64,000 nt of DNA from Alphaproteobacteria bacterium (GTDB taxonomy: Bacteria > Pseudomonadota > Alphaproteobacteria > CALKHQ01): positions 3,424,001 through 3,488,000 of the forward strand of contig CBDDFZ010000001.1 of the NCBI GenBank assembly GCA_965227515.1, written 5' to 3'. The position numbers were made by a program, and so were the translations under genes. This document shows positions 1 through 64,000 of the stretch, piece by piece. Under the pieces are notes generated by a model. The model did no database searches, was not told the DNA's origin, and saw nothing but the letters and a program-made list of their open reading frames with translations. Each line of letters starts with the position of its first letter. Position 1 is the first letter of the stretch.

Positions 1-47
1 TGGCGGTCGCGTTCGATACCTTCGCCAAGTCGCGAAGACGGACATGA
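1..47 (+). CDS. 3' end of a CDS entering the window (possibly a sugar ABC permease)
   Basis: Frame reads AVAFDTFAKSRRRT-TGA(45-47). Hydrophobic-then-basic tail resembles RbsC-type permease C-termini. Confidence 0.35.
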   Translation, partial: AVAFDTFAKSRRRT

Positions 48-63
48 CACCCAGGGTAACCAT

Positions 64-1161
64 CTAACGCGCCGGCAGAACGAACTGCGGAGTGATCGCC
101 CGGCCGTCTCGCGCCGCGTGAAGCACCGCCTCGGTTGCCGCAAGCGTGGCCAGTCCGTCGGCAGCGGACACCATGGGCAGCGCATCTGCGCGTATCACAT
201 CGCAGAAGTGCCTGAGCTGGGTCAGCAGTGCGGTGCGTGGCCCAGCCTCGATCTCCCGTACCTGGAGCGGGTCCGACCAGCCGCCGGACGCCGGGTCGGC
301 ATGACGCCAAAGTTTGATCCTCGGGAACTCCAGCGACCCGGCGGTGCCGAACAAGCGATACGGGTTCTCCGCCGTCGCAGGCACCAGCGGGTTCTCGCCG
401 GTCGCCTGCTCCCAGCCCCACGGCGACGGCGCGGCATCGGACATGGTCACGGTCCCCACGGCACCGCCACGGAACCGCAGCAGAATGGCGGCCGTATCCT
501 CGACCGCGAACCCGCGGGCCGCGTGGCTGCACAACGCCTGCACGCTTTCGATCTCACCGCACAGCGCGCGCAGCATGTCGATGTCGTGGATCAGGTTGAT
601 CAGGACGGGACCGCCCCCGGGCGACCGCCGCCAGGCCACGTCGTAGTAGCTCTCCGGCTTGCGTACCGCCCAGATGGCGTTGACCGCAAGCAGTTGGCCA
701 ATGCCACCCTCGCCCATCAGGTCCTGCGCCAGCCGCACCGAGGGATCGAAACGCCGATGATGCCCGGTCAGCACGCAAACGTTCGCTTCCGTGGCCGCGT
801 CCAACAGGCGGCGGCCGGCGGCCACGGTATCGGCGATCGGCTTTTCAACCAGCACCGGCACGCCGCGTTCGATGTACCGCAGCGCAGTCTCGACATGGTC
901 CGGCGTCGGCGTCGCGACAATCACGCCGTCACAGGTGCCGGCCTCTGCGAGCGCCGCGCCGTCGCGCATCCAAGGGGCATCAAGTTCAGCCGCCAACGCC
1001 TCCCCGTCCGGTGTCGGGTCGGCTATCGCGCCCAGCTCGCAGAAGCCCTCGGCCGCCACCAGCCGCGCGTGACGTGCACCGATGACGCCGGCGCCGACGA
1101 TGCCGATGCGTGGCCGGGAATTCTCGCAGCTTATTTGCACCCGGGCTTCTTGCAACGCCAT
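64..1161 (-). CDS. Gfo/Idh/MocA family oxidoreductase
   Basis: Rossmann motif IGIVGAGVIG, plus VLVEKP, GHHRRF and GGGPVLINLIHDID. Start uncertain (ORF extends to 1203). Confidence 0.9.
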   Translation of the reverse strand: MALQEARVQISCENSRPRIGIVGAGVIGARHARLVAAEGFCELGAIADPTPDGEALAAELDAPWMRDGAALAEAGTCDGVIVATPTPDHVETALRYIERGVPVLVEKPIADTVAAGRRLLDAATEANVCVLTGHHRRFDPSVRLAQDLMGEGGIGQLLAVNAIWAVRKPESYYDVAWRRSPGGGPVLINLIHDIDMLRALCGEIESVQALCSHAARGFAVEDTAAILLRFRGGAVGTVTMSDAAPSPWGWEQATGENPLVPATAENPYRLFGTAGSLEFPRIKLWRHADPASGGWSDPLQVREIEAGPRTALLTQLRHFCDVIRADALPMVSAADGLATLAATEAVLHAARDGRAITPQFVLPAR

Positions 1162-1318
1162 GCGCACCTGCGCAAGCCGACAACGCGCATCGGAATGGAC
1201 CAAATGCCGCTGCGGCGCTCATACCGTTGGTTGAAGACACCCATCTGACCACATGCGACAGTGGGCAGGTCGTCAGTCGCTCCGGCTTCGCATAGCCCAT
1301 CTCAGAGGATGCATCACA

Positions 1319-1909
1319 TTGGACAACGGCAAGCAGATTGCAGTCATACTTGGCCATCCGGATCCGGACCCCAGTCGGCTGTGCAGTGCGTTGGTGAATG
1401 CCTATATGATCGGTGCCCGGGCAGGCGGGCATCATGTGCGCCGGATCGACGTTGCCGAGTTGGATTTTCCCTGGATCAAGAACAAGGCGGACTTCGAGGA
1501 CGGGCCGCGCCCACCCGACATCGTGCGCGCGCAAGATGCCATTCACGCGGCGAACCACCTGGTCCTGGTGTACCCGCTGTGGCACGGCACCATGCCAGCC
1601 CTGATGAAGGCCTTCATCGAGCAAGTGTTTCGCTACGATTTTGCGTTCGAGCCTGAGCCGAAGGGCCGATACCGCAAGCTCTTGACCGGCCGTTCGGCAC
1701 GGGTCGCGATCACGATGGGCATGCCCGCATTGGCCTATCGCTTCTGGTTCCGTGCCCACAGCCTGAAGAACCTGGAACGCAATGTGCTCAAATTCTCCGG
1801 CATCGGGCCAATTCGCGAAAGCCTGTTCGGCATGGTCGAGGATGCAAGCGAGACCGTGCGCGCCAACTGGCTGCAGCGCATGGAGAGGCTGGGCCAGCAG
1901 GGCGCTTAG
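1319..1909 (+). CDS. NAD(P)H-dependent oxidoreductase, flavodoxin-like fold (MdaB/KefF/Flavodoxin_2)
   Basis: ILGHPDPD, LVLVYPLWHGTMPALMKAFIE and LLTGRSARVAITMG motifs. TTG start with AGAGGA upstream. Confidence 0.88.
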   Translation: MDNGKQIAVILGHPDPDPSRLCSALVNAYMIGARAGGHHVRRIDVAELDFPWIKNKADFEDGPRPPDIVRAQDAIHAANHLVLVYPLWHGTMPALMKAFIEQVFRYDFAFEPEPKGRYRKLLTGRSARVAITMGMPALAYRFWFRAHSLKNLERNVLKFSGIGPIRESLFGMVEDASETVRANWLQRMERLGQQGA

Positions 1910-1916
1910 AGCTTGA

Positions 1917-2657
1917 TCAGGCTTGCGCGGCCTCATCCAGCGCGCGGCGCAGGCCGGCAACGCACGCCGGGTCCACGGCCCTGAGCCCGGCCGGCGGCAC
2001 GAATCCAAGCGCGAGTTCCGGTCCGTCACCCGCCCCTGGCGGCACCATCCGGTGGCAGGAGGCATGCACCTCGTCAACGCCGGTGGCACGCACGATGTCG
2101 ACCACATTGTCGGGCTCGATGCCGGCGCCGGCCATGATCGAGATCTTGCCGGCCGCCGCCGCGACGGTCTCGGTCAGCCGCGCCATCCCCTCAGGAACCG
2201 ATGGCGCCTGGCCAGAGGTCAGGATGCGGGCGATGCCGGCTTCGATGGCGTCGGCAACGCCCTGCCGGAAATCCGGGATCACATCGAACGCCCGGTGCAG
2301 GGTCGCCGGCAACCCGGCCCGGCCGACCAGTTCTGCCAGGAACGCGCGGTCCAGGCGACGGTCCGGCGTCAGCACGCCGACGACGATCCCGGCCATGCCC
2401 GCACCGGCAGCGGCTTCGGCGTCGCGCAGCATCATCGCCTTCTCTTCGGGGGAGAACACGAACCCGCCGCCGCGCGGGCGCATCATCGCCATCGCCGGCA
2501 CCGGCAGGCGCGCCACAGCTTCCATCAGGGCGACCGGCGGCGTCAGGCCATCCTCGCTGAGTGCCGCACACAGTTCGATGCGATCGGCCCCGTTATCGGC
2601 GGCGATATGCGCGCCCTCGATGGTGTCGACGCAGATGTCCAGCGGGATGTGCTTCAT
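1917..2657 (-). CDS. cutC: Copper homeostasis protein CutC
   Basis: LDICVD..GADRIELCAALSEDGLTP, MMRPRGGGF, TLHRAFD and RILTSGQ motifs. Confidence 0.93.
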   Translation of the reverse strand: MKHIPLDICVDTIEGAHIAADNGADRIELCAALSEDGLTPPVALMEAVARLPVPAMAMMRPRGGGFVFSPEEKAMMLRDAEAAAGAGMAGIVVGVLTPDRRLDRAFLAELVGRAGLPATLHRAFDVIPDFRQGVADAIEAGIARILTSGQAPSVPEGMARLTETVAAAAGKISIMAGAGIEPDNVVDIVRATGVDEVHASCHRMVPPGAGDGPELALGFVPPAGLRAVDPACVAGLRRALDEAAQA

Positions 2658-2664
2658 GGTCGCC

Positions 2665-3516
2665 CTACTTCTCGTCCGATTGTGGGTCTGCCGCGTCCTG
2701 CGCATCGGCGTCGGCGCCCGGCGGCTGGTCTTCGATCAACCCGGTTTGCGGCGGCGCGGTCGGCCGGTCCCATTCCTTCAGCGGGCCAGGCTCGCCGCCG
2801 GCCATGGAGCCGCCCGGCGGCACTGTCGGCTGCGCCTGCTCTTCGGCGGATCGCATGTCCTCCGGGGTCACCATGCCGCCGGAGACCACCATCTTGATGC
2901 CCTCCTCCACCGTCATGCTGAGGTACACCAGCTCGGTTTCCGGGATGAACAGCAGGTACCCCGACGTCGGGTTCGGTGTCGTCGGCAGGAAGACGTTGAC
3001 CATGCGGTCGGCGGTCTGGTTCTGGATTTCGCCCTCGGTCACGCCGGTGATGAAGCCCAGCGCCCAACTCCCGCGGCGCGGATACTCGAACAGGACCACC
3101 TGACGGAAGGAGTCGTTCTGGCCCTTGAACACCATCTCGAACACTTGCTTCAGGAAGCTGTAGACCGAGCGTACGATGGGCATACGGGCCAGCAGCGACT
3201 CGTACGTACGCACGAACATGCGGCCGATGAAGCCGGTGGTCATTGCGCCGATCAGGGTGATGCCGATCAGCACCACGATGACGCCGACGCCGGGCACCGT
3301 GATCGGCAGGTACTGGTTGGGCACCCACTCCGGCGGCAACAGGTTCGTGACCGTCTCGTCGATCCACTCGACGATGCCCAGAACCAGCCAGACGGTGATG
3401 GCGATCGGCGCGCTGATCAGCACGCCGGCGATGAACCACCGGCGCAGGCGCGCCAGCACGCCTGTGCGGTGGCGGCGCTCCTTCCTCGGCGGCGGCCGAT
3501 AAGTACGGGCGTTCAT
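2665..3516 (-). CDS. DUF502 (COV1-like) membrane protein
   Basis: Two TM helices, VLFEYPRRGSW, FLPTTPNPTSGYLLF and EEGIKMVVSGG. Confidence 0.92.
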   Translation of the reverse strand: MNARTYRPPPRKERRHRTGVLARLRRWFIAGVLISAPIAITVWLVLGIVEWIDETVTNLLPPEWVPNQYLPITVPGVGVIVVLIGITLIGAMTTGFIGRMFVRTYESLLARMPIVRSVYSFLKQVFEMVFKGQNDSFRQVVLFEYPRRGSWALGFITGVTEGEIQNQTADRMVNVFLPTTPNPTSGYLLFIPETELVYLSMTVEEGIKMVVSGGMVTPEDMRSAEEQAQPTVPPGGSMAGGEPGPLKEWDRPTAPPQTGLIEDQPPGADADAQDAADPQSDEK

Positions 3517-3664
3517 TGCCCCCTGGCGTTGCTGCGGGTCACGCGTACACCCCTTGCCCGGACGATCAGCCCATCATGATGCCGGAATTCGTCGGGATTG
3601 TATTGGGCATTCGCACCCGTGGCACGGAGTAGCGCTCACGCCACCAGCACCCCCGGACCCTACC

Positions 3665-6600
3665 TCAGCCGACAGCCCCGATGTCGTGGATGACGCCGGC
3701 GCTGACACGGCGGATCAACTCATAGAACCGTGACAGCGGGTCGAAGATGGTCCGGTGTTCGCGCAGATAGGATTGCGCCTGCTCGGTCTCGTATGTCGCC
3801 GGCTCGCCGAACCCCTCTTGCACGTCGCCGGCATCGGTCTGCGGGAAGATCATGTTGAGGGAGTCGATCACGTGGGCGACGTCCAGATGCAGCACGTGGG
3901 TGATCAAGGTGTCGCGGTCGACGTCGTGCTGGATGCTGAAATCGGGGATGTGCATGGCCAGCACGTAGACTTGCTGGATCAGTGCGATCCTGATGGCGTG
4001 CAGCAGTTTCAGGTTGGAGCGCTTCTCGGCGGACACCAGGGCATGTCCGGCCGGCACCACCGTCTCGGCGCGCAACGCACGCAACGCATCGTCCAGGTCG
4101 CTGCAGTCGCGCCGCAGCTTGCGGAAGATGCGGACCAGCCGGGCGTGAATGTCCAGCCGTTCCAGATGCGCCACAAGCTGGCGGATTGCCTCGCGCCGTT
4201 CGCGGTCGGGTTCCCGGCTGCCGCGCAACAGCCACAGGCCGGGATCGAGGGTGTCGATATAGGCCTTCAGCACATCCAGGTCGGAGAACGCGCGCGCATA
4301 TTCCACCATGCCCAGCAGGCGGCGGAACCGCGGCGAGTCCGCATAGAGCGCGCGAAAGCCCGCCGGGTCGCCACGCACCGCGCGCCCCAGGCCGCCGACC
4401 GTGTTCGCCAGCAGGCCCATCTGCTGCAGGATGGCATTGTGCGGGATCGCCCTGATCTGGGAAGGGTGTAGCCCGCCGCCATCCTCGCCATAGTCGTGCT
4501 GGCGCCGGAACGCGCGGCTGCCGGTCTTGTGCAACAGGTTGGGGCCGAACGCGCCGAGCAGCGCGGCATAGTTCGGATCGTCCATCACTTCGGCATTGAA
4601 GTGCTGCACGCCGCTGAAGAACTCCTCGACCCCGGCGGGGTCGGCATAGAACGGGTCGCCCCCTTCGCCGTTATCGCCGTTCTCCGCCGCCTTCTCCTCG
4701 CCCGGCGGCAACGGGCCTAGCGCGTGCTCCAGCACACGGGTGACAGAGGCGAACGCCATCTCCGGCGTGATGAAATAGAGGTACCCGTCGCCGCCCTGGA
4801 AGCTGGACTCCTGCTTCAGCTCGACGCCGTCCTCTTGCAGACCCGCGCGCACGGCGGGCGAGCAGATGTAGTTCAGGCGGTCGACGAAGCTGGCCGGATG
4901 GCCGCCACGGCCGATCGACTCCCCGTGGGTGTTGAACACCACCAGCTGCACCTCGGCGAGATCGGGGGCCGTCAGCAGCGCGCCGACACGGCGCTGCAAC
5001 CGCTCGATCGCCACCGCTGAAGCGGTCTGGCCGAGATACCGCCCCGCATCCGAGAAACCGGTCTGGATGCACAGCCGGCGCGTCTTGCGGACGTAGTCGC
5101 GGTAATGCGGCTGGTCCAGCAGATCGGCGATCACCTGGTCGCCCCGCCGCAGCGCGGTCTCGGTCTCGAACAGCGGCGAAATTTCGATCCGGTCCTCTAT
5201 GCCGAACAGCCGCGCGTAGTACAGCGCCACCAGCACGGTGAAGGGCGTATCGCACTCGGCGATCAGGAAGCGCACCGGCTGGCTGTGGTCGATGTACTTC
5301 AGCATTTGCGCGACCACCATGAACAGGCGCTTGGCCGACGCCCGTTCCGCGATCAGCGAGCCGAAGTTGATCGACACCGGCTCCACCTCGTCGATCAGGC
5401 CGTTAATGGCAACCAGATAGCGGTTGCGGCTGGTCGGATCGTCGGGCGCGGAGTCCATGCCGATCTGCTTGCGGACCGCATTGTGGAGCTGGCTTGCGTT
5501 CAGGCGCACATGGGTGCCGGCAAGCCCCAGCCCCTGGTTGGCCACCTCGGCGCGCAGCACACACAGGTCGCGCGCGCCCTCGTCGGTGCGCATCTGGCCG
5601 ATGGCGCGGTTGATCAGGTCGATCACCTCGCCGGTGTCGACCACGCGCTGTGGCAAGTGGGCATACATGCGGCTGGACAACGCCTTGATCCGGTCGGTCT
5701 CGTCGCCATCGTGGTCGTCGCTAGCGGCGGCAAAGCCGGCGATCTCGTCCTCGACCTGACGCAGCGTCAGCACCAGGCGGCTTTCCACCAGCTCCAGTGT
5801 GCGGCGCAGGTCCTCGTCGCGCGGCGCGCGCGCGTGGGTTTCGATCATGTCTGACACCGCGGCCGCATGGTGGCGCAACTGCGCCGCCTGCACGATCAGC
5901 CGCTTCTGGAACGTCTGCCACCACCCGATATCGGCGCGACCGTCCAGGTCATAGCCGACCCAGCTTGCAATGGTGATCAGCCGGGGGTCGATATGGCGCC
6001 AGTTCTGCGGATAGAGCCGTGCCGCGATCTCGAAGACGATGCCGTAGACCCGGCTGAGCGCGGCCCGGGCATGGCTGATCGCCAGCATCGAGAGTTCGTG
6101 CTCGCGATCGAGGGTCAGCGTCGGCTCCGGGCTGTGATCGGCATCCATCGCCATGCGCAGGCGCGCATCGATATCGTCACCGCCCATCGGCCGGCCGTCG
6201 CCGACGCTGCCCACCGCCAGTTCCGCCAGCGCGCGCAACAACGGCTCCGGTGTCGAGAATGTCGGGTGGGCTGTGAACACGATGCCGAACAACGCCTGCT
6301 CGATGGTGTGCTTGAAGGTCTCGAACGGCGCCTGCACCCGCGCCCCGTCCTGCCCGGTTTCCCATGCCAGATCTTCGACCAGCGTGCGCAGACGCTCGGC
6401 ATTACGCGTGGTGTCGGTTTCGCCGACATAAGCACCCAGCCGTTCGGCCCGAATGACATAGGCCTCGGCACTGAGTTCCTGGATCAGTTGCTCGATGGCG
6501 GCGTATTTCAGCTCCCCGGCATCCAGCCGCCGACCCAGTTCCAGGGCCACGCGCTGGATAGGATTGCTGTAGGGGTCGTCGGCCGCCGCCTCCTCGAAGC

Positions 6601-6856
6601 GGGTATGCATCGCCGTGACGTCGGCCAGCAGGTCGCGCGCGGCGGCTGTGTCGGAATCCGCGAAGCAGCGCTTCTCGGGCGGCAGGAAGGGTGTCGTCCG
6701 CGCTGCCACCAGCGCGCGAAACCGGTCCATCAACGGCGGGGCATCGGCCTCGGCATCGCCCGCATCGGCAGGCGCACCCGCCGGTCCGGCGCTTGCGACC
6801 GCCTCGCCCGTCGCCGCCTCTTCATGCGTCACCGTATCCGGTGCGTCTTCGTGCAT
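3665..6856 (-). CDS. ppc: Phosphoenolpyruvate carboxylase, divergent alphaproteobacterial type
   Basis: VFTAHPT, SWVGYDLDGR, ISPLFET, GFSD, GESIGRGG and IRAIPHN motifs. GAGGAG RBS before ATG at 6856. Confidence 0.85.
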   Translation of the reverse strand: MHEDAPDTVTHEEAATGEAVASAGPAGAPADAGDAEADAPPLMDRFRALVAARTTPFLPPEKRCFADSDTAAARDLLADVTAMHTRFEEAAADDPYSNPIQRVALELGRRLDAGELKYAAIEQLIQELSAEAYVIRAERLGAYVGETDTTRNAERLRTLVEDLAWETGQDGARVQAPFETFKHTIEQALFGIVFTAHPTFSTPEPLLRALAELAVGSVGDGRPMGGDDIDARLRMAMDADHSPEPTLTLDREHELSMLAISHARAALSRVYGIVFEIAARLYPQNWRHIDPRLITIASWVGYDLDGRADIGWWQTFQKRLIVQAAQLRHHAAAVSDMIETHARAPRDEDLRRTLELVESRLVLTLRQVEDEIAGFAAASDDHDGDETDRIKALSSRMYAHLPQRVVDTGEVIDLINRAIGQMRTDEGARDLCVLRAEVANQGLGLAGTHVRLNASQLHNAVRKQIGMDSAPDDPTSRNRYLVAINGLIDEVEPVSINFGSLIAERASAKRLFMVVAQMLKYIDHSQPVRFLIAECDTPFTVLVALYYARLFGIEDRIEISPLFETETALRRGDQVIADLLDQPHYRDYVRKTRRLCIQTGFSDAGRYLGQTASAVAIERLQRRVGALLTAPDLAEVQLVVFNTHGESIGRGGHPASFVDRLNYICSPAVRAGLQEDGVELKQESSFQGGDGYLYFITPEMAFASVTRVLEHALGPLPPGEEKAAENGDNGEGGDPFYADPAGVEEFFSGVQHFNAEVMDDPNYAALLGAFGPNLLHKTGSRAFRRQHDYGEDGGGLHPSQIRAIPHNAILQQMGLLANTVGGLGRAVRGDPAGFRALYADSPRFRRLLGMVEYARAFSDLDVLKAYIDTLDPGLWLLRGSREPDRERREAIRQLVAHLERLDIHARLVRIFRKLRRDCSDLDDALRALRAETVVPAGHALVSAEKRSNLKLLHAIRIALIQQVYVLAMHIPDFSIQHDVDRDTLITHVLHLDVAHVIDSLNMIFPQTDAGDVQEGFGEPATYETEQAQSYLREHRTIFDPLSRFYELIRRVSAGVIHDIGAVG

Positions 6857-7059
6857 GGAATCCAGCTCCTCGTTCCCGGCACTGCTCAATACCGCACTGC
6901 TCAATAACCGGGCAGCAATCGTCATGCCACTCCGCAATGACCGCCAGCTGCGCAAGCCTTGGGTCTTCGGGCCGTTCAACTGACCTTAACCACAATCGGC
7001 GCCTAATGCGCCCGCCTCGCCCGCACGGGCCGCACCCCACCGCAGGAGAACGACGCGCC

Positions 7060-7836
7060 ATGAGCCTGAACGTGATCATGCCATGTGCCGGCAGCGGCAC
7101 CCGCCTCGGTCTGCCCTACCCCAAGGAAATCCACCTTGTGGCCCGGGACACTGCGCTGATGGATTTCAGTCTGTCGCTGTGCGAGGACGCCCGCGCCCTG
7201 GTCGGTTCCGTCAGCATCGTGCTGACGCCGGAGAAGGCCGATATCGTGCGCTACCTGGCCAAGTGGCGCGACCGGTTCAATTTCCGCTTCACGTTCTTCG
7301 ACCCGCAATACCACGAATGGGCCGGCAGCGTGCGCTCGGCAGCCCCGCTGTTCGGCGAGCGCAACGTGGTGCTGCTGCCGGACAGCGTGCTGCACCAGGC
7401 GCCCGACAACCCGGTTCTGGCGGCCATCGACCGTGGGCTGGACAGCCACGACGTCATGTTCGGCCACGTGGCCGAGACCGATCCGGCGCGCCTCTGTCGC
7501 CTGGGCGCCCTGCGTGTCGAGGACGGTCGGGTGACCGCGTTCTGCGACAAGCCGGACCGCGACCACGCACGCTTCAACGCGTTCTGGGGTACGTTCGCGT
7601 TCCGGCGCGCCGCGGCCGAGACCCTGCTGGACTTCATGACCCGCTCCATCCGCCGCGAGCCGGTGGACCTGGCCGATCTGGGGCTGTCGGTCGGCACCGT
7701 GCCGCTGGCCGGCTATGAGGACCTGGGCACCTGGCCCAGCCTGCACAACATCGGGCGCTTCTTTGGACCCAACCCGGAGCGCAATGCTACCCTTGGCGAC
7801 CTGCATGAAGATGCAAACGCCCGCGCATCTGCTTGA
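7060..7836 (+). CDS. Sugar-phosphate nucleotidyltransferase family protein
   Basis: IMPCAGSGTRLGLPYPKE (GxGxRL..PK), LPD and YEDLGTW motifs. AGGAG RBS. Confidence 0.8.
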   Translation: MSLNVIMPCAGSGTRLGLPYPKEIHLVARDTALMDFSLSLCEDARALVGSVSIVLTPEKADIVRYLAKWRDRFNFRFTFFDPQYHEWAGSVRSAAPLFGERNVVLLPDSVLHQAPDNPVLAAIDRGLDSHDVMFGHVAETDPARLCRLGALRVEDGRVTAFCDKPDRDHARFNAFWGTFAFRRAAAETLLDFMTRSIRREPVDLADLGLSVGTVPLAGYEDLGTWPSLHNIGRFFGPNPERNATLGDLHEDANARASA

Positions 7837-8081
7837 GCGCAAACACATTTACATACGGTCATCTCGCCCGAATTGACCGCACTGCTGCCCTATTCTATCG
7901 GTAATCGAAGCTATATGTAGCCAACGCACGGCTACGACAGCGCGCGGCCAGAATGGCCCCGGCCGAACCGAACCCTTACGCCACGCCGGCAACAGCGCCG
8001 GATGGCCAGGAACCCGGGACAGGCCGGCGGCGAGTCGCGGCTGTTGGATGGATATAGGCGATTGGCTGCCCTCGGCCCGCG

Positions 8082-10280
8082 ATGACAGGTATGTACGACC
8101 CACCACCACCCTCCGTCTGGAGCACGAACCCCGCATTGCGCCTTGCGCGCCAGGTGTTCGGTGGGCCTGTGCTGCGCATTCCGCTGCCGAAGGCGCCCGA
8201 GCCGCGCCGTCTGTTGAATGCAACGTTCCTCTCGGGCTTCCTGCACCTGGTGCTGGCGGGCGGCGTGCTGTTCGCGTCGGTGTCGGGCGACCTGCTGGAA
8301 GGCAGCTCCAGCGGCGGCGTCGAGATCGTGATGGATGTCACGGGGCTTTCGACCAGTGTCGGCCCGCTCGCCGAGCGCGACATGGCCCCGCGTCCCGACG
8401 AAGGCGACACCTTGGCCGCGCCGCCGGCCGCCGACGACCCCGAGGTCGCCGAAGCCGACACGGCCATCCCGGACACGCCACCTCCCGACACTTTGGCAGC
8501 CGATACGCCGCCTGAACTGGCGGAGGCGGCACCCGACATCATCGACCCCGCAGATGCGCCGGAGGCCGCGCCGGACATCGCGCCGCCGGATGTGGCAGAG
8601 GTGGCCGAAGCCGCGCCTGAGTCGCCGCCGCCATCCATGCCCGACGCCCCGCAGGTGCCCGATGAAACGGCGCTGGCCGCCCTGGCGCCCGACCTGATCG
8701 CGGCCGCACCGCCGGCGCCGCAGGATGCGCCGGCTCCCGAGCCAGCGCCCGCACCGGCGGACGTGCCTTTGGCCGCCGCGCCCTCGCCGCCAACCGCGCC
8801 AACCGAGGACGCGCCGCAAATCGACCCGTTGCCGTCGATACCGCCGCCGCCCGCGCCCGCACCGGACGTCGCGGCCGTGCAACCGATCAGCACTGCGCCC
8901 ACGGCACCGCCGCAGGACACCCTGCCGGCCGACCTGCCGGTGCAACCGCTAGAACCCTTGGCCGAGGCACCGACACCGGACCCGACGCCAACGCCTCAGG
9001 TCGCCGAGGCCCCGCCGCCAACGCCAGAGCCGGCGCCAGAGCCGACTCCGGAGCCGGTTGAGCCGCCTGTGACGGCCGACGTGCCGGTTCCGCCAAGCCC
9101 GGACAGCATTCAGCCGCTGCCGGCCCCGCCCCCAACCGCGCTGACGGCATTCGAGGCGCCCGAAGCGCCAGCCGACGAGCAGCCGGAAGCGCCTGACGAG
9201 CCGTTGCAGCTCGCCGCGGCGGACGTGCCGCCGGTGGTGCCGGAGCCCGAATTGCTGGAGATACCGCGTGGCCTGGCCGGTCCGGAGCGCTTGCAGCCGG
9301 TCGCTCTGTCGCCGCTGCAGGATCCGGTGCCGCCACCGCCGGAAGTGGCCGAGACGCCGCCGGAACCCGAGCTGCCGGAGCCCGACGAGACGACGATGGA
9401 AGAATTGCTGGCGTCCCTGAATGCGCCGCCACCCCCGTCCGCGCCCGACCCGGAGGAACTCGATACCCCCATCGAAGAGACCCAGGAGATTCAACCTCCA
9501 GGCGTGGAGTCGGACCTGGGAGGGGCGCTGGCCGCCGCGCTGGGTGACATCTCCTGCGGTAGTCTCAATCCGCAGGCGACCGACGGCGAAATCCAGGTCA
9601 GCGAGGACGGCATCGTCAGCATTTCAGGGTTCGTGTCATCGGCCGAGGATCTGGACGCATTGCGCACCCGGGTGGCCGCCATTCCCCAGATCAACGGCAT
9701 GGACGAAAGCGGCGTCGTGGCTGTCGAGCCCGGGCTTTGCAGCGGGCTGATCCACTACGTCAATTCCGGCATTGCCGCTTCCGCCGACCCTGAGCTGCCG
9801 GAAGACTTCGACAACATGCCCGCCGAGTTGCAGGCGATCGTCTACAACCCATTGTTCGGGCAGGTAAATGGTGCACAAACCGAGGTCCAGCCCAGCCAGT
9901 ATCTGGACGTCTATTTCGAGACGCCAGACTACCCGGCCTACGCTTATGTCGACTTCTTTCGGGCCGATGGCACCGTGCTGCACATTCTGCCGAGCGAGAC
10001 GTGGCCGAACCACTTCTTCGAAGAGCCGAACCAGACCATCGAGATCACCGGCCAGGATCAAAGCGACGGTCAGGTGTTGGCGGGCGACGTGCTGGGCCAG
10101 GGTATGGTGGTCGCGCTGGTCACCAACCAGCCGGTGTTCCCATTCGGCAGTGTGCGGCCGTGGGAAGAGGACGCGGAATCCTATCTGGCGGCCCTGGACA
10201 TTGCCCTCGCCGAGGCCGAGCTGGTGGATACGTTCGAGTCCGAATACAGCTACGTCTTCATCCAGATCGGCAACCGGTAG
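8082..10280 (+). CDS. Membrane-anchored Pro/Asp/Ala-rich protein with C-terminal DUF4384-like domain
   Basis: TonB-like anchor (SGFLHLVLAG), about 400-aa low-complexity linker, then AYAYVDFFRADGTVLHILP...GQGMVVALVTNQPVF. Confidence 0.7.
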   Translation: MTGMYDPPPPSVWSTNPALRLARQVFGGPVLRIPLPKAPEPRRLLNATFLSGFLHLVLAGGVLFASVSGDLLEGSSSGGVEIVMDVTGLSTSVGPLAERDMAPRPDEGDTLAAPPAADDPEVAEADTAIPDTPPPDTLAADTPPELAEAAPDIIDPADAPEAAPDIAPPDVAEVAEAAPESPPPSMPDAPQVPDETALAALAPDLIAAAPPAPQDAPAPEPAPAPADVPLAAAPSPPTAPTEDAPQIDPLPSIPPPPAPAPDVAAVQPISTAPTAPPQDTLPADLPVQPLEPLAEAPTPDPTPTPQVAEAPPPTPEPAPEPTPEPVEPPVTADVPVPPSPDSIQPLPAPPPTALTAFEAPEAPADEQPEAPDEPLQLAAADVPPVVPEPELLEIPRGLAGPERLQPVALSPLQDPVPPPPEVAETPPEPELPEPDETTMEELLASLNAPPPPSAPDPEELDTPIEETQEIQPPGVESDLGGALAAALGDISCGSLNPQATDGEIQVSEDGIVSISGFVSSAEDLDALRTRVAAIPQINGMDESGVVAVEPGLCSGLIHYVNSGIAASADPELPEDFDNMPAELQAIVYNPLFGQVNGAQTEVQPSQYLDVYFETPDYPAYAYVDFFRADGTVLHILPSETWPNHFFEEPNQTIEITGQDQSDGQVLAGDVLGQGMVVALVTNQPVFPFGSVRPWEEDAESYLAALDIALAEAELVDTFESEYSYVFIQIGNR

Positions 10281-10393
10281 CCGCGCAGTTCGCCTGGCGA
10301 GGCCGGACCACGCGATGTCATGGCGAGGGCGTGCAATTCACGGCGCTGTCGCTTGCCCGCCGTAGAGCTGGCTAGCTCATGGCCAATAACGAT

Positions 10394-10425
10394 CGTCATG
10401 GCCGGGCTTGACCCGGCCATCCACG
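10394..10425. repeat. REP-like palindrome
   Basis: CGTCATGGCCGGGCTTGACCCGGCCATCCACG hairpin between convergent genes, typical of alphaproteobacterial REPs. Confidence 0.75.
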
Positions 10426-10542
10426 ACTTTGGTCCGTAGATGGCAAGCCACGGATGCCACAGCACACGCGCTGCCATAACGCCGGTGGTTGGGGCTAACC
10501 GACCGCTTCTTGAAAGTCGGAAATGGGAGTTTGCCGGACCGC

Positions 10543-11046
10543 TTAGTTATGGATCCAGGTCTCGAACTCGTCGACGCTGCCCAGGAAGATGCCGACCATG
10601 TTCTCCATCGCGTCATAGCTGATGCCGCCATAGGCGCTCAGGTCCATGTCCATCACGATAAAATTGTCGGAGTCGATATAGGCGCGGGCAAACCGCCGCT
10701 CCACATTCCACTGGTTGATCAGGTCGAGATAGACCGGGTCACGGCCGGGCCGGAACGCGGCCATCATCAGGATGTCCTCGCACTCGCCGGCGGCATCGCA
10801 ATTGAAGAACAGCACCTGCCCGAAGTCGGCGATGAAGTTCTGGTCGGACATCAGTTCCAGATACGGATCGCCGTAGTCGTCGGTGGAGGCTTCTGAACGG
10901 ACGCCGTATGCCGAAAACGCACCGGCGACGTTGTTCGCGTTCAGCGACTCGGCCAACGCCTGGCTGGCAACGCCAAACACGGCGATGGCTGCGACGGGCG
11001 CAAGCGCCATGCGGGCGACCCGGGATATGGACGACGATACAGACAC
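10543..11046 (-). CDS. Secreted YbjN-domain protein
   Basis: Signal peptide, DDYGDP, F.NC...C and INQWNVERRFARAYIDSD motifs. GTG start after GGGAG. Confidence 0.8.
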   Translation of the reverse strand: MSVSSSISRVARMALAPVAAIAVFGVASQALAESLNANNVAGAFSAYGVRSEASTDDYGDPYLELMSDQNFIADFGQVLFFNCDAAGECEDILMMAAFRPGRDPVYLDLINQWNVERRFARAYIDSDNFIVMDMDLSAYGGISYDAMENMVGIFLGSVDEFETWIHN

Positions 11047-11281
11047 GGTGGACTCCCACTGCTTCGAAGGACATCGGCGCGAACCGGCAATCTGCCAAGA
11101 TTCGCGGCGTGTCACAATGGCCCCGGCTCGCGGCAGGCCGAAGCTATTGACCCCGCGTGCGGAACCATCGCATGCGACGGTCAGCGCCTACGTTCGGCGA
11201 TCTAACGTGGGAAGCGGTTGCGGCGAAAGCGTGGCAACACCCGCCGCGCCTGGATGCAGGACCCTCGGGCCAACCGCACAA

Positions 11282-12892
11282 CTACATCGGTGCGCCGTTG
11301 ACGGGCCCTGCATGCGGGTCGCCACCGCCATTCGGCGTCACGTTGGGAACCGCGGCACCGTTGGGCTGGCCGCCATTGAGACCGTTTTGCGCGGCACTCG
11401 CCCCGTTGCTGCCCGGCAGGCCAACCGCGCTTGTCGGCCCCGCCGCCTCCGCATCCTCGACATAGAGGTTGGACAGGGCGTCGGCCACGCGCTGGGGCGT
11501 GAAACTCGGCGGCACGCCCTCGTACTTACAGGACGCGATGACCTGGTTGATGATGAATTTCGGCTGGTAGGACGCGAGGCCCCGCTTGCCGTCCTGCTGC
11601 AGCGACTCCAGAACCATGTGGAAGTCATCGTCGCTGAGCTCGATGCCGCGGGACTTGGCCACGCCCTCGAATATCTTGCGATAGACCGGCAGCGTCGGGC
11701 CCGGGATGTTCATCTTGTACGGAATACGCCGCAGGAACGCGGGGTCCATCAACTGGCTGGGCTGCAGGTTGGTGGAGAAGATGACCAGAGCGTCGAACGG
11801 AATCTGGAAGCTCTTGCCCGTGTGCAGCTTCAGATAGTCGACCCGGCTCTCCAGCGGCACGATCCAGCGGTTCAGCAACTGCTCCGGTGTCACCAGCTGG
11901 CGGCCGAAGTCGTCGATGATGAAGGTGCCGTTCAGCGCCTTCATGTGCAGCGGCGCCTCATAGAAGCCCGCCTCTTCGCTGTACTTCAGGTCCAGCATCT
12001 CCAGCGACAGCTCGCCGCCGGTGATCACGGTCGGCCGCTGGCACGGCACGAAACGCAGGTCGATCTCCTCGCGCCGAAGCGACTCGGCAATGCGCGCACT
12101 CCCCTGCGCGCTCACCTTGCTCATGTCGAACTGCTGGTGAACGCTGGGGTCGAAGATCTTGATGATCTGCCCTTCCACCTCCACCGCATGGGGAATGAAG
12201 ACCAGGTTCTGGAACATGGTCGCCACCCGCTCGGCGATCGTCGTCTTGCCGTTGCCCGGCGCGCCGTAGAGCAGGATCGAATGCACGGAGTTGACCGCCG
12301 GGCCCAGAACCCGCTCGAGCCAGTCCGGGATCACCAGCGACTTGAACGAGTCGCGGATCGTGTTGACGTCGACCCGTTCGTTGGACAGGCGCTGCGCCAT
12401 GACCTGTTTGGCATAGGCCTCCAGCGGCACCGGCGCCGGCCCGATGTACTGGTTCTGGCCCAAGGCCTCGTTGGCCCGACTGCGGCCGGTGTTGGTCAGG
12501 CTGTAACGCAGCTCCGACCGGCGGATGGAGTTCGCGGTGCCCAGGATCTCGACATATTTCTGCTCGACCGCGATGCCGAGCAGTTCGGAGATGATCTTGT
12601 AGGGCAGCTTCAGCTGGTTGCGCAGACCGCTGGGCGTGTTCTCGCCGGTCGCCAACATCAGCTTCAGCAAGTGCGGGACCAGCCGCGTCTCGGGAATACC
12701 TGTTTCCTCGATGGAATGCGGCATCTGCGGCACCAGCAGCAGGGCCGTCTCCAGCACCTCAGGACTGATCAGACCGAGCGCGAGAAGGTTATCGCCGATC
12801 CGGCCGCCCTCGCTCTTCTGACGCTCGATCGCACGCTCGATATCCTGGGTGGTCACGAAACCGTGAGCGACAAGTGTTTCGCCGAGCAGCAT
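11282..12892 (-). CDS. AAA-family ATPase with N-terminal tandem MshEN (c-di-GMP-binding) motifs
   Basis: N-terminus LLGETLVAHGFVTTQDIERAIERQ-KSEGG-RIGDNLLALGLISPEVLETAL. Walker A GAPGNGKT; Walker B FIIDDFGRQ; DPAFLRRI. Confidence 0.85.
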   Translation of the reverse strand: MLLGETLVAHGFVTTQDIERAIERQKSEGGRIGDNLLALGLISPEVLETALLLVPQMPHSIEETGIPETRLVPHLLKLMLATGENTPSGLRNQLKLPYKIISELLGIAVEQKYVEILGTANSIRRSELRYSLTNTGRSRANEALGQNQYIGPAPVPLEAYAKQVMAQRLSNERVDVNTIRDSFKSLVIPDWLERVLGPAVNSVHSILLYGAPGNGKTTIAERVATMFQNLVFIPHAVEVEGQIIKIFDPSVHQQFDMSKVSAQGSARIAESLRREEIDLRFVPCQRPTVITGGELSLEMLDLKYSEEAGFYEAPLHMKALNGTFIIDDFGRQLVTPEQLLNRWIVPLESRVDYLKLHTGKSFQIPFDALVIFSTNLQPSQLMDPAFLRRIPYKMNIPGPTLPVYRKIFEGVAKSRGIELSDDDFHMVLESLQQDGKRGLASYQPKFIINQVIASCKYEGVPPSFTPQRVADALSNLYVEDAEAAGPTSAVGLPGSNGASAAQNGLNGGQPNGAAVPNVTPNGGGDPHAGPVNGAPM

Positions 12893-13436
12893 GGCTGGCC
12901 ATTTCCCGTATTGGATGTTTGACGACGCCGATCATCACACAAAGGGCTTAACGGAGTTTGACCGTGCCCCGGCAACGCCTGGAAATCTCTTACAATTCAA
13001 TTGGTATTTGCAGTGGTTAATAGAAGCGACGGACGTTTCCCAAAAAACGAGCCGCAAGCAAGCTAGCGAGGAAAGCAGTCCGGCTCTGCTGATCAAACAC
13101 CAATAGAGATTTGCACATATTACGACAAATTCATGAATAACTTGGCATTTTTCCGATTATTCTCTTATGGCGCTGCTTCCAGAGTAAGCGTAGTTAAACA
13201 TTACCATTTTGTTGAAACCAGGAGGTTTCGACAATCTGGTGATCAAAGCCCCGCCGAGCGCCCCCCCCACACGCCGGCGGGGCACTTGATTCTGGGCGCC
13301 GGAATCCCGGCGCGCGGGCGGCGTGAAAAAGTCGCTATGGTTAACCTTCGCGCAATTTGATCGAAATGTTCCGTTAATCCAACTTTGCCACGGTGCCTCC
13401 AGCGAAATCAGCCGACACTGGCTTTGGAGGCCAACC

Positions 13437-13631
13437 ATGGCAAATGTGAACAAGGACGACCGTCTCTCCCAGTTGCGCGAGTTGGAAAACCGCGCGAGCA
13501 TGAACTGGGCGCTGGCCCAGCGCGCCGAGCGCGAGGGTAATGAGGAGCTCGCCTTTCAGCTGGCCGCGATTGCGCGGGAGGCCGACGCGATGGCCATCTC
13601 CCGCCGCGACGGCGCCGCAGTCTGCTACTAG
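13437..13631 (+). CDS. Small helical hypothetical protein (64 aa)
   Basis: GGAGG RBS before ATG, GC-rich codon usage; reads MANVNKDDRLSQLRELENRA... Confidence 0.7.
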   Translation: MANVNKDDRLSQLRELENRASMNWALAQRAEREGNEELAFQLAAIAREADAMAISRRDGAAVCY

Positions 13632-13733
13632 CCCCTCTTTTGAGCGTTTTCGCCGTCTGTACTGCGATCCGCGATTATTCGCATTGAACACATCGCCTTT
13701 CCCGGCCATAGTCGATGTATCGACTCAACAACG

Positions 13734-13749
13734 GAAAGGAGGTGATCCA
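13734..13749 (+). promoter_or_regulatory. Extended Shine-Dalgarno, 16-nt complement of the 16S rRNA 3' end
   Basis: GAAAGGAGGTGATCCA is the reverse complement of TGGATCACCTCCTTTC and abuts the ATG at 13750. Confidence 0.85.
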
Positions 13750-13827
13750 ATGTCTAGCGAATTGCGCGTGGAGCGCTTTGCCCGGGTTCGGACGCAGACG
13801 ACGGAGCAGCCTCTGTTGGCCGTGTAG
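13750..13827 (+). CDS. Small ORF (25 aa) of an rreB/rreR-like small mRNA
   Basis: MSSELRVERFARVRTQTTEQPLLAV*, flanked by the extended SD and an intrinsic terminator. Confidence 0.65.
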   Translation: MSSELRVERFARVRTQTTEQPLLAV

Positions 13828-13872
13828 AATCCAGGATCAGTGATCCAGGGCGCGTTCAACGCCCAATTTGTG

Positions 13873-13905
13873 CGGGGCTGCCGAAAGGCAGCCCCGTTTT
13901 CATTT
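13873..13905 (+). terminator. Rho-independent terminator
   Basis: CGGGGCTGCC-GAAA-GGCAGCCCCG followed by TTTTCATTT. Confidence 0.88.
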
Positions 13906-13933
13906 GCCGGTCACCGCCTGTCCGCAGCCCGCG

Positions 13934-15277
<1,344 letters not shown>

Positions 15278-15328
15278 CTATCGGCGCCCGGCCCGCAACA
15301 ATTGCCCTGCAAGAAATATGTTCGACCA

Positions 15329-15355
15329 TGTCCGGTTTCGGCCCGCCCGTTCGTC
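15329..15355 (+). promoter_or_regulatory. Candidate ECF42-type promoter
   Basis: TGTCCG-N17-CGTC upstream of the MRJP/ECF42 operon. Confidence 0.5.
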
Positions 15356-15392
15356 CTTGTCGGTGTCCGCAACACCCACCGGGAGAGGAACC

Positions 15393-16517
15393 ATGGGCAC
15401 CAACCATTTGCGCATGTTGGCAACCGCCACATCGGCCATAGCCGTTGCCGCCGTCATCTGCGCCATCTCACCAATTGCACGGGCGCAGGACGGCCTGACG
15501 GTCGAGGCTGAACTGGATATGGCGCCGGGCAACCTGACCCATAGCGCCGACGGGCGCACCTTCATCAGCCTGCACCAGCTCTACATGCCGCCGTTCGCTG
15601 TGGCCGAGATCGTCGATGGCGACCCGGTCCCCTTCCCCGATGCAAGCTGGCACGATCCTGCGAGCCCGCCCGACGCGCGGCTCTTCGCCGTGCTCGGCGT
15701 CCAGGTCGACGCCGAGGGCATCCTCTGGATGCTGGACGACGCTGTCGGTTTCGATGCGCAGCCGAAACTGGTCGGCTGGGACCTCGCCGCCAATGCGTTG
15801 CACCAGGTTGTCGACCTGGGTGCCGCGGTCGCCCCGAACAGCTTCTTGAACGATCTTGCGGTCGACCGCACCCATGACGCCGTCTACATCACCGACACGG
15901 CGTTCGGTCCCAATGCGGCGCTGGTTGTGGTGGACCTTACCGCAGGCACCGCAAGGCGCGTGCTGGACAGCCACCCGACCACCATGCCGGAGGATGTCGA
16001 GTTGGCGATCGAGGGAACGCCCGTCAGGTTCATGCAGCCGGACGGCAGCACCGCAAACCCGCGATTCGGCGCCGACGCCATCGCGCTCGACGCGGCGGAC
16101 GAATGGCTCTATTTCGGCGCGCTGTCCGGCACCGCGCTCTATCGGGTCGCGACCGCCGACCTGCGCGACGCAACGCTGGATGACGCTGCGCTCGGCGCGC
16201 GGGTGGAGCGGTTCGCCGACAAGCCGCTCTCCGATGGCATCGCGCTCGATAACGCCGGCAACGTGTACATCACCGACATCGCCGCCTCTGCGATCGGCGT
16301 CATCCACGCTGGCGACCGCAGCTACCGGGTGTTGCATCAAGACAGAGACCTGCTGGCATGGCCCGACGCGCTGAGTTATGGACCGGACGGTCGGATGCAC
16401 GTCTCCAGCACCCAACTGCACCGTTCGCCGGTGCTGAATGGCGGCGAGAATGCCGTGGTGCCGCCGTTCCTGTTGACCTCGTTCGCGTCACTGGCCGAGG
16501 GCACAGTGGGCCGCTGA
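15393..16517 (+). CDS. Secreted major royal jelly/yellow family beta-propeller protein
   Basis: Signal peptide, PGNL, PFPD..W, VLGVQVD, SFLNDLAVD, DGIALD and WPDALS motifs. Confidence 0.85.
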   Translation: MGTNHLRMLATATSAIAVAAVICAISPIARAQDGLTVEAELDMAPGNLTHSADGRTFISLHQLYMPPFAVAEIVDGDPVPFPDASWHDPASPPDARLFAVLGVQVDAEGILWMLDDAVGFDAQPKLVGWDLAANALHQVVDLGAAVAPNSFLNDLAVDRTHDAVYITDTAFGPNAALVVVDLTAGTARRVLDSHPTTMPEDVELAIEGTPVRFMQPDGSTANPRFGADAIALDAADEWLYFGALSGTALYRVATADLRDATLDDAALGARVERFADKPLSDGIALDNAGNVYITDIAASAIGVIHAGDRSYRVLHQDRDLLAWPDALSYGPDGRMHVSSTQLHRSPVLNGGENAVVPPFLLTSFASLAEGTVGR

Positions 16518-16536
16518 ACGGAGGAATTTTGCAGGC

Positions 16537-17769
16537 ATGGACAGTGACGATGCCATCGATGGTATCTACCGCCGGCGCCATGGGCAGGTGCTGGCGGCGG
16601 TCTGGCGCTCGGTAGCACCGGCCGCGCTGACCGAGGTCGAGCCGGTCGTGCAGGATGCCTTCATGCGCGCCATCGAGCGCTGGAGTCGGGACGGCATGCC
16701 GGACAATCCGGTGGCGTGGCTGATCCGCGTGGCACGCAACCGCTTCCTGGACGATGCGCGGCGCCGACAGCGCAGCCCCCAGCCGCAATTGGACACCTTG
16801 CTGCCGGACGCGCCTGCACCAGACGCAACTCTCGGCAGCGACGACATGCTGCAACTGCTGTTCGTGTGCTGCGCCACCGATCTCAGCCAGCCGAGCCGCA
16901 TACTGCTCGCCCTGCGCCATGTCTGCGGCTTGGGCACGGCGGAATTGGCCACACTGTTCTGGACCGACCCTGCGGCCCTGGATCGACGCCTTCGCCGCGC
17001 GCGGCGGGCAGTTGGCACCCTGGACCCCGATGCCGACATGCCGGCGGCCACCATGCGCAGCCACTCCGGCGACGTCATCGCGGTCATCTATGCGCTGCAC
17101 AGCGGCGGTTTCGGCGACGCGGCGGACGATCCGCCGAACGCGGACGTTGTGTGCCGCGAAGCGTTGCGGTTGGCACGCCTTGTCGACGAAAGCCGGCACA
17201 CGGCCTCGCCGCGCAGCGCGGCCCTGCTGGCCCTGGTGCTGTTGACCGGTGCCCGCTTGCCGGCGCGCACCGATGCCGACGGTGCGCCACTGGCACTGGA
17301 CGAGCAGGATCGGAATTTGTGGCGACGCGACTGGATTGCCGAAGGGTTGAGCCTGTTGCCGCGCATCCAACAGGCGCCGCAACCCCATGCCATCGCGGTG
17401 GAATCCGGCATTGCCGCATGCCACGCCACGGCAGCCGACTTCATGACCACGGACTGGGCACGCGTCGCGGCGCTCTACGATGTACTGCGCAGCCTCGACC
17501 CCTCGCCCGTCGTGGCGGTCAACCACGCCGTGGCGGTCGGCCTGGCCGACCGTCCCGAGACAGGATTGGCAATGCTGAGCGCCATTGCCGACGCCGCCAG
17601 CGACGCGGTTCGCCATCAATGGTACGCGGCAAAGGGCTTTCTGCTGGCCCGCGACGGCGATACCGAGGCGGCGATCAGCTCCTATCGCACGGCCCTGGAC
17701 CTAGCGCCGCGCCCGGCACAGCGCGCCGGGCTCGCCAAGCGCCTCAAGGCCCTGGAAGCCGGACCGTAG
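16537..17769 (+). CDS. ECF sigma factor, ECF42 type (C-terminal DUF6596/TPR extension)
   Basis: VQDAF..AIERW..G.PDNPVAWL..VARNR, LLFVCC, EALRLARL, EQDRNLW, TDWARVAALYD and PVVAVNHAVA. Confidence 0.9.
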   Translation: MDSDDAIDGIYRRRHGQVLAAVWRSVAPAALTEVEPVVQDAFMRAIERWSRDGMPDNPVAWLIRVARNRFLDDARRRQRSPQPQLDTLLPDAPAPDATLGSDDMLQLLFVCCATDLSQPSRILLALRHVCGLGTAELATLFWTDPAALDRRLRRARRAVGTLDPDADMPAATMRSHSGDVIAVIYALHSGGFGDAADDPPNADVVCREALRLARLVDESRHTASPRSAALLALVLLTGARLPARTDADGAPLALDEQDRNLWRRDWIAEGLSLLPRIQQAPQPHAIAVESGIAACHATAADFMTTDWARVAALYDVLRSLDPSPVVAVNHAVAVGLADRPETGLAMLSAIADAASDAVRHQWYAAKGFLLARDGDTEAAISSYRTALDLAPRPAQRAGLAKRLKALEAGP

Positions 17770-17778
17770 GTACGGCAC

Positions 17779-18960
17779 CTACTGTGGCGAGTAGACGAGC
17801 CACATGCCGAGCAGTGCGATCATGTCGTCCGGATGCAGGCCGCTGCCCGGGTCGACACGAACGTCGCCGAGGGTTGCAAACGAGACCGGCACCACCGGAT
17901 CGAACGTCAGCGCGACCTCGTCGTCGCGGTAGGCTCCGAAGCCTAGCAGCATCTCGCGCGCGACCGACAGCATGTCCGCCGCCGACCCGTCCGGCGACCC
18001 CAGGTCATTCGCCATTTCACCCAGTGCTTCCAGGCCGTCGGCCACCACCAGGAACGCCGGTTTGCCGCTGGCCGCCATCGCCAGTTCCAAAACCGTGTCG
18101 ACCAGGCCGGCGTCGCGATAGGTCAGCGACGCACTTTGCCACTCGATGAAGTCGACGAACGTCTCGTAGCTACGCATTTGCGGCCCGAACTCGTTCTGCA
18201 TTTCATCGCCGTACATGCCGGATGCGGCAAAGACCATCTGGCCCTGGTTCGAGGCGAACTCCCCGCTGACCTCCACGTCGCCTGTTTCGAGCGATGCGGT
18301 GTAGGTCATATTCATGTCGATGCTGATGTCTCCGACATCCATCAACTGTCCAAGCGCGATGTAGAACAGCTCGGCCGGCAACTCGAAGTCGGTCATGGTC
18401 ACGGAGAACAGCGTCGGCAGCACCCGCTCGCCCACCTCCGGCTGGCGCTCTGCGCCGGACGTGTCCGGGTACCAGTCCGGCTGTTCCATCCGCACGTCGA
18501 TGGCGAGCATGCCATCCGGGCCGAAATCGTAGACCGCATGGCCTTCGATCGACCCAGGCACCCCGTCGTCGATCCGGTAATTCAGAACGATGTCCGCCGA
18601 CAAGCTGTCTTGCGCGAACGGCCAGCGCATGTCGGACTCATACGCGCCCTGCTCGATCAGCAACCCATTGATCTCGATGTCGAGCCACTGCGGCGCGTCC
18701 CCTGACATGATGCTCGCCAGGTCCAGGTCGCCGACGGCGAACCGTTCGGCCGTGACCACGCCGAACTCGGGGATGTCCATCGTGACCTGGTCGAAGACGA
18801 CACGCCCATCGGCGTCCACCGTCTGGCTCTCATAGGCGAGCAGGTCCGGCGGCATCGATTGCAGGATCGGCTGCAGGTCCGCGGGTTCCAAGGCAGCCGC
18901 AGGCCCCGCCAGGCAAACCGTGCCAAGAGCGGCGAGTCGAATGGCGCGCGATCGGACCAT
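17779..18960 (-). CDS. Secreted acidic hypothetical protein
   Basis: Long ORF with Sec signal peptide (AGPAAA) and RBS; no recognised domain. Confidence 0.75.
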   Translation of the reverse strand: MVRSRAIRLAALGTVCLAGPAAALEPADLQPILQSMPPDLLAYESQTVDADGRVVFDQVTMDIPEFGVVTAERFAVGDLDLASIMSGDAPQWLDIEINGLLIEQGAYESDMRWPFAQDSLSADIVLNYRIDDGVPGSIEGHAVYDFGPDGMLAIDVRMEQPDWYPDTSGAERQPEVGERVLPTLFSVTMTDFELPAELFYIALGQLMDVGDISIDMNMTYTASLETGDVEVSGEFASNQGQMVFAASGMYGDEMQNEFGPQMRSYETFVDFIEWQSASLTYRDAGLVDTVLELAMAASGKPAFLVVADGLEALGEMANDLGSPDGSAADMLSVAREMLLGFGAYRDDEVALTFDPVVPVSFATLGDVRVDPGSGLHPDDMIALLGMWLVYSPQ

Positions 18961-19076
18961 GATGTGTTCTCCCCCGATTTCAGGTCGCATCCCGATGGTC
19001 CGGTCGGGACCAAGGCACGCAACCTAGCGACATGGATGCGTCGAAATGATGACAGCCGCGCCCACGTCCGGGCCCG

Positions 19077-19436
19077 TCAGTCCTGCTGCGGGAAGCTGTC
19101 CACACGGCGCAACTCCACGCTACCGCCGACCGCCAGCACCGGGCATTCCTGGGCAAGGGCAAGTGCTGCCGCGTCGTCCGCTGCCTTCACGATGACAAAG
19201 CCGTTGATGAGCTCATGGGATTCGGCGTAGGGCGCCTCTACGGCCAGCCCATCGGGCCGCGTGGTCAGCACCTTTGGCGCCTCCATGCTCAGCCGCCGCA
19301 CCGCCGACAGCGCATCGCGCGCCTGCAATGCCTGGGTCCAGGTCACGAACTGGGCCACCACCTCGTCGATCTGCTCCGGCGAGAAGCCTTCGAGCTGGCG
19401 CGAGGCATCGCGAAAAAACAATGCATATTCATTCAC
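19077..19436 (-). CDS. YCII/DGPF-domain protein
   Basis: EAPYAESHELINGFVIVKA..A..LAQECP....GSVELRRV is a degenerate DGPFAETKE motif. GTG start. Confidence 0.85.
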   Translation of the reverse strand: MNEYALFFRDASRQLEGFSPEQIDEVVAQFVTWTQALQARDALSAVRRLSMEAPKVLTTRPDGLAVEAPYAESHELINGFVIVKAADDAAALALAQECPVLAVGGSVELRRVDSFPQQD

Positions 19437-19465
19437 GACCAATCCCCCTGATATGGCTCCGAACC

Positions 19466-19491
19466 GTCGTGGGCCGCCGCGCACCGCGACA
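19466..19491 (-). promoter_or_regulatory. Candidate ECF42-type promoter
   Basis: Minus strand TGTCGC-N16-CGAC about 30 nt upstream of the DGPF gene. Confidence 0.5.
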
Positions 19492-19581
19492 ATTGGCAAT
19501 TCGACTTTGCATCGCCGCGACGGATTGCTATATAACGCGGCTCCACTGCGGTGTTGAGGCACCTTGCAGCGAGTTTGGTAA

Positions 19582-19657
19582 TCCCCGGTAGCTCAGTTGG
19601 TAGAGCAGGTGGCTGTTAACCACCCTGTCGGCGGTTCGAGTCCGTCCCGGGGAGCCA
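19582..19657 (+). tRNA. tRNA-Asn(GTT)
   Basis: 76-nt cloverleaf with acceptor stem TCCCCGG/CGGGGA, anticodon GTT, GGTTCGAG T-loop and CCA end. Confidence 0.97.
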
Positions 19658-19684
19658 ACCCCACATCCAAGAAATAGTAGCGAC

Positions 19685-20683
19685 CTATTGCGTGGCGGCG
19701 AATGTCTCGTGGTAGACGAACAGCGACGGCGTGCCGCCGGTGTGCATGAACACCACCGACTGGCCCTTGCCGTAGGCGCCGCCGCGGATCAGATCGATCA
19801 GACCCGCCATTGCCTTGCCGGTGTAGACCGGGTCGAGGATCAGCCCCTCAAGACTGGCGCATAGCCGCAGCGCCTCGACCATACCCTCGGTCGGCTGGCC
19901 ATAGGCCGGGCCGATGTAGCTGTCGCGCAGGTCAACGTCTGCATCGGTGTAAGTGCGCGGCACACCGATCAGTTCGGCCGCCTCGGTCGCCAACCGCGCG
20001 ATCTCGGGCTTCAGCACCGAGGGCGGATCGCCAATGCAGATGCCGACGACCGGCACCGCATCGCCGAGCCCGACCATCAGGCCCGCCTGGGTGGCGCCGG
20101 AGCCGGCGGTGACAAAGACCGCATCGACGGCGATCCCCGCTGCCGCGGCCTGATCCGTCAACTCGTGACCGGCCACCACATACCCCAGAGTGCCGAGCGC
20201 GTTCGAGCCGCCGATGGGCACGATATAGGGCCGATGACCGGACGCCCGCACCTCTTCGGCCACCCACGCGAATTCCGCTTCCTGGTCGCTGTCGCCCGGC
20301 ACGATGTGGACCTGGGCGCCCGCCATATGATCCAGCAGCATGTTGCCCGAGCCGAGGTAGAGGTTACGGTCGGGGAACGTCACGCGGTCGACCAGCACGA
20401 CGTGGCAGGCAAGCCCGTAACGCGCCGCCGCGGCCGCCGTCTGCCGGCAATGATTGGACTGCGGCGCCCCCATGGTGATCAGGGTATCCGCATCGGCGGC
20501 GAGCGCATCGGCGATCAGGAACTCCAGCTTGCGGGCCTTGTTGCCGCCCAGCGCCAGTCCCGTCGCGTCGTCGCGCTTCACATAGATGTCCGGCCCGCCG
20601 AGATGCGCGCTCAGGCGCGGCAGCGGCTCCAATGGGGTCGGCAGGTGGCAGAAGTGCGCACGCGGTATCTGGTCAAGCGACAT
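19685..20683 (-). CDS. D-cysteine desulfhydrase / cysteate sulfo-lyase family PLP enzyme
   Basis: KRDD.TG...GGNKARKLE and QSNH motifs. DPVYTGK and HTGG lack the E/L residues diagnostic of ACC deaminase. Confidence 0.88.
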   Translation of the reverse strand: MSLDQIPRAHFCHLPTPLEPLPRLSAHLGGPDIYVKRDDATGLALGGNKARKLEFLIADALAADADTLITMGAPQSNHCRQTAAAAARYGLACHVVLVDRVTFPDRNLYLGSGNMLLDHMAGAQVHIVPGDSDQEAEFAWVAEEVRASGHRPYIVPIGGSNALGTLGYVVAGHELTDQAAAAGIAVDAVFVTAGSGATQAGLMVGLGDAVPVVGICIGDPPSVLKPEIARLATEAAELIGVPRTYTDADVDLRDSYIGPAYGQPTEGMVEALRLCASLEGLILDPVYTGKAMAGLIDLIRGGAYGKGQSVVFMHTGGTPSLFVYHETFAATQ

Positions 20684-20707
20684 GGCGTCCTCACAAATCC
20701 AACCGGC

Positions 20708-21505
20708 TCATTCGAATACGCCGTGGAAGCGGCCCAGGAAAGCGGCAAGCCGCTCGGAACCGGGGTTGGCGAACAACTCCGCCGGCGGGCCGTCGGCCGC
20801 GATCCGCCCCTCGGCCATGAACACCACGCGGCTGGCCACCTCGCGCACGAACAGCATTTCGTGGCTGACGACCAGCATCGTCATGCCGCTGCGTGCCAGG
20901 TCCTGCATCACCGTCAGCACCTCTTGCACCAGCTCCGGGTCCAGGGCCGACGTCACCTCGTCGAACAGCACCAGCTTCGGCTCCATGGCGACCGCGCGGG
21001 CGATCGCGACGCGCTGCTGCTGACCGCCGGAGAGCTGGAACGGATAGTTGCGGCGCTTGTCGCCCAGGCCGACCCGCTCCAGCCAGCGTGCCGCAATCTC
21101 GCGCGCTTGCGGCACGGGCAGCTTGCGCACCTTGGTCAGGCCCAGCATCACGTTCTCTTCCGCCGTCATATGCGGGAAGAGGTTGAAGCTCTGGAACACC
21201 ATGCCGATCTTGGCCCGCTGCCGCGCGATCTCCCGCTCCGACAGGCGGGTGCGCCCGCCCCCGCGTGTCCGGTAGCCGATGCTCTCCCCATCGACATGGA
21301 TTTCGCCGGCCTCGAACGTCTCCAGCATGTTGATGCAGCGCAGGAGCGTGGTCTTGCCGGACCCGCTGGACCCGATCAGCGCCACCACTTCGCCCTGCCG
21401 CACATCGGTGGTGATGCCCTTCAGCACCTCCAGGTCGTCGAAGCGCTTGTGCAGGTCCTCGATGTGCAGCAATGCCTCGGGCTTTGCGGACGCGGTGTCG
21501 GCCAT
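20708..21505 (-). CDS. Polar amino acid ABC transporter ATP-binding protein
   Basis: GSSGSGKT, LSGGQQQRVAIARA and FDEVTSALDPE. Confidence 0.95.
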   Translation of the reverse strand: MADTASAKPEALLHIEDLHKRFDDLEVLKGITTDVRQGEVVALIGSSGSGKTTLLRCINMLETFEAGEIHVDGESIGYRTRGGGRTRLSEREIARQRAKIGMVFQSFNLFPHMTAEENVMLGLTKVRKLPVPQAREIAARWLERVGLGDKRRNYPFQLSGGQQQRVAIARAVAMEPKLVLFDEVTSALDPELVQEVLTVMQDLARSGMTMLVVSHEMLFVREVASRVVFMAEGRIAADGPPAELFANPGSERLAAFLGRFHGVFE

Positions 21506-21512
21506 GGCGCTC

Positions 21513-22181
21513 TCAGTATTTGAGGTAGGCGAAACGGCGCTCCAACCGGGCACCGAGCCAGGAAACGGCGAAACAGATGATGAAATAGACCACCGCGGCG
21601 AACAGGTAGAACGGGATCGGCTTGTAGGTGCGGCCGATAATCTGCTGGGTCGACAGCAGGAGTTCGACCACGCCGATCACCGACAGCAGCGACGATGCCT
21701 TGATGATCTCGACCGCCGTGTTCACCCAGGGCGGCAGCATGCGGCGCGCGGCCTGGGGCAGGATCACGTACCAGGCGCGTTGCCAGAAATCGAGGCCGAT
21801 GGATTTCGACGCCTCGGTCTGGCCGACCGGGATCGACATGATCGCGCCGCGGGCCAATTCGGCGACGTGGGCGCCGCAGAACGCCGCCAACGCCAGCGCC
21901 CCGGCCTCGAACGCACCGATATCGGCGCCCAGCAGCGACAGCCCGTAGTAGCTGAAGAAGATCAGCACCAGCACCGGAATGCCGCGCATGATGTCGACAT
22001 AGGCGCGGACCGGGATGCGCACGGCGATGTTGCCGTATGCCAGCGCCAACCCGAACAGCATGCCGATGATGGTGCCGACCAGGATCGAGATCGCGGACAC
22101 CTCCACCGTGATCCACAGCCCCTCCAGCATGGAGTAGCGCGCCACCCAGAGCTGCTCCCAGAATGTCGGCTGGCCTTCCAC
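21513..22181 (-). CDS. Polar amino acid ABC transporter permease
   Basis: RGIPVLV, EAA loop GQTEASKSIG and ILPQA. Confidence 0.95.
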   Translation of the reverse strand: MEGQPTFWEQLWVARYSMLEGLWITVEVSAISILVGTIIGMLFGLALAYGNIAVRIPVRAYVDIMRGIPVLVLIFFSYYGLSLLGADIGAFEAGALALAAFCGAHVAELARGAIMSIPVGQTEASKSIGLDFWQRAWYVILPQAARRMLPPWVNTAVEIIKASSLLSVIGVVELLLSTQQIIGRTYKPIPFYLFAAVVYFIICFAVSWLGARLERRFAYLKY

Positions 22182-22190
22182 GCGCGTCTC

Positions 22191-22856
22191 CTACCTGATG
22201 CTCGCGTAGCGCCGTTCGACCATACGCAGGCCGAAGGCGATGCTGTAGCAGACCGCCAGATAGAGGCCGCTGGCGACCATCCATGTTTCGATCACGCGGA
22301 ACGTTTCGACGTTGATCTGGCGGGCATAGAAGGTGAGTTCGGGCACCGCGATGGCGGCGGCGAGCGATGTGTCCTTGAACAGCGAGATGAAGTTGGACGA
22401 CAGCGCCGGCAGCGTGATGCGGAACATGACCGGCAGCACGACATAGCGTTGGCGCTGCAGCGGCATCAGGCCGATCGCCTTGCCGGCCTCGACATACTGG
22501 GTCGGGATTGACCCCAGCCCCGCCCTGAACACCTCGGTCAAATAGGCCCCGGCGTAGAGCGCCAGGGTCAGCATGAAGCTGTCGTACTTGTCGAAGATCA
22601 GGATGCCGAATTCCGGCAGGCCGAAGAAGACGAAGAAGATCAGCAACAGGATCGGCGTGTTCCGGATCACCTCCACATAGGTTGCCACCAGCCACCGCAG
22701 CGGCGGGATCTTCGACGTGCGGCCATAGGCACACAACAGGCCGATGATCGCGCCGACGAACAGCGAGATCACGGCCATCAACAGGCCGAGGCCCAGGCCC
22801 GACAGCAGATTGTCGAAATCCCGCCAGACGGGATCGAAGTTGAAGTCGTAGTCCAT
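22191..22856 (-). CDS. Polar amino acid ABC transporter permease
   Basis: RNTPILL, EVFRAG and LFKDTSL. Confidence 0.95.
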   Translation of the reverse strand: MDYDFNFDPVWRDFDNLLSGLGLGLLMAVISLFVGAIIGLLCAYGRTSKIPPLRWLVATYVEVIRNTPILLLIFFVFFGLPEFGILIFDKYDSFMLTLALYAGAYLTEVFRAGLGSIPTQYVEAGKAIGLMPLQRQRYVVLPVMFRITLPALSSNFISLFKDTSLAAAIAVPELTFYARQINVETFRVIETWMVASGLYLAVCYSIAFGLRMVERRYASIR

Positions 22857-22885
22857 CCGGCGGGATGAAGACCTTTCGTCAAAAG

Positions 22886-22967
22886 TCTGCGCCGGCCCTC
22901 ACCCCCACCCGGCCGCCCAACAACAGTATGCTGACTGGGTGGCCGGACGGGGTGCGGGCCGGTGCCG
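22886..22967. repeat. Palindromic REP/MITE-core element
   Basis: GCCGGCCCTCACCCCCACCCGGCCGCCCA...TGGGTGGCCGGACGGGGTGCGGGCCGG; a near-copy lies at about 24655-24730. Confidence 0.75.
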
Positions 22968-23033
22968 ACTTCGCGAGTGCGAAAGCGATCGGGGAAGCAA
23001 GCGGCCGGACGCTAACGCCCGGCCGCAATCGGA

Positions 23034-23948
23034 TCAGGAATACTCAACCGGGAAACCGGTGCTGGGCGGCGGCACATCGACGCCGAACCACGTCTTGAAC
23101 GATGCCTGATAGCTCAGGAAATCGACGCCGGTCATCGCCTCGTGCAGGATCGAATTGACGTAGTTGAGCCACACCTGGTCGCCGGGCTTGACGGCCGCGG
23201 CATAGGAGTTCGGCATCCAGCCATAGCCGCTGTCGACATACCGGCCCGGGAACTGCGCCATGATCCAGCCGATGGTCGACTGGTCGAGCGCGGCAGCGGT
23301 CGCACGGCGCGAGTTCATGGCCTGGATTTCAGCGTCGACGCTCTCGTACTGGTCGACCACCGCTTCCGGCAGCGCCAGGCGGATCCAGTCCTCGATGAAC
23401 ACGTTCTGAAGGGCGGAAATCGTGATGTCGGACCCGCCGGCCAGCAACTGGTCGTAGGTCTGAATCTCCTCGCCGGCCAGCATCATGAAGCCCACGCCCT
23501 CGCGATAGTAGGGAATGGTGAACTCCACCTGTTGGGCGCGGCCGGGCGTGATGGTCATGAACTGGAAGATCGCGTCCACCTTGTCGGTGACAAGGTTCGG
23601 AATACGCGCATCCGACGCCCCGATCACGAACTCGACCGCCTGGTCGTCGTCGAACAGGCCCTTGGCGAGCAGCCGGGCCATGTCGATATCCATGCCCTGC
23701 AGCTCTCCGGCCTCGTCCTCGAAATGCCAGGGCGGGTTGGTGCTGCCGGTGCCGACGATGACGTGGCCGCGGTCCAGCACGGTCGCCAGCCGGCTGCCGC
23801 CGTCCTGCGCCATCGCCTTCTTGGTGCCGGCCGTCATGGTCGCGGTTCCCGCGAGCGCCGCCGCACCGGCCACGCCGAGCGACGACAACGCCAGCATGTT
23901 GCGCCGGTTGACCGCGCCTTCGCCCGTTTCGTCGTTGTGGTCGCTCAT
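23034..23948 (-). CDS. Amino acid ABC transporter substrate-binding protein (Tat signal)
   Basis: NRRNML twin-arginine signal. PPWHF, G.DIDMAR and VEFTIPYY motifs (SBP_bac_3). Confidence 0.93.
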   Translation of the reverse strand: MSDHNDETGEGAVNRRNMLALSSLGVAGAAALAGTATMTAGTKKAMAQDGGSRLATVLDRGHVIVGTGSTNPPWHFEDEAGELQGMDIDMARLLAKGLFDDDQAVEFVIGASDARIPNLVTDKVDAIFQFMTITPGRAQQVEFTIPYYREGVGFMMLAGEEIQTYDQLLAGGSDITISALQNVFIEDWIRLALPEAVVDQYESVDAEIQAMNSRRATAAALDQSTIGWIMAQFPGRYVDSGYGWMPNSYAAAVKPGDQVWLNYVNSILHEAMTGVDFLSYQASFKTWFGVDVPPPSTGFPVEYS

Positions 23949-24243
23949 CGTCCGTTCTCCCCATCAGGCGGTGCATGCCGCCCAATGCGGCAAATCGGCA
24001 CCAAGTGTTGAGACTGCGCGTGCGGCCGAGAACCGGCCGGTCGCAATACCGGTCGATTGTGCACCTGCACACACCTGGGGACAAGGCAAAGAAGTTTCGT
24101 CTGGGGCAAAATCGTTAAAATGTTGCGCCGAAAATCCGCCAAATACGACCGCATTTTGTGAACGCGGCGGATATGGAATTTTTGTTTCAAAGGGCTATAT
24201 TTGGAAGCACTACGCGTCCGAAACGAAAGAAGGAGTGGCCACC

Positions 24244-24411
24244 ATGAGCCAACTCGGGCATTTGGAGGATCTTCGCGCGCAGCATGCTCGGCTGCATACG
24301 CAGATCGAGGAAGAACTCGCGAGGGTCTCTCCGGATGAAGTACGAGTGCAGGAACTCAAGCGTGAGAAGCTCAAGATCAAGGACGAGATAGCGCGCCAAG
24401 CGCCGCATTAG
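24244..24411 (+). CDS. DUF465 (YdcH) family protein
   Basis: HLEDLRAQHARLH..I..E...PD..V..LKREKLKIKDEI, with AGGAG RBS. Confidence 0.9.
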   Translation: MSQLGHLEDLRAQHARLHTQIEEELARVSPDEVRVQELKREKLKIKDEIARQAPH

Positions 24412-24422
24412 CGAATTCGATC

Positions 24423-24452
24423 AAACCGGCCGGGACTTTCCCGGCCGGTTTT
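24423..24452 (+). terminator. Rho-independent terminator
   Basis: AAACCGGCCGGGA-CTT-TCCCGGCCGGTTTT. Confidence 0.8.
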
Positions 24453-24526
24453 GGTTTCAGGGCCCGGTTTTGGTTTTAGGGCCCGGTCTTGGTTTCAGGG
24501 CCCGATCTTGGTTTCAGGGTCCGGCG
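24451..24526 (+). repeat. Tandem repeat, 4 x 19 bp
   Basis: TTGGTTT(C/T)AGGG(C/T)CCG... units start at 24451, 24470, 24489 and 24508. Confidence 0.9.
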
Positions 24527-24630
24527 CGACGGTACTGCTGACCGTCGTATTGCGGTGTGTGCCGCATTCCCGACTTGACCGGCCCGGGCGGATTGCACAG
24601 GTCTGGGCCGCTGTTTGGCAGGCTCCGGCA

Positions 24631-24758
24631 CTAGAGCATGATCATTTAAGCCGGCACCGGCCCTCTCCCCCACCCGGCCGCCCACGAGAGTATCCTGCTG
24701 GGTGGCCGGGTGGGGGAGAGGGCTGGCGCAGATTCAGCGTAAGCTGATCCTGATCTAG
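24631..24758. mobile_element. MITE/CIR-like element (128 bp)
   Basis: Imperfect terminal inverted repeats CTAGAGCATGATC...GATCCTGATCTAG enclose a long GC-rich hairpin. Confidence 0.6.
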
Positions 24759-24828
24759 CCGGAGCGCGTGTTCACGCACACGCGCTCCAGCGGTTGTCGG
24801 TTGCCCCTACTCCAACCTTGATGACCGC

Positions 24829-27800
24829 CTACTCCACTTTGATAACCATCGAACCGATCACCTGGTCCGACCGGCCCATCAGGTACTGTACCTCGTAGGC
24901 GCCCGTCTCCTCCGGCACCTGGATTTCCGCCGGCGAGCCGCTGCCGATACCGACCTGGGACAGGATCGCGCCTTCCGGATCGTCCGCCGCGACGATGACG
25001 ATTCGGTCGCCATTGTTGCCGGGCCCCTCGAAGTCGATCAGCACCCAATGGCCCGGACCGGCGGTCGCGGGTCCACTGAGGGTGGCGGTCGGCTGCACGA
25101 CAACCAGCGGCACCACGACCAAGGCACGGCGGTCCTGGCCCGTCAGGTAGCGTAGCTCGTAGTTGCCGGGCTCGTCGGGCGCGCGCAATTCCACCGGAGA
25201 GCCGTTGTCGGCCCGCCCATAGACCAGGTAGTCGGCCTGGCGCGACCCGACTTCGGCAATGGTGATGCGGTCGTTGCTGTTGCCGGGCCCCTCGAACACG
25301 ACATCGAACTCGGCGCCGGCGAACACCTCGCCCGGTTCCTCGATACTGGCGGTCGCCGCCGTCACCTCGATCGGCACCGCGACCAACGTCGCGCGCGCCT
25401 GCCCGGTCATATAGCGGATCTCGTAGCTGCCGGGCCGGTCCGGCGCGGTCAGCTCGGCCGGCACGCCGTTGCGGGTGTCGAAGTAGTCGCGGTACTGGCC
25501 GTCGTCGGCATCCGCTTCGACGATGACGATCCGGTCGCCCTGGTTGTTCGGGCCTTCCCAGACCACCTCGAAGTCCGCGCCGGCACCGATGGTCTCCGGG
25601 GCCTGCAGGCTGGCGCTGGCCGCGGTGACGGTGATCGGCACCGCCACCAGCGTGGCGCGGCTGCCGCCGGTCATGTAGCGAACCTCATAGTCGCCCGGCA
25701 CGTCAGGTGCGTTCAACTCGGCCGGGTTGCCATTGCGGGTGTCGAAATAGTCGCGGTACTGGCCGTCGTCGGCACCGGCCTCGACGATGATGATGCGGTC
25801 GCCCTGATTGTCCGGCCCTTCCCACACCACTTCGAACGCGCCACCGGCCCCGATGGTCTCCGGCGCCTGCAGGCTGGCACTGGCCGCGGTCACGGTGATC
25901 GGCACCGACGCCAGCGTGGCGCGGCTCTGACCGGTCATGTAGCGGACCTCGTAGTCGCCCGGCACGTCAGGTGCGTTCAACTCGGCGGGCGAGCCGTTGC
26001 GGGTGTCGAAATAGTCGCGGTACTGGCCCTCGTCCGCCCCGGCCTCGACGATGATGATCCGGTCGCCCTGGTTGTCCGGGCCTTCCCAGACCACGTCGAA
26101 CTCGGCACCGGCGCCAACCGTCTCGGGCGCTTGCAGGCTCGCCCCGGCGGCCACCACCGAAATCGGCACCGCGGCCAGCGTCGCCCGGCTCTGGCCGGTC
26201 ATGTAGCGGACCTCATAGTCGCCCGGCGCATCCGGCGCCCTCAACTCGGCCGGCGATCCGTCGCGCGCGTAGAAATAGTCGCGATACTGGCCTTCGTCGG
26301 CGCCCGCCTCGACGATGATGATGCGATCGTTGTTGTTGGCGGGGCCGGTCCAACTCACCTCGAACTCGGTGCCCGCACCAACGCTTTCCGGTGCCTCCAG
26401 CGCTACCGCGACCGACACCACCGAGACCGGGACGGACGCCAGAGTCAGCTGGTCCTGGCCGGTCATGTAGCGGACCTCGTAGTCGCCCGGCGCATCGGGC
26501 GCGGTCAGCTCGGCCGGCGACCCGTCGCGAGCGTAGAAGTAGTCGCGGTACTGGCCCTCGTCAGCGCCGGCCTCGACAATGATGATCCGGTCGTTGTTGT
26601 GGCCGGGACCCGTCCACGTGGCCTCGAAATCGCTGCCGGCCACCACTTCGGCCGGAGCCTCCAGCGCTGCCAGCGCTTCGGTCACGACGATATCCACAGC
26701 GGCGAGCGTCCGCTGGCCTTCGCCGGTCATGTAGCGAATTTCGTACGCACCCGGCACATCTGGCATGGTCAGCGTCGCCGGCGAGCCGTCACGCGCATAG
26801 AAGTAGTCGCGATACCGGCCCTCGTCGGCGCCGGCCTCGACCACGATGATGCGGTCATTGCGATTGCCTGGGCCGGTCCAATGAACCTCGACGTCGCTGC
26901 CGGCAACCGCCTGGTTCGGGGCTTCGAGGGTGGCGACGACGTCGACCACTTCGATCGCCTGAGACGCCAGCACGATGCTGGACTGGCCGCTGACATAGCG
27001 GACCTCGTAGGCGCCGGCGATCTCTGGCGCGGTCAGGTCCGCGGGGCTGCCGCCGGTCGTGTACTCGTAGTCACCGTACTCGGCCTCGGCCGCGCCCACG
27101 GGGACGATGGTGATGTAGTCGTTCGGCCCTTCCGGACCCTGCCACGCCACGTCGAACTGACTGCCGATCAGCACTGTCTCCGGCGCCGACACCGATGCCG
27201 GAACCTCCAGGATGGTGACTTGCAGGCTGGCCAGCGTTTCCTGGGTCGGCCCGTAGACGTAGCGCACCTCGTACGCACCGGGCACGTCGGGCGCGGTCAG
27301 GTCCAGCGGGCTACCGACGGTGGTGTACTCGTAGTTGCCGTAGTTACCCTCGGCCGCGCCGACCGGCACGATGGTGATGTAGTCGTTCTCGGCATCGGGC
27401 CCTTCCCAGGTCACGGCGAAGTCGCTGCTCATCGGGATCGCCGGGTCTTCGACGCTCAGCGACGCCGGCGCGATGTTGGCGTCCAGGGTCACGCGCTGGA
27501 TCGCGGCGACACCGGCCTCGACGCTGAATTCGATCTGGCCCTCAGCGCCCTCGGTCATGGCGATGGCGACGTACTGGCCCTCTTCCAGATAGAGCTCGGG
27601 CCGCGCGACGATCTCGCCGTCCAGCATTGCCTGCTCGTCGTCCAGCGCAACCACCGTCCATGTCACGCCGTTGTCGATCACCGCACCGCTGGCGCCGTCG
27701 ATCGCCTCGAACACGATCAGCGCGTCGTCCGGCGGCAATGGCGCCTGCTCGGTCACGTTCAACAGCGCGTCAGACAGTTCCTGTGCATTGCTCGCGGGCA

Positions 27801-28383
27801 CGAAAATGCCGCCGGTGTTCTCCGCGATGCAGGAGAGCTGCGCCTGGTCCTCCGGATCGGCGACGTCGAACCCGATGACGTGCGCGGTGAACTGCACGCC
27901 AGAGCGCTCCAGTTCGGTCGCCAGCGCGCAAGGATCGGCGTCGCAGGTCTCGATGCCGTCGCTCAGCAGCACGACTGTGGCCGGGTTATCTCGATAGCTC
28001 AGGGTCTCGGCCGCCAGGCGCACGGCCTCGGTCAGCGGCGTGCGGCCGCGCGGCACCAGGCTGTTGACCAGATCGGTGAAGTTTGGCGCATCGACCCGCC
28101 CAACCGGCATCACCAGCTCGATGTCGCCGCAATCGCCCTCGCGGCGATGGCCGTATGCCACCATGCCCAGACTGGTGGTCGCGTCCCAGTCAAGCAGCAG
28201 GTCGCCGATCACCTCTCGCGCGATCTCGATCTTGGAGACGCCGTCGATCTGGCCCCACATGCTGTTGGAAACGTCCAGCACGAGGATGACATCGTTGTCG
28301 GCCGCCTCGGACCGTTCGGTCACGGCGGACCCGGCCAACGCCATCAGGCCAACGACGAATATCCTGGACCAGATCGCACGCAT
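24829..28383 (-). CDS. Secreted vWA-domain protein with 10 tandem ~88-aa Ig-like repeats
   Basis: Signal peptide and MIDAS motif DVSNSM..TPL..SDG, then the repeated unit W.GP...D.I.IV..GA..G.Y..Y......GSP..L.APD.PG.YEVRY. Confidence 0.9.
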   Translation of the reverse strand: MRAIWSRIFVVGLMALAGSAVTERSEAADNDVILVLDVSNSMWGQIDGVSKIEIAREVIGDLLLDWDATTSLGMVAYGHRREGDCGDIELVMPVGRVDAPNFTDLVNSLVPRGRTPLTEAVRLAAETLSYRDNPATVVLLSDGIETCDADPCALATELERSGVQFTAHVIGFDVADPEDQAQLSCIAENTGGIFVPASNAQELSDALLNVTEQAPLPPDDALIVFEAIDGASGAVIDNGVTWTVVALDDEQAMLDGEIVARPELYLEEGQYVAIAMTEGAEGQIEFSVEAGVAAIQRVTLDANIAPASLSVEDPAIPMSSDFAVTWEGPDAENDYITIVPVGAAEGNYGNYEYTTVGSPLDLTAPDVPGAYEVRYVYGPTQETLASLQVTILEVPASVSAPETVLIGSQFDVAWQGPEGPNDYITIVPVGAAEAEYGDYEYTTGGSPADLTAPEIAGAYEVRYVSGQSSIVLASQAIEVVDVVATLEAPNQAVAGSDVEVHWTGPGNRNDRIIVVEAGADEGRYRDYFYARDGSPATLTMPDVPGAYEIRYMTGEGQRTLAAVDIVVTEALAALEAPAEVVAGSDFEATWTGPGHNNDRIIIVEAGADEGQYRDYFYARDGSPAELTAPDAPGDYEVRYMTGQDQLTLASVPVSVVSVAVALEAPESVGAGTEFEVSWTGPANNNDRIIIVEAGADEGQYRDYFYARDGSPAELRAPDAPGDYEVRYMTGQSRATLAAVPISVVAAGASLQAPETVGAGAEFDVVWEGPDNQGDRIIIVEAGADEGQYRDYFDTRNGSPAELNAPDVPGDYEVRYMTGQSRATLASVPITVTAASASLQAPETIGAGGAFEVVWEGPDNQGDRIIIVEAGADDGQYRDYFDTRNGNPAELNAPDVPGDYEVRYMTGGSRATLVAVPITVTAASASLQAPETIGAGADFEVVWEGPNNQGDRIVIVEADADDGQYRDYFDTRNGVPAELTAPDRPGSYEIRYMTGQARATLVAVPIEVTAATASIEEPGEVFAGAEFDVVFEGPGNSNDRITIAEVGSRQADYLVYGRADNGSPVELRAPDEPGNYELRYLTGQDRRALVVVPLVVVQPTATLSGPATAGPGHWVLIDFEGPGNNGDRIVIVAADDPEGAILSQVGIGSGSPAEIQVPEETGAYEVQYLMGRSDQVIGSMVIKVE

Positions 28384-28450
28384 CGGCTTTCCTTCCCCTT
28401 CTTGCCCCTGGGCGGGACATAACTGCTATCGAATCATCCTGGTCGACACT

Positions 28451-29152
28451 ATGCCATACGACCTGACGCGACGACCGGCACGCAGCGCCGCCCAACGTAC
28501 TTGTAACGTGTGGCGGGCCGCTGCGTTCCTGGCCATGGCATGGCTGGGCGCAACCGTAACCGGCTGCGGCTTCCACGTCCCCGATGGGGTCACCCGTCAT
28601 GTCGATAACGCCGCTTCTCCGTCAGGCTTTAAATACTGTTTTGGGCATGGATGTGGCGATAGCGCGATGATCGCCTTTTCGGCCGACCAGTGGGCCGATG
28701 TGCGGGCGTTGTTCGATCCCGAAACCATGGATGCCGAGACCGAACGGGCGCGGATCGCCGAGGCAGTGGCGCTGATGGAGACGATGGCCGGGGCCAAGGC
28801 CGGCACCTCGGGCGACGTTGGCGGCACCGGCGGCGGTCTTTTCCGCCACGGCCAGCTCGACTGCTATGACGAGGCGATCAACACCTCCAATTTCATTGCC
28901 ATGCTGTGGGGCGACGACCTGTTGCGCTTCCACCGCCCCAGCTCGCCGGCCCAGCACGGCATCATGTCGGGCTGGTGGTGGCCGCACGCCACCGCGGTGA
29001 TCGAACAGATCCCCGGCCCGTCGACCGGCCTCGCCAGCGCCACGCGCTATGCCGTGGACAGTTGGTTCCACGACAATGGCAGCAGGCCGGAGGTCGTGAC
29101 CCTGGCCGCTTGGCGGCAGGGCTGGAAGCCGACGGCGACCGCTTCGCGCTGA
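28451..29152 (+). CDS. Hypothetical lipoprotein
   Basis: Lipobox VTGC. YCFGHGC, GQLDCYDEAINT, PHATAVI and YAVDSWF suggest a Cys-His-Asp papain-like arrangement. Confidence 0.75.
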   Translation: MPYDLTRRPARSAAQRTCNVWRAAAFLAMAWLGATVTGCGFHVPDGVTRHVDNAASPSGFKYCFGHGCGDSAMIAFSADQWADVRALFDPETMDAETERARIAEAVALMETMAGAKAGTSGDVGGTGGGLFRHGQLDCYDEAINTSNFIAMLWGDDLLRFHRPSSPAQHGIMSGWWWPHATAVIEQIPGPSTGLASATRYAVDSWFHDNGSRPEVVTLAAWRQGWKPTATASR

Positions 29153-29289
29153 ACAAGGCCGCCGAGGCCGCGCATGCCGCGCCGCTCCGCCGCCGGGCGA
29201 GAATGCGATGCAGCTGTCATTGCCTTTTGCTAGTTTGGCGGCAACGGCGAAACCCGCCGCCCATGGCCCTTGCTGAGGAGACCCCGACC

Positions 29290-30831
29290 ATGATGATCCG
29301 CACCCCGGTATCGAGAACGGCCCGCGCCACGATAGCCACCCTGACAGCCGCGCTGATGGCCGGAACGGCTTGGTCAGGGGCGGCCCTGGCGCAGGAGCCG
29401 ATCGAGGCGACGATCCGCATCGTTCATATCAGCGACATCGACCGCATGGAGGACGACGACGGTTCCGGCGGCATCGCCAAGGTAGTCGGCGCGATCAAGA
29501 TGGCCGAGGCCGAACACGGCGGCGACGTTCTGGTGACCCTGGGCGGCGATTTCCTGTCGCCGTCGCTGATGTCCGGGTTCGACCAGGGTGCCCACATGGT
29601 GGCGTTGCTCAACGAGGTCGGCGTCGACGTCGGCGTGCCCGGCAACCACGAGTTCGACTTCGGGCCGGACGTCGCGATGACCCGCCTGGGCGAGGCGAGC
29701 TTCCCCTTCGTCTCCACCAACATCGTCTACAACGGGGCGCCATTGACACAGGCGAATGAGATGGTCACCGTCGACGGCATCAACATCGGGTTTCTGGGGC
29801 TGACGACGCTGGATACGGCGGTCATCTCCAGCCCCGGCGAGGACATTGAGTTCCTGGACCCGATCGCGACCGCCGAGGAGGCAGCCGCCAGCCTGCGTGA
29901 AGAGGGCGCGCATCTGGTGATCGCGCTCAGCCACATGGACATGGACGATGATCTGGACGTGCTGCGCGCGGTGCGGGACGTCGACTTCGTGCTCAGCGGC
30001 CACAATCACGAACTGCAGGTCTGGTACAACGGCCAACAGGGCATGCTGGAAGCAGCCGCGCAGGGCGACTATGTCGGCATTCTGGACCTGACGGTGGCGG
30101 TCACCCCCGAGGAGGAAGGCGGTGTCGACATCGACTGGCGGCCGAACATCAATTTCGTGTCCACCATCGACGTCGCGCCCGATGAAGAGGCCGCCGGCTG
30201 GGTGCAGGCCTACACCGACCAGCTCGACGAGGCCCTGAATATCGACATCGGGATCACGCGGACCGAACTCGATTCGCAGCGCGGCTCGGTGCGGTCGCAG
30301 GAGACCGCGATCGGCAATCTGATCGCCGATGCCATGCGCGAGGCCGTGGGCGCCGACGTGGGCATCACCAACGGCGGCGGTATTCGCGGCGACCGCACCT
30401 ATGATGCCGACACCGTGCTGACCCGCCGCGACATTCTGAGCGAACTGCCGTTCGGGAACACGGTCGTGCTACTGGAAGTCAGTGGTGCCACGATCCGTGC
30501 CGCCCTGGAGAACGGCGTCAGCCGCATCGAGGATGGCGCAGGCCGGTTCCCGCAGGTTTCCGGCCTGACGTTCGCGTTCGACGCCGCCGCCGAGCCCGGC
30601 AGCCGCGTCGGCGACATCACCGTCGCAGGTGTCCCGCTGGACGAGGCCGCCACCTACACCCTGGCCACCAACGACTACATGGCGGGCGGCGGCGACGGCT
30701 ATGCCGCGTTCGGTGACGGCAATGTGATCATCAACGCGGTCAGCGGCCCGCTCATGGCAACCGCCGTGATCGACCACATTGCGGCAGCTGGCGAGGTGAG
30801 CCCGGCGATCGAAGGCAGGATCGTGCAGTAA
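29290..30831 (+). CDS. Bifunctional metallophosphatase / 5'-nucleotidase
   Basis: GDFLSPS, GNHEFDFG, SGHNH, NGGGIRGD, LPFGN, GRFPQVSG and GGDGY motifs. Confidence 0.92.
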   Translation: MMIRTPVSRTARATIATLTAALMAGTAWSGAALAQEPIEATIRIVHISDIDRMEDDDGSGGIAKVVGAIKMAEAEHGGDVLVTLGGDFLSPSLMSGFDQGAHMVALLNEVGVDVGVPGNHEFDFGPDVAMTRLGEASFPFVSTNIVYNGAPLTQANEMVTVDGINIGFLGLTTLDTAVISSPGEDIEFLDPIATAEEAAASLREEGAHLVIALSHMDMDDDLDVLRAVRDVDFVLSGHNHELQVWYNGQQGMLEAAAQGDYVGILDLTVAVTPEEEGGVDIDWRPNINFVSTIDVAPDEEAAGWVQAYTDQLDEALNIDIGITRTELDSQRGSVRSQETAIGNLIADAMREAVGADVGITNGGGIRGDRTYDADTVLTRRDILSELPFGNTVVLLEVSGATIRAALENGVSRIEDGAGRFPQVSGLTFAFDAAAEPGSRVGDITVAGVPLDEAATYTLATNDYMAGGGDGYAAFGDGNVIINAVSGPLMATAVIDHIAAAGEVSPAIEGRIVQ

Positions 30832-30985
30832 CACTGCTTGCCGATGGGCCGGCGATCGCTAAAGTGCTTGCAGCGGTTTCCGGCCCGTCCCCAGCTTGTC
30901 GGCACGCCGATGATCCGTTGATACGGCGTTTGCGTAGACAAAGAGCACGGAGACCTCGCAACGATCCGCAGGAGGTATCGAGATC

Positions 30986-31678
30986 GTGTTACGCCCCTTG
31001 AGGAGCCTGGTGTGCCAATTAGGTCTCGCCCTCGCCGTCGGCGCAGCCCTTGCCGCGCCGCTCGCGCCGCCGGCCTTCGCCGAGAGTCCGATCTCCGTCA
31101 CCGGCGTGCGCTTCGCCAATGTCGACCGGTTCCCGCGCTGGATGCGCGTGATCACCGCCCATTACCAGGACCTGCGCACGGCCACGGAGCAGTGCCGCCT
31201 CGGCTCCCAGATGTACTGCTACCTGATCAACTATGAGCAGTATCTCGTTGGTTTAAGGCCAGAAACCCCGCTTGAGCAAATCGCCAAGGTCAACCTTTAC
31301 GTCAACCAGTTCGACTATGAGGAGGACTCGCGCAATTTCGGCGAAGTGGACTACTGGGCCACGCCGCTGGAATTCTTCCAGGCCAATGGCGACTGCGAGG
31401 ATTTTGCCATCGCCAAGTACTTCGCACTGCGCAGGCTTGGTTTCAGCGACGGCGACCTGCGCATCGTGGTGGTGCACGACACCGCGCGCAACGTGCAGCA
31501 CGCCTATCTGCGGGTGACGATCAACGGCCACCGCCTGGCGTTGGACAGCGTGACCAACGACATCAACTTCGAAAGCGACCTGGGCCAGTACACGCCGATC
31601 TACTCGTTGAATGCAGAGGCGTGGTGGCTGCACGACCAGCGATTCCTGAACGTCGGCATTCCCTCGGCGGGGCAGTAA
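30986..31678 (+). CDS. Transglutaminase-like cysteine peptidase (BTLCP/LapG, C93)
   Basis: DYWATP.EF...GDCEDFAIAKY and HAYL...ALD catalytic triad; signal peptide. Confidence 0.92.
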   Translation: MLRPLRSLVCQLGLALAVGAALAAPLAPPAFAESPISVTGVRFANVDRFPRWMRVITAHYQDLRTATEQCRLGSQMYCYLINYEQYLVGLRPETPLEQIAKVNLYVNQFDYEEDSRNFGEVDYWATPLEFFQANGDCEDFAIAKYFALRRLGFSDGDLRIVVVHDTARNVQHAYLRVTINGHRLALDSVTNDINFESDLGQYTPIYSLNAEAWWLHDQRFLNVGIPSAGQ

Positions 31679-31793
31679 GGCGCCAGCCTCCGCACGGTCG
31701 CGAGTCATAATCCGTTAAGCTAGTCGTAGCATTCTGGTGACGATTGCGATCCCGCGCGGCGAACGGCTGCGCTGAACCCTCAGGAGAACCCGC

Positions 31794-31976
31794 TTGAGTG
31801 CCATTGGCGACATTCTCGGCGTGCGCTTGGACACCGCGCTCAATGCGCTGAAGGAGTCCGCGACCCGCGACCGGACGGCCGTCTCCCTGGTCGATCAGGC
31901 CGTGGACGACGCCAAGGCAAGCGCACCGGCGCCGACCAGCGGCCCGCGCGGCACCAATCTCGACATCGTGGTTTGA
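31794..31976 (+). CDS. Small hypothetical protein (YjfB-like C-terminus)
   Basis: AGGAG RBS with TTG start; ends RGTNLDIVV. Confidence 0.6.
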   Translation: MSAIGDILGVRLDTALNALKESATRDRTAVSLVDQAVDDAKASAPAPTSGPRGTNLDIVV

Positions 31977-32037
31977 TCAGAAATCATTTTAAGAAACAGT
32001 CACAAGAATCTGAATTTAATGCATAACTTAGCACGCT

Positions 32038-32511
32038 TTAGCCTTTGTCGCGCATCAGGCGCGCCTTTTGCCGCTGCCAGTCCCGCTCTTTCGTCGTCTC
32101 GCGCTTGTCGAACTTCCGCTTGCCGCGCGCTACGCCCAGATTGACCTTCGCAAAGCCCCTGTCGTTGAAGAAGATCGACAACGGCACCAGGGTCACGCCC
32201 TCGCGCTGCACCGCGCCGATCAGGCGACCGATCTGGCGCTTGTGCAGCAGCAGTTTGCGCGGCCGGCGGGACTCGTGGTTCAGCCCCTTCGCCGCCTTGC
32301 CGTATTCCGGAATGTAAGCGTTGTAGATGACGATCTCGCCGGCCTGCTCGGCGGCGTAGGCGTCGGCCAGGTTGGCCCGGCCGTCGCGCAGCGACTTCAC
32401 CTCCGAGCCGGTCAGGACGATGCCCGCTTCCAGCGTGTCGTCGATGAAATAGTCATGCCGCGCCTTGCGGTTTTCCGCCACCGTGCGGTGGGTATGCCGG
32501 GGCGCGGCCAT
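32038..32511 (-). CDS. smpB: SsrA-binding protein SmpB
   Basis: [30 protein letters not shown] and GKRKFDKRE. Confidence 0.98.
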
Positions 32512-32548
32512 GACTTCGGTACCGTTGCAGAGCCGGAAGCCGTGCCGG

Positions 32549-33424
32549 TCAGTTGATCAGGCCGGCATGGCGCATGGCGGCACGCACCGCCTCCTGCGTC
32601 TCCGGCTGAGTACCGACCAACGGCAGGCGCAGCTCGTCGCTGCACTTGCCGAGCACCGAGGCGCCGAACTTGGCCGGGGCCGGGCTGGATTCGATGAAGA
32701 GCGCCTTGTTCAACGGATAGAGCTGGCGGTTCAGGGCCACCGCCTCGTCCGCACGCCCACCCTTCCAGGCATCGTGCATGCGCTTGCACAGCCCCGGCGC
32801 CACGTTCGCGGTCACCGAGATGCAGCCATGTCCGCCAGACGCCAGGAATGACAGCGCCGTCGCATCCTCGCCGGACAGTTGGCAGAAGTCCGGCCCGACC
32901 AGGTCGTACATCGCCAGCGGGCGCGCCAGATCCTGGGTCGCATCCTTCACGCCCACGATGTTCGGGTGCGCGGCCAGCTTCGCCATCGTGGCCGGCAGGA
33001 TGTCGATCACCGAGCGCGGCGGGATGTTGTAGATCACGATCGGCAGGTCCACCGCATCGGCAATGGCGGTGTAATGCGCCGTCAGACCGGCCTGGGTCGG
33101 CTTGTTGTAGTAAGGCGCCACCACCAGGGCCGCATCGGCGCCCGCCGCCTTGGCGTGCTTCGTCAGCATGATCGCCTCGGCGGTCGAGTTCGAACCGGTC
33201 CCGGCCATCACCGGCACACGGCCCGCGGCCGCCTCGATGCACAGCTCGACGACCCGTTTGTGCTCTTCGTGGGTCAGCGTGGGCGATTCACCGGTGGTGC
33301 CGACCGGCACCAGCCCGTCGGTTCCCTCGGCGATCTGCCACTCCACGAATTGCTGAAACGCGTCTTCGTCGATCCCACCGTCGCGGAACGGCGTGATCAG
33401 CGCAACGAACGACCCGGTGAACAT
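32549..33424 (-). CDS. dapA: 4-hydroxy-tetrahydrodipicolinate synthase
   Basis: [23 protein letters not shown] and GVKDA. Confidence 0.97.
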
Positions 33425-33720
33425 CTTCGTTCGTCCCAATGTTGCTGTGCAGGGTTGAAAGGCCGCGCACCTTAGACGGATGGCGGCGGCGGTTCAACAG
33501 AAGGTGCACGTTGGCGGCGGCGCAAACGGCCCGGCGGATTTCACCGTGCCGGCAAGACCTTCTATAGTCGCGAGAGACCGAGTCGCGATGGCCCGGCGGG
33601 ACATAGTTGCCCGCGGAATGTGGCCATGACGGCGACACCCCTGGGTCGACACCGCGCTTGAAGGGCGTCGCAGGGGCACTTCGGATGCCAGCAAACAGGC
33701 CAGCAGTCAGGATGGATGCC

Positions 33721-35724
33721 ATGTCGATAGCCAAAGCGTTCCGGGCTCAATGGGCGGGGTTGCCCGCCACTGTCGGGGCCATGGCAGTTGCGGTGTGGGC
33801 GTTGGCGCCGGGTGCGCATGCAACCACCCTGAACAGCCAGGACATGGCGACCTACGGCGCCGCGTTCGACGCCATCGACGCCGGCAACCCGGCCAGCGCG
33901 GTCGCCATCGCCCAGAACGGCACCCACCCGACGGCGCAGAAGATCATCCTGTGGCTGGCGCTGGCCGACCGCGATTATGGCGCCGGCTTCCAGGACCTCG
34001 CCGCCTTCATCAGCGCCAATCCGAACTGGCCCCGGCTCGACACCTTGCGGCGCAGGGCCGAGGAAGTCATGGCCAGCGACATGCCCGCCGGCCAAGTGGT
34101 GGCCTGGTTCGCCAGCAATCCCCCGGTTTCCACAGAGGGGCACATCCGGCACATCAACGCCCTGATCGCGACCGGCGCCAGCGATGCGGCAGTCAGTGCC
34201 GCGCGGACGGCCTGGGTCGAGGACGATATGTCGGCCAACCAGCAGACAGCGTTCCTGGCCGCGTTTGCCGGTTACCTGCGCGCGGACGACCACATCGCCA
34301 GGGTGGACCGGTTGCTGTGGGACGAGGAATCGGACCAGGCCCGGCGCATGCTGCCGCTGCTCGACCCGGCACAGGGCGCGTTGGCGAATGCGCGCATTCT
34401 GCTGATGAACCAGTTGCCCGGCGTCGACGACGCGGTCGCCGCGGTGCCGGAGGCGCTGAAGAGCCACCCCGGGCTGATCTACGAGCGGCTGCGCTGGCGG
34501 CGGCGCGCCGGCTTCGACGACAGTGCGCGCGAATTGCTGGATCTGGCGCCCTACAATCCGCCCAGCGAACGAGACTGGTGGGTGGAGCGCAACATCCTGG
34601 TCCGCAATGCGCTGCGCGACGGCATGATCAGCGAGGCCTACCGGCACGCGGCCGCTCACCGGCAGACCGGCGGGGTCTACTACCTGGAGGCGGAGATGAC
34701 TGCCGGGTGGCTGGCGCTCAGCTTCCTGAACGAGCCACAGCCGGCCTACGGCCACTTCCAAAAGCTCTATGCCGCGGCGGAAACGCCAATCAGCCTGGCC
34801 CGCGGCGCCTATTGGTCCGGCCGCGCCCTGGAGGCGCTGGGCGACATCGCCAACGCCAACCAGTGGTACGGCGTCGCGGCGGGATTCCCCCAGGTCTACT
34901 ACGGCCAGCTCGCGCTTGCCCAGCTCAACCCGGATGCGCCGCTGATCCTGCCCGCCGGGCCGTCGCCGCTGGCGCCCAATGACGTCGCCGCGTTCGCCGC
35001 CACCGAGTTCGCGACGGCCGTGCGCGTGCTCGACGACCTTGGCGAGGACCGGCTGGTCGCGACGTTCTTCTGGGCGATGCTGCAGGATGCCGAGACCACC
35101 CGCGACTACCAGCACATCGCCGCGCTGGCCGACGGCATGGGGCGGATCGAGATGGCGGTGTGGGCCGCCCGCCGCGCCGCGCGCAATCTGGACCTGTTGT
35201 ATGAGGGCTACCCTGTGATCGAGGTGCCGTCGTCGGCCGCGGCGGTCGAGATGCCGCTGATCCATGGCCTGATCCGTCAGGAAAGCGGCTTCGATGTCGG
35301 CGCCATCAGCCCGGCTGGTGCGCGCGGCCTGATGCAACTGATGCCCGGCACCGCGCAGCACGTCGCCGCCCAACTCGGCATCGCCACCAGCAACGGGCTG
35401 CTTACGTCCGACGCCGAGCACAACATCCGCCTCGGCTCCACCTATCTGGCCGACCGGCTGGACCAGTTCGGCGGCTCCTACATCATGGCGGCGGCGGGCT
35501 ACAACGCCGGCCCCAACCGGGTGCTGAGCTGGATCGATACCTATGGCGATCCGCGCATGGCCGATGTAGACCCGATCGACTGGGTGGAGATGATCCCGTT
35601 CCGCGAGACCCGCAACTACGTGCAGCGGGTGCTGGAAGGGGCGCAGATCTATCGGGTCCGCCTGGGTGAGGCGCCCACGGCGAGCTCCATCCTGCGCGAC
35701 CTCACGCGTGGCAGGTTCCAATAA
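33721..35724 (+). CDS. slt: Soluble lytic murein transglycosylase (Slt70-like)
   Basis: RQESGF, GARGLMQLMP, AGYNAGP and IPFRETRNYVQRV. The smpB-dapA-slt synteny is typical of alphaproteobacteria. Confidence 0.93.
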   Translation: MSIAKAFRAQWAGLPATVGAMAVAVWALAPGAHATTLNSQDMATYGAAFDAIDAGNPASAVAIAQNGTHPTAQKIILWLALADRDYGAGFQDLAAFISANPNWPRLDTLRRRAEEVMASDMPAGQVVAWFASNPPVSTEGHIRHINALIATGASDAAVSAARTAWVEDDMSANQQTAFLAAFAGYLRADDHIARVDRLLWDEESDQARRMLPLLDPAQGALANARILLMNQLPGVDDAVAAVPEALKSHPGLIYERLRWRRRAGFDDSARELLDLAPYNPPSERDWWVERNILVRNALRDGMISEAYRHAAAHRQTGGVYYLEAEMTAGWLALSFLNEPQPAYGHFQKLYAAAETPISLARGAYWSGRALEALGDIANANQWYGVAAGFPQVYYGQLALAQLNPDAPLILPAGPSPLAPNDVAAFAATEFATAVRVLDDLGEDRLVATFFWAMLQDAETTRDYQHIAALADGMGRIEMAVWAARRAARNLDLLYEGYPVIEVPSSAAAVEMPLIHGLIRQESGFDVGAISPAGARGLMQLMPGTAQHVAAQLGIATSNGLLTSDAEHNIRLGSTYLADRLDQFGGSYIMAAAGYNAGPNRVLSWIDTYGDPRMADVDPIDWVEMIPFRETRNYVQRVLEGAQIYRVRLGEAPTASSILRDLTRGRFQ

Positions 35725-35740
35725 CTGGCATTCGACTTCC

Positions 35741-36991
35741 ATGACCGACTTCCCGATCGAGGCCGTGCGCGCACGGTTTCCCGCCCTGACGTTGCGCGAC
35801 GACGGCGTGCCGCGCATCTATTTCGACAATCCGGCCGGCACCCAGGTGCCCGACATGGTGCTGGACGCCATGCGCGCCGCGATGGTGGAGAAATGCGCCA
35901 ACTTGGGCGGCCCGTTCCGCACCAGCATCGCCGCCGACGCGCTGATGGACGAAGGGCGACGCGCCATGGCGGACATGCTGAACGCTCCCTCGCCCAACAG
36001 CATCGTGTTCGGCCAGAACATGACGTCGCTGACGCTGCATATGTCGCGCTGCCTGGGTCATCGCTTCTCGGCCGGCGACGAGATCGTGCTGTCGCGCATG
36101 GATCACGATGCCAATGTGGCGCCATGGGTGCTGCTGGCCGAGGACCTGGGCCTGACGGTGCGCTGGCTCGACTTCGACCCGGACACCGGCACCTTCCCCG
36201 ACGACGCCATCGGCCGCGTGCTGACGCCGCGCACCAAGCTGGTCGCCGTGGGGCTGGCCAGCAACGTGCTCGGCACCGTCAACGATGCGGCGCGCATCAC
36301 GGCGGCGGCGAAGGATGCCGGCGCGCTGGTCTACATCGACGCGGTGCAGTTCGCGCCGCACCGGCCCGTCGACGTCGCCGCGCTGGGGTGCGACTTCCTG
36401 GTCTGCTCGGCCTACAAGTTCTTCGGGCCCCATGTCGGTGTGCTGTGGGGGCGCGAGGACCTGCTGAACGAGACCTTCGCCTACAAGGTGCGGCCGGCCG
36501 GCAGCCGTGCGCCGGAACGCTTCGAGACCGGGACCCAAAACCACGAGGGCATCGCCGGCGTCACCGCCGCCGTCGACTACCTGGCCTGGCTGGGCGAGCG
36601 GACCGGCACGGATGGCGGGGACCGCCGCCATCGGCTGGTCGCGGGGCTTGCCGCCGCCACCGGCCACGAGGACGGATTGGCGCTGCGGCTGATGGACGGT
36701 GTGCGCGATATCCCGGGCACCACCATCCATGGCGTCGCCAGCGCGAACGCCATCCATCTGCGGGTGCCGACGGTCTCGATCACCATCGAGGGCCACCACC
36801 CGACCGACCTCGCCAACGCGCTCGCCGACGCCAACATCTTCACCTGGAACGGCCATTCCTATGGCGTGGAGCCGGTGAAGCGCCTCGGCCTGCTGGAGTC
36901 TGGTGGCGTGCTGCGCATCGGCCTTGCCCACTACAACACCGCCGCCGAGGTCGACCGCTGCCTTGAGGTGCTGCACGAGATCGCCGGATGA
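35741..36991 (+). CDS. Cysteine desulfurase-like aminotransferase class V
   Basis: YFDNPAGTQVP, DHDANVAPW, DAVQ, CSAYKFFGPH and ETGT. Confidence 0.9.
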   Translation: MTDFPIEAVRARFPALTLRDDGVPRIYFDNPAGTQVPDMVLDAMRAAMVEKCANLGGPFRTSIAADALMDEGRRAMADMLNAPSPNSIVFGQNMTSLTLHMSRCLGHRFSAGDEIVLSRMDHDANVAPWVLLAEDLGLTVRWLDFDPDTGTFPDDAIGRVLTPRTKLVAVGLASNVLGTVNDAARITAAAKDAGALVYIDAVQFAPHRPVDVAALGCDFLVCSAYKFFGPHVGVLWGREDLLNETFAYKVRPAGSRAPERFETGTQNHEGIAGVTAAVDYLAWLGERTGTDGGDRRHRLVAGLAAATGHEDGLALRLMDGVRDIPGTTIHGVASANAIHLRVPTVSITIEGHHPTDLANALADANIFTWNGHSYGVEPVKRLGLLESGGVLRIGLAHYNTAAEVDRCLEVLHEIAG

Positions 36992-37995
36992 ACGAGATGG
37001 CCCCAGTCTCGGCGGTGCCACCAGTCACCATCGCCGACATCGAGGCGGCGGCGGCGCGCCTGGACGGCCATGCGGTCCGCACGCCCTTGCTGGAGATGCG
37101 CGCGCTGGGCGACCGGCTGGGTGCCCGGGTGCTGGTGAAGCCGGAGCCGCTGCAGCGCACCGGGTCGTTCAAGTTCCGGGGAGCTTTCAACCGCTGCCAG
37201 TTGATCCCGGCGGCAGACCGGGCGCGCGGCGTGGTCGCGTTCTCGTCCGGCAATCACGCACAGGGCGTGGCGGCCTCGGCCAACATCATGGGCATGCCGG
37301 CGACTATCGTGATGCCGGCCGACGCGCCGGCCATCAAACGCGCCAACACAATAGCGCTCGGCGCCGAAGTGGTCGACTACGACCGCGCCGCCGACAACCG
37401 CGAGGCCATTGCGGCGGATATCATCGCGCGAACCGGCGCCACCCTGATCCGACCCTATGACGACCCCGGCATCATCGCCGGCCAGGGCACGGTGGGGCTG
37501 GAGATCGCGCAAGGCTGCCAGGCGCGCGGCATCGTGCCGGATATCGCGGTGACGCCGGTGGGCGGCGGCGGTCTCATCGCCGGCACCGCCACCGCGCTGA
37601 CCGCGCTGGTGCCCGGCATCCAGGTCCTTGGCGCAGAGCCGGCGGGCTATGACGATACCGCACGCTCGCTGGCCGCCGGCGAGCGGGTGGCCAACGACAT
37701 GACCGGACAGTCGTTCTGCGATGCCCTGCTGGCGCGCACCCCCGGCGAGCTGACGTTCTCGATCAATCGCCGGCTGCTGGCCGGCGGTCGCGCGGTGACC
37801 GATGCGCAGGTGGCAACCGCCATGCGCGAGGCGTTCGAGACCCTGAAGATCGTCGTCGAGCCCGGCGGCGCGGTGGCACTGGCGGCCCTGCTGGCTGGCT
37901 ATGTGGACTGCCGCGGCAAGACGGTCGTGGTGGTGTTGTCGGGCGGCAATGTCGACCGCGAGATCTATGCGGAGGTTCTGGCCGGCGTGAGATAA
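36988..37995 (+). CDS. Threonine/serine dehydratase family protein
   Basis: LQRTGSFKFRGA, SSGNHAQG, PVGGGGL, EPGGA and LSGGN; ATGA overlap with the upstream gene. Confidence 0.92.
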   Translation: MNEMAPVSAVPPVTIADIEAAAARLDGHAVRTPLLEMRALGDRLGARVLVKPEPLQRTGSFKFRGAFNRCQLIPAADRARGVVAFSSGNHAQGVAASANIMGMPATIVMPADAPAIKRANTIALGAEVVDYDRAADNREAIAADIIARTGATLIRPYDDPGIIAGQGTVGLEIAQGCQARGIVPDIAVTPVGGGGLIAGTATALTALVPGIQVLGAEPAGYDDTARSLAAGERVANDMTGQSFCDALLARTPGELTFSINRRLLAGGRAVTDAQVATAMREAFETLKIVVEPGGAVALAALLAGYVDCRGKTVVVVLSGGNVDREIYAEVLAGVR

Positions 37996-38187
37996 CGGCC
38001 CGATCGCGTTTCAACACTGGGGCCTGTGTTTTTCATCACACCCCCTGCCCGGTTTGCGGCACAATTGCCGCGCCACCGTCGCAATCGCATCCCACCTGTT
38101 GGCGGTCACAAAAGCGGTCGTACCCTTCCGGCGGGCCGCATGTTCCAGGTCGACACCTCTCCACGCGGCTCACAATGGAGGCCACTC

Positions 38188-38391
38188 ATGTCCAACACGA
38201 CCCGTTCGATTTCCGCCCAGCCCCGCACTCGCCTGGCGCTGGCCGGCCTGTCGCTGGTGCTGCTCGGTGCCGTTGCCGGCTGCGGCACGACCGCGACCCC
38301 CGGCATCACCGTGGACCAGTGCACCCAGAACGGCGGCACCTGGGTGGCCGATCCGTCCAGCCCCTACGGCTACGGCACCTGCACCGAGTAG
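38188..38391 (+). CDS. Small lipoprotein (67 aa)
   Basis: GGAGG RBS, lipobox VAGC and a C..NGG.W...C motif. Confidence 0.7.
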   Translation: MSNTTRSISAQPRTRLALAGLSLVLLGAVAGCGTTATPGITVDQCTQNGGTWVADPSSPYGYGTCTE

Positions 38392-38399
38392 GTTGAGGC

Positions 38400-40139
38400 T
38401 CAAGACCCGCCGTTGCGACCGTGCCCCGGGCGGGCGCGGTCCATGGCGCGGGTGAGCAGGATCACCGGCAGCAGCCCGAACAGCACGATGGCGAGGCCGA
38501 AGCCCGACGCCTCGTCCAGCCGCTGGTCGGACGCGAGGCGGTAGGTCTGAACCGCCAGCGTATCGAAGTTGAACGGCCGCACGATCAAGGTGGCCGGCAG
38601 TTCCTTCATCACATCCACGAACACCAGGATCGCGGCGGTCAGCACGCCGCCCAGCACCATCGGCACGTGCACCCGGCGCAGCGCGGAGAGCGGACCGCAG
38701 CCGAGCGTGCGCGCTGCCCCGTCGATGCTGGGGCGCACCTTCTTCAGGCTTGAATCGATCGGGTTGACGGCGACCGCCAGGAACCGCACCAGATAGGCGA
38801 ACACCAGCGCCGCAATGGTGCCGGTCAGCAGCAGGCCGGTGTCGATGCCGAACCAGCGCTCCGCCAGGGCATCGACCGCGTTGTCGAGCGCCGCCAGCGG
38901 CACCAGGATGCCAATGGCGATCACCGACCCCGGCACCGCGTAGCCCAACGTCGCGACGCTGGTCGCCGGCGGCACCACCCCGCGCGGGCGCAAGCGCTTC
39001 GCGTAGCACAGCACCAGTGCCAGCACGACACCGACAGCGGCGGCCGTCCCCGCCAGGATCAGGCTGTTGCCGGCCGAGGCCAGGAACTTGGTGCCGAAGC
39101 TGGTCGACGGCTCAGCGAGCGCCCGTACCGCAAGGTCGATGGCCGGTATGGCAAACCCCAGGCACACCGGAATGGCGCAGGCCAGCGTGGCCGCGATGCG
39201 CTTGCCACCGGTCAATTCATGCCGGGCCTGGCTGCGATAGCGGTTGGTGGCATGGTGGTACTTGGCGAAGCCGCGGGTCCAGCGCTCCAGCGCGATCAGG
39301 CAGAACACGAACACCAGCAGCACGGCGGCCAGTTGCATCGCCGCGACCACGTCGCCCAGGCCGAACCAGGTGCGGTAGATGCCCGTCGTGAACGTCTGCA
39401 CCCCGAAGAAGTCGACCGTGCCGAAGTCGTTCAGGGTCTCCATCAGCGCCAGCGCCGTACCGCCGGCAATCGCCGGGCGCGCCAGCGGAAGTCCGACCCG
39501 GCGGAAGGCACCCCACGGCCCGCAGCCAAGCGTGCGGCTGACCTCCAGCACGCACACGCATTGCTGGCTGAGTGCCGCCCGTGTCATCAGGTAGACGTAT
39601 GGATAAAGCGCCAGAGTGAGCATGATGACCGCGCCCGGTAGCGACCGGATCTCCGGGAACCAGTACTCGCGCTTTGTCGTCCAGCCGAACACGTCGCGCA
39701 GGGCCGATTGCACCGGGCCGCTGTAGTCCAGCATGTCGGTGTAGACGTAGGCCAGCAGATAGGCCGGCAGGGCCAATGGCAATAGCAGTGCCCATTCCAG
39801 CAGCCGGCGGCCGGGAAACCGGCACGTGGTGACCAGCCAGGCGGTGCCGGCGCCGATGGCGACGACGCCGAACCCCACCCCCACCATCAACAGAAGCGAG
39901 TTGACGACGTAGATCGCGAGATTGGTCTCGACGAGATGCTGCCACGCGGTGCCGTCGGACTGGCCGACATTTCCGATGACGGTGAGGATCGGGATCGAGA
40001 TCAGGACCGCAATGGCGATGGCCGCGATGGTCCAGCCATCCAGCCCGCGCAACCTGTCGCGCACGCGCCGGCGCGGCACATCGGGATGCGGAGGCTTGGC
40101 GGCGGCGCCCTCCGGCAGGGCCGTCGGCCCCGCGATCAT
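38400..40139 (-). CDS. fbpB: Fe3+ ABC transporter permease (FbpB/FutB)
   Basis: FPGRR..EWALLLPLALPAY, METLNDFGTV and KELPATLIVRPFNFDTLA. Confidence 0.92.
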   Translation of the reverse strand: MIAGPTALPEGAAAKPPHPDVPRRRVRDRLRGLDGWTIAAIAIAVLISIPILTVIGNVGQSDGTAWQHLVETNLAIYVVNSLLLMVGVGFGVVAIGAGTAWLVTTCRFPGRRLLEWALLLPLALPAYLLAYVYTDMLDYSGPVQSALRDVFGWTTKREYWFPEIRSLPGAVIMLTLALYPYVYLMTRAALSQQCVCVLEVSRTLGCGPWGAFRRVGLPLARPAIAGGTALALMETLNDFGTVDFFGVQTFTTGIYRTWFGLGDVVAAMQLAAVLLVFVFCLIALERWTRGFAKYHHATNRYRSQARHELTGGKRIAATLACAIPVCLGFAIPAIDLAVRALAEPSTSFGTKFLASAGNSLILAGTAAAVGVVLALVLCYAKRLRPRGVVPPATSVATLGYAVPGSVIAIGILVPLAALDNAVDALAERWFGIDTGLLLTGTIAALVFAYLVRFLAVAVNPIDSSLKKVRPSIDGAARTLGCGPLSALRRVHVPMVLGGVLTAAILVFVDVMKELPATLIVRPFNFDTLAVQTYRLASDQRLDEASGFGLAIVLFGLLPVILLTRAMDRARPGHGRNGGS

Positions 40140-40245
40140 GCTCGTCTCAGACAATCCGTTTCCCGCAGCGCCCCTGTTGCCGGGCCGCACCCTGTCAGCC
40201 CGGTCACGGCACCTGCCCTGTATATCGAGGGCGTGCCGCTCAACT

Positions 40246-40265
40246 AATTGCGACTAACTCTCATT
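40246..40265. promoter_or_regulatory. Fur-box-like iron-regulatory palindrome
   Basis: AATTGCGACTAACTCTCATT (TGCGA-N5-TCTCA) about 110 nt upstream of fbpB. Confidence 0.65.
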
Positions 40266-40430
40266 CGCGAATGTAGGGCGGGATACACGGGTTGCGCAAG
40301 CGCCATAACGACACAGGCGCTACGTGGCGCGCCCCAGCAGGCGCGCTGGTCAGAAACAGGGGATGCGAAGTCCCGCCGGCCCCGGATCGCGCCCGATAGG
40401 CGTCAACGTCCCGGGGACAGCGGGCAAACG

Positions 40431-40967
40431 TCAGCGCGGCGCCACCACCATGGCCATCTGGCGGCCTTCCAGGCGGGGCATCTGCTCCACCTTGGCCAGC
40501 TCGTCCAGATCGTCGCGAACCCGGTTCAGTACCTTGAGACCCAGTTCCTGGTGCGCCATCTCGCGTCCGCGAAAGCGCATGGTGATCTTCACCTTGTCGC
40601 CTTCATGCAGGAAGCCGAACATCTTCTTCATCTTCACGTCATAGTCGTGACTGTCGATGTTCGGGCGCATCTTGATTTCTTTGACGGTGATCTGCTTCTG
40701 CTTCTTGCGGGCCTCGTTCTTGCGCTTCTGATCCTCGTACTTGAACTTGCCATAGTCGAGAATCTTGCACACTGGCGGGCTCGCATTGGGCGAGACCATC
40801 ACCAGGTCGAGCCCGGCATCCTCGGCCAGCCGCAATGCGGCATCGCGGCCGAACACGCCCAGCATTTCACCATCGGCACCGACGACGCGAACTTCGCGCG
40901 CATCGATCGTCTCATTGACCGGCGGTCCGTCACGGACCGGATTCAGGTCGATTGCTGGCCTAGCGAT
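40431..40967 (-). CDS. infC: Translation initiation factor IF-3 (non-canonical ATC start)
   Basis: [32 protein letters not shown] and FRGRE. AGGAG, then an in-frame TAG, then ATC at 40967. Confidence 0.95.
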
Positions 40968-41085
40968 CTATGTATCTCCTCTATCGCCTCGCATTTCCGT
41001 GCCGGATAAAGCCTGCGACGATGACGCGATATCCGCGCGACCGCCGCCCGGGCACAACCTCGACACACGTACGGGCCGGCCCCTT

Positions 41086-43050
41086 TTACGCGGGGGCACG
41101 ACCCTCAGTCTTTAGTCTATCAATGGCATCGGCAAGTGCAAGCACTTCCTGGGACTTGCCGCCCAAATGACGAAGCGCCACGGTTCCTTCGTCCGCCTCG
41201 CGCCGGCCCACGACAGCCATCACAGGCACTTTGGCATGACTGTGTTCACGGACCTTGTAGTTGATCTTTTCGTTGCGCAGGTCGGTTTCGACCCGCAGGC
41301 CCGCGTCGGTCAGCTTCTGTGCGACTTCGGCGGCGTAGTCGTCGGCATCGCTGACGATGGTGGCCACCACCACCTGCGTCGGCGACAGCCACATCGGCAT
41401 GCGGCCGGCATAGTGCTCGATCATCACGCCGATGAAGCGCTCGAACGAGCCCAGGATCGCGCGGTGCAGCATCACCGGACGGTGCTTCTCGCCGTCTTCG
41501 CCGACATAGGTGGCGTCCAGACGCTCGGGCAGCACGAAGTCGGCCTGCAGGGTGCCGCACTGCCACTCGCGGCCGATGGCATCGCGCAGCACGAACTCCA
41601 GCTTCGGGCCGTAGAACGCGCCCTCGCCCGGGTTGAACTCCAGCGGCGTGCCCGTGGCCTTGGTCGCGGCGAGCAGCGCCTGCTCGGCCTTGTCCCAGAT
41701 CGCATCCGATCCGCTGCGCCGTTCCGGGCGGTCGGCGAACTTCACCACCACGTCGTCGAAGCCGAAGTCGCCGTAGATCGACATCAACAGGTCGATGAAC
41801 TCGCGCGTCTCGCCCTCGATCTGATCCTCGGTGCAGAAGATGTGGGCATCGTCCTGGGTGAAGGCGCGCACCCGCATCAGGCCGTGCAACGCGCCAGACG
41901 GCTCATAGCGGTGGCAGGAGCCGAACTCGGCTAGCCGGAGCGGCAGGTCGCGATAGCTGCGGATGCCCTGGCGGAAGATCTGCACATGGCCGGGGCAGTT
42001 CATCGGCTTCAGCGCCAGTGTCCGCTTGGACTGGTCGTGCGCCTCCCCGTCCAGGCCGTGGGCGGCGTGGCCGGCGGCCTCGTCCACCTCGGCGATGAAC
42101 ATATGCTCCTGGAACTTCTCCCAGTGGCCCGAGCGCTCCCACAAGGTGCGGTCGACCAGCTGCGGCGTCTTCACCTCGTTGTAGCCGGCCTTGGTCAGCC
42201 GGCGGCGGATGTAGTCCTCGCAGGCGCGATAGAGCGTCCAGCCCTTGGGGTGCCAGAAGATCGAGCCCACCGCCTCTTCCTGGAAATGGAACAGGCCCAT
42301 CTCGCGGCCGAGCTTGCGGTGATCGCGGCGCTCGGCCTCCTCCAGGCGCATGAGGTACGCCTTCAGCTCCTTCTCGGTCCGCCAGCAGGTGCCATAGATG
42401 CGCTGGAGCTGGGCGTTGGCCTGGTCGCCGCGCCAATACGCGCCGGAGACGCGCAACAGCTTGAATGCCTTGCCGAGCTTGCCGGTGGACGGCAGGTGCG
42501 GGCCGACACAGAGGTCCAGCCAATTGCCCTGGCGGTAGATGCTGATGTCCTCATCCGCCGGCAGCTCGCCGACCCACTCGGCCTTGAAGCTCTCGCCGGC
42601 CTCGCTGAAGTGCTTTACCGCATCCTCGCGGTCCCACACTTCGCGCGTGATCTCCTCATTGCGGTCGACGATCTCGCGCATGCGTTGCTCGATCGCCTCG
42701 AAATCCTCCGGCGAGAAGGTGTCGTTGCGCGCGAAGTCGTAATAGAAGCCGTCTTCCGTCGCCGGGCCGAAGGTGATCTGGGTGCCGGGAAACAGCTCCT
42801 GCACCGCCTCGGCCAGCACGTGGGCGCAGTCGTGACGCAGTAGTTCCAGCGCGTCCTCGTGGTCGCGGGTGACGATTTCCACGGTCGCGTCGCGGGTCAG
42901 CAGGGTCGAGAGGTCGGCGAGCTTGCCGTCTATCTTGATTGCCAGGGCGGCCTTGGCCAAGCCAGGCCCGATGTCCGCCGCCAGGTCCTGTCCACTGACC
43001 GGCTGCGGGAACTGCCGGACCGAACCGTCCGGCAGGCTGATTGCGACCAT
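41086..43050 (-). CDS. thrS: Threonine--tRNA ligase
   Basis: TGS domain, [26 protein letters not shown] and [11 protein letters not shown]. Confidence 0.98.
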
Positions 43051-43287
43051 GGGTAGAATTCTCTGTGTGATAGGTTGGGGAGACGCGTCACCATTGGCGC
43101 GCCGGTGCGATGATTTAGTGGCCTGGGGCCGAATGCGCAACCGGCGCCATCGGGCCGGCCGCCGCACCGTTTCGCATTGTGATCGGATTCCGTATCGGAA
43201 TTGGCGTAAATACCGCGTTCATTTAACCATTAATCAAGCGATCGGGCGGCAGCTTGCCGGCAATGCCCTCAGAAGGAGGATTGCATC

Positions 43288-44235
43288 GTGAACCGCAGCG
43301 TGTATCGCAGCGCAATTCGTAGCGCCTTTCGCAGATCGAGCAGCCTGATCGCCGTCGCCGTCGTGGCCGGCACGGGCCTCGCCGCCTGTCAGACTACCGC
43401 CCCCACCGACGCCGCCATGATGCCGGCCGCGGTCATTCCCGCGCTGCCCGAGGAGGTGGAAGTCGCCACCCGCGAGGCGCCGGTGGCCGAGGAAGTGCAG
43501 AACGGCGTCACCGTCATGCGTGGCCCGGTCGGCCAGTCCGCCCCGCTGGCTGCCAGCGGCGGCGCACCACAGGCCGGCACGTCCTACCAGCCCAGCTACA
43601 ACACCGCCGCCGCCGATGCAGCCGCAGCACCGCCGATGCCCACCGTTGTGCGCGGCGATGCGGTCGGCGGCTCCCTGCTCGCGGCCATCCAGGCGCAGGA
43701 GAGCCAGGCGGTCGAGGTCAACACGCCAGGCGGTATCGGCAACGCCGACCTGCTGCTGGCCGAGGGCGCGACGGGCGTGGTCCCGGTCACCGATCTGGCC
43801 CCGGCGGCCCGCGGCCCGGATGCCGTCCCCGAGCTGGCGGTGGCGGAGATGGTGTTCAGCGGCCCCCTGCCCGCACCGACGACGGTCGAGAGCCTGCAGT
43901 CGCGTGGCGCGGTGCCGATGGCGCTTGAGGAGATCGAGGCGATCACCGACCGCAACACTGTTGTCCACACCAACGTCGACAACGGGTTCCGGGTCGCCAC
44001 CTATTATGACGGCCAGGGCTTCAGCTACCTGCTGAGCCAGGGTCGCGGCTACCCCGGCCGCTATCAGGTCAGCGAGGGCGCGCGTTGCCGCATCGACTCC
44101 CAGGGGGTCGGCGTCTGCGCCAGCCTGTATCGCGAGGGCCAGACCATCTGGATCTGCGACGACCGCGACAACGGCCAGTGCAACTGGATCGTCAGCGAGG
44201 TGCTGTCGGGCCGGGTGCCGACCGCCGTGCAGTAG
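43288..44235 (+). CDS. Hypothetical lipoprotein
   Basis: AGGAGG RBS, lipobox LAAC, low-complexity linker and a Cys-containing C-terminal beta domain. Confidence 0.75.
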   Translation: MNRSVYRSAIRSAFRRSSSLIAVAVVAGTGLAACQTTAPTDAAMMPAAVIPALPEEVEVATREAPVAEEVQNGVTVMRGPVGQSAPLAASGGAPQAGTSYQPSYNTAAADAAAAPPMPTVVRGDAVGGSLLAAIQAQESQAVEVNTPGGIGNADLLLAEGATGVVPVTDLAPAARGPDAVPELAVAEMVFSGPLPAPTTVESLQSRGAVPMALEEIEAITDRNTVVHTNVDNGFRVATYYDGQGFSYLLSQGRGYPGRYQVSEGARCRIDSQGVGVCASLYREGQTIWICDDRDNGQCNWIVSEVLSGRVPTAVQ

Positions 44236-44257
44236 TCCGCCTCTCAACCCACGCAGC

Positions 44258-44291
44258 AAAAAGGGCGCGCCTGACTGGCACGCCCTTTTTT
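44258..44291. terminator. Bidirectional intrinsic terminator
   Basis: AAAAAGGGCGCGCC-TGACT-GGCACGCCCTTTTTT between convergent genes. Confidence 0.8.
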
Positions 44292-44367
44292 GTATGTCCT
44301 CAATGCGTTATCGGACCATTCTTACGACACGGTCGAAACGCATCCGTGGTAGATGGCCCGCCGGCGC

Positions 44368-45366
44368 TCAGGCGGCCTTGTCATCGAACAGGGAGTCGAT
44401 GTCCTCAGCGCTGAGTTCGCTCATGGCATCGGCCAGAGCTTCCTCGTCCGCCGCGGTTTCCGCAGCAGGCTCATCGGCAACGGCAACGGTTTCAGACGGA
44501 GCTTCCGCTTCGGCGACCGGCGTCTCATCTGTCACCAAGTCCGCACCTTCAGTCTGCGGCGCCTCAAAGGCTTCGGCAACGGAATCCGCCACATCAGCGT
44601 CGCCGTCGCTCATCTCGGTAGCGACCTCTGCATCATCGGCCGCGATCTCTTCGTCCGCGCCGCCCGCGAGCAGTGCGGCAATATCGTCGTCGGCCACCGG
44701 TGTTTCATCGGCTGCGTCGGCTGCGTCGGCCTCGTCAGCCACCGCAACCTCGACCTCGGCCACATCTTCGGCCTCCGCCACCGCATCCATGGCCTCAACC
44801 TCGTCGCCCTCAATTTCATGGGCAGCGACCGCTTCGGCACCGTCGTCCATGCCGGCGGCAGCCAGCTCGGCTTCCAGCACCTTCAGGGCGTTTGCGGCAA
44901 CATCGCTGATGGACCGGTCGTCGGGCACCGCAACCTTTGCCGGCGAGACGTCGGGTTGCGGCTCAACGGCCGCGGGGCCGGCTTCGACCTCGGCAGGCGT
45001 CGCATCGGCCTCGGCAGGCGTCGCGTCGGTCTCGGCGGGGGCCGGCGCGCCAGCGCCCTCGCCCACCATCGCGGCAATCCGGCGGTCCATGTCGCGCATG
45101 GCATCATGGATATTGAGCGACGACCCGCCCTCGATAGCGGCCAGCAGCGACATCAGCATGCCGCGCAGGGTCTCGTTCTCGTTCTCATAGCGGCCGATTT
45201 CGGCATTCAGGGCCGCGATCTCCTGGTTCTGGCCGGCCTGGGCCCGCTCCATGGCGGTGACGACCTCGACCAGCCGATCGCTGTACTTGCGGTTCTGCTC
45301 GTGGATCAGCCCGAACCGGGCTTCCGCCGCCTCTACGCGCGTGCGCAATTCCTCAAGGCCGCTCAT
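44368..45366 (-). CDS. Coiled-coil plus highly acidic disordered hypothetical protein
   Basis: N-terminal heptad repeats, Asp/Glu/Ala-rich tail, ends ELSAEDIDSLFDDKAA. Confidence 0.75.
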   Translation of the reverse strand: MSGLEELRTRVEAAEARFGLIHEQNRKYSDRLVEVVTAMERAQAGQNQEIAALNAEIGRYENENETLRGMLMSLLAAIEGGSSLNIHDAMRDMDRRIAAMVGEGAGAPAPAETDATPAEADATPAEVEAGPAAVEPQPDVSPAKVAVPDDRSISDVAANALKVLEAELAAAGMDDGAEAVAAHEIEGDEVEAMDAVAEAEDVAEVEVAVADEADAADAADETPVADDDIAALLAGGADEEIAADDAEVATEMSDGDADVADSVAEAFEAPQTEGADLVTDETPVAEAEAPSETVAVADEPAAETAADEEALADAMSELSAEDIDSLFDDKAA

Positions 45367-45512
45367 CTGTCCTACGCTCCTGGGCTGGTGCCAACCGATA
45401 GTGCCGGATCACAACTATTGGCTTTAGCCCATTGCAATAGGGTTAATCGCCGGAAGATTGATCCAGCCATCGCGACGTGCAACCGCAGGAAGGAGACGGG
45501 TCAGGCGATGGG

Positions 45513-46520
45513 TCAGGCGACCTTGTCGAGGGTTTCCTCGGCCAGGTGGCAGGCCACCAGACGTCCGGCGACGGGGCGCAGCAGGGGCTCCTGTTCCGCG
45601 CAGCGCGCCTCGGCGAACGGGCAGCGGGTGCGGAACACGCAGCCGCTCGGCGGGTCGATCGGCGAGGGCAATTCACCGCTCAGCGAGATGCGCTTGGCCC
45701 GGTGGGCCGGGTCCACCGCCGGCGTGCTCGCCATCAGCGCCCGGGTATAGGGATGGTACGGCTGCGCGAAGATGGCCTCCTTCGGCCCCTGTTCCACCGA
45801 CCGCCCGAGATAAAGCACCAGGATATGGTGAGCGATATGGCGCACGACGCTGAGGTCGTGGCTGATGAACAGATAGGCAAGCTGAAGCTCATCCTGCAAG
45901 TCCATCAACAGGTTAAGCACCTGCGCCTGAACCGATACATCAAGTGCGGAGACCGGCTCGTCGGCGACCAGCAGCTTCGGGTTCAGCATCAGCGCGCGGG
46001 CGATGGCGATGCGTTGGCGCTGACCGCCGGAGAACATATGCGGATAGCGGTCATAGTGCTCCGGCCGCAGGCCGACCCGCCCCATCACGTCTACGGCACG
46101 TTCCCGCCGCTGCTCCGGGGACATATCGGTGTTGATGACCAGCGCCTCCTCCAGCGAGGTGCCGATCTTCTTGCGCGGGTTCAGCGACCCGAACGGATTC
46201 TGGAACACGATCTGCACCCGGCGGCGCAACTCGACATTGTCGTCGTTGGCCGGGTCGGCGGCATCCATGCCGTCGATCAGCAACTCGCCGGAGGTCGGCG
46301 GTTCGATGCGGGTGACAAGGCGGGCCAGCGTCGACTTGCCGGAACCGCTCTCCCCCACCACGGCCAGGGTCTCGCCCGCGTGCACCTTGAAGCTGGCGTC
46401 CTCAACGGCGCGCAGCACCGCGGGCTTGCCCAGCAACCCGCGCGAGATGGCGTAATGGCGGGCGAGATGGCGTCCCTCGGCGACCGGCGGCGCTTCGCCC
46501 GTGCTGCCCATGTCCCCCAT
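45513..46520 (-). CDS. dppF: Dipeptide ABC transporter ATP-binding protein DppF
   Basis: [16 protein letters not shown] and SPIDPPSGC.FRTRCP. Confidence 0.9.
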   Translation of the reverse strand: MGDMGSTGEAPPVAEGRHLARHYAISRGLLGKPAVLRAVEDASFKVHAGETLAVVGESGSGKSTLARLVTRIEPPTSGELLIDGMDAADPANDDNVELRRRVQIVFQNPFGSLNPRKKIGTSLEEALVINTDMSPEQRRERAVDVMGRVGLRPEHYDRYPHMFSGGQRQRIAIARALMLNPKLLVADEPVSALDVSVQAQVLNLLMDLQDELQLAYLFISHDLSVVRHIAHHILVLYLGRSVEQGPKEAIFAQPYHPYTRALMASTPAVDPAHRAKRISLSGELPSPIDPPSGCVFRTRCPFAEARCAEQEPLLRPVAGRLVACHLAEETLDKVA

Positions 46521-46545
46521 CAGCGGACGCCTCTCTGGCTTGCGG

Positions 46546-47307
46546 TCAATACTGCACCCCGCGGGTCAGTGCGCCGTCGGCCACCAGATTGGCGCCGGTG
46601 ATAAAGCTCGCGCGCGGGCTGGCCAGCATCACCGCCGCGTAGGCGATCTCTTCCGGCTTGCCCATGCGCCCGGTCGGGTTCAGCGCCAGCGCCTGCTGGT
46701 AGAGATCGGGCATGTTCTGTTTGATGTTGTCCCACGGCCCGCCCTCGAAGAAGATGTTGCCCGGCGAGACCGTGTTGGCGCGAATGCCTTTCGGTGCAAG
46801 GCTTAGCGCCAGCCCCTGAATGTAATGGATCAGCGCCGCCTTCATGGCGCCATAGGCACCTGCCGCGAAGTCCAGCTCGCGCCCGGACACGCTGGACACC
46901 GCGACGATGGCGCCGGCGTCCGACTTCTCCAGGAACGGCATCGCCGCATCCACGGTGCGGATGGTGTGCAGCATGTCGACCTGGAACTGTGCGGTCCACG
47001 CGTTCTCGTCGTGGCCGATGGCAAGCGCGCTGACGTTGGCCACGGCAATGTCCAGCCCACCGAACTCGGCCGCCACATCCTTCACCCAGCCCTGCAGCGC
47101 GGCGGCGTCGGCGACATCGAGGGCACGGCCGCTGACCTTGCCGCCATGGGCCTTCAGGGCCTCGACCGCGCTCGCCACGTCATCGGCATTACGCCCGCAA
47201 ATCGCAACATTGGCGCCCTCCTCCGCCAGCAGGTCGGCGATCCGCCGCCCGATGCCCTTGGAGCCCCCGGTCACCAGGGCATTGCGGCCCTTCAATCCCA
47301 GATCCAT
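46546..47307 (-). CDS. SDR family oxidoreductase
   Basis: TGGSKGIG, YGAMK and ITGANLVADG. Confidence 0.92.
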   Translation of the reverse strand: MDLGLKGRNALVTGGSKGIGRRIADLLAEEGANVAICGRNADDVASAVEALKAHGGKVSGRALDVADAAALQGWVKDVAAEFGGLDIAVANVSALAIGHDENAWTAQFQVDMLHTIRTVDAAMPFLEKSDAGAIVAVSSVSGRELDFAAGAYGAMKAALIHYIQGLALSLAPKGIRANTVSPGNIFFEGGPWDNIKQNMPDLYQQALALNPTGRMGKPEEIAYAAVMLASPRASFITGANLVADGALTRGVQY

Positions 47308-47339
47308 TCAATTCCCCTCCCTTTGGGACGACGACACCG

Positions 47340-48305
47340 TCATGGCGCGCCGGTCGTTTCCAGCGGATAGTGACAGCGCACCCGGTTGGCGCCGAACTCC
47401 GGCCGGTCGCGCCGGCAATGATCGTCGCCGAACCGGCAACGCGGCACGAACAGGCAGCCGTCTGGCCGGTCGTACGCCCCCGGCACCACGCCGGGAATGG
47501 TCGGCAGCCGCGTCTCGCCGGCGCTGCGTTCGGGCAGCGCGTCTAGAAGCGCGGCGGTATAGGGATGGCGCGGCGTGACGAACAGGTCGTTGGCCGTGCG
47601 CGTTTCCATCAACTGGCCGGCATACATCACCGCCACCCGCTCCGCCGTCTCCGCCACCACGCCCATATCGTGGGTGATCAACACCAGCGCCATGCCCGTT
47701 TCGCCCTGCAGGCGGCGCAGCAGGTCCAGGATCTGGGCCTGGATGGTGACGTCCAGCGCCGTGGTCGGCTCGTCGGCGATCAGCAGGCGTGGATTGCAGG
47801 CAATCGCCATCGCGATCATCACGCGCTGGTTCATGCCGCCGGAGAGCTGGTGCGGGAACGAACGCAACCGGCCGGCCGGTGCCGGGATGCCGACCAGGTC
47901 CAACAGCTCGATGACGCGGTCGCGGCGCGCCTTGCGCGAGAGATCGGTGTGGGTCTTCAGCGCCTCGCCGATCTGGAACCCGATTGTGAAACATGGGTTC
48001 AGGCTGGTCATCGGCTCCTGGAAGATCATCGCGACGTCGCGTCCCGTGATCTGGCGGCGGCGGCGCGGCGAGAGCCCGCGCAAGTCCTTGCCATCGAACG
48101 ACAACACGTCGGCCGAGACCACGCCCGGATAGGGGATCAGCCCCATCACCGCCAGCATGGTCACCGACTTGCCGGACCCGCTCTCGCCAACCACGCCCAG
48201 CACCTCGCCGGGGTCGACCGTCATGTCGACGCCTTCCACGGCATGGAATGCACCAGCCATGGTGGGAAAGGTCACCCGCAGATTGCGTATTTCGAGCAAT
48301 GGCAT
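47340..48305 (-). CDS. dppD: Dipeptide ABC transporter ATP-binding protein DppD
   Basis: [26 protein letters not shown] and HPYT. Confidence 0.92.
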
Positions 48306-48309
48306 CGGG

Positions 48310-49224
48310 CTATTTCTTCAGCTTGGGATCGAGGGCGTCGCGCAGCCCGTCGCCCAGGATGTTGAAGGCCAGCACCGTGATCAGGATCGCCAGCCCGGGG
48401 AAGGTGACGATCCACCATTGCGAGGAGAGCACGAACTCGCGCGCGTCGGCCAGCATGGCGCCCCACTCCGGCGTCGGCTTTTGCGCGCCCAGCCCCAGAA
48501 AACCCAGAGCTGCGGCGTCCAGAATGGCGGTGGAAAAGCCGAGCGTGGCCTGCACGATCAGCGGCGGGGCGCAATTCGGCAGGATGGTCACCACCATCAG
48601 GCGCGGCGCCTTGGCGCCGGCAACCTTGGACGCGGTGACGTAATCCTTGTTCTTCTCGCCGATCACCGAGGCACGGGTCAGCCGCACATAGTGGGGCAGG
48701 ATGACGATAGCGACCGCGATCACCGCGTTGAACAGCCCCGGCCCCAGGATGGCTACGATCACGATGGCGAGCAGCAGCGACGGCAGCGACAGCATGATGT
48801 CCATCAGCCGCATGATCGCGACGTCCGCGATACCGCGGAAATACCCCGCGACCAGCCCGAGCATGATGCCGACGCTGACCGACAGGGTGACCACGATCAG
48901 GCCGATCAGCAGCGAGTAGCGGGCGCCGTAGATGATGCGCGAGAGGATGTCGCGGCCGGTCGCATCGGTGCCGAGCAGGAAGTCGCTGCTGCCCTCCTCG
49001 TACCAGGCAGGCGGCCTCTCCGGGAAATCCCGGAACTGCTCCTCGTAGCCGTAGGGCGCGATGAAATCGGCGAATATGGCCGCGAACGCGATGACGAGAA
49101 TGACGATGAGCCCGCCGACCGCGCCCTTGTTGGCACTGAAGTCGCGCCAGAACGCGCGCAGCGGGTGCGGCATCGCAGGCGGTGCCGCCTGCAGGTCGAC
49201 CGCGGCGTCAGCTTCCGTCGTCAT
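48310..49224 (-). CDS. dppC: Dipeptide ABC transporter permease DppC
   Basis: [24 protein letters not shown] and [11 protein letters not shown]. Confidence 0.93.
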
Positions 49225-49275
49225 GCCGACAGCCTACTGCAATTTGGGACTGCGCGGGAACCTTGGCGGCGCGGC

Positions 49276-50166
49276 CTACAATTCAGGAACCGGCACCCCG
49301 TGCTGGCGGCAGGCCGCGGTCACCGTGTTGCGCAGCAGGCAGGCGATAGTCATCGGGCCAACACCGCCGGGCACCGGCGTGATGGCGCCGGCCACGCCCT
49401 GCGCCTCGTCGAAGGCAACGTCGCCCACCAGCCGGGTCTTGCCCTCCCCCTTCTCCGGCGCCGGTATCCGGTTGATGCCGACGTCGATGACGGTCGCGCC
49501 CGGCTTCAGCCAGTCGCCGCGCACCATCTCCGGCCGGCCCACCGCAGCCACCAGAATGTCGGCGCGCCGGCACACATCGGGCAGGTCCTTGGTCCGCGAA
49601 TGAGCGACCGTCACCGTGCAGTTCTCGCCCAGCAACAGGGCCGCCATCGGCTTACCGACGATGTTGGAGCGGCCGACGATCACGGCCTCCTTTCCGGTCA
49701 GGTCGCCCAGATGGTCGCGCAGCAACAGCAGCGAACCCAAGGGCGTGCATGGCACAATGCCCTCAGCGCCGTTCCACAGCCGCCCGGTGTTGACGGCGTG
49801 GAACCCGTCCACGTCCTTGTCGGGAGAGATTGCCGCCAGCACTGCGGCGGAATCGATCTGCTCAGGCAGCGGCAACTGGACCAGGATGCCATGAATGGTC
49901 TCGTCGTTATTCATCGACTCGACCAGGGCGAGCAGTTCTTCCTGGGAGGAGTCCTCCGGCAGGCGGTGTTCGATGGAGGCCATACCCGCCTCGGCGGTCT
50001 GGCGGTTCTTGTTGCGGACATAGACCTGGCTGGCCGGGTCTTCGCCCACCAGCACCACCGCCAGCCCCGGCGTCAGCCCGTAACGGGACTTCAGGTTTGT
50101 TACTGCGTCGGTCACCCGCTCGCGAAGACCCGCCGCAAATGCCTTGCCGTCGATGATTTCAGCCAT
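49276..50166 (-). CDS. folD: Bifunctional methylenetetrahydrofolate dehydrogenase/cyclohydrolase
   Basis: [27 protein letters not shown] and [11 protein letters not shown]. Confidence 0.98.
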
Positions 50167-50491
50167 TCAACCACTCCCCCAGCCGCGCGGCGACCTCGTC
50201 AGGCGCGCCCGCTATTGTCAGTTCCTTGTCGCGGTCCCGCGCACCCTGCGTGATGGTGATGGTGGACTTTGCCACGCGCCACGTTTTGGCGGCCAGGCCG
50301 ATCAGCGCGGTGTTGGCGGCACCGTCCACCGGCGGCGCCGTGACCCAGGCTCTCAGCGCCGGGCCGCGCGCGGTCTCGACCACGGCCGCATCCAGCACGT
50401 TGCGGCGCGCCTTCGGCGTCAACCGCACGCGCACGACCAGCCCCCGATCGGTGGGACGCCACGGGGCATCCGGCCGGTCGGCGTGGGTCAT
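50159..50491 (-). CDS. DUF167 (YggU/UPF0235) protein
   Basis: [18 protein letters not shown] and G.RDRDK. Confidence 0.9.
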
Positions 50492-50508
50492 GGCGATGGC
50501 CGGCAGGG

Positions 50509-50805
50509 TCAGAACGCCGAAATCAGATCCGCCGCGTTGTTGCGGAGCAGGCGCTCCAGAATGAACAGGATGATCACCAGCACCAGCGGCGACAGGTCGA
50601 TGGGCCCAGTATTCGGCAGGATGCGCCTGATCGGTCTCAGCACAGGCTCAACCAGCGCATGAAGGCCGCGATACAATGTGGCGACGAACTGATTGCGCGT
50701 GTTGACGACGCCGAACGCCACCAGCCAGCTCATCACAACCCAAACCAGCAGAATGATCCACGCCAGCTGAATGATGAACAGCAATACTTCAATAAGGGTC
50801 TGCAT
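50509..50805 (-). CDS. YggT family membrane protein
   Basis: MSWLVAFGVVN.RN and EPVLRPIRRILP..G.IDLSP. Confidence 0.93.
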   Translation of the reverse strand: MQTLIEVLLFIIQLAWIILLVWVVMSWLVAFGVVNTRNQFVATLYRGLHALVEPVLRPIRRILPNTGPIDLSPLVLVIILFILERLLRNNAADLISAF

Positions 50806-51076
50806 GATTGTGTTTTCGGTCCGTCGTTCCGGATATGCCGCCGCGCCGCGCGCGCCCGTTCGCCGGGGCACGCTATACTGGATTTTGCCGCTCATTGAAA
50901 TGGATGGCGAAAACCGATGGCGTCGATTTGACGCCGGTTCGACGGCCGGTGAACACGGTACCGCCTTGCCCTGCCCGGCGCACATCGCGCCAAGCTTGAC
51001 AGGTGGCGCCTTCTGCCCCATCTATCCCGCCGCGGCGCATCCTAGGGAACCCACTCCCGGGGACCGCGTGGCTTGT

Positions 51077-51152
51077 GGGGCCGTAGCTCAGTTGGGAGAG
51101 CGCTACGTTCGCAATGTAGAGGTCAGGGGTTCGACTCCCCTCGGCTCCACCA
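51077..51152 (+). tRNA. tRNA-Ala(CGC)
   Basis: 76-nt cloverleaf GGGGCCG...CGGCTCCACCA with anticodon CGC. Confidence 0.97.
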
Positions 51153-51332
51153 TATTTCCGGCGGTCGTCAAAGTAGCCGCCACGCCAACCCTACTTTGCC
51201 GACCGCTCAAACGGCTCGAACGTGGTTCGGGCGGCGTCACCATATTTCTGGCGGTCGTCAAAGCAGCCGCCACGCCAACCCTACTTTGCCGACCGCTCTA
51301 CCGGATCGACCCTGGATCGGGCGGCGCCACCA
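51148..51332 (+). repeat. tRNA-associated tandem direct repeat, 2 x 90 bp
   Basis: CACCATATTT.NGGCGGTCGTCAAAG.AGCCGCCACGCCAACCCTACTTTGCCGACCGCTC... at 51148 and 51238; a third CACCA at 51328. Confidence 0.9.
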
Positions 51333-51389
51333 ATTCTCGCATTGTCCGGACCGACGGGACACGCCGCTACCCCCAGGCGGGAGCCCTGC

Positions 51390-51653
51390 CTAACGGCGCG
51401 AGCTTCTCAGCAGCGTGAGGTCCAGGGTCAGGTTCGACACCACTTTGCGAAGCTTGGTGTTTTCGCGTTTGAGTTCATTGATGTACTGGACCTGGTCGAC
51501 GCTGAGCCCGCCATACGTGCGGCGCCACCGGTAGTACGTTTGTTCCGAGATCCCGAAGTTGTCGCAGATCGAACTGACGCGTTCGCCATGGGCCAGGCGC
51601 ACATCGGCCTCCTTCAGCATGGCAATGACCTGTTCTGGCGCGTGTCGTTTCAT
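51390..51653 (-). mobile_element. IS3-family transposase OrfA (HTH) without OrfB; remnant or stand-alone HTH gene
   Basis: MKRH.PEQVI.ML.EA...G......C...GISEQTYYRWRR.YGG......ELKREN.KLRKVV.NL.LD. No DDE orfB follows. Confidence 0.8.
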
Positions 51654-51863
51654 GTCCCCCTCGCAATTATGCTGTTGCCTCACATCGTCGACGAAGGGGA
51701 AGTCCAGGTGTAGCGCCAGCTGGTCGGTGGCCACCCAGATAGCGGCGATCGGGCGCGTACGCTCCGATACGCGGTGGCCGATAACGTCGGTGACATTTCA
51801 AGCAGGCAATCGCTGTCGTGCCGCTGTCGAGCTCTGAGGTCGTTGGTGGTCGGTTGGTGATCC

Positions 51864-52268
51864 CTATTGTTGTGACGGAAGCGGCGTCACCGGTCCGCCA
51901 CTGCGTGCCTCGGCCCCTGCTGCAGAGGCGATCGGCACGTCTGTGGAGAACGTTGGCGTCGCAGCGACCCTTATGACGCGCCCATCGGACACCGTCATCA
52001 GATGCGCCTCGTTCTCGCCCATGCTCATCAGCGAAATGCGGGCACGGGCGGTGGGCTCGTAGTCCTGACAGACAGGGTCGCCGACCACGGCCCTCAACAT
52101 GCGGCAGTCCTGCTGCATGGCGATGGACAGCGCGTGATCGTTGCTCGATTTCCCGGTGGCCGCCATCAGAGCTCCATCGACGACATAGGAGGCAACGCTG
52201 ACCGCCGGCGGCAAGCCGCAGCCGCTGACAACGCACAGGATGGCCGCGCAGAGTGCCGTTCGGGTCAT
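51864..52268 (-). CDS. Hypothetical lipoprotein of the CsgG/HfaB cluster
   Basis: Lipobox VSGC, TGKS..DHALS...QDC...C motif and GAGGA RBS. Confidence 0.75.
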   Translation of the reverse strand: MTRTALCAAILCVVSGCGLPPAVSVASYVVDGALMAATGKSSNDHALSIAMQQDCRMLRAVVGDPVCQDYEPTARARISLMSMGENEAHLMTVSDGRVIRVAATPTFSTDVPIASAAGAEARSGGPVTPLPSQQ

Positions 52269-52310
52269 GTCCTCATCTCCCCCTTGCTGTCGGCCGGCGC
52301 CGGCGCGGCG

Positions 52311-52733
52311 CTATTGGCCCCCGTACAGGATGTCGTTGATCTCGTCGGCGGTGGTGGTCTGGGTCTCCGCGTTCGACGACTGGTCGCCCTCGGAGTTCTG
52401 GTCGCTGCCGACGAACACGTTCGCGCCCTGGCCGGCCATCACGCACAGGATGTTGCCCGCGCTGGTGGACGACGTCGGGCCCGTACCGGCACAGACGAGG
52501 GTCTCGTCGTCGATGCTGCCGGCACCGATGCCGATCCCCCCGTTCTGGTCGTCCATCTCACGCATGTAGACGGCCATGGATGCGGTGTGATCGCGATTGT
52601 TGAACGAGAACGGTTCCTTGAACCCCTGGGCCGATGCCGACGGGGCGACGGCCGAGATCACCAGGCCAGCGACCAGAACAGACACCGGGCCGATGGCACC
52701 TCGCTGTAAAGTTGCAGACATTGGATTTCCCAT
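52311..52733 (-). CDS. Secreted HfaA-like (curlin nucleator-like) protein
   Basis: Signal peptide (ASA). C-terminal SSTSAGNILCV..G.GANVFVGSDQ.SEG resembles the HfaA 'TAIGNNL.V...G..NTVIV.S.Q.N.G' motif. Confidence 0.6.
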   Translation of the reverse strand: MGNPMSATLQRGAIGPVSVLVAGLVISAVAPSASAQGFKEPFSFNNRDHTASMAVYMREMDDQNGGIGIGAGSIDDETLVCAGTGPTSSTSAGNILCVMAGQGANVFVGSDQNSEGDQSSNAETQTTTADEINDILYGGQ

Positions 52734-52809
52734 GGTTTACTCGCCGTGCACCGATGGCTGTGACAGGTGGTCGGTGCACGGTCGACGCTGTTGACGCGGC
52801 GGCGGCTGA

Positions 52810-52833
52810 GGGGCGGCGCATTCGCGCCGCCCC
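52810..52833 (-). terminator. Intercistronic hairpin after the major-subunit candidate
   Basis: GGGGCGGCGC-ATTC-GCGCCGCCCC, 20 nt past the stop of 52854-53705. Confidence 0.55.
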
Positions 52834-52853
52834 CGCTCCAGGACAAACCCGCT

Positions 52854-53705
52854 CTATTCGAGCGCGTCGGCCAGAGAGCCGTCGAGAACCGTGATCGAAG
52901 CGGTGTTGCCCACGGCGATCGCGGCGTTGTTGACCAGCGGACGGGTCTCGGAGACGCCGCCAAGATCGCTGGCGAACACACCGAAGACCAACGCGTTGGC
53001 CGTACCGTCGAAGTTGGCCGACTGGTTGATGTTGGCCATCAGGAAGTTGTCGGTGTCGACACCGTCGCCCTGATCCGGGTTCGGGCCGCAACCGTAGTGC
53101 CCATAGCGGCACGGGTTGTACGAGCTGCCAACTTCAGTCGTCAGGCCGCTCTCGCCGGTGGCCGACGGGTCCAGGGTGATCGACACGGAGTTGCCGACGA
53201 CCTGGGCGGTGTTGTCGACCGACGCGTTGAAGACCAGGCCGACGACCGCATTCGCGTCGAACTCGGCTTCGCCGTGCCAGTCGTTGTCCGACACCTTCTG
53301 GTCGATGTCAGCCTGGACGGACACCTGGGACTCGATGCTGGCGGAGTTGCCAATCGCTGCCGCCACGTTGTCCACGGTCGGCTCGATGGAAGCGGTCTCC
53401 ACATCCGGCTCGTTGTTCCAGCCGCCCCAGCCATGGTGACCACCATGCTTGGAGTCGGTGTCCGGGTCGTTGACGACACCGATCACGACCGCATTGGCTT
53501 CCAGATCGCCCTTGAAGTCCTGGTCGATCTCAACGATCGTGGCACCGGCCGGATCGATCTTGATATCGACGTCAACGTCGACATCGATCTCGGTATCCGC
53601 GTCCAGTTCCCATTCCCACTTGCTGCGGTCGAACGCCAAGGCCGACGAGGCCATGCCGGCGGTCAATGCCAACGCGGTGGCTGACAGTAGTAGTTTGCGC
53701 TGCAT
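52854..53705 (-). CDS. Secreted repeat protein, HfaD/curlin-like putative amyloid fibre subunit
   Basis: Signal peptide (ALA) and three imperfect repeats I(D/N)Q...ANA(V/L)V...V(D/N)N.A..(I/V)GN(S/T).SI. Start codon directly follows the TAA of the upstream hfaB-like gene. Confidence 0.7.
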   Translation of the reverse strand: MQRKLLLSATALALTAGMASSALAFDRSKWEWELDADTEIDVDVDVDIKIDPAGATIVEIDQDFKGDLEANAVVIGVVNDPDTDSKHGGHHGWGGWNNEPDVETASIEPTVDNVAAAIGNSASIESQVSVQADIDQKVSDNDWHGEAEFDANAVVGLVFNASVDNTAQVVGNSVSITLDPSATGESGLTTEVGSSYNPCRYGHYGCGPNPDQGDGVDTDNFLMANINQSANFDGTANALVFGVFASDLGGVSETRPLVNNAAIAVGNTASITVLDGSLADALE

Positions 53706-54536
53706 TTAAAGATCCTCCTCTTGCAGGCTGTAGGGATATTCGAGCGACACGAGCCCGCACTCGGGCGAGCCCGGCAGCCCCAGACCCTCCGTCATCATCA
53801 GGTATGCGAACATTTCGACGACGGAGCGGACACCGATCTGCAGCGGTTCGTTGCGAACCGAGCCGGCGTCCAGTTCGACCAGTGTGTCCCCAAAGAACCG
53901 GAACACGTTGGTCTCCACTTCGAAGCCGTAGATCTGCTTCTGAAGTGACTTGGCGTACACGACCGAGAAATCGCGTGAATCGATCACGCGCCCGTCGATC
54001 GCGACGTTGATGACGACGGTTCTGGCGCCTGCGCCGATCCCGTCGATCCACAAGCCGAGGCCATCGCTGGCCACGCTGTAATTCAGTTCCGTCAGCGCCC
54101 CGAGCACCACGAAGTCGCTGCCGACCACCTTGCTGCGATAAGCGCTGAACGGCCGGTCGAGCAGGCCCTGCTCTGCCATGGCGATCTCGGCCAGCGGAAT
54201 GCGCAGGTCGTAGCGCTCGACCAGCTCGGCCTTGTTCGTCTTGAACAGCGCGCTGGTCATCATCTCGGCCACGCCCTGGGACAGCGCGTAACCGTCTGCC
54301 TCGAAGTTGATCTGGCCGCTCTTGTCGCTGACGTCGCCGACGGCGATCGTCGGCAGGTTGCTGCCCGGCAACGACGCAAGCTGCGTCAGGCACGCGCTGT
54401 AAGGCGTATCGTTGCTGGTGACCGGAAAACTGTATTGCGGCTGAACGCTTTCCGTCCCTCCAGTGGTGAGGGGCGCGCAATTGGCGACGGCGAGACAAGC
54501 AATGACTGCAATCGAGGTCGTATTTGTCTGTCGCAT
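53706..54536 (-). CDS. CsgG/HfaB family outer-membrane secretion lipoprotein (copy 1)
   Basis: Lipobox-like VANC; PVTSNDTPYS, IAVG.VSDKSGQ, LVERYD, GALTELNY, NVAIDGR, SLQKQI.G and EPLQIGVR as in HfaB. Confidence 0.88.
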   Translation of the reverse strand: MRQTNTTSIAVIACLAVANCAPLTTGGTESVQPQYSFPVTSNDTPYSACLTQLASLPGSNLPTIAVGDVSDKSGQINFEADGYALSQGVAEMMTSALFKTNKAELVERYDLRIPLAEIAMAEQGLLDRPFSAYRSKVVGSDFVVLGALTELNYSVASDGLGLWIDGIGAGARTVVINVAIDGRVIDSRDFSVVYAKSLQKQIYGFEVETNVFRFFGDTLVELDAGSVRNEPLQIGVRSVVEMFAYLMMTEGLGLPGSPECGLVSLEYPYSLQEEDL

Positions 54537-54850
54537 TGCGCGAACCCCCAACACTGTTGCTGCTCCGAACTTCGGACCAGGTGCGACGGGGTGCGGGAAA
54601 CAAGAGTGCAACCGATCCGTCGCGTCCCGAAATACTAGACGCCGACTAAGGCAACTCAAGAGAACATGCGTATTAGCCTCAATTGATGGTCTGCTCTTCT
54701 GGATAGTTATTTGGCTTAATACCTTGGGGATTAATCCCATCGGCGGGGTCGGTCCGGGCCTACCCCTTTGGGCCAAACCGCCGCGAACGGCCCGGGCGCG
54801 CGAGTGCGCCGGCCGACCGGAAAGACTCTCGAAACGTCGTGGGAGTTGGG

Positions 54851-56101
54851 CTACTCGGCGCCGATCGACCGCTGCACGCCGGAGGCCACGAGCGCCCGCA
54901 GGGCGGGCCTGGCCTCTTCCCAATCGGGCACGCGCCTGGGTGCCGCGCCCTCGATCTTTACCGGCAGCGTTCGCGGCGCCTTGCGTTCGACGGCCAGGCT
55001 CACCAGCGAACGCTCCGCCGACGCGAATGCGTACTTGTAGGCCTCGTTGCCGCGCAGGAAGTCATAGATCTGAAACCCGTTCGCGATGGCGTACCGCAGC
55101 GAATAGGCGTGCAGCACGAAGCCTGGCGGCGGGTTGTTGGTGGTCGTGTCGCAACCGCTGACCATGAACAGCAAGCTGCGCTTCCGCGCGTCGATGATCG
55201 TGCCGAGCGCCCCCATCGGCTGGTCGCCGCGCCAGAGCACGGGCAGCAGAAGCGCGTGGCCTACCCCAATACGCGTCAGCATGACCCGCAGGTTGTTGCA
55301 GATCGTGTCCGTGCGCTCGCGCTTGCGCGGCGCCCATTTCCGCCGCCAGAAACCGAGCAGGATCTCGATATCACGGTCCAGGGTCTCGGCCGTGGCCAGG
55401 CGGATGGATATATCGCTGGTCTCATCGTCGACCTTGCGCAGGAAACGCCGGGCTTTCTGGCGCGTGTTGCGCCCGAGACCATCGAGGAACTGGTCCCAAT
55501 CGGCCGGCAGGCGCGCGAACGGACAGACGAGCTGGTCGACCGCGTCGCCGCGGTCTTCCTCGTCAGGTTCGGAGCGCGCGTGGACGGCGCCGCCGCCGCG
55601 CACCATCTCGACCGCGAATTGGCGCCGCGGGAAGCAGTTCGCCAGCAGCCTCGACCGTTCGGCCGACGCACAGATGTTCTCGAATTTCAGGGTGGTCCAC
55701 GGCATGTGCCGGAGATATTTGCCCAGCGCCAGCACGGCCTTGGTCTGGTAGCGCGGCATGCACAGAATGCCGGTATAGTCGGCAACCCGGTTGCCCAGCA
55801 TCGCCAGCTCGAAACCACGCCCGCCGCGCGCGCCGGCGATCGTGCGGATCCGCAACGGCAGGAATGCCACATAAGGCGATGTGGACTCATCGGGGCGGAT
55901 CGCCAGGATGCACCAGTCGATCTTCGTGACCTGCACCCAGTTCCAGATCCAGTCCCACGACAGGAAGAATTGTGCATCGGGATCGTCAGCGTAGACCGCG
56001 TCCCAGTGTGGTTTGATCCGGCGCAAGTCGCGCAGCGTCCGCAGCGCACTGATCACCATGACGCAGGCCCTAGCATGCTCGGCCGCGGGTCCGCGCACCA
56101 C
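54851..56101 (-). CDS. GNAT acetyltransferase, CelD/BcsL (Acetyltransf_6) type
   Basis: W..VY..DP..QFFLSW.W, GN.VADY, PGFVLH..SL.YAI..G...YDFLRGNEAYK. Alternative ATG at 56059. Confidence 0.85.
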   Translation of the reverse strand: MVRGPAAEHARACVMVISALRTLRDLRRIKPHWDAVYADDPDAQFFLSWDWIWNWVQVTKIDWCILAIRPDESTSPYVAFLPLRIRTIAGARGGRGFELAMLGNRVADYTGILCMPRYQTKAVLALGKYLRHMPWTTLKFENICASAERSRLLANCFPRRQFAVEMVRGGGAVHARSEPDEEDRGDAVDQLVCPFARLPADWDQFLDGLGRNTRQKARRFLRKVDDETSDISIRLATAETLDRDIEILLGFWRRKWAPRKRERTDTICNNLRVMLTRIGVGHALLLPVLWRGDQPMGALGTIIDARKRSLLFMVSGCDTTTNNPPPGFVLHAYSLRYAIANGFQIYDFLRGNEAYKYAFASAERSLVSLAVERKAPRTLPVKIEGAAPRRVPDWEEARPALRALVASGVQRSIGAE

Positions 56102-56117
56102 TGCCGGCGGGTCCGGC

Positions 56118-56558
56118 TCATCGCCCGGTTCCGTTCAGGATCTGCTCGATGCTGGCGGCGACCGACGTCACCGGCGGCAGGTCCGCAATGTCCCCCCGCA
56201 GGTCGGTATTGCCCATGTCGAACTGCGGCAGGTCGAAGACCTGGCGCACCGACACGGTGCACATCGCCTCGCGGGCCGCACCGTCGGCGGCCGGCTGGTC
56301 ATCGCAGTCCAACCGCATATCGGCGGACCCGATGACCAGCGCGGCACTCGTTGCGCGGAGGGGCCGGGGTTCGGGTTGCGCGGGTGCGGATTGGGCGCGC
56401 TCCCGGGCATCCTCCGACGCAACCTCGGTGTCGTCCGCCATGCCATTGTGCGAAACGGCCAGCATGACGGACACGGCGGTCAGGAGAAGCGGTCCATGCC
56501 ACCGCCTGGCAATCTGACGGTCCAGGCGGTGACGGACGCTGTGGCGGGTGGCAGGCAT
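56118..56558 (-). CDS. Hypothetical exported protein of the CsgG/HfaB cluster
   Basis: Hydrophobic segment PLLLTAVSVMLAV, two Cys, ends SIEQILNGTGR; fills the gap between hfaB-like copy 2 and the GNAT gene. Confidence 0.55.
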   Translation of the reverse strand: MPATRHSVRHRLDRQIARRWHGPLLLTAVSVMLAVSHNGMADDTEVASEDARERAQSAPAQPEPRPLRATSAALVIGSADMRLDCDDQPAADGAAREAMCTVSVRQVFDLPQFDMGNTDLRGDIADLPPVTSVAASIEQILNGTGR

Positions 56559-56583
56559 CGTGCGGTTCCCTTGCCTTGCCGGC

Positions 56584-57549
56584 TCACTTGGGACCGAACT
56601 CGCCGGCGCCGCCGCTCGCACCGCCGCTCGACCCGCCCGAGTTGCTGGCAGGAGCAGCGCCTCCCCCCGGCGCGCCGCTGCCAGATCCGCCACTTGTCGG
56701 TGCCGCGGAGCCATCGCCCCCGTAGCCCGCGGTCACGACCTCGAACGGGTACTCCAGGTCGATCAATTCGCAACCCGAAGCGCCGGGCAGGCCCAGCCCC
56801 TCGGTCAGCATGTTGTAGACGAACATCTCCACGACCGAGCGCACGCCGATCTGCAGCGGCTCATTGCGGATCGAGCCGCCCTGGAACTCGACCAGGGTGC
56901 TGCCGAAGAACCGGAACACGTCGGCTTCGACCTCGTAGCCGTAGATCTGTTTTTGCAGGGACCGCGCGTAGACCACCCGGAAGGTGCTGGATTCGACCAG
57001 GCGGGCGTCGATGGCGACATTGATGACGACCGTGCGCGCGCTGCCGCCGATGCCGGCGACCCACAGGCCCAGCCCGTCGCTGGTGATGTTGTAGTTCAGC
57101 TCCGTCAGCGCGCCGAGCACGATGAAATCGGTACCGGGAATGTTGCCCTGATAACTGCCGAAGGGCCGGTCGAGCAGGCCTCGCTCCGACAGCGCGATCT
57201 CGGCGAGCGGCACCCGCAGGTCGTAGCGTTCGACCATGTCGGTGATGCCGGTGCGATAAAGCGCGCTCGACATCATTTCCGCGACGCCCTGGGTCAGGGC
57301 ATTGCCGTTCTCATCGTAGTTGATCTGGCCCGTCTTGTCGGCGATCTCGCCGACCGCCACGACCGGCCGGTTGCCCACCTGGAGCGTGCTGAGCTGGTCC
57401 AGGCAGGTACTATAGGGAGTCCCGTTATATGTGACCGGGAACGCGTATTGCGGCGTTACACCTGTGTTCCCGTAAATGGCTTGCGGAGCACAACCGCCTG
57501 CAACGGCAAGAACCGTTGCCAGTACGGGCGCGATTACACGGTAGGACAT
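56584..57549 (-). CDS. CsgG/HfaB family outer-membrane secretion lipoprotein (copy 2, Gly/Ser-rich tail)
   Basis: Lipobox AGGC, same HfaB motifs as copy 1, tail SGGSGSGAPGGG...; GGAGG RBS. Confidence 0.88.
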   Translation of the reverse strand: MSYRVIAPVLATVLAVAGGCAPQAIYGNTGVTPQYAFPVTYNGTPYSTCLDQLSTLQVGNRPVVAVGEIADKTGQINYDENGNALTQGVAEMMSSALYRTGITDMVERYDLRVPLAEIALSERGLLDRPFGSYQGNIPGTDFIVLGALTELNYNITSDGLGLWVAGIGGSARTVVINVAIDARLVESSTFRVVYARSLQKQIYGYEVEADVFRFFGSTLVEFQGGSIRNEPLQIGVRSVVEMFVYNMLTEGLGLPGASGCELIDLEYPFEVVTAGYGGDGSAAPTSGGSGSGAPGGGAAPASNSGGSSGGASGGAGEFGPK

Positions 57550-58154
57550 GAAACCCTCCACACCCCGTGCCGTTTGAAAGCTAGTCATTGCCGGTGCTTA
57601 GGCTGCACCACTGTGTCGGCACGGTTCCGAACTGAATGGCAAACGGCCTTTCGGCCTGACTTGAGTTGAGGAAAGATTAAACGGAACAAAACCAACAGCA
57701 ATATCTATAACGGCCTAAGCATTTTGAGGGTTTTACTTATGATATGATACCATCCGTTCGGATGATCATCTTCCGGCTATTGTGCGAAATGTTGCGCCGC
57801 GCGACTGCACCGGCCACGCAATCCGCCGGCGCTGGCCGCATGGCGCGCGCAAGGGGACCCGCACGCGCCATGCCTTCGAAATTTTGACGCCTTGTCCGGG
57901 GTGAACCTTCGGGATCCCTCATCCATTCGCGATCCTTCGTGCGAGGGAGTGAGAAACCTAACACTCTCCAACGTCGCAATGACGCCCTGATTTCCTGTCA
58001 GGGCAAGCACTTAGAGCGACCCATAAGTATATTCCTGTGTTAGGCCACTAACATTACTGATGCTTTCTCTTTTCCATTCCGCCTTCATTTCTTGAACATA
58101 CCTTTGGCGCTACTATATTGAGGTAAGCAAATGGAGTAGGAATGGAGATCAAAG

Positions 58155-58655
58155 ATGCGGCGGATGATTGCCATACTGGCGTGCACTCTGGTCGGCGTTT
58201 CGCACGCACAGGCCGATCCGACAGGCAAGGTGTTCGAATTCCACCAGCCGGCGATCGGGGTGACCGGTCCAGGGCCGAGCCCAGCGTACACGGAAGCCAT
58301 CGTCCAACAGCAGATTGACGGCACGCGTCCTGGCCCGGTCTACGCGGGTCCCGGCGATCACTTGTTCTATGCCACGGATACCGGCACCGGCGTGGTGGTC
58401 TTTCAGCATCCAGCCAGCCGACCTGCCTATGGTCTCTCGGCCGGCGGCACCAACGCGGTCGTTCTCTACGTCAAGGGCGGACCGCGCGATAATGTGCGCG
58501 GCTTGATCCCAAACCCGAATGCGTCGGTCGACAGCTGGACGGCGATGGCGGCGGGCCTGCCGGCGCCGGACCAGGGGTGGATCCTGCAAGGGCATCCGCC
58601 GTCACCGATCAACGCCTGGGTTCGCCAAGCGCTCGCGTTGCCGGCAGCGGAATAG
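58155..58655 (+). CDS. Secreted hypothetical protein (CsgF-like N-terminal motif)
   Basis: GGAG RBS, signal peptide (AQA), mature N-terminus DPTGKVFEFHQPAIG. Confidence 0.65.
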   Translation: MRRMIAILACTLVGVSHAQADPTGKVFEFHQPAIGVTGPGPSPAYTEAIVQQQIDGTRPGPVYAGPGDHLFYATDTGTGVVVFQHPASRPAYGLSAGGTNAVVLYVKGGPRDNVRGLIPNPNASVDSWTAMAAGLPAPDQGWILQGHPPSPINAWVRQALALPAAE

Positions 58656-58793
58656 TGCCGGGCATGCGTTGTTGACGCGGTCCGACCGCCGGCCGTCGAT
58701 ACTGACTGCCCGCTATCTATCGGCCGGGCGCTTCAGGCTGCGGCGTTTCAGGCCCCGGTACGGCACCCCTGGGGGATGGAGTGCCCGCCCACG

Positions 58794-59696
58794 TCACGAC
58801 ACTAGGCGACCGCTGCGCCGTTGCAGGCTGCCCGGTATCGTTGGCATGTTCTCGACCGCCCAGATCGCGGCTTGTGTGCGATTGGACAGCCCCAGCTTGC
58901 GCAGCAGGTTCTTCAGGTGTGCCTTCACCGTCGCTTCCGAGATCGCCAGGTCCATCGCGATCACCTTGTTCGCCTCGCCACGGGCGACCAGCTTGAGGAT
59001 CTCGCTTTCGCGATCAGTCAGCTTGACGTCCTGACTGCCCCGTGCGGATGAGGGGTTGCCCTCGATAACCGACAACGGCGTCGTGCCACGCCAATCTTCT
59101 ATCGGCCTGCCCAGTGTGGCGGTATGACCGTTGTGCCCCTGACCGAGACCGCGCACCACGCCCTCGTCCCTTCGCCCGTGGGGCTCGGGTCGGCTGTCTT
59201 CACCGGAATCGGTTCCAGACTCCGCCGCGCACGCATTCCCGTTATCCTGCTTAGGCACGGCCTTGCCCTGGCTCGCCAGAGCCTCGGCAACGCCGCCGAT
59301 GTATTCGCGCAAGCGACGCGGGAATACCAATTGGCCCTGCAGAACGGCCTTTACGGACACCAGCATGGTGTCCCACGAGACGTTCTTGTCGATATAGCCG
59401 CTTGCCCCGCAGGCCGCGGACGCGCGGAGTGCCTGACTGTCGCTGGAAAAATCGGTGAGCAATACAATTTTTGCAAATGGATAGAAGACCTGAATACGAT
59501 CGATCCACTCATTCACGGAATAGGCCAGACCCGGCAGCTCGGTGAGAACAAGGTCGACGCTTTCGTCGTGTTCGACCGATATGTCCGGGTCCGCAATATT
59601 GTGCGCACGAGCGACGTAATACCCGCTTTCCGTGAGCAGTCGAACCAACCCCTCTCGAAACAGTTGGTTTGGCTCCAAGACAACAATCTGGTGCAT
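58794..59696 (-). CDS. LuxR/NarL-family response regulator with atypical receiver (CsgD/VpsT-like)
   Basis: HTH: LTDRESEILKLVARGEANKVIA..LAISEATVKAH..NLLRKL...NRTQAAIWA. Receiver has VVLEP and LVLTE where the acidic pocket and phospho-Asp normally lie. Confidence 0.88.
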   Translation of the reverse strand: MHQIVVLEPNQLFREGLVRLLTESGYYVARAHNIADPDISVEHDESVDLVLTELPGLAYSVNEWIDRIQVFYPFAKIVLLTDFSSDSQALRASAACGASGYIDKNVSWDTMLVSVKAVLQGQLVFPRRLREYIGGVAEALASQGKAVPKQDNGNACAAESGTDSGEDSRPEPHGRRDEGVVRGLGQGHNGHTATLGRPIEDWRGTTPLSVIEGNPSSARGSQDVKLTDRESEILKLVARGEANKVIAMDLAISEATVKAHLKNLLRKLGLSNRTQAAIWAVENMPTIPGSLQRRSGRLVS

Positions 59697-60769
59697 CCTA
59701 CACCCCCAAAAAGCATGGCCGGACGGGCCATGTTCGAAATGGCTTTGGGGCGGGACCGCACGACACATTCAGCGCTGCCGCACATCCGCAGGCTCGCCGC
59801 AATTCCGGAAATGGGCGTTAGAGATAGAAGCCGAGCGTCGCTTGACGTAGAATATTCAACTATTTAGTGCGCTCTTCTTCCATCGTGCGATAATGCGTCA
59901 ACCGCAGGACGACACAGCCTGCGAAATCGACCCAGCCCTTTGGAATTCAAACGAAAAATAAAGCCCCCCAGACGCCATTCCATTCCCCCATTTGAATGCG
60001 TCGTAACTCGAAACCACATTAGCCAAAGCTCACCAACCAGCGATGGCAGGAATGCCGCTCCGAGCGAGAAAACTCTAACAGGTATGATTGCAGTTTGTTA
60101 ACCGTGCTCACGAATTCGTGAAAAATTAGCCGCATAGGAATGCAAATCGATTACCACAAAAATACACACATACGTGTGGCATACTGCAGATTTGCAAGTT
60201 CCGCACAACGATAGGGGCAATTGACCAGGCGCTCAAGCACTCCCAGTCTCTTTGTCATTGACTTGCCATAAGTTACATTTTTTTAAATCTACCGCCGGCA
60301 AGCCAGCCCAGTCCCGGTGCCAGCCGCCTCCGACAACGCCTTCTCTTACCTCAACCGTCGTCTGGTTGTCACAATATCCGCTCCGATCAATCTATCCACG
60401 AACTCGCAGGTGGAGCACCGCTGTCGTGAGAGCAGCACCAATACATCTGGCCGGCCGCAGACATCGTCGTCAATGCGAGCCAGCCGCCCTCAACACCGCC
60501 TGGATGGCGGCGCGCCGGCCCTGCAAGTCCGTGCATTCTCTGCCCGTCGACTTACACCTTTGTCGAATGCAAAGGCATACCATCGGGTAATTGACCCGCA
60601 CAATTGCGTCACTGCTCAATGTTCGTGAAATAACAAACACGGCACGGCGCGTGCCGAATGCTCGCATTGTCGCGCAATGTCTTGTGTTTGTCGTTGTAGA
60701 CAGGCCCGCGGCGGTGGGCTGGTGGCGCACGCCGCCGAACCGCCGCATCGGCTCGCCAGGGAAGAGGAA

Positions 60770-61396
60770 ATGGTCCGTTGGCAACATCTCATTCGGTTTG
60801 TGGGCGCCATGTTGGCGCTGACGGCCCTCGGCGCCTGTTCCGAGCGTCTGCTGCCGCCACCGGGTGCGTACGTCCTGAACACCGACATCAGCGGAAGCCT
60901 GGTTATCGATGAGAAGACCAACTGCGCCTTCGTTCGCACCATCGATGCGCTGACGATCGAGATCCTCGACGAGCCACGCCGGCCCGCCGCGGTCACGCTG
61001 GGCTGGCGCGACACGTTGGCCGAAAGCGATCATCCGGCGGATTGCGATCTTGCGCTGGCGGCGATGGAGCCGGAAGGGCGGAAAGTCACGGAACAGCCCG
61101 TGCTACCGGACGCCAACGGTGCCTATGTGCACCACTTCACGGCGATCGGTCACGACTGCCCGGCCGGGGATGCGGTCTGTCCTGACGGCTCGCTCGCGTT
61201 TCCCCACTACTTGAGCTTCGCCTATCGGCCCGATGATTTCGTGGACAGCCTGCTCAGTGACACCGGGCCGGTGCTGCGTGGCTACTACGAGTTCGCGCTC
61301 GAGTTCGAACCCGCCAGTGGAGTCGGGTTCCTGCAATCCTATATCCAGACCGAATTCAGCCTGCCCGCCAGCGCGCGGGTCGTCGGCGCGCAATAG
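60770..61396 (+). CDS. Hypothetical lipoprotein
   Basis: AGAGGA RBS, lipobox LGAC and several Cys. Confidence 0.7.
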   Translation: MVRWQHLIRFVGAMLALTALGACSERLLPPPGAYVLNTDISGSLVIDEKTNCAFVRTIDALTIEILDEPRRPAAVTLGWRDTLAESDHPADCDLALAAMEPEGRKVTEQPVLPDANGAYVHHFTAIGHDCPAGDAVCPDGSLAFPHYLSFAYRPDDFVDSLLSDTGPVLRGYYEFALEFEPASGVGFLQSYIQTEFSLPASARVVGAQ

Positions 61397-61446
61397 CGCT
61401 CGGCTGCCGGCAACACAGCCGGGTGGCAAACGGAAAGCCGCAGAAC

Positions 61447-62280
61447 ATGTCGTCAAAACAACTCGCTATCGGCGCCACAGCCATCGCATTGATCCTGCTG
61501 GCCGTGGGATGCACGCGCGCACCCAGCCTGGACACGCTGCGCGACACGCCACGCGTCGGCCTGCGCCACAACGTGGCCTTGATGAACGAGTACGAGGGCT
61601 TAGGCACCCAGCGGGCGGAACAGTCCGACTGGGTGGACGCCGAATATTTCGGCCAGAAGGGTCTGGCGGCGGCTGCCGGACAGGACGTGCTGCCCGACGA
61701 GGTGGGCTCGCGCGAAGTCGCGTCCGGTTCCGTGGCCGAACTGGAGTCTGCGCGCGCAACCCTGGTCGCCGTCCTGTTCAGCGGCGGGCGCGAGTTCCAG
61801 CCGGAACGCACCGCACAATGCCAGGTGCTCTACGATTGCTGGTTGGAGCAGGTCGAGGAAATGGGCGATACGGGCCAGGCGATGGCCTGCCAGCGCGAGC
61901 ACTATGACTGCATGGCCGCAGTACGGCTGCGCGCGGCCGATGCGCCCGAGGTCGAGCGGTTCATCGTCTACTTCAGCATCAACAGCACGGCATTGGACAC
62001 AATCGCGCGCACCGTGGTCGCCGACGCGGTCGAGACCGCAACCGCCAACGGCCAACTGGCGATCTCGATCACCGGCCACACCGACACGGTCGGCTCGCCG
62101 GCACAAAACCTCATCCTGTCGATGCACCGGGCCGAGCGTGTGCGCGACGCCCTGGTGGCCGGCGGCATCGACCCGAGCCGGATCAGCATCAATGCTGTTG
62201 GCGAGGACGATCTGGCGACGCAAACCGGTGACAACGTGCCGGAACGCAACAACCGCCGCGTCGTGGTCGTCGTTTCCTAG
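61447..62280 (+). CDS. OmpA-family lipoprotein
   Basis: Lipobox AVGC, YDCWLEQ motif and OmpA_C domain: GHTD.VG....N..LS..RA..V and NNRRV. Confidence 0.9.
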   Translation: MSSKQLAIGATAIALILLAVGCTRAPSLDTLRDTPRVGLRHNVALMNEYEGLGTQRAEQSDWVDAEYFGQKGLAAAAGQDVLPDEVGSREVASGSVAELESARATLVAVLFSGGREFQPERTAQCQVLYDCWLEQVEEMGDTGQAMACQREHYDCMAAVRLRAADAPEVERFIVYFSINSTALDTIARTVVADAVETATANGQLAISITGHTDTVGSPAQNLILSMHRAERVRDALVAGGIDPSRISINAVGEDDLATQTGDNVPERNNRRVVVVVS

Positions 62281-62364
62281 CAGCCGGAGCACTGCGGGCG
62301 CTGGCCCGCCCCAGCGATTGGGCCTATTCTGGCGCGTCATGTCGCCTCGCTCCCGCCCATCGCC

Positions 62365-63261
62365 ATGGTTGCCGCCGCAATGTCCGATCCGGTCCGCAAG
62401 GTCGCCGAACTGACCTGCTGGTCCGGGCCGGTCGATCCTGAGCCGCTGGTAGGCGGCATCACCAACACCAACTTCGTGGTCAGCGACGGCGGCCGCCGCT
62501 ATGTGGTGCGCATCGGCGCTGACATCCCCGTCCACCAGATCATTCGGTTCAACGAGCTGGCCGCCAGCCGCGCCGCCTATGCCGCCGGCGTCTCGCCCGC
62601 GGTGGTGCATGCCGCGCCAGGCGCCCTGGTCCTCGACTACATCGATGGGCAGGTCCTCACGCCCGCCGACATCGTCGAGCGGCCGATGCTGCGCCGGGTG
62701 CTGGACCTGGTGCTGCGCTGCCACCGGGAGATACCGGCGCACTTGCGCGGCCCGGTGCTGGCGTTCTGGGTTTTCCATGTGGTGCGCGACTACGCCGCCA
62801 CCCTGCGCGATCTCGGCTCCCAACACAGCGCTGCCCTGCCCCGCCTGATGAAGATTGCCGACCATCTGGAGCGGATGGTGGGACCCATCGAGCTGGTGTT
62901 CGGGCACAACGACCTGCTCGCCGCCAACATCATCGACGATGGCGAACGGCTGTGGCTGATCGACTGGGATTACGCGGGCTTCAACAGCCCGTTGTTCGAC
63001 CTGGGCGGCCTGGCGGCCAACAACGAGATGGACGAGGCAACCGAGCGCTGGATGCTGGAGGCCTATTTCAACCGCGCGGCCGACGATGAGTTGCTGCTGC
63101 GCTACCAGGCGATGAAGTGCGCGGCCCTGCTGCGCGAGACGATGTGGAGCATGGTGTCGGAACTGACGTCCAAGCTCGACTTCGACTATCCGGCCTACAC
63201 GGCCGAGAACCTGGCGCGGTTCGAGGCGGCACATGCGCGCTTCCGGGATATGGCCCAGTGA
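62365..63261 (+). CDS. Choline/ethanolamine kinase-like phosphotransferase
   Basis: GGITNTN, FGHNDLLAAN and LIDWDYAG.N..LFDL. Confidence 0.9.
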   Translation: MVAAAMSDPVRKVAELTCWSGPVDPEPLVGGITNTNFVVSDGGRRYVVRIGADIPVHQIIRFNELAASRAAYAAGVSPAVVHAAPGALVLDYIDGQVLTPADIVERPMLRRVLDLVLRCHREIPAHLRGPVLAFWVFHVVRDYAATLRDLGSQHSAALPRLMKIADHLERMVGPIELVFGHNDLLAANIIDDGERLWLIDWDYAGFNSPLFDLGGLAANNEMDEATERWMLEAYFNRAADDELLLRYQAMKCAALLRETMWSMVSELTSKLDFDYPAYTAENLARFEAAHARFRDMAQ

Positions 63262-64000
63262 GCGAGCCGAGCGAACTCCCCGCGTCGGCCCGCGTGGTGA
63301 TCATTGGTGGCGGCATCATCGGCAGCTCTGTCGCCTATCACCTGGCCAAGCGCGGCGTCGACGAGGTGGTGCTGCTGGAACGCCACAAGCTGACGTCGGG
63401 GTCCACCTTCCATGCCGCCGGCCTGGTCGGCCAGCTCCGCACCAGTGCCAACATCACCCAGATGCTGGGCTACTCGGTGGCGCTCTACGACCGGCTGGAG
63501 GAAGAGACCGGGCTCGCCACCGGCTGGAAGCGCAATGGCGGCCTCCGGCTGGCCTGCAACCCGGAGCGTTGGACCGAGGTGAAGCGGCAGGCGACGACCG
63601 CGCGCTCGTTCGGCCTGGAGATGCACCTGATGGGGCCGGCGGAGGCGCGCGACCTGTGGCCGTTGATGAGCGTCAGCGACGTGGTTGGGGCCGCGTTCCT
63701 GCCCACCGACGGACAGGCCAACCCCAGCGACATCACCCAGGCACTGGCCCGCGGCGCGCGGCAGGGCGGGGTGCGGATCGTCGAGGACATCGCTGTCGAC
63801 GCCATCGAGCGCGGCGACGACGGCAAGGTTTGCGCCGTCGTGACCGGCCAGGGGCGCATCGCCTGCGACAAGGTTGTGTGCTGCGCCGGCCAATGGTCGC
63901 GCGCGCTGGGGCGGCGCGCCGGCGTCAACATCCCGCTCGTCTCCGTGCAGCACCAGTACCTGATCACCGAGCCCATCGCCGGCATCGAACCGAGCCTGCC
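63258..64000 (+). CDS. FAD-dependent oxidoreductase, sarcosine/dimethylglycine dehydrogenase (GcvT) family; partial, runs off the window
   Basis: GTG start overlapping the upstream TGA; reads VVIIGGGIIGSSVAYHLAK..LLER..LTSGSTFHAAGLVGQLR. Absent from the ORF track. Confidence 0.9.
   Translation, partial: MSEPSELPASARVVIIGGGIIGSSVAYHLAKRGVDEVVLLERHKLTSGSTFHAAGLVGQLRTSANITQMLGYSVALYDRLEEETGLATGWKRNGGLRLACNPERWTEVKRQATTARSFGLEMHLMGPAEARDLWPLMSVSDVVGAAFLPTDGQANPSDITQALARGARQGGVRIVEDIAVDAIERGDDGKVCAVVTGQGRIACDKVVCCAGQWSRALGRRAGVNIPLVSVQHQYLITEPIAGIEPSL

Follow-up and report, generated by a model that had tools for sequence, protein, structure and literature searches.

What kind of protein is made from a gene that directly follows a curli-type pore gene in an alphaproteobacterial genome, and does it build a fibre? 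The gene, which like its product we call T283, lies in a 64,000-nucleotide stretch of DNA (the window, meaning the whole stretch that was analysed), and the first-pass annotation had read it as coding for the major subunit of a functional amyloid. Our analysis suggests that T283 probably serves as a subunit of a surface fibre or anchor, in a so far undescribed version of a known adhesion system, because its gene is always found just after the curli-type pore gene. The genes on which the argument turns are listed here from upstream to downstream.

58794..59768, minus strand: LuxR/NarL-type response regulator gene, upstream of the cluster (GerE 1.1e-20, plus Response_reg)
56584..57549, minus strand: HfaB-like / CsgG-family lipoprotein gene 2, a paralogue (PF03783 8.8e-31; the ORF reaches 57588)
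54851..56101, minus strand: FemAB-type GNAT acyltransferase gene, between both HfaB-like genes (PF13480 8e-17)
53706..54536, minus strand: HfaB-like / CsgG-family lipoprotein gene 1 (PF03783 6e-26; the ORF reaches 54923)
52854..53705, minus strand: T283 gene, an ORF of 283 aa with homologues, encoding a secreted three-repeat protein
52311..52733, minus strand: p140, HfaA-like secreted protein gene (likely start ATG 52721)
51864..52268, minus strand: lipoprotein gene of 134 aa (lipo134), an ORF and the cluster's last gene

HfaB-like gene 1 likely starts at the ATG at 54536, as judged from homologue alignment and its lipobox. It scores 146.8 bits against NF037935 and gene 2 scores 158 bits, both under the cut-off of 300 bits, and gene 2 has no T283-type partner gene in the window. 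When p140 was aligned with HfaA using hhalign, the probability was 95.7 and E was 8.7e-9, against 0.021 or worse for the controls. By this remote homology p140 is HfaA-like (CsgA-like), and it could equally be the fibre former instead of T283.

The T283 gene itself is flanked by the following signals.

53714..53720, minus strand: Shine-Dalgarno sequence GAGGAGG, in the 3' end of HfaB-like gene 1, 8 nt before the T283 ATG (read directly)
52809..52834, minus strand: GC-rich hairpin after T283, with 11 pairs, loop GAAU and no U-tract, 20 nt past the stop
52741..52785, minus strand: another strong hairpin, shortly before the p140 start

The coupling to the pore gene described in the first-pass annotation holds to the nucleotide: the TAA stop of HfaB-like gene 1 (53706-53708) abuts the T283 ATG (53703-53705), with the GAGGAGG inside the upstream gene. 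The strong downstream hairpin that it had described is likewise real, and the 141-nt intergenic stretch between T283 and p140 has a folding z of -3.67, but the hairpin lacks a U-tract and does not appear in the terminator scan. The homologous genes of loci L015, L016 and L013 are likewise followed by such a hairpin, which is absent in L014, giving four of five loci overall. The GC3 of T283, 0.84, is typical for genes in the window. The strong Shine-Dalgarno sequence, the translational coupling and the retained hairpin would all suit T283 as the major, self-sufficient, curli-like fibre amyloid, overproduced by means of the hairpin, with p140 as a minor subunit or nucleator. Since the hairpin has no U-tract and escaped the terminator scan, and since an HfaA-like gene adjoins T283, we regard this reading as possible but doubtful; further evidence on both sides of it comes from the repeats and the structural models.

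Every string quoted in the first-pass annotation (signal peptide, alternating strand, both loops and the repeats) is present in the 283-aa translation, which divides as follows.

53634..53705, minus strand: signal peptide, aa 1-24, cut between ALA and FD (read by eye)
53544..53633, minus strand: conserved N-terminal segment, aa 25-54, FDxxxWxW then alternating EIDVDVDVDIKID
53328..53543, minus strand: repeat (rung) 1, aa 55-126, with strands 55-65, 68-78 and 110-126 (AF2)
53379-53471, minus strand: inserted His/Gly/Trp loop within rung 1, aa 79-109
53172..53321, minus strand: repeat (rung) 2, aa 129-178, with strands 129-139, 147-159 and 162-178 (AF2)
53043..53171, minus strand: variable linker with a Cys pair, aa 179-221, low pLDDT
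52887..53042, minus strand: repeat (rung) 3, aa 222-273, with strands 222-230, 232-244 and 258-273 (AF2)

The mature form has 259 aa, a pI of 4.05 and a net charge of -36, as computed from the sequence, and the three-rung subunit has a size of 26 kDa. Around the cleavage site, A22, A24 and F25 are kept in at least 90% of 113 aligned T283-family members. In the conserved segment that follows, F25 is present in 111/113 members, W30 in 113/113 and W32 in 111/113, and an alternating acidic strand, TEIDVDVDVDIKID, occupies aa 38-51. In an exhaustive search, query residues 3-85 were the best-aligned part for most distant matches. In the AF2 model the N-terminal segment is of low confidence, with pLDDT below 50 at aa 28-46. 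We infer that aa 25-54 may act as a pore-targeting segment.

The three repeats proposed in the first-pass annotation stand well above chance, with repeat-pair local scores of 52, 58 and 48 compared with shuffle maxima of 45, 41 and 42 (300 shuffles per pair; z 4.9-7.4). The conserved Q/N/G ladder that it had noted is borne out at the Gln and Asn positions across the family: among the 113 aligned members the Gln ladder is kept in 113 (Q62), 113 (Q136) and 107 (Q228), and the Asn ladder in 111 (N120), 106 (N172) and 106 (N267). The loops between these strands behave quite differently. At rung 1 the family loop runs from 7 to 141 aa, with a median of 81 aa, and over all the T283 insertion points loops span 0-141 aa, so that the loops are true insertion points, as the annotation had proposed. 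Its suggestion that they bind metal fares less well. KHGGHHGWGGW occupies aa 86-96 and NPCRYGHYGCG aa 196-206, but only 28 of the 113 members have at least three His or Trp residues in loop 1 and only 15 have at least two Cys in the second linker, which is missing from four of six aligned close homologues and has a family median length of 8 aa compared with 42 aa in T283. Since the His/Trp and Cys motifs are not family features, metal binding is unlikely to be a conserved role. Most members combine a fixed set of three repeats with very long loops, and this combination, with a median first loop of 81 aa, is unlike compact fibre subunits and counts against T283 as a curli-like major subunit.

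Where, then, is this family found? An exhaustive search of 1.84 billion representatives returned 129 clusters at E<=1e-3, which makes it a rare family. In a sample of the class, nine of 301 genomes carry it, and these are exactly the nine with HfaB-like matches of 148-173 bits; in all nine the T283-family gene comes immediately after the HfaB-like one. The same order, HfaB-like gene then T283 family, was seen at 11/11 examined loci, with the p140 family next in 10/11 and a homologue of the LuxR/NarL-type regulator within the retrieved stretch in 10/11. Genome G271 contains an additional HfaB-like gene in this tier (C35, 159 bits) and no family match elsewhere in the genome; across this score tier, 10 of 12 HfaB-like genes have a T283-type partner. 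Among eight genomes with a true HfaB, none carries the T283 family. T283 itself matches no Pfam family at E<=0.1 and no NCBIfam family at E<=10, and 45 family members searched against Pfam and NCBIfam gave nothing consistent, only single chance-level matches to DUF1302, DUF3829_2nd and araD. A profile search of PDB sequences with the family yielded no match at E<=1. A word search of literature titles and abstracts found no three-repeat HfaD-like family, although such a search is blind to unnamed families and gives weak grounds for calling the family unpublished. The T283 family is thus currently nameless in Pfam and NCBIfam.

The closest relative that we could identify is HfaD, the holdfast anchor protein of Caulobacterales, and here the comparison drawn in the first-pass annotation proved apt. 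When the T283-family profile was compared with the HfaD profile in hhalign, the two aligned over 112 columns with a probability of 96.6 and E of 5.4e-10, as against 0.2 for a reversed control and 0.41-0.83 for five column shuffles. The T283-family member of locus L037 matches the HfaD HMM built here at 6.7e-8, and in the two nearest ESM Atlas clusters (0.89 and 0.88) PF27277 HfaD is found on 52% and 70% of members, which we take as a lead only. The link is significant profile against profile only: BLASTP of T283 against the HfaD of L018, and the family profile against the single HfaD sequences of L018 and L017, gave non-significant E values of 0.17, 0.1 and 0.0095. HfaD and T283 share a repeat signature (Q ... 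small-residue strand ... ATAxGN), and both are secreted, acidic, all-beta repeat proteins encoded right after a CsgG-like HfaB gene. The models of both look like beta-solenoids, and their best, weak PDB matches are functional amyloid subunits. Judged by profile similarity, T283 is a distant, shortened HfaD relative.

Could it simply be an orthologue, the HfaD of a holdfast anchor of the Caulobacter type (hfaABD)? Besides the remote profile similarity, the position downstream of an HfaB-like gene fits, as does the FemAB-type GNAT gene of the cluster, which is of the same broad type (PF13480) as HfsK in the part of the source available to us. The differences are nevertheless numerous. T283 has no match at E<=10 to the HfaD model NF037936 (cut-off 100 bits), and none of 45 family members matches it at E<=0.01, while in the same library the true HfaD proteins of L017 and L018 score 338.8 and 123.2 bits. 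PF27277 is absent from the precomputed Pfam domains of eight close T283-family proteins but present on all 90 HfaD matches listed. The HfaD alignment shows eight Q...N periods. HfaD itself, some 400 aa long, has about eight repeats, each of roughly 47 aa, compared with three repeats in the 283 aa of T283, and the FDxxxWxW N-terminus is not seen in the HfaD consensus. T283 also pairs with another HfaB-like clade and lives in different genomes, with the T283 family in none of the eight true-HfaB genomes and with both pore genes of this cluster (147-158 bits) below the 300-bit cut-off. The gene order is HfaB-like, T283, HfaA-like (B-D-A) instead of the hfaA-hfaB-hfaD seen in L017 and L018. Finally, the GNAT finds just one weak match (E 1.6e-4, 25% identity) in five true-Hfa genomes; an identity as an HfsK orthologue is not supported, the likeness being one of Pfam type only. 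Orthology of T283 to HfaD is largely refuted by these data, and we consider it highly improbable.

In Caulobacter, according to the part of the published work available to us, HfaA and HfaD form SDS- and heat-resistant multimers at the cell surface, HfaB is needed for their localisation, and multimerisation of HfaA depends on HfaD. That part of the literature describes the Hfa anchor proteins only in Caulobacterales and cites no structure of HfaA or HfaD.

The AF2 monomer of T283 has 119 residues at pLDDT >=90, with nine strands, all above 90, arranged as three rungs of three. This agrees with the repetitive, non-globular fold expected in the first-pass annotation, although the model is moderate only (mean pLDDT 74, pTM 0.66) and leaves the N-terminal segment and both loops unmodelled. 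In Foldseek, the Pseudomonas functional amyloid FapC (9u4u_A) was the sole significant match (E 2.6e-4, prob 1.00), with low TM values of 0.22/0.35, an rmsd of 10.5 and 12% identity; another FapC structure (9nqd, E 1.3) and a CsgA fibril (E 2.0) were not significant. Weak matches to ice-binding beta-helices (E>2), together with long antiparallel-looking strand pairs in DSSP, might hint that T283 is no pore substrate at all but an outer-membrane beta-barrel, a periplasmic channel accessory, or an unrelated ice- or Ca-binding beta-helix. A terminal aromatic residue marks outer-membrane barrel proteins. T283 instead ends in LADALE, membrane barrels are absent among the 40 Foldseek matches, and both its acidity and its strict pairing with the pore gene better suit a substrate, which leaves little likelihood for these alternatives.

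FapC, like T283, has three imperfect repeats with variable linkers between them, and this top structural match would count in favour of a major amyloid. There is no sequence-level match between the two, however, and FapC is exported via FapF and not by a CsgG-type pore, whereas the T283 gene sits beside a CsgG-type pore gene. The likeness to curli lies in that arrangement, a CsgG-family lipoprotein gene adjoining a secreted repeat protein with Gln/Asn ladders, and in the LuxR-type regulator near the cluster, as csgD accompanies curli operons; the regulator scores 74 bits against the NCBIfam CsgD model, with a cut-off of 250. T283 is also predicted to stack head to tail, as discussed below. It differs from CsgA in showing no Curlin_rpt (PF07012) match in Pfam at E<=0.1, either in T283 or in any of 45 family members, in having no matches among PDB sequences, and in its rungs of about 40 residues and three strands, those of CsgA being shorter and two-stranded. 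Among the seven cluster proteins of the T283 locus, Pfam and NCBIfam searches found no csgB-, csgE- or csgF-like families, with CsgG the sole Csg match.

Does T283 polymerise? Homotrimer models, in line with the stacking anticipated by the first-pass annotation, place the subunits head to tail, so that each repeat 3 rests on the following copy's repeat 1, with the Q/N ladders in register. Three runs scored 0.64, 0.62 and 0.62, against 0.00 for the best of three controls, with partner pLDDT of at least 61 and at least 68% of contacts agreeing between runs; the residue pairs in closest contact are N267-N120, G266-G119, N267-Q62 and Q228-Q62. Of the proteins used to calibrate the score, 20 of 30 solved as pairs and one of 23 solved as single chains reached the mark, a calibration that is only rough here, where three copies and a custom alignment were used. 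Predictors may join any solenoid-like repeat end to end, and may be biased by the fibril structures already solved for curli and FapC. The predicted homotypic stacking would again favour T283 as a major amyloid, and the trimer's clearance of its controls, with in-register contacts across subunits, tells against a monomeric product. So does the retention of the middle-rung ladder residues in the terminal rungs, which is expected if stacking is real, because the ends must then mate.

Other features fit a surface-exported protein that does not polymerise, either a monomeric solenoid adhesin or a cap or platform on the pore that displays loops or nucleates the HfaA-like protein. T283 has three rungs only; its variable and often very long loops would suit a display scaffold; and it diverges fast, with 39.5% identity to a same-family orthologue compared with 74% for the pore protein. 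The reported dependence of HfaA multimerisation on HfaD would fit a nucleating role, and the strong negative charge points the same way, and at -36 it should be an obstacle to self-stacking unless offset by counter-ions or by a cationic partner. Weighed against the trimer model and the ladders, a non-polymerising T283 seems to us rather unlikely.

Taken together, the evidence leads us slightly to favour T283 as a three-rung HfaD-like subunit that leaves the cell via the HfaB-like channel and forms polymers on the surface. Following Sec export and cleavage of the signal peptide, T283 would cross the outer membrane by way of the channel made by the HfaB-like (CsgG-family) lipoprotein of the translationally coupled gene, and the invariant FDxxxWxW segment at the N-terminus of T283 probably directs this passage. 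At the surface it would fold into a stack of three rungs, each with three strands and about 40 residues, around a core of small residues with a ladder of Gln residues (Q62, Q136, Q228) and another of Asn residues (N120, N172, N267). From this solenoid the variable loops would stick out. Polymerisation would proceed head to tail, rung 3 on the next subunit's rung 1, and T283 together with the HfaA-like p140 might form an amyloid-like oligomer or fibre, whose task would be either adhesion, as a fibre on the cell surface, or the anchoring of a surface polymer. The putative amyloid nature draws on structure prediction and on analogy with the Hfa proteins.

A bolder version of the polymerising subunit, which we put forward tentatively, would make T283 the founding member of an unnamed, horizontally mobile 'mini-Hfa' module (LuxR-type regulator, HfaB-like pore, HfaD-like and HfaA-like subunits) scattered among Alphaproteobacteria outside the holdfast lineages. 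T283 would here be a minimal self-complementary amyloid block, forming a head-to-tail, extremely acidic fibre independent of holdfast polysaccharide, with its loops of 0-141 residues serving as a display scaffold. The family itself shows the HfaB/HfaD/HfaA triad in a second, simplified form in other Alphaproteobacteria, with its own pore clade and another gene order. At 26 kDa and three rungs, T283 lends itself far more easily than HfaD to polymerisation in vitro and to cryo-EM. It could shed light on the stacking of HfaD-type repeats, and on the way in which CsgG-type pores recognise substrates other than curlins. Its tolerance of loop length would make it an attractive engineerable scaffold, if the fibre is real; if T283 does not polymerise, the family would still gain a useful annotation.

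The remaining genes of the cluster add some minor observations. An ORF at 56118-56714 following HfaB-like gene 2 (p198) showed no significant likeness to the p140 family (hhalign E 0.03, prob 1.7); it and the p140 family share only a C-terminal IxxILNG-like ending. In a Pfam scan lipo134 matched no family, and it was set aside as a candidate HfaE since the HfaE motifs, as quoted in the part of the preprint available to us, were not visible by eye in its sequence. A FemAB-type GNAT gene occupies the same position in L016, and a lipo134 homologue stands in the same position at 4 of 11 loci.

T283, the secreted three-repeat protein encoded directly downstream of HfaB-like gene 1, is 283 aa long, and the GC3 of its gene (0.84) is similar to that of other genes in the window. 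Its translation contains every string quoted in the first-pass annotation for the open reading frame, signal peptide, strand, repeats and loops: the signal peptide ends in ALA and is followed by FD, TEIDVDVDVDIKID is present, and the loops KHGGHHGWGGW and NPCRYGHYGCG occupy residues 86-96 and 196-206. When the three segments proposed as repeats were compared by pairwise local alignment, with 300 shuffles per pair, the pairs scored 52, 58 and 48, each above its best shuffle (45, 41 and 42; z 4.9 to 7.4), which bears out the repeat assignment. The coupling to the pore gene was also as described, since the TAA stop of HfaB-like gene 1 (53706-53708) directly abuts the T283 ATG, with a GAGGAGG at 53714-53720, 8 nt 5' of this start codon. 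The surrounding features are as follows (L numbers denote loci of comparison):

51864-52268 (-), 134-aa lipoprotein gene, last of the cluster, position kept in 4 of 11 loci
52311-52733 (-), p140, HfaA-like 140-aa protein gene
52741-52785, second strong hairpin, 5' of the p140 gene
52809-52834, hairpin 3' of T283, 11 pairs with a GAAU loop
52854-53705 (-), T283
53706-54536 (-), HfaB-like gene 1
54851-56101 (-), FemAB-type GNAT between the HfaB-like genes
56118-56714 (-), p198, 198-aa open reading frame after HfaB-like gene 2, called unrelated
56584-57588 (-), HfaB-like gene 2, 3 kb upstream of gene 1
58794-59768 (-), LuxR/NarL-type response regulator, also in L013, L014, L015, L003 and L033-L037

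T283 gave no match to Pfam or NCBIfam, permissive thresholds included, and among 45 family members scanned no Pfam or NCBIfam family was common to any two. A word-indexed search of 5.8 billion proteins returned eight proteins, the query counted, with six full-length homologues at 42-60% identity and no informative protein name; exhaustive HMMER searching of 1.84 billion representatives yielded 129 matches at E<=1e-3, of which 29 reached E<=1e-10 and four E<=1e-30. In a 113-member alignment, the ladder residues of the repeats proved nearly invariant, both for glutamine (Q62 and Q136 in 113/113, Q228 in 107/113) and for asparagine (N120 in 111/113, N172 and N267 in 106/113 each), as did two glycines (G66, 113/113; G266, 108/113). 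Conservation was highest in the segment directly after the signal peptide (F25, 111/113; W30, 113/113; W32, 111/113). Some members are longer, at 504-598 aa (L033, G042:C1:941451-943190; P0090, P0126 and P0129), and the family profile matches the G042 gene twice within one open frame, so three repeats are not a strict rule of the family. In another genome, the family gene (L035, G130:C16:4900-6069) has one in-frame TAG inside the match, which could mean that the gene is a pseudogene, that the sequence contains an error or that the boundary is wrong.

By their curated definitions, T283 falls outside HfaD, CsgA and FapC. True HfaD proteins match the NF037936 model and carry precomputed PF27277 annotation in 90/90 cases among the matches listed; the T283 family lacks PF27277 and does not match NF037936. 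Single-sequence comparisons of T283 with HfaD were not significant. When family profiles were compared, T283 and HfaD matched over 112 columns (probability 96.6%, E 5.4e-10), as against a best E of 0.2 for the reversed HfaD alignment and 0.41 to 0.83 for five column shuffles. Moreover, each of the eight periods in an alignment of 37 HfaD sequences has a Q and, within TAxGN, an N that are both invariant, the same Q/N signature as in the three repeats of T283. One family member (L037, G631) matched an HfaD HMM built here at 6.7e-8, and the nearest clusters in an ESM Atlas feature search (0.89 and 0.88, values below 0.9 being leads only) have PF27277 in 52% and 70% of members. Profile comparison identifies T283 as a remote relative of HfaD, and it plausibly works in the manner of HfaD.

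The same approach linked p140 to HfaA, which is called CsgA-like in the Hfa literature. The secreted, HfaA-like p140 has no Pfam or NCBIfam family and only four close homologues in the word-indexed search, and it matched the C-terminal AxGNxLxVxxGxxNxVxVxSxQ motif of six HfaA sequences with a probability of 95.7% and an E of 8.7e-9 (hhalign; reversed control 0.021, shuffles 0.099-0.89). In its family, two cysteines are invariant and a P-[FW]-x-F motif following the signal peptide is conserved. A profile match also links HfaA to HfaD (E 2.5e-7). Taken together, the T283-HfaD and p140-HfaA matches mark the cluster as an Hfa-like triad ordered B-D-A, with diverged parts and a shortened D component.

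HfaB-like gene 1 encodes a CsgG-family lipoprotein (PF03783, 6e-26) whose score on the NCBIfam HfaB model, 146.8 bits, lies below the 300-bit cut-off; gene 2 scores 158 bits, and the 5.5-Mb genome has no further match to the model. Across 301 genomes of the class, HfaB-model scores fell into three tiers: 368-410 bits in 8 genomes, with canonical hfaA-hfaB-hfaD in L017 and L018; about 220-234 bits in 4 genomes; and 148-173 bits in 9 genomes. The T283 family was found in exactly these last nine genomes, directly downstream of an HfaB-like gene in all nine, and in none of the eight true-HfaB genomes. The nine carriers hold 12 pore genes of the lowest tier, ten of which have a T283-family partner; the other two are HfaB-like gene 2, in the window, and an additional copy in G271. 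A sample of 401 genomes of the phylum, in which no more than five candidates per genome were scored, gave three family matches, all in the window's class. Mid-tier HfaB-like genes at L025 and L027 (G044 and G087; about 220-234 bits, products of 438-535 aa) are preceded by genes for secreted Ser/Thr/Asn-rich proteins of 237-264 aa with RPWQF after the signal peptide, and these loci may represent another Hfa-like variant. Among the matches listed from the named genome collection, the sole locus (L003, CAZYFM010000078.1) is labelled as a Flavobacteriaceae MAG. Mis-binning of this contig is a possibility: Flavobacteriaceae usually have low GC, the stretch has 63%, and every carrier from the class and phylum samples is a member of the window's class.

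In 11 loci, all selected for presence of the T283 family, the HfaB-like gene preceded the T283-family gene in every case. The p140 family came next in 10/11, with none detected in L034, followed by a small lipoprotein in 4/11. The first-pass annotation had placed a strong hairpin after T283: the 11-pair stem is present, but it lacks a U-tract and does not appear in the terminator scan list. A hairpin is kept in position, though not in sequence, after the family gene in 4/5 loci (the window, L015, L016 and L013), with no equivalent in the low-GC locus L014, a positional conservation consistent with regulation or stabilisation at the junction of the two structural genes.

An AlphaFold2 model of T283, built from the 113-sequence alignment (mean pLDDT 74.1, pTM 0.66), has 119 residues at pLDDT >=90, mostly in nine strands (55-65, 68-78, 110-126, 129-139, 147-159, 162-178, 222-230, 232-244 and 258-273). 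These form three rungs of three strands, a repetitive, solenoid-like fold as had been anticipated; the N-terminal segment and the two long loops are unmodelled. In a Foldseek search of the PDB, E<=0.001 was reached only by 9u4u_A, a FapC functional amyloid (probability 1.00, E 2.6e-4, low TM-scores of 0.22/0.35); the next matches, to another FapC entry, a CsgA fibril and ice-binding beta-helices, were not significant. Solenoid matches of an HfaD model (pLDDT 90.3) were weak, the best being Pontibacter CsgA (E 0.028). The anticipated stacking was also seen, as a prediction, when three copies of mature T283 were modelled together (0.64, 0.62 and 0.62; the best of three controls scored 0.00), with partner pLDDT no lower than 61 and 68% or more of the contacts common to the runs. 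In calibration, this mark was reached by 20/30 proteins solved as pairs and 1/23 solved as single chains, counts that apply only loosely to three copies modelled from a custom alignment. Repeat 3 of one copy (220-246, 256-275) lies on repeat 1 of the next (53-80, 109-128). The closest pairs are N267-N120, G266-G119, N267-Q62 and Q228-Q62, so that in the model both ladders run on across subunits. This arrangement could be biased by the solved fibrils of curli and FapC, although T283-family sequences match nothing in the PDB. Overall, the modelling supports self-binding as a prediction.

Most likely, then, T283 is a three-rung HfaD-like solenoid that would be exported by Sec, depend on the HfaB-like pore and form a surface polymer. 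CsgA has an N-terminal targeting segment, and by analogy the FDxxxWxW segment of T283 may act as a pore-targeting signal. Once at the cell surface, subunits would polymerise head to tail, probably jointly with p140, to give an amyloid-like anchor or fibre; the first-pass assignment of T283 as a major amyloid subunit stays putative. Published work on Caulobacter describes HfaA and HfaD as surface-located, dependent on HfaB and forming multimers that resist SDS and heat (10.1101/2022.07.20.500906; PMC6707917). All 113 family members are acidic (median net charge -28), and the strong acidity of T283 (-36 over the whole 283 aa; mature pI 4.05) suggests dependence on divalent cations or a cationic partner polymer. 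The two loops are true insertion sites, ranging from 7 to 141 aa for loop 1 (median 81; 29 in T283) and from 0 to 48 aa for the repeat 2-3 linker (median 8; 42 in T283). The metal-binding role proposed for them is unlikely as a family trait: at least three His/Trp occur in loop 1 of 28/113 members and at least two Cys in the linker of 15/113, and the Cys-bearing insertion is wholly absent from 4/6 close homologues aligned. The loop chemistries of T283 are thus local variations rather than traits of the family.

Turning to the neighbours, the 134-aa lipoprotein, which has no Pfam family, could be an accessory factor. Beyond it lie an IS3-type transposase OrfA remnant (51390-51734) and a tandem duplication of 90 nt (51142-51231 and 51232-51321, 89% identical) that begins with the 3' end of a tRNA-Ala(CGC) (51077-51152). 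A LuxR-type response regulator lies inside the fetched stretch in 10/11 loci, the exception being L016 on its 10.7-kb contig. The HTH region of the window's regulator scores 74 bits on the NCBIfam CsgD model (cut-off 250 bits), and it may be dedicated to the module, analogous to csgD. In L016 (G002), the same GNAT is flanked by two identical HfaB-like/three-repeat gene pairs, which suggests that in the window one three-repeat gene was lost or replaced; the C-terminal IEQILNG motif of p198 resembles the p140 family, in a match that is not significant. Finally, GC across about 50.5-61 kb is 0.53-0.66 in most 1-kb windows, reaching 0.69 near 56 kb, with flanks at 0.67-0.69. The Hfa-like cluster could be part of an integrated island, a location that would fit its patchy distribution.
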